Source of the DNA: Centruroides vittatus
Taxonomy: Eukaryota
DNA length: 18,213 nucleotides
Reading direction: 5' to 3'
Assembly: GCF_030686945.1 (NCBI RefSeq)
Contig: NW_027122668.1
Coordinates: 252,099-270,311, forward strand
Shown here: positions 1 to 18,213 of the stretch, one piece after another
How positions within the stretch are numbered: position 1 is the stretch's first letter
How the letters are laid out: each line of letters opens with the position of its first letter
Translations under genes and position numbers: made by a program
Notes under the pieces: model-generated
Database searches by the model: none
What the model was told of the DNA's origin: nothing
The model's input: only the letters and a program-made list of their open reading frames with translations

Positions 1-1184
1 TTTCTTTTATCTTGTGGCTGTTCATGTAACCTAGTGTTTTCTGTTTTATCTAATGGTCAATTGCTTGTAACTTTTTTTAAGCTGTTTACTTTTAAACTCG
101 TGGGATGGCAGTGGGGAAGGGCAGAGTGAAAAATTATGGAAGAATTATGATTTTTATCATCATTACATGTAATTTTTATTTGCATTAAAAATATTCTTGG
201 CTATGCAATTTAAAAAAAGTTATTCTGATTAGTTAATGGCCTGTCTAAAACACTTTCGGTTGTTTCCAGCAACTTAATGTAGAAGAAAGATGGCAATGCC
301 TTTTTGGATATCCATTGAACGTGATGATCACTAGTTAAAAGCAAAAAAAGTAATAACTTACTGACATTGAATTTGAAATATACTTAAAAAAAACACTAAA
401 ACAGTCATGAGCAACCTGCAATTCGTGAAGTTTTAATGCAAATCACAGGAATTTGGCAATATAATTTTATTTTCCTGTTTTCTGCCTTGTGGTATTTTGC
501 AACCGTAATTAAACTGATATTTGTGACAGAGAGCATTTAAACCAAACTTGAGAAATAAAAAGATGATGAGAAACTATATATCATTAGCATGTAAATTATT
601 ATTTTAGTATTGCTGTATATATTATATTACTGTATTTGATTTCATATACCCCTTGGTAAAACTACATCCGCACTTTTGTGCTCTTAGAGATCTTTTACTA
701 AGCGGCTTCAGTGCACAACGTAAACAGATATTAGAACTCTTGCATCTTATGTGTTATACCTTAGTTCTTCCAATTTAATGATGGTGCATGTTTACAAAAA
801 TGGGGTGTACCCATGGACAGCACCCTCTCAGGTCACCTCTGTGAATTGGTGGTGTGGCAGTTGGAGGGAAAAGTCATACCTGGGTTTTTATCGAATATTA
901 TTTTAGTACCTAGTGTACTGGCAATTATGATATATGATTGTACTCCATAAGAAAAACTGCATACAGAAGACTATGAAGTTTGCTTGCAGCTTGTGTCCAG
1001 AAAAGGTTGAATGCCATGTTACAACAATATACACTATGTCCTCTGTAGACTTATGACCTTGAGTATTTTATTCAATAGTTACTTAAACTTTAATGAAAGA
1101 AAATTAAGTTTAATTTATAAAATAAAATGTAATAAGTTCAATGTTTTCAACATCTCGCTTATGAATAATAACATCAAAGTAAAG

Positions 1185-1236
1185 CATGTGATAAAAAACT
1201 GTCATGTGATAAAAAAACTGTCACGTGAAAAAGTGT
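1185..1236. repeat. Short tandem repeat of three ~18-19-bp units: catgtgataaaaaactgt, catgtgataaaaaaactgt, cacgtgaaaaagtgt. The units contain CATGTG/CACGTG E-box-like cores.
   Basis: Direct reading shows three head-to-tail units with 1-2 substitutions each. Confidence 0.7.
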
Positions 1237-1677
1237 AAAAGTTTTTATAGGTATAAATTTATTTGAAGTTTTATATTTTTTTAATGAATTACATTACACT
1301 TTGAAATGATTCATTTAGAAGACAAATTATCCTACAGTGCAAAAACCTTTTAATAATAGAACATGCAACAGTATAGGTCATGTGACTGATCAAAATTCCT
1401 AAATTCATTAATAATTTTAGCATCCCAATAAGGTACATCCCAAATTATTATCAATATATGTTGTTTTTAATTATGTTTATTAAACAAATGAAATGCTCAA
1501 GTTGCATCTTCCATATACATATTTTTTTTAAATTAGCAGAAAGAAGTTTTACCCTGTCCCAAAAACTTATCAACTGTTTGTTAAAAATACTTTCTAGGAA
1601 AATATATGCATTCAGTTTGAATTTTTCTATTTATATTGTTCATGTGTAAGCGTATGAAAATATTTGACACATTTGAG

Positions 1678-1844
1678 CAGTGGCATAGCGAACATAACTT
1701 GTGCCCGGGGCATGACACTTTATTGGCATCCCTCTCTCCTCTCCAGAAACATATATAGTTTGTCTTGGAGACAATTTGGGCACCACTCATAGAGGGGCAT
1801 CCAGTGCATGATACACCCCCTTGCCCCCCCTCGCTACGCCACTG
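1678..1844. mobile_element. hAT-superfamily MITE (167 bp) with 14-bp TIR CAGTGGCATAGCGA/TCGCTACGCCACTG (13/14 matching) and a perfect 8-bp TSD CATTTGAG at 1670-1677 and 1845-1852.
   Basis: The TIR and the flanking 8-bp direct duplication were read directly. An 8-bp TSD plus a CAG(T/A)G terminus is the established hAT signature. The interior has a G/C-rich run (ccccccttgccccccc). Confidence 0.75.
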
Positions 1845-2021
1845 CATTTGAGCATTGAAACGTTGTTTGTTACTGTGGGTAAAAAATATGATTTAAGTGA
1901 TTATGAAAAAGACAGTTGAAAGCATTTTCTAAAGTGAAATAGCTCAAAGATTAAATAGAGCTAAAGTCAATAATAAGCACATTTTTCAGCGGAAAGGAGG
2001 TTCTACAGTAAAATCAAATTC

Positions 2022-2390
2022 TTGACAAAAAACAAACGTGACTGCTCGACAACAAAGGCATATATTTCAATTGGCAATAAAAAAAACCAATGTTCTGTAA
2101 GACAAATAACAGAACATTTGCCAGGTTGTGTTTCAAAATCAACTGTTGATTGCACTTTGTTGAAATCTGGAGAAGCTAAATTCAAAAGAGTGAAGAGAAG
2201 ACCTTCTCTTAAATCATACCGCAAGGAGGCTAGGCTCACCTGGGCCAAAAATCATATGATATGGGACAAGGAATGGACCAAAGTTATTTTCAGTGGGCAA
2301 AAGAAGTTTAATTTATACAAACCAGATGATTTTAAATATGTTTCTTATGCATGGAGGTGGTGCTATGAGAAAAAACAAGAGCAAAATTAG
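2022..2390 (+). pseudogene. Tc1/mariner (Tc1-like) transposase fragment covering the middle of the protein, from the helix-turn-helix region to the start of the DDE domain. It is truncated and decayed.
   Basis: The translation ...VSKSTVDCTLLKSGEAKFKRVKRRPSLKSYRKEARLTWAKNHMIWDKEWTKVIFSGQKKFNLYKPDDFKYVSYAWRW... matches the conserved Tc1 pattern ISxSTV...KKPLLS.K.K.ARL.FAK.H..W....W..V.FSDE.KFNL.G.DG...VWR. No catalytic DDE portion follows, and there are stops just upstream and downstream. Confidence 0.7.
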
Positions 2391-2789
2391 ATACCTATTC
2401 TACACCATTAAATACATCTTATTATTTATTTGTAGTGGTGTAAAGATGTTTTTATCACTTCTGTAGTGCACACGGCTAAAAATTATCTTCTAGCTTTTAA
2501 ATGTTCGGGATTTTAAAATAATTTAAACATATTGTTCGACACGCTCCATATTTGGATTGTACTGGTCAGAAGTCCGAGGAAGACCATGATTATAGTCAAA
2601 AATGTTAGTTTTAATTAAAATTTGTCATTACTGGGATATAATAAGGTTCTCGTGAGTTGATAAATCAAAAGGATATTCAATAAAAGTAGATTCAATTTCA
2701 TTAATTGTTACTTTGAATTCAATAAAATCATTAAATTTAATTCAAAATTATTATAATTACTAGCAGGTAGGCCCGGCGTTACTGGGGCA

Positions 2790-3650
2790 AAAGTAACGAT
2801 AGCGAAGATTAAGATTATTACGTTATAGTCACAAAAGAAAAAGAGTAATTTCATCAACGAACTAAGTATTTCTAAAGAAAGGTCAAATTTGAAAATCGAA
2901 TGTTCCAATATTGTTTGATTTTCACGACGTGTTCTGATTATATCCTTTGATTTTCATCGAATGTTCTAAAGAAGAAAGGTCGAGAAAAACCGAACTAATC
3001 TGTTTAAATTTGAAAATCGAATGTGTTCTAAAATATTACTTTTTTTCTTTTTTCTTTTTTTCCAGAGCCCGTAAATCTTGCACGTCGCTTTCTCTTGTTC
3101 TCCATTGTTACTTCACACTATCATCGTTACTTAACACTTTGGTACTTAAATTTGGTACCCTAACTGTGTACCAAATTTCAACTTTCAACTCCTAACCGTT
3201 TTAGCAAAAATTAAGATTATTATGTTACAGTCAACCTTACCCATTTTCACAGAATGCAAGAATTGGGTCTCCCCTTTTCAGATTAATTACATAATTTTTA
3301 GATGGGTCTAAAAATATATTCAATTTCCTGCAAAAATGAAAAAACCGCATCTGCGTCTTGCACATCGCTTTCTCTTAACAATTCCATTGTTACATAACAC
3401 TTCCATTGTTGACATTTCCATTGTTACTTGACACTTCCATTGTTACTTGACACTTCCATTGTTACTTGACACTTCCATTGTTGCCATTGTTACTTGACAC
3501 TTCCATTGTTGATGGAAGTGTTAAGCCTTAATCCTGTCCCTCTCCCCCGTGGAGAGGAATTTCGAAAAATCCCTTCTTAGTGTGCGTTCTTGTGACATAC
3601 CCTAACTGTGTACCAAATTTCAACTTTCAACTCCTAACCTTTTGGGCTCT
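2790..3650. repeat. Composite tandem repeat block of about three degenerate units. Shared unit starts (gcRaaRattaagattattaYgttaYagtc) are at ~2797 and ~3200. Shared unit ends (cttgcacRtcgctttctctt ... ccctaactgtgtaccaaatttcaactttcaactcctaacc) are at 3075-3196 and 3365-3641. A short sub-repeat ttgaaaatcgaatgttc occurs three times within 2888-3027.
   Basis: Copies were aligned by eye. The 40-bp block ccctaactgtgtaccaaatttcaactttcaactcctaacc is identical at 3149-3188 and 3600-3639. Confidence 0.6.
3384..3511. repeat. Minisatellite of about seven contiguous 19-bp units (ccattgttacttgacactt and variants). It is an expansion inside the second copy of the 2790-3650 repeat and ends in a perfect 11-bp-stem hairpin aacacttccat-tgttg-atggaagtgtt.
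   Basis: Units were read directly. The first copy of the parent repeat (3100-3135) has only about two units, so this is a copy-specific expansion. There are no spacers, so it is not CRISPR-like. Confidence 0.8.
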
Positions 3651-3659
3651 ATGCTGCTG

Positions 3660-3676
3660 ATTATTATTATTATTAT
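3660..3676. repeat. (TTA)n microsatellite on the plus strand, equivalent to a (TAA)n 3' tail on the minus strand of the adjacent LINE fragment.
   Basis: attattattattattat was read directly. Confidence 0.8.
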
Positions 3677-3763
3677 GTTGGGTTAAGTGAGATATACTCG
3701 GTTAACACCGGTGGCTGTGTACTATGCCGGACCAAAGTCAAGGCATAGTAACCAAAACAGAAA

Positions 3764-4578
3764 TTAAAGAAGTATATCAGTGTGTGTGTCTGTATTCAGG
3801 AATTTTCTCACAATATGACATGTATTCAATATAGTGGCCTTCTGTAGTGTGATGTATGTGTTTCTATTCAATTGTAATGTGCCCAGGCTTTTGTGTAGTG
3901 TGTGTGGTATGACACCTGTAGAGGAGAGAACAACAGGTACAATGAGCACCCTATCCATCCTCCACAGATGCCTTATTTCGTGGGCGAGTTCTGTGTACTT
4001 GCTAATTTTTTCAGTGCATGCGTTTTGTATATTGTGAGTGTTTGGAATGGATATGTCTATAATGTATGTGATTTTATTGTGTTTGTCAATGAGTGTGATG
4101 TCTGGTCTGTTGTGGTAAATTGTTTTATCTGTGATTATGGCTCTGTCGTAGTACATTTTGTGCGTGTTGTTTTCCAATACTGTCTGTGGAATGTATTTGT
4201 AGTATGGTTCGTGGATGTCTACTAATTTGTGTTTCTTTGCAAGCTCTTGGTGTATTATATTTGCTATTTGATTATGTCTGTGTAAATAATCTGTCTGTGC
4301 CAAGAGCTTGCAACCAGAGGTGATGTGTTGTATAGTTTCTGGCATGATGTGACATTTTCTGCATGTGTCATTTGTGAGTGTTGTATCTTTGAGTATGTGT
4401 TTTCTGTAGTTTTTAGTATTTATGACCTGATCCTGTATGGCGATCATGAATCCTTCCGTCTCCCCAAAGAGGCATCCCTGAGCTAACCAGCTGTTTGACG
4501 CAGTTTTGTCAACAAAATCCTGGGCCAGATCATAAGGATGCCTGCCATGGAGTGCCTTTCGAGCCCACGATTGCTTAA
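3764..4578 (-). pseudogene. 5'-truncated non-LTR retrotransposon (LINE) ORF2 C-terminal fragment. It comprises the 227-aa ORF plus about 44 further in-frame codons upstream, an ~87-bp 3' UTR and a (TAA)n tail.
   Basis: The translation contains the C-x2-C...ET..H....C zinc-knuckle-like motif (DTCRKCHIMPETIQHITSGCKLL...HRHNQIANIIHQEL), followed by ...HNRPDITLIDKHNKITYIIDISIPNTHNIQNACTEKISKYTELAHEIRHLWRMDRVLIVPVVLSSTGVIPHTLHKSLGTLQL.... Both are conserved in C-terminal regions of many invertebrate non-LTR ORF2 proteins. The reading frame stays open upstream to ~4578 (...WARKALHGRHPYDLAQDFVDKTASNSWLAQGCLFGETEGF-MIAIQ) and then runs into a poly-N tract translated from the (TTA)n microsatellite. 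Confidence 0.6.
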
Positions 4579-4580
4579 TG

Positions 4581-4622
4581 TTATTATTATTATTATTAAC
4601 TCGTCTTGATTATATATATATA
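4581..4622. repeat. (TTA)6 microsatellite at 4581-4598, immediately followed by a (TA)7 microsatellite at 4609-4622.
   Basis: Read directly. Confidence 0.8.
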
Positions 4623-4751
4623 GATTGGTTAATGTTAGTATAAAATAGCACTCTAACTGCCTACCTTTAGAAAAAAATTATTTTATAGTTTAATTTTATT
4701 TAAAAAATAACTGACTATTTTTACAAATTTAAAAAAAAATACTTAGAAAAG

Positions 4752-5184
4752 ACTAAAATGTTTTTTTTTTGCCATGTCCAATCACCAGAAACAGCAGTTC
4801 TCCATTGCAGAGACAACCTTTTAGGTTAATGTTACCCTTAGTGCCAAGATGGCGACTCATCTCTGATTCCAGCAAGGAAACAGTGGGATGCACGTTCTAA
4901 CCTAACCTAGCCTATTCTAATAAATTACCATAATTATCAGCAACCAAATTATTAGAATAGGTTAGGTTAGGTTAGAACGTGCATCCCACTGTTTCCTTGC
5001 TGGAATCAGAGACGAGTCGCCATCTTGGCATCAAGGGTAACATTAACTTTAAAAATATAATTTCACTTAAAAATGGCTGACATATTCACACAAAAAATTA
5101 CATAGAAGAAACTAAAATATCTCTGCAATGTAAGACTGTTGTTCCTGGTGATTGGATATGCTGAAAAAATGAAGACATTTTAGT
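4752..5184. repeat. Larger foldback with imperfect inverted arms at 4752-4813 and 5120-5184 (core ...actaaaatg...atccaatcaccagRaacaRcagtYYtMcattgcagaga). Its loop contains MITE copy 1 (4826-5046).
   Basis: The reverse complement of 5120-5184 aligns to 4752-4813 with about 85% identity by eye. Confidence 0.55.
4826..5046. mobile_element. MITE family A, copy 1. It is a 221-bp near-perfect hairpin with ~100-bp arms and a ~25-bp loop, and TTAA at both ends (4826-4829 and 5043-5046). Each arm carries three TTAGG/CCTAA units.
   Basis: Left arm gttaatgttacccttagtgccaagatggcgactcatctctgattccagcaaggaaacagtgggatgcacgttctaacctaacctag.... The right arm is its reverse complement. Two further copies lie at 6031-6251 and 13628-13848. 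Confidence 0.8.
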
Positions 5185-6030
5185 ATTTTCTACATATTTT
5201 TAAAAATTATTTTATATTAAATACTAATAGATAGGCAAGTAGATACTGTAGAGTGGGTTATATGAAAGTTTTATTTTCATTCTTGCAGTTTTCTGTCGGG
5301 TATGTGCCATTGCGGGTCATCCACCTGAAATAATGGTGCATTTTGAAGATTATGAATCAAGAGGTTCATGTTATATTTCAAGCAGGGTTAGACTTAATGA
5401 AAATTTTACTTGTTTATTGGCATTACAATATTTTAAAATGTCAAACTCTACTTCAAAAAAATAAAACTTTTGTCTTTTATAGTAATTTACATTATAAAAG
5501 AAATTATTTTTTTAATAAAATCTCTTAACAGATGGCATTCTATGTATTTTAACTTTGAGCTCCTACCTTGAAATTATCTTAGTGTTTTTAGTATTATTAT
5601 TTAAGTTTTACATAATAGTATAACTGACAATTATCAAACTTCCTTCCTGGTTCCATTAACTTCCAGTTCGAGAGCTTGGGAAGGTTGTGCAAGAACCTTG
5701 CCACCGTCTTTCCTAAAGTTTTGATCTCTATCACACTATTGACACCTATTACGGTGAAATGTCGGTAAAACGAAATTGAGGGGACCATCAAAATATTTTC
5801 CTTATATTGAAACACAATCAAAAATATAAGGATAAAAGAAATTTATTGATGATAAAAAAAATTGCTTACATTTTGAAGTAAGAAGGTTTTAAACATGCAA
5901 TTTGTCTATTAGTATTTATATGGAACAAAATTTTATATTGTTAGAACGTAAGTTATATTAAATTAGAATAAAAATTATTCTGTAATAAAAAATTATCAAA
6001 AAATACGAGCGAATGACTAAAATTAACAGG

Positions 6031-6251
6031 TTAATGTAACCCTTGGTGCCAAGATGGCGGCCCGTCTCTGATTCCAGCAAGGAAACAGTGAGACGCACGT
6101 TCTAACCTAACCTAGTCTATTCTAATAATTTGGTTGCTAATAATTATGGTAATTTATTAGAATAGGCTAGGTTAGGTTAGAACGTGCGTCCCACTGTTTC
6201 CTTGCTAGAATCAGAGACAAGCAGCCATCTTGGCACCAAGGGTTACATTAA
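6031..6251. mobile_element. MITE family A, copy 2. It has the same 221-bp hairpin with TTAA at 6031-6034 and 6248-6251.
   Basis: About 90% identical to copy 1 by eye. The arms contain ctaacctaacctag and ctaggttaggttag. Confidence 0.8.
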
Positions 6252-6599
6252 CCAAATAACAATATAGTAGTACCGATTAGTTGAAATCCTGCCTCTTCCA
6301 TTGTTGTTTCTGCTTGAAGCCATTATTTTCTGGTAAAAGAAGTCTAATTTTTGTGTGTTGTTTCTTTAATCAAGTTTTTTCGATGAAATCTAGTACTGTG
6401 ACAGCATCCGGTAGGCCATCGGGCACATCTTTTTGTTTAATTCCTTTTTGCATGTTATCTAATATTTTATTAGTCTCTTTCAAAGAAAATTGCTTTTGTT
6501 TGTTTTATTTTTCTCCATTTTTTCTCATAAACTTAAAAAGAAATAAACTGTAGAGTAATAACATTACAACGAAACCATAACTTAGGATTAAAATTAATA

Positions 6600-7021
6600 C
6601 AGGTATACCTCGACTTACGTCCCTCTCGTAACTCAAGGTCCTGAGTTTACGTCGTTTGTCAAAAAAGTATATAGAAAAATAAAAATCAAAGTTTAAGTCA
6701 TTTTATTCGACTTTAAATCCGTCCGCCACAAATATTGAAGTCGTAATATCACTAGAAAAGCGTTAAAAGCACATAAAATCATATTAAAATATGTACATTT
6801 ACAGTAAATGTTAATATAATCATCATAAATCCTAGAGAACGAAACATGAAAACATCTGTGTTTCTGTGTTGTCTTATTATTTAGCAGTCTTTAAGTGCTC
6901 ATTATTGGCGTTTAGTTATGACGTAAGTCGAAACTACGACTTACGTCGTAACTACACGAGTAAATTCGACTTACGTCGCCTCTCCTGGAACCAATTACCG
7001 ACGTAAGTCGAGGTATACCTG
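6600..7021. mobile_element. Tc1/mariner-type (Stowaway-like) MITE of 422 bp. Its ~22-bp TIR is CAGGTATACCTCGACTTACGTC, and TA is duplicated on both flanks (6598-6599 and 7022-7023). Four subterminal copies of GACTTACGTCG, in alternating orientation, lie at 6919-7010.
   Basis: The TIR and the flanking TA were read directly. Subterminal repeats gacgtaagtcg, cgacttacgtcg, cgacttacgtcg and gacgtaagtcg are present. A TA TSD together with a CAGG terminus is the established Tc1/mariner signature. Confidence 0.7.
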
Positions 7022-7630
7022 TATTGTGAGACTGTTTAACATAATATTCATCATTTACTAATAATGAATGATTTATGCATTTATAAATTTCATCGTAATG
7101 AAACTATTCGTTTGTAACGGGAAGAATTTGTATTAAGTTAAACTGAAATACTTGTTATAATGATATTTGTTAAACAGAAACATTTTTGCATTGAGCTTAA
7201 TAGGAAATTGGTCCTTTGCTTTTTAAATTTCTCTCAGGCTCTGTCTGAGAGGATTCACGCACAGTTCTATGCATTTTTTGCAGATCTAAATGAAAGCCCA
7301 TTCTCATTTGTAACAAAATCAAGTAACAGTTTTAATATCCAAGAAGATGAATGGGGAAGCCCAGTAGTAGTAGAGTTTAAGTGTAATTTTTCAATATGAC
7401 ATCTAAAAAGCAGAGAACTGTGTATTAAGGAGTTGGTTGATCGATATCTGGGAGGATTCTTAAATATTTTTCAGAATATATTTTTAATTTTAGGTATTAG
7501 TAGAATTTTACCAAACAGATGTAATGTGTACATGATACCTTAAACTCTTGTCAGGAACAGCCTTATGCTAGCAAAATATAAGTATTTTTAGTATTTTGTT
7601 GTAAAGAGGTAAACACTAATTTTAAAATAC

Positions 7631-7736
7631 TGTTGATCTAGTAATAGTCTCTTTAATCCGAAAAATATATTGACGGTAGACTGTCTCACAGTCTACATAT
7701 ATTTCTCGGATTAAAGAGACTATTACTAGATCAACA
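7631..7736. repeat. 106-bp hairpin with 40-bp arms (one mismatch) around a 26-bp loop that itself contains a smaller palindrome (gtagactgt-ctc-acagtctac).
   Basis: Left arm tgttgatctagtaatagtctctttaatccgaaaaatatat. Right arm atatatttctcggattaaagagactattactagatcaaca. Confidence 0.75.
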
Positions 7737-7853
7737 TATAATCCAGCTACCATAGGAAATTTAATTAAATACTATTGTTTAGGATATTGTTTCACAAAAA
7801 TTTAAATTAAAAGCTGACAATAGCACTTGCACGACTTTCCCAGAAAATTATTG

Positions 7854-7906
7854 AACTTCCTTCCTGGTCCTCTTAACCTCCTGTTAAGAGGACCAGGAAG
7901 GAAGTT
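7854..7906. repeat. 53-bp palindrome aacttccttcctggtcctcttaac-ctcc-tgttaagaggaccaggaaggaagtt. Its left half resembles 5636-5666 (aacttccttcctggttccattaacttcc).
   Basis: Read directly. A probable related copy lies at 5636. Confidence 0.65.
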
Positions 7907-9587
7907 TAATCATTTTCAAATATACAATAGAAAATTTTTAAATAATAATGGAAAATATTGATTATTTGATATATTGATACAACATTTTCCAATATCAGTA
8001 ATATCGAACATCAATAACAATATTAAATATTAAATTGCATACTTCTAGCCCTTCTGTTTACAAATATTAATTATTTTGTTACAATTATCCAATATACTAA
8101 TTTGTATAACAAACCAGTCAAAAAAATGTAAACTGATGATGGCATAATGCCGAAATGCATATTTATTAAGAGGCCGTAAATCTGAATAAGCCTTTTATTG
8201 TAAAAATAGTCGAGCATTGCATTTTAATGTTAAATAAAAACTAAAATTTGAAAATCTGTCTCCGCATATGATAAGCCTTAAAAAAACATTATAGGCCTAA
8301 AAGGATAATTGTAACAAAATAATTCATAATAATAATAAATAATTAAAGTATTTTCTTCCAATTAGTTTTTATATATTGCTGCGGCTCTGTTTTCCCACTG
8401 TGTCATTCATGGTGCAGGGGTTAGCGTCTTTACCTATCAGACGGAAGGTTTCCGGTTTTAACCTCTTTGATGTGGTTCTTTTTTTTTGTGTGTACGTTCT
8501 CCTGGTCTGAGAACACGTGTTAATTCGTTATCATTTACATATTTCAACCATGTCCGCACAGTATATAATCGCGAGCTCTCAGGTTGAGGGCAGTTATTAT
8601 CTAGCACTGCAAGCTGCAGTGATTGTACTGTGGTGTTCTATAAAAGTGAGGCAGTACGGTCCGCGAATGAAACGTACAGAAAGGACTCTGCAACGACTAC
8701 AATAATAGACAATGTCCCTTTATTCCACTTAGAACAAATAAGGTTTTTTTTTGATAAGGAATCCCAACTGACTTTTTTATGACTTACAAATTGAGGTGTT
8801 TCACACAGGGGACTCTGTCCCTAAACAAAGCACAATGGTGTGTTATTTTTCTAGCACGTAACAATCAGTTCCTCGTAATTGCGTGACTAACCTGACTTAA
8901 ATCTAGCTTAAATCTAACTTAATATTAAGGAAAAATAAGAAAGATAGGATAATGGGAAGGTAGAAGAAATGAAGGAATGATTCACCCGGAGTTTTCTCTT
9001 TCTTCGGCGGATACGTACTTTGTGTATGATCTGGGTTCGACGATAGTAGCTTTCTTCACTATCCTTTCTTCTCTCAATTATCGGGGTTCTCTAATATGCC
9101 GGTCTCTATATTTCGGTTCCTCACTAGACTATCGCCAACTTCTTTCCTCTCTCGGAAATCACGATTGAGCCTCTCTCTTTTCGTCCTTCTCTCTTCGTGT
9201 CTAGTCAAAAAGTGACTCCTCTCTTAGCCACTTTTTCCCCAGGCCACACTACCTGCTATTGTCCCTACCGATTCTCGGAACGGCTAATCCAGCCCCATGG
9301 CGATAACGGTCATCTTGGAAAGTTTAATAAGAAAGAATAGACAAAGGAAAAAAGAGGAAATTGCAAAAATAATATAGGATTATAACTATATACAATAAAA
9401 TATATATATACAATATGGCCGACGGTCACAGTACGTTCTCTGAGTGAGTAAACATCCCTTTGTGTTCCTAAAGACTGGTTGCCGTTTGTCTCTGCGACAA
9501 TATTTATCATGATAAATTCTGATTTAACTAGTTTTACATTAGTTTTTACATCTCTTTTAAATTAATTCATAGTCCTTTCTTATGTTT

Positions 9588-9657
9588 CCGGCATGGAAGT
9601 CAATGTAAAAACAAAAATACCTGATGCTGGTGTTTTTATATAGACTTCCATGCTGGC
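9588..9657. repeat. 70-bp imperfect hairpin with ~26-bp arms (ccggcatggaagtcaatgtaaaaaca / tgtttttatatagacttccatgctggc).
   Basis: Read directly. There are three mismatches. Confidence 0.6.
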
Positions 9658-9725
9658 AACATATGCAAGATCAGAGTGAATTAATTTAGAGAATAGTTCC
9701 AGTTTTAGTAATAATTTGATACTTA

Positions 9726-10770
9726 CAGTAGCGCATCGATTATCCAACCCCCGATTAACCGTCACATCGGTTAACCGACCACGTTCTAGTCGGCAAATTC
9801 AAATGTCTGCTAGTGATGTGGCGCTACAATATTTGGCTATGTCTTGGCTACTTTAATATTATTTTTGTTAAATTTTTGCACGTTTTAGCTGGAAACACTG
9901 GCTCGACCACAAAAGGGAGGCCAGTATTTAAACCAGGCTTAATTTTCTATTTTTATCTTTATTTTTGTTTCTATTTCTTCTTTGAAACCATGTTTTCTTG
10001 ATTGTTGGACTATGAACCCAAAGTTGAGTTTTAATTAAACACTTGGCTTTATTTCCATCTTTATTTAGTTGATACGTGCCATTTGCACGTTTCGGGCATA
10101 GAGCCCCTCATCAGTCAACTAAACAATACAACAATTAAAATACACTACACTTAGTTACACAATTAAAATACAATTACACTAAGTATTTTACCAAACAAAA
10201 TCAACACAAGGTATGGTTCTTACCATTATCATATTCGATCTGCCATGCATACAAGGTTTAAACTCAGTCGACACATGTATCTTATTTTTTCTATAAACGG
10301 AGTAATCCCTTTTACACACAATATTTATATCTGGTATAAAAACAATGTATAAGAATATAAGCTGTATATAATAAGTTATTTTTAAAAAATGTAAAAATTC
10401 TTTAAAAGCACTGACAGGAAGTAGATTAACCAATTACCTGTTGTACTGTACATAATCTTTTGCTTATTTTACAATATCCAGTTACCAATAATTCCTTTAT
10501 TTTTATATTTATTTTGTTCAAAATAAAGAAATAATTTTTAACGATACAATAGCGATGATTATTATTTTTAAAAAGAATTTTGTTAGGCTTAACATCGATG
10601 AAAATTCAACGCGAAGTAGGTTAATAGCGATATACTTATATACTAATTGTATGGGATATACTAATATACTATACTAATAATATATTTTTTCATATTTTTT
10701 GGTTATCCGTTTTTTCAGTTATCCGACCAACCCCAGTCCCCAGTTGAGTCGGATAATCGATGCTCTACTG
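9726..10770. mobile_element. Non-autonomous Tc1/mariner-like DNA transposon, family B, element 1 (1045 bp). Its TIR is CAGTAGCGCATCGATTATCC / GGATAATCGATGCTCTACTG, flanked by TA (9724-9725 and 10771-10772). It appears to be an internal-deletion derivative of element 2.
   Basis: The 20-bp TIRs (one mismatch) and both TA flanks were read directly. The 3' ~230 bp (10540-10770) align to 12820-13026 of element 2, sharing ttaggcttaaMatcgaYgaaaattcaacRcgaag, ggttatccg and cagttatccgaMcaaccccagtYcccaRttga. The 5' stretch caaaataaagaaataatttttaacgatacaat at 10513-10545 matches 11797-11828. Confidence 0.7.
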
Positions 10771-10829
10771 TATTTCGGAATTAAGCTTTTTTCCCTTCTT
10801 ACAACATCTATGTTTTTTTACTCCACCAA

Positions 10830-11540
10830 AGACAAAAAGTATAATGATAAATGGAAAAGATACACTGCATCAATTTGTGATGATATGGTGACAATGAGTA
10901 ATTCAGAAAGAGAAATGAATCATATGCTTAGTAAACTTCACAAGAACATACGTCAATGGGGTTTAAAGATAAACATTAAGAAAAAAGAGGTGACGGTAGT
11001 AGAAAAGAACACTGAAAGGACAAAAGCTAATGTCAGGATTGACAGAAAGATAAAATTTCTTACTTGTTCTGCTCCTATTGAGGGAATGAAGTCAGGGAAG
11101 ACAAGATATATAAAGGATAGGACTCATGAAACAAGCTTTCCAAAACAAAAGAAATCCACTAATGTCAAAATACCTGAGTATGGAAGCAAAGAATTTGTTT
11201 TTGTATTTACTAAGACATTCCTCTGTTGTATAGAAGTGAATGCTGGACACTAGGAAAGCAAGAGATGATGTGTCTGGAGGGAGCAGAAATGTGGATATGA
11301 AGGAGAGTAAACAAAATAAGCTGGACTGAACAGAAAACAAATGAAACAATTCTGACGGAAGTGACAGAACAAAGGAAGTTAATACAGGAAATAGGGAAAA
11401 GAAAAATTAAATTTATAGGTCATATTGTTAGGCACAATAATTTCCTGAAAACGATCCTTGAAGGAAGAGTTCTCAGAAAGAAAGGAAGAAGACCAAAGAA
11501 AAAGTATCTTGAAGAAGTCAATACTTCTGTGGAATTCTGA
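10830..11540 (+). pseudogene. Decayed non-LTR retrotransposon ORF2 fragment (reverse-transcriptase C-terminal part plus conserved tail). It is frameshifted and has internal stops.
   Basis: The ORF at 10699-11253 (its first ~45 codons lie in the family B 3' TIR and are not coding) contains the RT motif region ...SICDDMVTMSNSEREMNHMLSKLHKNIRQWGLKINIKKKEVTVV.... This is a degenerate form of the conserved YADD and GLKIN..KTKVM reverse-transcriptase motifs. Further downstream, in other frames, lies ...WTLGKQEMMCLEGAEMW...KISWTEQKTNETILTEVTEQRKLIQEIGKRKIKFIGHIVRHNNFLKTILEGRVLRKKGRRPKKKYLEEV. This matches a C-terminal tail, WTL...E..L.AFEMW..RR.L.ISW...TNE.VL......R.L...I..RK..F.GH..R........EG...GK..RGRP, that I recall from many invertebrate LINE ORF2 proteins. 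Confidence 0.6.
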
Positions 11541-11605
11541 AGTTATTATGAATTAAAAGGACAGAGAGCATTGGTTGCAGTGACAAGGCAAAACCTTTAG
11601 TAATA

Positions 11606-13026
11606 CAGTAGAGCGTCATTTATCCGAAAGCCGGTCAACCGAAAGCTTTCCAGTCGGACTGTGTCGTGCTGAATCAAACGTTTTTGATACTAGATTAACT
11701 TCTAAAGTATAATTTTTTTTGTTTTTATATTTTTCAATATATTTTATTTTGTTTGTACAAAATAAATATATTGAAAAATAACAAAATATACAAAATAAAG
11801 AAATAATTTTTTAACGATACAATTTGCGTTTTTCATGAACTATAGAGGGCGCTGCATTTTTTACAAAATGGCTGCTTCATCTGGGTCGTTTGTAACTAGT
11901 AATGTAAAATTAATCATATATTACTGTCCGATATAATGATATATGCTGCTTGTAGCTGTTTATCGAGAAATTTTATAGTAGGAGAACAATTATTGCTAGC
12001 GGGACACTGTCATTATGTGGTATCGAAACAAGTGAGAGAGATCATTCTATATATATTTGTGCCCTTTGTGTTAAAAACATCAGCTTTGACATTGTCATAT
12101 CAGGGCTGGATTTACAAGTAAAAAGCTACGTAAATTGTTGCTTAGGGCTTCGACTTTCAAGGGGCCTCAAACATTTGTACAAAAAAAAATTAAAGTCGAA
12201 TTTTGTAATAAACATTTTTTACAAACCAACAATATATACTTTACTTTTTATTTTGTGTAGTATTTCATTAATTTTTTCTAAGAATTAACATAAAGATTTT
12301 TAATGGAATGAGTATAAAAATTTAATTAAATTCAGTTATAAAACAGAAGACTAGTGAAACCTCACATCTTTTTCTTCCAATAACGATATTGAATCAGAAA
12401 GATAGTCTGATTTAATTCTTTTATTTTTATGATTGACTTCTAAAATTGTGAAGGGTTGGTAAGGGGACTTACAGAGTTCAGCTTAGGGCTTCGAAATGCT
12501 TAAATCTCCTATCTTTGTTTAAAGTTGGACAATCAGGAAACCGGCAATTCTTAACAGTTTAATCCACTCTTTCAGAATTCGGAGAAGCTCATAAATATAA
12601 CTGACCGATTTCCGAAGAATCATCTGTTTTTCGTGTGGGAATAGACGAAAACTTATATTAGGCTCCCGTAAGTCTTTGAAATTGTAATTTGGAACGCAAC
12701 AGAAAGCTTTGCTTTTTCTATTGCTATTCATCTTTACTGCTGATAATAGACAAGGATTAAGCAAACGACCCAGATAGAATAGTTTTGTTTTTAAACACCA
12801 GAGGGCGAGCATTCGGTGAAAAATGCGAATAGCCTCAATTATTATTATAAAAATTTTCGTTAGGCTTAAAATCGACGAAAATTCAACACGAAGCGACACA
12901 CAACGGAGAAAATTTTCAACATTGGATAGGTTAATATATTTTTTCGTACATAATTGGTTATCCGAAAAAATCAGTTATCCGAACAACCCCAGTTCCCAAT
13001 TGATTCGGATAAATGACGCTCTACTG
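11606..13026. mobile_element. Non-autonomous Tc1/mariner-like DNA transposon, family B, element 2 (1421 bp). It has perfect 23-bp TIRs CAGTAGAGCGTCATTTATCCGAA, flanked by TA (11604-11605 and 13027-13028). TTATCCGA subterminal motifs occur, twice direct plus once inverted at the 3' end and once in the 5' TIR.
   Basis: The TIR was read on both ends, and the reverse complement of the right end equals the left end exactly. A TA flank plus a CAGT terminus is the established Tc1/mariner signature. The element has no transposase ORF. The 126-aa ORF at 12519-12899 (minus strand) is low-complexity and overlaps the conserved 3' repeat region. Confidence 0.75.
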
Positions 13027-13268
13027 TAGATAGAATCTCTCACCAAAAATGAAAATTATTACAGGAAATATGGTATTACTGGGAGACTCAGACTTTATGG
13101 CACTTTCCTTCATTTTAAACATTTTATGTAAAAAATATGATTACAAAATATGCATGAAAATTGTTAAATTGTTTGACAATCTTTCTTGCATAACCATTTG
13201 TAATGTTAGAAAGATGATCGACACACTAGCGTTGATAATCTTTCTATTATTACAATACAAATTATTAA

Positions 13269-13308
13269 CCTTTGAAGCATTATCAACACAATAGATAATG
13301 CTTCAAAG
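13269..13308. repeat. Perfect 15-bp-stem hairpin ctttgaagcattatc-aacacaata-gataatgcttcaaag. It is preceded by direct and inverted copies of gaYaatctttct at 13176-13249.
   Basis: Read directly. Confidence 0.7.
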
Positions 13309-13627
13309 TCTAATGATTAATTTAACAAGCTATAAAGTTTTTCTAGTTCTACATACTGTACTTAAAAATAACAAAATAGATGTGTTGGTTATTGATAAGA
13401 ATAATAAGCATAACTAGACACCTATAACCAGCAAAAGGTATACTTTAAAGGAAATGAATGTTTTCTTTAAAATGTATGTCATAAATGTGCACCAACTTTT
13501 TTGAATACACATTTGATTTTATTTTTGTTTCATTTAATCTGATGATGTCAGTTTAAAAGTATCAATTTTTACTGGTTATAGTTGTGTTAGTATACAGCAG
13601 TATACAAGTATTGATAAGAATTTGTGG

Positions 13628-13848
13628 TTAATGTTTACCTATGGTTCCAAGATAACAGCTCATCTGATTCCAGCAAGGAAACAGTGGGGACGCACGTTCT
13701 AACCTAACCTAACCTATTTTAATAATTTTGTTGGTAATAATTATGGTAATTTAATAGAATAGGTTAGGTTAGGTTAGAGCGTGCGTCCCCACTGTTTCCT
13801 TGCTGGAATCAGACGAGCTGCCATCTTGGAACCATAGGTAACATTAAC
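13628..13848. mobile_element. MITE family A, copy 3. It has the same 221-bp hairpin with TTAA at 13628-13631 and 13845-13848 and (CCTAA)3/(TTAGG)3 in the arms. Its outer arm ends are more divergent (gttccaagataacagc versus gtgccaagatggcg in copies 1 and 2).
   Basis: Read directly and aligned to copies 1 and 2. Confidence 0.8.
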
Positions 13849-14314
13849 CGAATTTATATTATTTTTGTGTGATAAATATTCAATTACAGTGGAGTCTGCC
13901 TGTTTTAGTCATTTACGACATTTGCTTACACTGATAACAATAAATAGTGTACAGTACATAAATGAGACTGATTACAATTAGTGGAATTTTTATTTTTATT
14001 GACAATAAAAGGACATCTTAAAACAATTATAAAATGTGTAACTTGAAGATTTATTAAATATAATTTTTATTAATTAATAATAATTCATCCAAAAAATATA
14101 TTTTCAATAACAAATGCCAGCAGTTTAAACTACTGCACTGTGAACAAATAATGATTTTAACAATAAAGCAGTAGCTAATGATTGCATGTTTCAACCACAT
14201 GTTGAGACTGATATAGATGGCATTTACTTCAAGAAAAAGAATTTTTTTCTAAGATTTCTATCATGTCTTCTTGAAGCTCATAATAAATTGACATGGATTG
14301 GTGATATTCATTCC

Positions 14315-15595
14315 TTATGGACAGTATGTTTTCAATTTTGTGTGCTTTGCCTTCCAGAATAATTCGGCTATATGTCTTTCTGAATAGTCAGTCATTTGAT
14401 TCAATGATTCCCAAGCATTTTCAGGTAGCTGAGCAAGATTAAGGCTATGAAAGGCACAATGTGCCAACTGAAATATAGTCTGCTTGAATGTAGGCTTGAG
14501 ATCCATGCATTTTCCCACTTACGTTCATTGTTCCATCATATCTTCGACCATATAGATAGGTGTATCAATACCATTCTCTGTATTCAATGCAAAAATTAGA
14601 TAGCAGTTGTAAAATTTTTCTCCGTGCAGTCTGCCAGATACACAGCTTACAAAACTTTTTTATTGTGAATTTGTTGCCTTCTCTTATATAATATATAATG
14701 CAGATATATGGAAGGTTGCTCCAAACCAAAAATGTCTGACGTTTCATTAGCTAACAGTGAGAAAGTTTAGATTTATTAATACTGTGTATCAACTTTTTCG
14801 ATTGTTTGTTTTTTGTGAAAACTAGAAATCATTTTGGATTCTGTTACTTGTGTGTAGAGCATTTTTTAATAACTCGAAATGTTTTTTATTGGGTCATCTT
14901 GTAGTTCAGTGCCAGAGAAGAGCCTAGAAGTTGCTATTATTTACAGCAAGCACTTCAACTGTTATTTGACTATCTTTTTAGTCCTTCATGGTTAAACTCA
15001 TTCTGCAGAAGTACTGTCTGTTCAAAATTCTAACTTTCTGTTATGGTCATCAGGACACAATGCCTGCAGTAACTGCAACTTGTACAGCTTTGTATTTGGA
15101 CATTTTTTAAGAACACACCATACTGTTGTTTGAGGAATTCCAAGTTCAATGCTTGTCCATGTTGTGGATCATAGGGCTTTTTTTTTGATACACCTCGGAT
15201 ATGCTTGACATTTTCATCTGGCATTCGAAGACAACCAGTGCTTTTCCATTTGCACATGCAGCCATCTTCTAAGAATTATTTTAAATTTACTTATGACAAG
15301 ATGGTTGTTTGTTGAACCAGTGGTGAAATTCATGTTGCACTTCAACACTTCACAAACTGCGGCACAAAAAATGACTTCACTTATGATACCATTTTCTTAT
15401 AAACAAGAAACAGTGCTGCTGATTGACACTGAAATTAACTTCTAGGTGGGCTTTTAAAACTTTGAACCTTCCTCTATCAATGATATGCAGAATGTGTTTC
15501 CATCTCTTAGTTTGAAATAAAAATTCAAAATATTCTCCATCTTTTTGAATAACCATGTATAAAATTACATAATAAAGCAAAATTAAATTATCCAA
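14315..15595 (-). pseudogene. Possible decayed coding remnant. Four short minus-strand ORFs (72, 75, 60 and 67 aa) lie with none on the plus strand and are joined only through frameshifts. The product is cysteine-rich (C-x6-C...C-x2-C-x2-C-x2-C). Identity is unknown; it could be a TE-derived transposase fragment.
   Basis: The evidence is strand bias of ORFs in the track, plus my own translation of 15258-15376 in a second frame (VIFCAAVCEVLKCNMNFTTGSTNNHLVISKFKIILRRWLH), which overlaps the start of the next ORF, so the two are linked by a frameshift. The motif ...FQTKRWKHILHIID... weakly resembles the piggyBac transposase 'TN/KRWpm..f..lld' region, but this is not convincing. GTG and TTG starts are used in the track, so the ORF boundaries are artificial. 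Confidence 0.3.
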
Positions 15596-16791
15596 TAATA
15601 ATGCATATTACATTAGTCAAAAATAGATGGAATTAGATGAAAAAAGTGTTTTTCAACATCCAACAAAAACATTTGTTTCAAGAAGGTCACCTTTGCTGTC
15701 TTATTGGTGATGTTATAGAAAGCACTTCAAACCACAGTGATAATTTATGGCTTAAGATAGCTTTCTGTATCATGTCTTTCCATGATCTTTTCTGCTAGTG
15801 GAGTGTTGACCACTATCATTTTGCATCTGCACATTTCGTCTTGTCTTTTTTATTGAATTTTTAGCAGTTGTTTTCCTCAAGTTGTCCAATAAAAAGTTTG
15901 TTTTGTGGTCGTATGGGATATATTAGATCTCAAGTTAGTTATTTTCTCTTGTGTCTGTCCACTGGCATATGTCTTGTCTGTCTCAAGAATGGGATTAGAT
16001 AGATGAAAGTCGAGACCAGACATGGAAAGCTTAGGGGTAGGAAGTGCCAATTAACTATATACAAACTTCTGATTTGCACTGAAAGTCACATTATTTCAAT
16101 TCAAAAATTTTCCAATGAATGAGTTTGGATAGATGACCAGAATGATTCTACTGTTAATGGGAAAAATATGATGTATGGGGCAAGACACGACTAAAATTGA
16201 GAGCATTGTGACAAAAATTTTAAACCCGTCACAATAAATAATTGCTTGTTTTAAAATTTTTTTTCGTAGACAATAAATTCATCATTTACTCTCATGTATT
16301 GCATTAAAATTTCAAGTAAATATTTAGTTTACCATATTTTTTAAAATGATTTAAGTGGCCATTTTTTGACGTCATCTAATGTAATAATACATTATTTATA
16401 AAATAGTTTTAAAGGTTTTATTTTACAAGAAAGCATGCAATAACTTCAAATACGGTATATTTAAAACTAAATCAAGCAGTGCTGGATTTCTTAAGATATA
16501 ATTGTTCAATTTTTCAAATAATTTACTTATAAATGTAACAACTGAGTTAGGTTTTGTGGGGTGCTTTCTCGTTTGGTCATTTGAAAACATCCACATTTGG
16601 GGGTCAAGATTGATGCCCTCTCTGTTCAAGAACTGACCTTATTTAGAACTATTAGTAACCTTTCAACTGTTCTTATAGATAAAGGGTTGGAATGAGATAT
16701 GATCAATCAAGTGCGTAAAATGGAATTGGAAAAATTACTTATATAATTTGAAACTAGTGACACTGTAATCTTATGTCAAATTATTCAAAGT

Positions 16792-17018
16792 AATAGCGAG
16801 GTTGAGGCCAAAGTTTTAAATGCGAAAATGTGTACGTCAGACGTTCGGCGCCGCTTTCCTGTAAGCCTAGAAGTTTGACAATCGCGTTTGGAATGTCGAG
16901 CATGATTCCACTGACTTTCCAAACGCCATTGCCAAACTTCTAGGCTTACAGGAAAGCAGCGCCGAACGTCCGACGTACACGTTTTCGCGTTTAAAACTTC
17001 GGCCTCAACCTCACTAAT
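16792..17018. repeat. ~225-bp palindrome or foldback that is GC-richer than its surroundings. The arms are ~100 bp (16792-16893 and 16916-17018) around a ~22-bp centre. Most arm mismatches are CpG-to-TpG/CpA transitions.
   Basis: The left arm gaggttgaggccaaagttttaaatgcgaaaatgtgtacgtcagacgttcggcgccgctttcctgtaagcctagaagtttgacaatcgcgtttggaa was compared with the reverse complement of the right arm. The differences are ccAaag/ccGaag, aTgcg/aCgcg, aaTgtg/aaCgtg, tcAgac/tcGgac, agCgagg/agTgagg and gcCgc/gcTgc. Confidence 0.75.
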
Positions 17019-17806
17019 TTGACCAACAGCATTATCTACCTCTGGATCCAAGTTGTGTTAATAATTTGTTTGAAAAATTGTGATATTATAGCCTAAGAAA
17101 TTTGGCATTGTCGGACTTGAAAATATTTTATTGTAACTTTAAGTTTAAGCTTGAAATTAATTTTCTAGGTTTGATGGAGCTGAGGATTTGATTTTCCATG
17201 TTTGTGTGATTCCAAATTCTACAACATAAAATCTTGAGAAATGGAAAATTCAACTGTGATGTTAAAACAGTGTAAAAATATTTATGTTAATTCAAACTTT
17301 TACATAGTAGATGTGAGTATCAAATAATATTTTTTTAAATCATAGATTAAACTATTAGTCCGGTGGTTCTCAATTATTGCAAATTCACTCCAATGTACTA
17401 CAACTTATTACTTTATTTAGAGACAATTCTATGATAACTATTTTATTAAAATTCATTAGTTTATAGCTTTATTGTGTCATGAGAATAATGAATGTCACAA
17501 TGAATTGCTTATTGTGAGAATAAGAAGGCACAGGGTCACTACCGTAATTGCCACTTACACGCCAAGTTGGTAAAACTTGCCCACTTCGTCTTTCGAATGG
17601 CTTTTTCAAGTGGTGAGGGAGGTGAGCAAGTCGACAGGCATCATTAGATAGACAGGAGACACGTTATACAAACAAAAAGGAGTTTATTATATACTTAATC
17701 TAATATACACGAGTGTACATAGAGAATTAATTGATTAAATGCGGTTAACATATAAACTTAGAGGGAACAGTGATCAACCTAATCGCTATGCCTCATGCCT
17801 AACCTT

Positions 17807-17821
17807 TAGAGAGAGAGAGAG
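17807..17821. repeat. (GA)7 microsatellite.
   Basis: agagagagagagag was read directly. Confidence 0.8.
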
Positions 17822-18213
17822 TTTACAAAGGTTTTGGCCCTAAATTATACCTCTATTTGCTGCTGGATGACTGCATGTAACGATCCTGGGGAACAGTCCG
17901 ATGTCTTCTACCGTTTCATTTCGGACAGGACCGGGACGGGAGACACATTTACCGGAATAACTTCCTGTGACAATCACCCTGAGTTTCCAGTGTTATGCTC
18001 TTTTATACAGTTGTTGTGGGAAAGGCGTCACGTGATCGTCCCTTGTTGATGATGACTTGCATTCTTTGACAACTAAGTGTCAACTTTCCCATCTAATTGT
18101 TATCACAAACGGTGACCTTCGATCTAATTCTCCCAAGGAGTGTTTTTTTTTTCGTCGGAGTTGTTTACATTTTTTTTGACAACTACGTTAAATTCGCGGA
18201 TTTCACACTTATC

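Follow-up and report, generated by a model that had tools for sequence, protein, structure and literature searches.

Merlin transposases are DDE enzymes of the IS1595/IS1016-like type. Duplications of 8 bp at the target site are also made by other superfamilies, such as hAT, whose duplicated 8-mers follow the pattern nTnnnnAn. P elements have ends of the CATG type, and piggyBac elements, which are common in Lepidoptera, possess inverted repeats that begin with 5'-CCC/CCY right after TTAA. The defining traits of Merlin elements are inverted repeats 24-462 bp long, a terminal 5'-GG-3' that is conserved, and target duplications of 8 or 9 bp (Feschotte 2004, summarised in PMC8101967), and insect MITEs of Merlin type have already been catalogued in iMITEdb (PMC5199201). 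By structural hallmarks alone, that is, because of its GG termini, its 8-bp duplication and its long inverted repeats, the family described here is probably a non-autonomous cut-and-paste MITE of Merlin type, with TTAA inside the terminal inverted repeat, an 8-bp target duplication and a Merlin transposase as mobiliser.

The window, the whole stretch of 18,213 nucleotides that was analysed, holds three related elements where a sequence-only reading had placed them, except that the right TTAA of copy 3 ends at 13847 rather than 13848. With the GG/CC ends included, each copy measures 224-225 bp (n=3). The identity of about 90% given by the same reading is slightly generous: copy 1, taken as its reverse complement, is 92% identical to copy 2, while copy 3 is ~86% identical to either and is a diverged subfamily. 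Since the copies diverge by 8-14%, the family does not appear to be young. Judged by its asymmetric loop, copy 1 lies in the opposite orientation to copies 2 and 3, and the sequences that flank the copies beyond GG/CC are unrelated to one another. The conserved 20-mer GATTCCAGCAAGGAAACAGT occurs six times at no more than 3 mismatches, compared with 0.01 occurrences expected by chance. The elements are shorter than 800 bp, non-coding, bounded by terminal inverted repeats and present in several homogeneous copies, as is generic for MITEs, so that the earlier classification as a short, non-coding, multi-copy MITE built of inverted repeats holds. The window is repeat-rich in general and contains a 227-aa reverse-transcriptase ORF whose best homologues are 65-72% identical.

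Table 1. Positions of the MITE copies, their flanking duplications, their telomere-like blocks and a further hairpin element in the window.
Feature	Position	Strand	Sequence or remark
MITE copy 1	4824..5048	-	GGTTAATG...CATTAACT
MITE copy 2	6029..6253	+	GGTTAATGTAACCC...GGGTTACATTAACC
MITE copy 3	13626..13849	+	GGTTAATGTTTACC...AGGTAACATTAACC
Left 8-bp target-site duplication, copy 2	6021..6028	.	AATTAACA
Right 8-bp target-site duplication, copy 2	6254..6261	.	AAATAACA
Left 8-bp target-site duplication, copy 3	13618..13625	.	GAATTTGT
Right 8-bp target-site duplication, copy 3	13850..13857	.	GAATTTAT
Telomere-like block, copy 1 left arm	4897..4912	-	CTAACCTAACCTAGCC
Telomere-like block, copy 1 right arm	4960..4975	+	GGTTAGGTTAGGTTAG
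Telomere-like block, copy 2 left arm	6102..6117	-	CTAACCTAACCTAGTC
Telomere-like block, copy 2 right arm	6165..6180	+	GGCTAGGTTAGGTTAG
Telomere-like block, copy 3 left arm	13699..13714	-	CTAACCTAACCTAACC
Telomere-like block, copy 3 right arm	13762..13777	+	GGTTAGGTTAGGTTAG
Second hairpin element	16794-17016		TA-flanked, Tc1/mariner-like

All six ends read TTAA, as had been stated from the sequence. The palindrome extends two bases past this motif, to GGTTAA...TTAACC, at five of the six ends; the sixth terminus, where the 3' terminal C of copy 1 is T on the + strand, is AG instead of the GG typical of Merlin. Directly outside GG/CC, copies 2 and 3 are flanked by direct repeats of 8 bp (AATTAACA/AAATAACA and GAATTTGT/GAATTTAT) that match at 7 of 8 positions each, and the empirical chance that a random pair in the window reaches at least 7/8 is 0.0015 per pair. 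When 90 pairings of a boundary offset with a repeat length were compared, an 8-bp repeat outside GG/CC came out best and 9-mers fitted worse; of the 8 or 9 bp known from Merlin, 8 bp is thus the best fit for copies 2 and 3, which are a small sample. The GG...CC beyond TTAA and the 8-bp direct repeats farther out thus place TTAA within the terminal inverted repeat and set the length of the target duplication at 8 bp. Copy 1 has no recognisable 8-bp duplication, since ACCTTTTA (4816-4823) and TTAAAAAT (5049-5056) agree at 0/8 positions. This copy sits in the loop of another foldback, formed by an inverted repeat at 4735-4827 and 5109-5201. An inversion between copies 1 and 2 was considered as the cause of the missing duplication and rejected, as the flanks of copy 2 match each other.

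If the family is of Merlin type, a Merlin transposase produced from another locus of the genome would most likely have mobilised it in trans. Such an enzyme would bind both ends of the MITE, whose true termini are predicted to be 5'-GGTTAATG...CATTAACC-3', and then excise the element; reinsertion at cuts staggered by 8 bp would generate the target duplication. The empty sites are predicted to read ...gactaaaAATTAACAatatagtag... for copy 2 and ...gataaGAATTTGTatattatttt... for copy 3, with a single 8-mer, or its variant, and without TTAA.

It is conceivable, but decidedly unlikely, that TTAA is the duplicated target around a core TGTTACCC...GGGTAACA, mobilised by piggyBac or by a superfamily with 4-bp duplications such as Kolobok or Ginger2. 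The sequence-only reading had offered a piggyBac-style duplication as one option and TTAA within the inverted repeat as a fallback, and it is the fallback that the data favour. TTAA at every end would indeed be expected from such a MITE, and copy 1 fits this explanation as well as any other. However, the GG or CC directly outside TTAA at five of the six ends is a context (GGTTAACC) found at only 1 of the 225 TTAA sites of the window, and neither a 4-bp duplication nor TTAA cut-and-paste can yield the 8-bp direct repeats of copies 2 and 3. The core that follows TTAA, moreover, lacks the CCC/CCY start of piggyBac ends. While TGTTAC, immediately internal to TTAA, is similar to TGTTACGG, the inverted repeat listed for Ginger2 among Bombyx MITEs, the sites targeted by Ginger2 MITEs are TATA-like rather than TTAA (PMC3845634 table 1). 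Ginger2/TDD, with TGT...ACA termini and an AT-rich duplication of 4-5 bp, was accordingly discarded as a candidate, as TGTTAC lies 6 bases inside the end of the palindrome and the duplication is 8 bp. It is rather unlikely that the family is mobilised not by Merlin but by another superfamily whose duplications measure 8 bp, be it hAT, P or a Mutator-like element of atypical kind. A duplication of this length is a hallmark of hAT and P too, so that the hAT length is matched here; Lepidoptera commonly have hAT MITEs flanked by duplications of 8 bp (PMC3845634 table 1), and none of the nine lepidopteran loci sampled proved to be a Merlin partner with matching ends. The ends, however, point away from these superfamilies, as they read GGTTA and are neither of the YARNG type with which the short inverted repeats of hAT start nor of the CATG type of P elements; lepidopteran hAT MITEs start with CAGTG/CGGTG (PMC3845634 table 1). 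Likewise, with A as their second base and C/G as their seventh, AATTAACA and GAATTTGT do not follow nTnnnnAn, the 9-bp repeats expected of a Mutator-like element give the poorer fit, and the conserved 5'-GG is the published signature of Merlin (PMC8101967).

Each copy consists of a ~103-bp stem and a ~19-nt loop. In all three, arms of 94-108 nt that are 93-94% complementary (94% in copy 1, 93% in copies 2 and 3) enclose a spacer of 19 nt and form a near-perfect hairpin; the DNA fold of copy 2 has -108 kcal/mol, compared with -22.8 +/- 3.4 for shuffled sequences (z = -25). The copies have neither an ORF nor a Pfam domain: stop codons arise in all six frames from the telomere-like block, and ORFs within the MITE stay below ~35 aa. 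The private changes of copy 3 are present in both of its arms and, when the three copies are compared, eight stem pairs are altered on both sides and indels are mirrored. Such joint change of both arms is relevant to how palindromic MITEs arise and stay symmetric. This mirroring, the extreme hairpin of copy 2 and Rfam matches below threshold to miRNA families with perfect hairpins could all be taken to mean that the locus is chiefly a source of hairpin or small RNA, or else a satellite of palindromic form, retained for its structure and with mobility secondary or absent, a scenario that we regard as extremely improbable. Mirrored changes are equally expected from palindromic master copies that diverge into subfamilies, and the covariation statistic, which 2 of 500 shuffles reach, is weak with three sequences. 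No Rfam family reaches its gathering threshold for the copies, and the sub-threshold matches, which fall on both strands, are to generic models of miRNA hairpins from unrelated plant and animal families, which argues that they reflect shape only. Finally, the copies occur in both orientations, with unrelated flanks and with duplications.

To compare the MITE with Merlin elements of Lepidoptera, Merlin transposases from the supplements of PMC8101967 served as queries for lepidopteran homologues. Loci were taken from eleven species, P. machaon, P. mnemosyne, C. pomonella, L. glycinivorella, L. sticticalis and P. napi as well as S. litura, S. frugiperda, P. operculella, C. eurytheme and E. clarus, and nine Merlin loci of two lineages were compared with the MITE. 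The Merlin element of Parnassius mnemosyne (L002 4867-9290) has ends that read GG(A/T)TAAAATTTCC... and GTACAATA as its 8-bp duplication, which is perfect, and that of Spodoptera frugiperda (L009 4338-8305) has ~1-kb inverted repeats beginning with GGTCAGAG and the perfect 8-bp duplication GACTATTT. These two serve as positive controls, with GG ends and 8-bp duplications as in the MITE. The MITE and the Parnassius repeat have the tip GGTTAA (10 of the first 13 bases agree) and a CCAAnATGG motif in common. Over their whole length, the MITE arms were not significantly similar to the inverted repeats found in the sampled lepidopteran Merlin elements (local alignment against shuffles, p > 0.1), and neither GGTTAATGTTACCC ends nor the MITE itself occurred in any of the lepidopteran loci taken, among which no autonomous partner was found. 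Exact-pattern scans with the conserved 20-mer and with a degenerate 29-nt end pattern gave 0 matches in viral and metagenome contigs. The sole match in prokaryotic genomes, in Effusibacillus (L013), comprises only the 20 bases, about what chance would give in 596 Gb, and was dismissed. Six sequence strings from the MITE were looked for in a collection of papers, and none was found there.

The telomere-like repeats that had been noticed in each arm are indeed present: every arm has a (TTAGG)~3 block, and in the window such blocks are found only inside the copies. The perfect form GGTTAGGTTAGGTTAG is present in both arms of copy 3 and in one arm of copy 1, whereas each arm of copy 2 has one mismatch. 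The blocks comprise 2.6-3.2 clean units with degenerate units around them (TTAGA ATAGG TTAGG TTAGG TTAGA) and rank with the most strongly conserved stretches in all six arms. Lepidopteran telomeres have TTAGG as their repeat, short internal TTAGG arrays occur in nearly all lepidopteran genomes, and it is debated whether these arrays originate from DNA break repair or from mobile elements (bioRxiv 10.1101/2025.03.14.642909). Similar blocks lie within two of the sampled lepidopteran Merlin elements, that of P. mnemosyne (L002 5312-5329) and that of locus L007, which has a tandem array of ~10 units (4541-5711). We infer that the family carries the (TTAGG)~3 block as a passenger or as a subterminal motif, and that the block is not a sign of telomeric origin. 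A bolder and very unlikely proposal is that a (TTAGG)3-5 block is a functional subterminal module of lepidopteran Merlin elements and that MITE dispersal is one source of internal TTAGG arrays. Its hints are the conservation of the block across the arms, the blocks in L002 and L007 and the concerted evolution of the arms. Such a module may, for example, be bound by the transposase or by a telomere-repeat-binding protein of the host. With two TTAGG blocks per copy, a high-copy family could explain part of the short internal telomeric arrays of Lepidoptera.

Measured against known systems, the family first recalls piggyBac-derived MITEs, which are likewise small and have TTAA at both ends. In contrast to these, its TTAA lies inside the conserved inverted repeat, its 8-bp duplication lies outside, and its ends lack CCC. 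An element bounded by TTAA thus looks like a piggyBac derivative, yet its flanks disagree, and tools that use the terminal 4-mer would misfile it. The second hairpin of the window is similar in size (~220 bp), in the complementarity of its arms (~91-94%), in its short loop and in being non-coding, but it differs in its unrelated sequence, its other ends, its TA duplication instead of 8 bp and its lack of a telomere-like block. Compared with Merlin elements, the MITE differs in being an almost perfect palindrome with a loop of only 19 nt, in its (TTAGG)~3 block per arm and in that one of its three copies is without a recognisable duplication. It resembles them in its terminal 5'-GG, its 8-bp duplication and its inverted repeats of ~103 bp, within the published range; in the absence of coding capacity, as in MITE derivatives of Merlin; and in the GGTTAA tip that it has in common with the Parnassius/Cydia lineage. 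As a probable member of this superfamily, it would be a routine new entry in the small catalogue of insect Merlin-type MITEs.

The three-copy hairpin element of the sequence-only reading was confirmed with minor corrections, and it is a real, ordinary MITE family. In a self-BLAST, copy 2 is 92% identical to copy 1 read as its reverse complement, and copy 3 is about 86% identical to either of them, so that "about 90%" becomes 86-92%; the end of copy 3, placed at 13848, was corrected to 13847, and the inversion of copy 1 had gone unmentioned. All three are nearly perfect inverted repeats, with arms (94-108 nt) that are 93-94% complementary around a 19-nt spacer. The folding energy of copy 2 as single-stranded DNA is -108 kcal/mol, compared with -22.8 +/- 3.4 in dinucleotide shuffles (z = -25), and a 20-mer of the arm occurs six times in the window, once in each arm (expected 0.01). 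At gathering thresholds the MITE has no Rfam match; the weaker matches, which occur on either strand, are to generic miRNA models of perfect hairpins. No further copies turned up when viral, metagenomic and prokaryotic collections and the paper library were scanned; the sole prokaryotic match is a bare 20-mer, at chance expectation.

The piggyBac look of this MITE is misleading. In an alignment of the three copies that includes the flanks, conservation passes the TTAA by two bases, so that five of the six ends read GGTTAA...TTAACC (the remaining one has AG), and the flanks outside GG/CC are unrelated between copies. The k-mer left of each candidate left boundary was compared with the k-mer right of the mirrored right boundary, at 10 offsets and k = 2-10 (90 offset/length combinations). 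Apart from TTAA, whose self-match is trivial, a strong signal is seen only at k = 8 immediately outside GG/CC, where the flanking 8-mers of copy 2 (AATTAACA / AAATAACA) and of copy 3 (GAATTTGT / GAATTTAT) each match at 7/8 positions; 9-base repeats fit less well. Random 8-mer pairs at equal spacing in the window match at 7/8 or better with a frequency of 0.0015, and two such pairs among three copies are far beyond chance, with the 90 combinations allowed for. Copy 1 departs from this pattern: there is no match between its flanks, ACCTTTTA and TTAAAAAT, and one of its terminal bases is altered, for which a small deletion could be the cause. Among the window's 225 TTAA sites, only one has the GGTTAACC context. 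With TTAA as the target, three insertions would have to have struck that context, a specificity without precedent, and nothing would explain the 8-bp repeats further out. Thus, from the conserved GG/CC beyond TTAA, the outer repeats and the rare context, we conclude that TTAA lies inside the inverted repeat and take the duplicated target to be 8 bp long, which speaks against a piggyBac-style TTAA duplication and favours the other option originally offered, TTAA within the TIR. The sole GGTTAACC of the window, at 9769-9776, is also the sequence predicted for two joined element tips; at least one occurs in 37 of 200 shuffles, and it is probably without meaning.

A duplication of 8 bp, or close to it, is common to hAT, P and Mutator-like elements. 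hAT elements characteristically end in YARNG and P elements in CATG; the MITE has neither, its duplicated 8-mers are without the hAT target pattern, and a 9-bp duplication, as Mutator-like elements would be expected to leave, is a poorer fit, making this group, taken jointly, an unlikely source. An origin from a TTAA-type superfamily, including the Ginger2-like reading prompted by TGTTAC, is improbable. Merlin elements, as defined in PMC8101967 (citing Feschotte 2004), are characterised by 8- or 9-bp duplications and by inverted repeats, 24-462 bp long, whose terminal 5'-GG-3' is conserved, and Merlin-type MITEs are a recognised insect class (iMITEdb, PMC5199201). We therefore favour, as reasonably probable, the view that the window element is a Merlin-type MITE. 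Since whole-arm similarity to any sampled Merlin repeat is not significant (p > 0.1 versus shuffles) and the MITE was not found in the approximately 190 kb of fetched lepidopteran DNA, this assignment rests on structural hallmarks rather than on a demonstrated parent element.

Two features of the family are mildly interesting, its concerted arms and its telomere-like blocks. The six arms group by copy: the two arms of a copy show 6-9 differences, those of copy 1 against copy 2 show 8-10, and those of copy 3 against the remaining arms 14-17. Eight stem pairs carry changes to both partners in a single one of the three copies, a count reached by only 2 of 500 shuffles, and two indels of copy 3, a 2-nt deletion and a 1-nt insertion, are mirrored between its arms. 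The lineages behind the copies thus diverged yet stayed palindromic. From these three sequences, the symmetry could stem from arm-to-arm conversion, regeneration of the palindrome from one arm, or selection on both ends.

The TTAGG block reported for each arm is indeed present in all six: GGTTAGGTTAGGTTAG is perfect in both copy 3 arms and one copy 1 arm and differs at one base in each of the remaining three, and within the window such blocks are confined to the MITE copies. The presence of 13-16 bases of TTAGG repeats per 100-nt arm is not chance, and because of the palindrome the two blocks of a copy represent one event. That (TTAGG)n is the telomeric repeat holds for Lepidoptera (bioRxiv 10.1101/2025.03.14.642909; PMC9693754). 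Among 532 lepidopteran genomes surveyed, nearly all contain short internal TTAGG arrays, for which mobile elements are one possible source (bioRxiv 10.1101/2025.03.14.642909); a high-copy family of such MITEs would contribute two short TTAGG blocks per insertion. Nothing supports a subtelomeric origin of the MITE or a seeding of long arrays by it. The Merlin elements of Parnassius mnemosyne and Pieris napi carry telomere-like motifs at non-homologous positions, and these are only a lead, since a comparable motif lies in flanking DNA outside the Merlin element of the Spodoptera frugiperda locus (L009 ~11476-11491).

The window (G+C ~32%) is full of transposon debris, and no host gene was recognised in it. 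All named homologues among the best-scoring matches of the reverse-transcriptase ORF come from Lepidoptera, at 60-72% identity (Helicoverpa, Parnassius, Epargyreus, Manduca, Plutella and others), with non-lepidopteran insects lower in the list at no more than 53%; judged by these homologues, the host would most likely be a moth or butterfly. The other decayed fragments comprise a Tc1/mariner HTH_Tnp_Tc3_2 helix-turn-helix piece, two further reverse-transcriptase pieces and a mariner-like N-terminal piece, the last recognised by eye only, without a domain match. The unrelated second hairpin MITE ends in (TA)GCGAGGTTGAGG...CCTCAACCTCAC(TA), and its TA flanks suggest a Tc1/mariner-type (Stowaway-like) element. 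The small hairpin repeats, of which that at 7631-7736 has 40-nt arms (98% complementary), are probably further MITE-like elements. MITE copy 1 lies within another foldback (4735-4827 and 5109-5201, ~79-82% complementary), and a short unit (..tac-tagaa-a-actaaaat..) at ~4735-4760, 5095-5120 and 5995-6025 adjoins copies 1 and 2, which may have inserted into members of one older repeat family.

Features of the window and of the lepidopteran Merlin loci (L002, Parnassius mnemosyne; L007, Pieris napi; L009, Spodoptera frugiperda)
Feature	Position	Strand or orientation	Details
MITE copy 1	4824-5048	opposite to copies 2 and 3, as its asymmetric loop shows	asymmetric loop
MITE copy 2	6029-6253	as copy 3	asymmetric loop
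MITE copy 3	13626-13849	as copy 2	asymmetric loop
Non-LTR reverse transcriptase C-terminus	3767-4609	minus	best matches lepidopteran
Other decayed transposon coding fragments	1977-2387; 10681-11250; 11301-11537; 15033-15275	+; +; +; -	
Second hairpin MITE, unrelated	16794-17016		223 bp; arms 104 nt, 91% complementary; loop 15 nt
Small palindromic/hairpin repeats	7631-7736; 7843-7917 (half-copy 5626-5668); 9558-9688; 11712-11796		75-130 bp
Tandem array	3374-3512		19-bp unit CTTGACACTTCCATTGTTA, ~6-7 copies; flanked by 46-bp repeat (3156-3201, 3598-3643; 98% identical)
Another repeat	10678-10772, 12932-13028; also 10561-10616 / 12838-12893; 11604-11628	11604-11628 inverted	81-86% identical; copies contain TCAGTTATCCGACCAACCCC...GTCGGATAA with short internal inverted repeat
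Parnassius mnemosyne Merlin	L002 4867-9290		ends GG(A/T)TAAAATTTCCAATATGGACCATCGAT, 23/24 positions matching; perfect 8-bp duplication GTACAATA
Its telomere-like motif	L002 5312-5329		single AATAAAATAGGTTAGGTT / AATAGGTTAGGTT; 5' subterminal
Pieris napi Merlin tandem array	L007 4541-5711 (FR997697.1)		~10 units of 110/128 bp, each with ATTATTTAGATTGGTTAGGTTAGAGTTAG / TTGGTTAGGTTAGAGTTAG; 5' subterminal
Spodoptera frugiperda Merlin	L009 4338-8305		~1-kb inverted repeats, start GGTCAGAG; perfect duplication GACTATTT

For comparison, transposases from the PMC8101967 supplements were used to find lepidopteran homologues, whose loci were fetched and yielded two clear elements, in P. mnemosyne (its repeat is also present in Cydia pomonella) and in S. 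frugiperda. The S. frugiperda element (L009 4338-5355 / 7287-8305) and a Phthorimaea operculella locus (L010) represent a second lepidopteran Merlin lineage, with inverted repeats of ~1 kb or more made of internal tandem repeats, which far exceed the 462-bp superfamily maximum quoted in PMC8101967. The P. mnemosyne and S. frugiperda elements have three hallmarks in common with the window MITE, and with the Parnassius lineage the MITE also shares its tip, namely GGTTAA, 10 of the first 13 bases and a CCAAnATGG motif.

Follow-up and report, generated by a model that had tools for sequence, protein, structure and literature searches.

Two TA-flanked elements in a repeat-rich region

The stretch of DNA analysed here, called the window, is 18,213 bp long and contains two elements, E1 and E2, which end in terminal inverted repeats (TIRs) and lie 835 bp apart in the same orientation (Table 1). 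The inverted arms of E2 (11604-11628 and 13004-13028, 25 nt) consist of the TA and the 23-bp TIR and were 100% complementary, and those of E1 (9724-9748 and 10748-10772, 25 nt) were 92% complementary. A preliminary description of this DNA had reported two elements that point the same way and belong to one family, with perfect 23-bp TIRs in E2, related 20-bp TIRs in E1 and TA flanks throughout. All of this was borne out by the arms, the flanks and the regions common to both elements, with a single mismatch in the TIRs of E1.

Table 1. Features of E1, E2 and the sequence between them (positions in the window).
Feature	Position	Strand	Remarks
E1 left TA flank	9724-9725	.	presumed target-site duplication
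Element E1	9726-10770	+	1045 bp; non-autonomous, pogo/Tigger-like; transposase-sense orientation, from type of each end
E1 5' TIR	9726-9745	+	CAGTAGCGCATCGATTATCC; 20 bp, one mismatch between the two TIRs of E1
E1 5' motif array	9740-9778	+	TTATCCAA 9740-9747, TTAACCGT 9755-9762, TTAACCGA 9771-9778; three direct copies
E1-private internal segment	9803-10518 (approximate)	+	about 716 bp, no E2 counterpart
E1 AT-rich hairpin	arms 10481-10503 / 10520-10542		
E1 copy of shared 33-bp block	10519-10550	+	right arm of AT-rich hairpin
E1 3' region common to E2	10561-10770	+	TTATCCG(T) 10703-10710; TTATCCGA 10719-10726; 3' TIR 10751-10770
E1 right TA flank	10771-10772	.	presumed target-site duplication
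Degenerate LINE reverse-transcriptase tail	10830-11603 (approximate)	+	YxDD region to ORF2 end; frameshifts, stop codons
Predicted empty site in LINE-tail copies			…TTTAGTAA-TA-GATAGAATC…
E2 left TA flank	11604-11605	.	presumed target-site duplication
Element E2	11606-13026	+	1421 bp; non-autonomous, pogo/Tigger-like; perfect TIRs and TA flanks; orientation as E1
E2 5' TIR	11606-11628	+	CAGTAGAGCGTCATTTATCCGAA; 23 bp, perfect
E2 second 5' motif copy	11635-11642	+	TCAACCGA
E2 AT-rich hairpin	arms 11712-11749 / 11759-11796		
E2 copy of shared 33-bp block	11791-11823	+	overlaps right arm of AT-rich hairpin
E2-private segment	11824-12830	.	1007 bp, absent from E1; about 70-bp degenerate inverted repeats at bounds
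E2 3' region common to E1	12838-13026	+	TTATCCGA 12958-12965, 12975-12982; 3' TIR 13004-13026
E2 right TA flank	13027-13028	.	presumed target-site duplication

TA was present at all four element flanks, for which the chance is about 7e-5 given the TA dinucleotide frequency of the window (0.093). It is from these flanks that a TA target-site duplication at E1 and E2 appears likely; no paralog of the flanks of either element was found inside the window. When up to 6 substitutions were allowed, the TIR pattern matched 4 sites in the window, which are the four ends of E1 and E2, while a TIR match at up to 3 mismatches occurred in 0 of 200 shuffled sequences. The octamer TTATCCGA, already pointed out as a recurrent subterminal motif, was found six times, always inside the ends of E1 and E2, compared with 0.37 copies expected by chance, and six copies were reached in 0 of 200 shuffles. 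An Rfam search of the whole window gave no match, and a full-text literature search for the TIR strings returned unrelated primers only.

Both elements are non-coding. No Pfam domain was detected in the six frames of E1 or E2, and tblastn of 120 pogo-type transposases against the 18-kb window gave noise only (best E 0.08) and no transposase remnant, in line with the earlier statement that neither element encodes a transposase. A transposase of at least 300 aa, which would mark an autonomous element, is thus found in neither. E1 and E2 are non-coding and have TIRs and TA flanks, but at 1045 and 1421 bp they exceed the usual length of a MITE two- to threefold and by size would hardly count as MITEs; their common core measures about 360-400 bp.

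The LINE fragment that had been placed between the elements is a degenerate reverse-transcriptase tail. Its match to RVT_1 (E 1.2e-5, 25.6 bits) is under the Pfam cutoff of 29.6, and the frame translations agree with the assignment. A LINE ORF of 227 aa had best matches that were 64-72% identical, the named ones mostly from Lepidoptera. A Tc1-like transposase fragment is also present in the window at 2022-2390 (HTH_Tnp_Tc3_2, E 5e-6); no TIR of the E1/E2 type was associated with it when the window was scanned.

Relation between E1 and E2

The two elements have about 70 bp in common at their 5' ends, with a 5' subterminal match of z = 5.4. Their 3' regions could be aligned over 179 columns with 83.8% identity, and without the TIR this match had a z score of 23 against dinucleotide shuffles. 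The common 3' region had been described as about 230 bp long; it exists but measures 210 bp in E1 and 189 bp in E2. Likewise, the sequence described as a shared 5' block is real (33 bp, 97% match), but in E1 it lies at element positions 794-825 of 1045, 10 bp upstream of the 3' region and far from the 5' end. For positions 110-760 of E1, the z score against either strand of the E2 interior was about 0. AT-rich blocks that a global alignment with cheap gap extension had placed across the interiors were dismissed after the shuffle test.

E1 had been regarded as an internal-deletion derivative of an element such as E2, on the route from a longer element to a MITE. It does lack about 1 kb of E2, namely the 1007-bp segment, but it is not a subset of E2, since about 716 bp of E1 have no counterpart there, and the segment supposed to have been deleted is itself bounded by inverted repeats. 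This derivation was therefore not upheld. The private segment of E1 showed no coding signal and no clear TIR, inverted repeats or target-site duplication of its own.

The bounds of the 1007-bp segment were distinctive. It is enclosed by AAT at 11821-11823 and AAT at 12828-12830, a direct repeat of the kind that the proposed check for microhomology at the breakpoints would look for, and E1 continues across the junction without a gap. Its termini are inverted repeats of each other over 14 nt, 12 of which match, and a collinear perfect 14-nt inverted repeat is located about 56 nt inside each end. Among control segments of the window, 12/14 terminal matches occurred in 0 of 16955 and a collinear exact run of at least 14 in 0 of about 5650. 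A second copy of the segment was not found, and the inner blocks specific to the E1 and E2 lineages had no significant match in any of the retrieved loci. The inverted repeats and the 2-3-bp repeat at its bounds point to DNA inserted in the E2 lineage no less than to a deletion in E1; insertion is the probable reading, and the inserted DNA would probably be a nested TIR element of unassigned family.

The alternative is that the ancestor had the 1007-bp segment and that the E1 lineage lost it between the AAT repeats by slippage or microhomology repair, aided by a hairpin into which the inverted repeats at its flanks can fold, and gained its 716 bp separately. The 3-bp direct repeat at both breakpoints and the gapless course of E1 across the junction agree with such a loss, and inverted repeats with short direct repeats at their flanks are deletion-prone. 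Terminal inverted repeats with a 2-3-bp flanking repeat are, however, the standard signature of a transposon insertion, and the complete relatives found in other genomes, at a short 341-450 bp, lack such a segment, so we consider this loss possible but rather unlikely.

E1 and E2 are best read not as parent and deletion product but as relatives with a common core of about 360-400 bp, made up of the 5' end, the AT-rich hairpin and its 33-bp block, and about 200 bp of 3' region. To this core each element is best read as having private internal DNA, 1007 bp in E2 and about 716 bp of unassigned origin in E1.

Relatives with the same ends and their transposases

A metagenome scan with a degenerate 20-mer of the TIR gave 49 loci, 38 of which were low-GC and eukaryote-like, with the subterminal motifs of the family continuing beyond the TIR. 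The remaining matches (L003, L006, L008, L030, L035-L037, L040, L041, L047 and L049) were high-GC or phage-like and were set aside as chance, as were two matches in a scan of viral contigs, which had no TA flank, did not continue the motif and lay in coding-like phage sequence. TA directly preceded the TIR in 32 of the 38 eukaryote-like loci or, counted by distinct flank, in 11 of 16. Relatives with the same TIR also kept the subterminal TTATCCGA motifs. The expectation that relatives with this TIR would exist elsewhere thus held, both on these 38 contigs and in coding elements of other species.

Complete TA-flanked MITEs of 341-450 bp were recovered among these loci (L025/L028, L024/L042 and L017/L032/L045). 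They resemble E1 and E2 in the TIR, in having a 5'-type and a 3'-type end and in the TA on both sides, and their size is near that of the common core. In contrast to E1 and E2, they have no long internal segments, come from other organisms and carry the TIR CGATTATCC or CAATTATCC rather than the CATTTATCC of E2, a variant seen in no element of any eukaryote-like contig. Many of the JGI samples with these MITEs are, we assume, termite-gut metagenomes.

The same TIR was linked to transposase genes. In L014 it follows a DDE_1 ORF (E 2.6e-31) at a distance of 300 bp from the stop codon; the homologs of this ORF are named 'jerky protein homolog-like' or 'tigger transposable element-derived' and have PF04218, PF03221 and PF03184. 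The Aphis gossypii locus L053 contains an element of 2125 bp that is flanked by TA and whose perfect 24-nt TIRs, CAGTAGAACCTCGATTATCCGAAC, enclose a 507-aa gene model; two Homalodisca vitripennis loci (L052 and L054) have the same 3' end. The transposases of the four coding elements recovered with this TIR were all DDE_1, of the pogo type. The catalytic triad, read from L014 and P0004 (alignment A2) and hence from relatives in other species only, is DD34D.

The 3' ends of E1 and E2 could be aligned with those of the coding elements over 80 nt with a mean column identity of 80% (alignment A1), and blastn extended the match between the window ends and the relatives over 69-85 nt; since the relatives were retrieved with the TIR itself, the independent support is the short subterminal homology of about 50-60 nt together with the end architecture. 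At the 5' ends, the elements and their relatives have a direct-repeat architecture in common, and where the A. gossypii element and the metagenome MITEs have their three TTATCCGAAC-type repeats, the E1 array falls in the same place (alignment A3). The end layout is a 5' TIR with two direct TTATCCGAAC copies, and a 3' TIR with an AATTGGGAC spacer and two inverted GTTCGGATAA copies.

Tigger elements duplicate TA at the target site, have TIRs of 8-33 bp and encode a transposase with CENP-B-type DNA-binding and DDE_1 domains (PMC9219625, PMC7386202), with a catalytic triad in the range DD29-36D (PMC7386202). The TIRs of E2 (23 bp) and E1 (20 bp) and the DD34D of the relatives fall within these ranges, and the ends of E1 and E2 match those of elements whose transposase has DDE_1 and CENP-B_N/HTH_Tnp_Tc5 domains. 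Tigger is a family of the pogo superfamily, within the IS630-Tc1-mariner group. Like E1 and E2, its insect 'jerky protein homolog-like' members such as the 2125-bp A. gossypii element have TA flanks and TIRs of 20-24 bp that start with CAGTAG and contain TTATCCGA; E1 and E2 differ in being non-coding, with internal DNA unrelated to the transposase gene, and the coding relatives belong to other species. The partner would be of the pogo/Tigger type rather than DD34E or DD37D, because the coding elements with these ends carry DDE_1 transposases, and the more specific Tigger-like placement is suggested by NCBI names and the domain set. The label 'Tc1/mariner-like' used at first is appropriate only if the term is taken broadly, as in older usage, so that it covers pogo, and not in the strict sense. 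We consider it very probable that E1 and E2 are non-autonomous copies, diverged from each other, that belong to a single family within the pogo superfamily (Tigger-like, 'jerky-like'), inserted at TA in a repeat-rich region of an arthropod-like genome and each with private internal DNA.

Strict Tc1/mariner elements with a DD34E or DD37D partner, E1 being the product of a single internal deletion in an E2-like element, would account for part of these observations. Tc1 (DD34E) and maT (DD37D) elements also have a TA target site, CAGT termini and short TIRs, the window holds the Tc1-like fragment mentioned above, and E1 lacks a precise stretch of E2, for which the 3-bp AAT could be deletion microhomology. 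On transposase class, however, this account, including the DD34E/DD37D partner proposed initially, is contradicted by the coding elements with the E1/E2-type TIR, which have DDE_1 and not DDE_3. The Tc1-like fragment has no such TIR, and on the deletion it fails to explain both the DNA found in E1 but not in E2 and the inverted-repeat termini of the 'deleted' segment. We judge it very improbable.

There is even less reason to regard E1, the LINE tail and E2 as one composite unit (9726-13026) mobilised through its outer TIRs. Its outer ends do pair a 5'-type with a 3'-type end, correctly oriented to each other and each flanked by TA, but the inner ends are TA-flanked as well, as expected of two separate insertions; no second copy is known, and E1 and E2 are about 16% different in their common part. 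That the likeness of E1 and E2 stems from duplication of a local segment or from inverted repeats arisen by chance, and not from mobile elements, as their proximity and equal orientation might suggest, is hardly credible, as each element has its own TIR pair and TA flanks, no shuffle reproduced the TIR or motif count, and the idea is refuted by the presence of the TIR and subterminal architecture at many unrelated loci in several species beside transposase genes.

Proposed mobilisation in trans and implications for annotation

As non-autonomous pogo/Tigger-type elements, E1 and E2 would move by cut-and-paste only with a transposase supplied in trans, presumably by an autonomous partner in this genome. 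The N-terminal helix-turn-helix domains of that transposase are predicted to bind TTATCCGA(AC), the motif in the inner part of the TIR, as well as the copies of it in the subterminal DNA; the E1 5' motif array would then be a set of putative transposase-binding sites. Two or three direct motif copies would be offered at the 5' end and, at the 3' end, two inverted copies beyond the conserved spacer. A comparable arrangement is known from Emigrant and Lemi1 of Arabidopsis, where a pogo-like transposase binds both the TIR of a MITE and its subterminal repeats (PMC1636448). As in E1 and E2, a non-autonomous element there has the TIR and subterminal motifs of a pogo-like transposon; Lemi, however, is a different pogo family, of plants, and binding was established there by experiment whereas here it is predicted.

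The end layout is kept in non-coding DNA of aphid, leafhopper and metagenome-borne insect hosts and of this genome. One tentative explanation, which we think unlikely, is that the asymmetric multi-site ends are an obligatory transposase-binding platform of one Tigger-like lineage, and that E1 and E2 are MITE-sized cores that became longer as foreign DNA was taken up or struck them, whereas elements usually go from long to short. In that case the elements might still be mobilisable, as the TIRs of E2 are perfect. Horizontal spread could be another cause of the conservation across distant hosts.

E1 and E2 are an ordinary transposon relic of a known transposon type. They matter chiefly for annotation and have no bearing on an open biological question. 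The 3.3-kb region is to be treated as nested repeat DNA and not as host sequence, and the appropriate label for E1 and E2 is non-autonomous, of the pogo/Tigger type (TcMar-Tigger-like), rather than Tc1 or maT. The comparison of E1 with E2 also gives a caution, as a shorter element with the same ends need not be the deletion product of the longer one. The conserved TIR and subterminal motifs provide a probe for the family, both MITEs and autonomous copies, in insect genomes.

Structure of the two elements and the surrounding DNA

The shorter element (E1) and the longer element (E2) are both bounded by terminal inverted repeats (TIRs), and TA was found at all four element flanks, while TA makes up 9.3% of the dinucleotides of the window. 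When the 18.2-kb window was searched with the TIR pattern allowing up to 6 substitutions, four sites were obtained, which were only the E1 and E2 ends, and dinucleotide shuffles gave no TIR match at 3 or fewer mismatches. The motif TTATCCGA was present in six copies in the window, all six within the E1 and E2 ends, compared to 0.37 expected by chance, and none of 200 shuffles gave six. Together with the TIR, flank and shared-block statistics, this motif count indicated that the two TA-flanked TIR elements of the preliminary description are real. Their non-autonomy was also borne out: no Pfam family was matched in the six frames of E2 or the six frames of E1, and 120 pogo-type transposases searched against the whole window by tblastn gave noise only (best E 0.08). 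Rfam gave no match to the window.

Features of the window
Feature	Positions	Strand	Description
E2	11606-13026	+	1421 bp; 25-nt inverted arms, 100% complementary, consisting of TA and the 23-bp TIR CAGTAGAGCGTCATTTATCCGAA
E1	9726-10770	+	1045 bp; 25-nt arms, 92% complementary; 1 mismatch within the 20-bp TIR
Palindromic foldback-type element	4819-5054, 6029-6256, 13626-13853		~230 bp, 3 copies, 81-92% identical to one another
Further self-complementary stretches	16794-17016, 7627-7739, 7843-7917, 9558-9688		225, 117, 75 and 133 nt; 75-89%
Truncated Tc1-like transposase fragment	2022-2390	+	122-aa ORF; sub-threshold HTH_Tnp_Tc3_2 (E 5e-6), then WAKNH…W..V.FS motif
LINE C-terminal ORF	3764-4447	-	intact, 227 aa, CCHC-like motif; homologs at 64-72% identity
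Tandem array	3374-3512		19-nt unit CTTGACACTTCCATTGTTA, ~6-7 copies; short dispersed repeats adjoin at 3101-3202 and 3598-3643

The 835 bp between E1 and E2 carry a degenerate reverse-transcriptase tail, with a YxDD-like ICDD followed by …GHIVRHNNFLKTILEGRV…, that ends at tag-taa just before E2, exactly at E2's TA. The RVT_1 match in this gap (E 1.2e-5) was under Pfam's cutoff; the earlier reading of a LINE fragment was reasonable. E1 and E2, diverged members of one family in the same orientation, thus lie 835 bp apart on either side of a LINE tail. This close spacing may reflect chance, given the many repeats of the region, or else local hopping or a target preference.

The whole window is repeat-rich, and its (TTAGG)n-type repeats, together with the relatives of its repeats, suggest an arthropod host. 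Each copy of the foldback-type element folds into an almost perfect hairpin (in the third copy, 13635-13728 and 13748-13841 form arms with 93% complementarity), and (CCTAA)3 and (TTAGG)3 runs adjoin the loop of the third copy at 13699-13772. The self-complementary stretch at 9558-9688 is located just left of E1. For the Tc1-like fragment, neither a DDE_3 part downstream nor an E1/E2-type TIR nearby was found, which excludes this fragment as their partner. Homologs of the 227-aa ORF corresponded to the C-terminal portions of proteins annotated as 'reverse transcriptase', the named ones mostly from Lepidoptera; this ORF is the tail of a LINE other than the one between E1 and E2.

Relatives in other genomes and the type of the partner transposase

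Scanning metagenome contigs with CAGTAGMGCRTCRWTTATCC yielded 49 loci. Eleven were taken as chance matches, being high-GC or phage-like, without TA and without continuation of the motifs; two viral matches to the TIR pattern were treated likewise. The other 38 had 33-43% GC and looked eukaryotic (LINE reverse-transcriptase ORFs, microsatellites, a transposase), and the sequence beyond the TIR carried on with the E1/E2 subterminal motifs. Identical flanks across several samples indicated that many of the contigs repeat an insertion already present in another, so TA directly before the TIR, seen in 32 of the 38 loci, was counted as 11 of 16 distinct flanks. Complete MITEs of 341-450 bp with the same TIR and asymmetric ends were present at ten loci (L025, L028, L021, L034, L023, L024, L042, L017, L032 and L045), most with TA on both sides. 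Since these metagenome copies share the TIR, further copies, on which the preliminary description had made its reading depend, do exist, albeit in other genomes. Many of the JGI sample identifiers are presumably those of termite-gut metagenomes.

In the metagenome contig L014, a 293-aa ORF runs on the opposite strand, and the TIR was located ~300 bp past its stop codon. This ORF encodes a protein with a DDE_1 domain (PF03184, E 2.6e-31), and its homologs are insect proteins named "jerky protein homolog-like" or "tigger transposable element-derived" by NCBI; full-length homologs contain CENP-B_N, HTH_Tnp_Tc5 and DDE_1. The same TIR was found downstream of the gene in all three homolog loci whose surrounding DNA was taken. 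One of them, from Aphis gossypii (L053, JAGTJE010000449.1), holds a complete 2125-bp element (3666-5790) that starts with TA-CAGTAGAACCTCGATTATCCGAAC and ends with a perfect inverted copy followed by TA. Its transposase has one frameshift. P0018, a 507-aa gene model named 'jerky protein homolog-like', lies in this transposon copy; an intron of the model seems to span the frameshift, and the C-terminal residues that it annotates, …SDNRGSTVL, come from translation of the 3' TIR. At the Homalodisca vitripennis locus L052, the reading frame is uninterrupted and gives a protein of 477 aa (P0004). Thirty-four residues separate the second catalytic aspartate from the third (LLLDNAPSHP…QPMDQG), a DD34D spacing.

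Tigger/pogo elements have a TA target-site duplication, TIRs of 8-33 bp and DDE_1 with DD29-36D spacing (PMC7386202, PMC9219625). The features of the coding relatives fit this description and are inconsistent with DD34E Tc1 or DD37D maT elements; the DD34E/DD37D partner proposed earlier was of the wrong class, as the coding relatives with this TIR are DDE_1, DD34D. Judged by sequence, E1 and E2 belong to the pogo/Tigger-like DNA transposons, as non-autonomous elements of an ordinary kind.

End architecture and candidate binding motifs

At the 3' end, both E1 and E2 could be aligned with the coding elements over 80 nt, with a mean column identity of 80% (alignment A1). The layout is the TIR, AATTGGGAC, ~10 nt variable, GTTCGGATAA, ~8 nt and GTTCGGATAA again, and in blastn the match extended 69-85 nt inward; the link to the coding elements thus goes beyond the search pattern itself. 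The 5' ends differ from the 3' ends in that a TTATCCGAAC-like motif recurs twice more after the TIR, in direct orientation, an arrangement that is also shared (5'-end alignment A3); in E1 the copies are TTATCCAA, TTAACCGT and TTAACCGA. In the coding elements, the gene is preceded by the direct-repeat end and followed by the inverted-copy end, which places the transposase sense of E1 and E2 on the + strand.

These subterminal motifs are kept in non-coding DNA of aphid, leafhopper and metagenome hosts as well as in the window. Such conservation supports the earlier idea that they are candidate transposase-binding sites. A pogo-like transposase was found experimentally to bind the TIR and subterminal repeats of its MITE (PMC1636448).

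Relationship between E1 and E2

The family relationship of E1 and E2 holds. In addition to the TIR, they have in common a 26-nt 5' subterminal stretch (z = 5.4 vs shuffles), a 33-bp block with 97% identity (E1 10519-10550, E2 11791-11823) and the 3' region, where the final 210 bp of E1 and 189 bp of E2 gave 179 aligned columns with 83.8% identity (z = 23 without the TIR). What had been called a 5' block sits in E1 10 bp upstream of this 3' region.

E1 had been described as an internal-deletion derivative of E2, which fails as stated: ~716 bp (~9803-10518) are private to E1, and for positions 110-760 of E1 no resemblance to the interior of E2 was seen in either orientation (z about 0). Conversely, exactly 1007 bp of E2 (11824-12830) are absent from E1, where the junction is read through gap-free. 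The microhomology to be looked for at the deletion breakpoints is present in the form of AAT, repeated directly at 11821-11823 and 12828-12830. The extreme ends of the 1007-bp segment are inverted termini, ATTTGCGTTTTTCA and TGAAAAATGCGAAT, matching at 12 of 14 positions, as did none of 16,955 equal-length control segments from the window. A perfect 14-nt inverted repeat, ATCTGGGTCGTTTG, lies ~56 nt inward of each end, and a collinear exact run of at least 14 occurred in 0 of ~5,650 window controls; the bounding inverted repeats are degenerate, ~70 bp. A nested insertion leaves this kind of trace, terminal inverted repeats flanked by a repeat of 2-3 bp, and the segment is probably a nested TIR element with a 2-3-bp duplication. 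Insertion into the E2 lineage seems more likely than deletion in E1, which keeps some probability since neither the window nor the other loci compared gave another copy of the segment.

Once the private parts are subtracted, the core common to both elements amounts to ~360-400 bp, near the 341-450 bp of the complete relatives elsewhere. With ~16% divergence in the shared part, E1 and E2 are old relatives, not parent and child.

Follow-up and report, generated by a model that had tools for sequence, protein, structure and literature searches.

A palindromic, probably foldback/MITE-like insert whose arms differ mainly by CpG transitions in a CpG-depleted, transposon-rich region

The DNA analysed here contains, at positions 16794-17016, a near-perfect palindrome of 223 bp, and the account of it that we judge probable, with some reservation, is that of a non-coding, foldback/MITE-like insert that is decaying at the local CpG rate, with deamination of 5-methylcytosine as the likeliest cause. 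All positions are those of the window, by which we mean the whole stretch of 18,213 nucleotides that was analysed. The palindrome in itself is of little weight, as it would be an ordinary small insertion and repeats are well known to decay at CpGs. Its arms, on the other hand, offer a built-in view of the local mutation spectrum that needs no alignment, and this view agrees with the window, in which CpG transitions are approximately 3-fold above other C/G transitions and CpG depletion is patchy. It is this strong and patchy depletion that is left as the only mildly interesting residue.

The palindrome consists of two arms of 104 nt, which are 91% complementary to each other, and a short centre:
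16794-16897, unstranded: left arm of the palindrome, 104 nt, 47% GC, 9 CpG
16898-16912, unstranded: centre, non-palindromic, GAGCATGATTCCACT, 15 nt, the loop if the palindrome folds
16913-17016, unstranded: right arm of the palindrome, 104 nt, 50% GC, 10 CpG
This arrangement is far above chance expectation. The palindrome is predicted to fold as one long hairpin, as single-stranded RNA or as single-stranded DNA, with predicted energies of -169.5 kcal/mol for RNA of the plus strand, -186.8 kcal/mol for RNA of the minus strand and -107 kcal/mol for DNA; the fold z-scores were -21 to -29, and none of 200 shuffled sequences folded equally well. The original prediction had described a GC-richer palindrome of about 225 bp at 16792-17018, that is, within 2 nt of the boundaries given here, and both its existence and its composition were borne out: the palindrome has a GC content of 48% with 20 CpGs, compared with 33% GC in the window, and the adjoining 50-bp bins have 24-30% GC with 0 or 1 CpG each. 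The CpG observed/expected ratio (O/E) of the palindrome is 1.53, and approximately 1.9 when six lost CpGs are restored. When the left flank was aligned, with gaps, to the reverse complement of the right flank, the ends of the palindrome were unchanged and no extension was found; a 9-nt flank match, GTCAAATTA, which had been spotted by eye beside the palindrome, received no support from this alignment. Because the step in GC and CpG content is sharp at both ends, and symmetric, the palindrome can be read as an inserted unit, and because each arm differs in composition from the DNA on either side, it would be the whole palindrome that was inserted rather than a local sequence that was duplicated.

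The palindrome is non-coding. The one ORF that runs through it is not a gene:
16785-17051, minus strand: fortuitous 88-aa ORF spanning the whole palindrome, no homologues, no Pfam domain
Searches of protein sets of 5.8 billion and 1.84 billion sequences returned no homologues of this ORF, no Pfam domain was found in it, and two weak matches from an exhaustive HMMER search were both spurious ORFs over unrelated tandem repeats. From its sequence features, the palindrome is probably a foldback/MITE-like insert and thus a putative mobile element. It is short (223 bp, below the approximate limit of 800 bp for MITEs) and non-coding, and it carries terminal inverted repeats, with arms that reach the ends of the compositionally distinct unit. 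Insect MITEs and the palindrome are alike in having terminal inverted repeats, no coding capacity, the potential to form a stable hairpin and a TE-rich, non-coding setting, and the size of the palindrome falls within that of silkworm MITEs (223 bp versus 210-567 bp; 17 BmMITE families, PMC2997013; iMITEdb, PMC5199201). However, the inverted repeat accounts for 93% of the palindrome (104-nt arms), whereas the terminal inverted repeats of silkworm MITEs are 8-59 bp long (PMC2997013), and the palindrome is CpG-rich with 48% GC, whereas silkworm MITEs are AT-rich (PMC2997013). This GC-rich composition, unlike that of typical AT-rich insect MITEs (PMC2997013), counts against the MITE reading. The DNA fold energy also differs, at -107 kcal/mol compared with 39-66 for silkworm MITEs.

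When 17 x 17 combinations of boundaries were compared for a target-site duplication, the only candidates were TA, TAA, AAT and TAAT, of 2-4 nt, which are expected by chance in AT-rich flanks, and no duplication of 7-10 nt was found; the TA at the candidate boundary belongs to the palindrome itself. Elements of the hAT type have termini of the form 5'-YARNG...CNYTR-3' and generate an 8-bp target duplication. The ends of the palindrome, TAGCG...CACTA, fit this terminal pattern, but the 8-bp sequences on either side of it, CAAAGTAA and ATTTGACC, have just 1 of 8 positions in common, so that the defining duplication is absent and a hAT origin is not supported. In Drosophila Foldback (FB) elements and hpRNA loci, a short centre separates long inverted repeats, and the arms of FB elements are built from tandem subrepeats. 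The palindrome shares with them the long inverted repeats, the short centre and the potential to give long dsRNA; however, FB elements are much longer, and Tandem Repeats Finder (positions 16700-17100, minimum score 30) detected no tandem subrepeats in the palindrome, for which reason membership of the FB class was rejected. As for the foldback or MITE-like element put forward in the original prediction, the non-coding nature of the palindrome and its very stable predicted fold fit it, while only 2-4-nt duplication candidates were found and the arms have no subrepeats.

In the 18 kb of the window there is one copy of the palindrome, and this single visible copy counts against the insertion reading, in which multi-copy status and mobility are assumed. 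A CpG-free 22-mer present in both arms and a terminal 23-mer with one degenerate CpG position found no true copy in metagenome, prokaryotic-genome and viral contigs; the sole metagenome match was a bacterial coding region resembling ribosomal protein bL21, in which no palindrome is present, and was dismissed as chance. The full text of the literature, searched with sequences of the element, contained nothing beyond chance 12-mer matches to primers. The single copy, together with duplication candidates of only 2-4 nt, would also be consistent with a palindrome that is not mobile and that either arose in place as an inverted duplication, by fold-back priming or break repair, or represents an endogenised viral terminal hairpin, for example of a densovirus. 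A short asymmetric spacer such as the one seen here is typical of fold-back repair products, and parvoviral termini are GC-rich hairpins of approximately 200 nt, which the palindrome resembles. We nevertheless consider such an origin very unlikely. Neither arm resembles a copied native sequence, as both are foreign to the flanks and the boundary is symmetric. The palindrome showed no similarity to plasmids, phages or viruses, its CpG-restored cores included; four exact 21-23-mers, CpG-restored ones among them, had no match in 2.9 million viral contigs, although exact scans are insensitive and provide a weak exclusion; and the open segments within approximately 2.5 kb of the palindrome contained no viral gene remnant and no Pfam domain. 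Furthermore, palindromes built in this way occur three times elsewhere in the window and are clearly multi-copy.

These three palindromes belong to a MITE-like family that is unrelated to the palindrome at 16794-17016:
4819-5053: copy A of the palindromic MITE-like family
6029-6253: copy B of the same family
13635-13841: copy C of the same family
The copies are approximately 207-235 bp long, with arms of 94-108 nt at 93-94% identity, an asymmetric centre of 19 nt and ends of the form GGTTAATGT...ACATTAACC, and copy A is inverted relative to copies B and C. In architecture they are nearly identical to the 16794-17016 palindrome, but there is no sequence similarity between them. They are also CpG-poor, with 6-8 CpG-associated positions per arm compared with 26 in the palindrome, and they are demonstrably multi-copy (3 in 18 kb), while the palindrome is present once in the window. 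Each copy carries (TTAGG)2/(CCTAA)2 motifs that are like insect telomeres, a feature that sets this family apart from the palindrome. The presence of three palindromes of one design in 18 kb implies that the genome carries such elements in multiple copies. Since few CpGs remain in them, their arm differences are mostly non-CpG transitions; however, the alignment showed that one CpG, in CTCGTC, is gone from exactly one arm in each of the three copies, and this loss of the same CpG in every copy is independent evidence for CpG decay in situ within the arms of palindromes.

When the arms of the 16794-17016 palindrome were compared, 9 mismatches were found, of which 6 are transitions between CpG and TpG/CpA, 1 is a non-CpG transition and 2 are transversions:
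16797/17013, 16810/17000 and 16821/16989: CpG-TpG/CpA transitions at arm positions 3, 16 and 27
16829/16981, 16839/16971 and 16852/16958: CpG-TpG/CpA transitions at arm positions 35, 45 and 58
16878/16932: A/G transition between the arms, non-CpG
16883/16927: transversion between the arms, which also removes a CpG
16894/16916: transversion between the arms
About eight mismatches had been counted originally, six of them CpG transitions; the total is corrected to nine here and the six are upheld. If CpG is taken as the ancestral state, the derived, non-CpG state lies in the left arm at 4 of the 6 sites and in the right arm at 2. The enrichment for CpG among the arm differences is modest but significant. 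CpG-associated arm positions differ in 6 of 26 cases and other positions in 3 of 78 (Fisher p = 0.007), or approximately 23% compared with a background of approximately 4% at ordinary sites. A fairer test is restricted to C/G positions, among which 6 of 25 in CpG and 1 of 28 in CpH context differ (one-sided p = 0.035), giving a CpG:CpH transition rate ratio of approximately 5.8 with a 95% interval of 1.2-66; both p-values are optimistic, because the feature was picked by eye and post hoc, and the counts are small (9 differences).

A preserved hairpin has to be weighed as a source of this spectrum. If the palindrome were kept as a functional hairpin-RNA gene, as a source of hpRNA, siRNA or miRNA, transitions that preserve pairing as G-U might be tolerated, and its predicted RNA hairpin is indeed very stable on either strand (-169.5 kcal/mol on the plus and -186.8 kcal/mol on the minus strand); furthermore, 5 of the 7 transitions would become G-U pairs on the minus strand. 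However, a split of 5 versus 2 is indistinguishable from chance, the stem of 104 bp far exceeds that of a miRNA precursor, no homologous locus was found that would show conservation, and such a function would not account for the concentration of the changes at CpGs. At the gathering thresholds, the palindrome matches no Rfam family. The sub-threshold matches were to generic miRNA hairpins (25-30 bits, compared with gathering thresholds of 61-100), the best being mir-489 at 30.3 bits (threshold 61) and mir-122 at 29.1 bits (threshold 70), and they were set aside, as any long hairpin yields such matches. We regard a functional hairpin-RNA gene as extremely unlikely.

It could also be argued that methylation is not involved at all and that the excess is a sampling accident among 9 eye-picked differences, perhaps helped by a mild, methylation-independent context effect, in arms that are CpG-rich (one quarter of their positions). 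The palindrome alone, with its post hoc p-value of 0.035 and a lower bound of 1.2 for the ratio, would allow for this. However, other sequences in the window point in the same direction. Nine other repeat pairs, the tally being limited to independent pairs, differ at 13 of 35 CpG and at 16 of 120 CpH positions, which corresponds to a ratio of approximately 2.8 (1.45-5.1; p = 0.003), and when the palindrome and these pairs are pooled, the ratio is 2.7 (1.5-4.9; p = 0.0008). Furthermore, the deficit of CpG across the window (O/E 0.67) is matched by an excess of TpG (1.16) and CpA (1.14), while GpC is at 1.03. The depletion is strong but patchy, with O/E values in successive 2-kb bins of the window of 0.36, 0.65, 0.47, 0.91, 0.94, 0.72, 0.80, 0.23 and 0.81. 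The block with the lowest value, 14001-16000, is directly to the left of the palindrome; in the 2 kb to its left CpG O/E is 0.30 and that of TG+CA 1.38, and in the flanks within 500-1000 bp of the palindrome CpG O/E is 0.23-0.62.

Because the other repeat pairs, the window and the flanks all show CpG decay, the bias toward CpG transitions is not specific to the palindrome, and nothing therefore indicates methylation targeted to repeats over and above a regional or genomic rate of decay. This bears directly on the original prediction, which had taken the arm differences as a sign of 5-methylcytosine deamination in a repeat that is or was methylated in the germline. The spectrum is dominated by CpG transitions, as expected of deamination, but the bias is not peculiar to the palindrome, and the claim of methylation specific to the repeat is not supported, as the bias is common to the surrounding DNA and the flanks are more CpG-depleted than the palindrome. 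A CpG O/E near 1 in the family had been named as an outcome that would speak against methylation; since the palindrome's O/E of 1.53 reflects its youth and not a lack of decay, this yardstick is not usable. The CpG deficit with excess TpG/CpA is present in the window and the flanks but not in the palindrome itself, as would be consistent with a young insert. Silencing of transposable elements, in which the palindrome itself would be a specific target of germline CpG methylation and would owe its CpG divergence to it, is in our view decidedly unlikely. The palindrome does have the highest point estimate in the window (approximately 5.8-fold), and the patchy depletion, with bins ranging from 0.23 to 0.94, is compatible with targeting element by element. 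However, the interval for the palindrome (1.2-66) fully overlaps that of the other repeats (1.45-5.1), flanks that are not repeats are even more CpG-depleted (O/E 0.23-0.44), the palindrome has retained a CpG O/E of 1.53, and in published work TE methylation is low or lost in Holometabola (PMC7343188) and intergenic methylation was not seen in a butterfly (PMC12518556).

The reading of an insert decaying at the local rate would work as follows. A CpG-rich unit, with approximately 13 CpGs per 104-nt arm and a CpG O/E of approximately 1.9 on arrival, may have been inserted into AT-rich, CpG-poor and transposon-laden DNA, and its arms would have diverged in place since they were last identical. 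C/G positions in CpG would undergo transitions approximately 3-6 times faster than other C/G positions, and unrelated repeats in the window, as well as the DNA around the palindrome, would be subject to the same raised rate. The most likely cause would be deamination of 5-methylcytosine in a region whose germline DNA is, or formerly was, methylated. Insertion by transposition, divergence of the arms in situ and methylation as the cause are what we infer from this pattern. As the same rate acts on the surroundings, the bias would reflect the local or genomic mutation regime and nothing that is targeted to repeats. The decay of vertebrate Alu and L1 elements is comparable, in that CpG is converted to TpG/CpA in excess and can in principle indicate age, but there copies are compared with a consensus and here two arms of one element with each other, and the CpG rate ratio is approximately 3-6 here compared with 5-20 in vertebrates (PMC12994199).

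An internal molecular clock had been expected of the arms. It is computable but very coarse, as it depends on 3 non-CpG differences: 3 of 78 positions correspond to a divergence of approximately 3.9% (95% range 0.8-11%), and with the Heliconius rate of 2.9e-9 per site per generation (as quoted in PMC10048334), the arms would have been identical approximately 7 million generations ago (range 1.4-19), provided that the palindrome was perfect at the start and that its arms have not undergone gene conversion with each other.

As a yardstick for CpG content, we used six lepidopteran loci of 20-28 kb around homologues of an intact ORF in the window:
3764-4447 (open to 4609), minus strand: intact 227-aa retrotransposon ORF, no Pfam domain, 229 homologues
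The best named relatives of this ORF are all from Lepidoptera (58-66% identity), and in a tree it falls within the lepidopteran copies, with which it shares a mean identity of 61%, compared with 62% between those copies. Taken by itself, this one mobile element would make Lepidoptera the likeliest order for the host; a second search, with a decayed reverse-transcriptase fragment, gave no significant matches. At the lepidopteran loci the homologues of the 227-aa ORF lie downstream of RVT_1 ORFs, and its sequence suggests a conserved C-terminal module of a non-LTR retrotransposon that has no annotation. In CpG content the ORF ranks lowest in its family, with an O/E of 0.39 compared with 0.46-0.98 and a TG+CA value of 1.51 compared with 1.04-1.24. 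The six loci, including two that are as AT-rich as the window, have CpG O/E values of 0.85-1.11, and 2-kb bins with values of 0.5 or lower make up 3 of 9 in the window and 0 of 65 in the loci (Mann-Whitney p = 0.0004); the window is therefore more CpG-decayed than the lepidopteran DNA sampled at these six loci. Possible explanations for the difference are an atypical host, a methylated compartment such as a gene body, or a host that is not lepidopteran.

Published data on insects bear on the same question. TE methylation is low or lost in holometabolous insects (PMC7343188), intergenic regions of a butterfly have no CpGs that are more than 10% methylated (PMC12518556), Helicoverpa genes have a mean CpG O/E of 0.99 (PMC5844299), and de novo C>T mutations in silkworm are not biased toward CG (PMC10048334), while CpG context is not analysed in the Heliconius mutation-rate paper. 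For Lepidoptera, these publications speak against methylation of intergenic DNA and TEs (PMC12518556, PMC7343188) and, in silkworm, against a CpG bias of new C>T mutations (PMC10048334), and to that extent against the reading preferred here. In a survey of 108 species, the CpG>T ratio was below 1.5 in species lacking substantial methylation, and noncoding CpG O/E tracked this ratio (PMC12994199). The pooled interval obtained here (1.5-4.9) lies above that range (PMC12994199). For the view that the arm differences are a sampling accident, the silkworm pedigree data (PMC10048334) and the CpG O/E of 0.85-1.11 at the six lepidopteran loci are favourable. In contrast, the independent repeat pairs point the same way as the palindrome (p = 0.003), the bins of the window lie below the 65 lepidopteran bins (Mann-Whitney p = 0.0004), and the lower limit of the pooled interval, 1.5, coincides with the upper end of the range of unmethylated species (PMC12994199). 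On balance, we consider a sampling accident unlikely.

A bolder reading is that the host is a lepidopteran or a close relative in whose germline the intergenic, TE-rich DNA carries CpG methylation or did so until recently, with the palindrome as a fresh "reporter" caught in the middle of its decay. The loss of 6 of 26 CpG copies over a background of approximately 4%, and a mosaic of 2-kb blocks at 0.23-0.47 and at approximately 0.9, would suit such a reading, which we hold to be conceivable but doubtful. If it were true, intergenic methylation in Lepidoptera would contradict the picture of Holometabola as methylated in gene bodies only. Likewise, if the host is a moth or butterfly, the regional signature would be unexpected in view of published methylomes and pedigree data, while all of the signals would be ordinary if methylation in the host, genome-wide or of gene bodies, covers the region.

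The window is a mosaic of transposon remnants, among them a Tc1-type HTH, reverse-transcriptase fragments and two elements with TACAGT-type termini:
2022-2390, plus strand: decayed Tc3-type transposase HTH, E = 5e-6, below the Pfam cutoff
10699-11253, plus strand: decayed reverse-transcriptase fragment, E = 1.2e-5, below the cutoff
9724-10772 and 11604-13028: two stretches, each with inverted termini of 25 nt at its ends, TACAGTAGAGCGTCATTTATCCGAA, matching at 92-100%
16477-16525, unstranded: weak outer inverted repeat, left arm, which begins CAGTGCTGG and matches the right arm at 37 of 49 positions
17062-17110, unstranded: weak outer inverted repeat, right arm, matching the left arm at 37 of 49 positions
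7631-7736: short inverted repeat, 40-nt arms, 98%
7843-7917: short inverted repeat, 35-nt arms, 94%
6596-6621 with 7000-7025: short inverted repeat, 26-nt arms, 100%, 378 nt apart
9575-9669: short inverted repeat, 39-nt arms, 85%
about 3374-3516: short tandem array with a unit of approximately 19 nt, CTTGACACTTCCATTGTTA-like
The outer inverted repeat, which encloses the palindrome, has an alignment score of 40 (shuffled sequences, 25.2 +/- 3.3 with a maximum of 37), and its start, CAGTGCTGG, is one that we take to resemble the terminus of C. elegans Tc1; no TA duplication flanks 16477-16525/17062-17110. This repeat may represent the ends of an older element that hosts the palindrome. The short inverted repeats at 7631-7736, 7843-7917, 6596-7025 and 9575-9669 may be additional small foldback or TIR elements. 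The termini of 9724-10772 and 11604-13028 are of the TA+CAGT type, which is typical of Tc1/mariner-like elements, and the right ends of these two stretches share a further direct repeat of approximately 58-97 nt. A diverged, partial copy of the tandem array at about 3374-3516 is located near 3111-3153.
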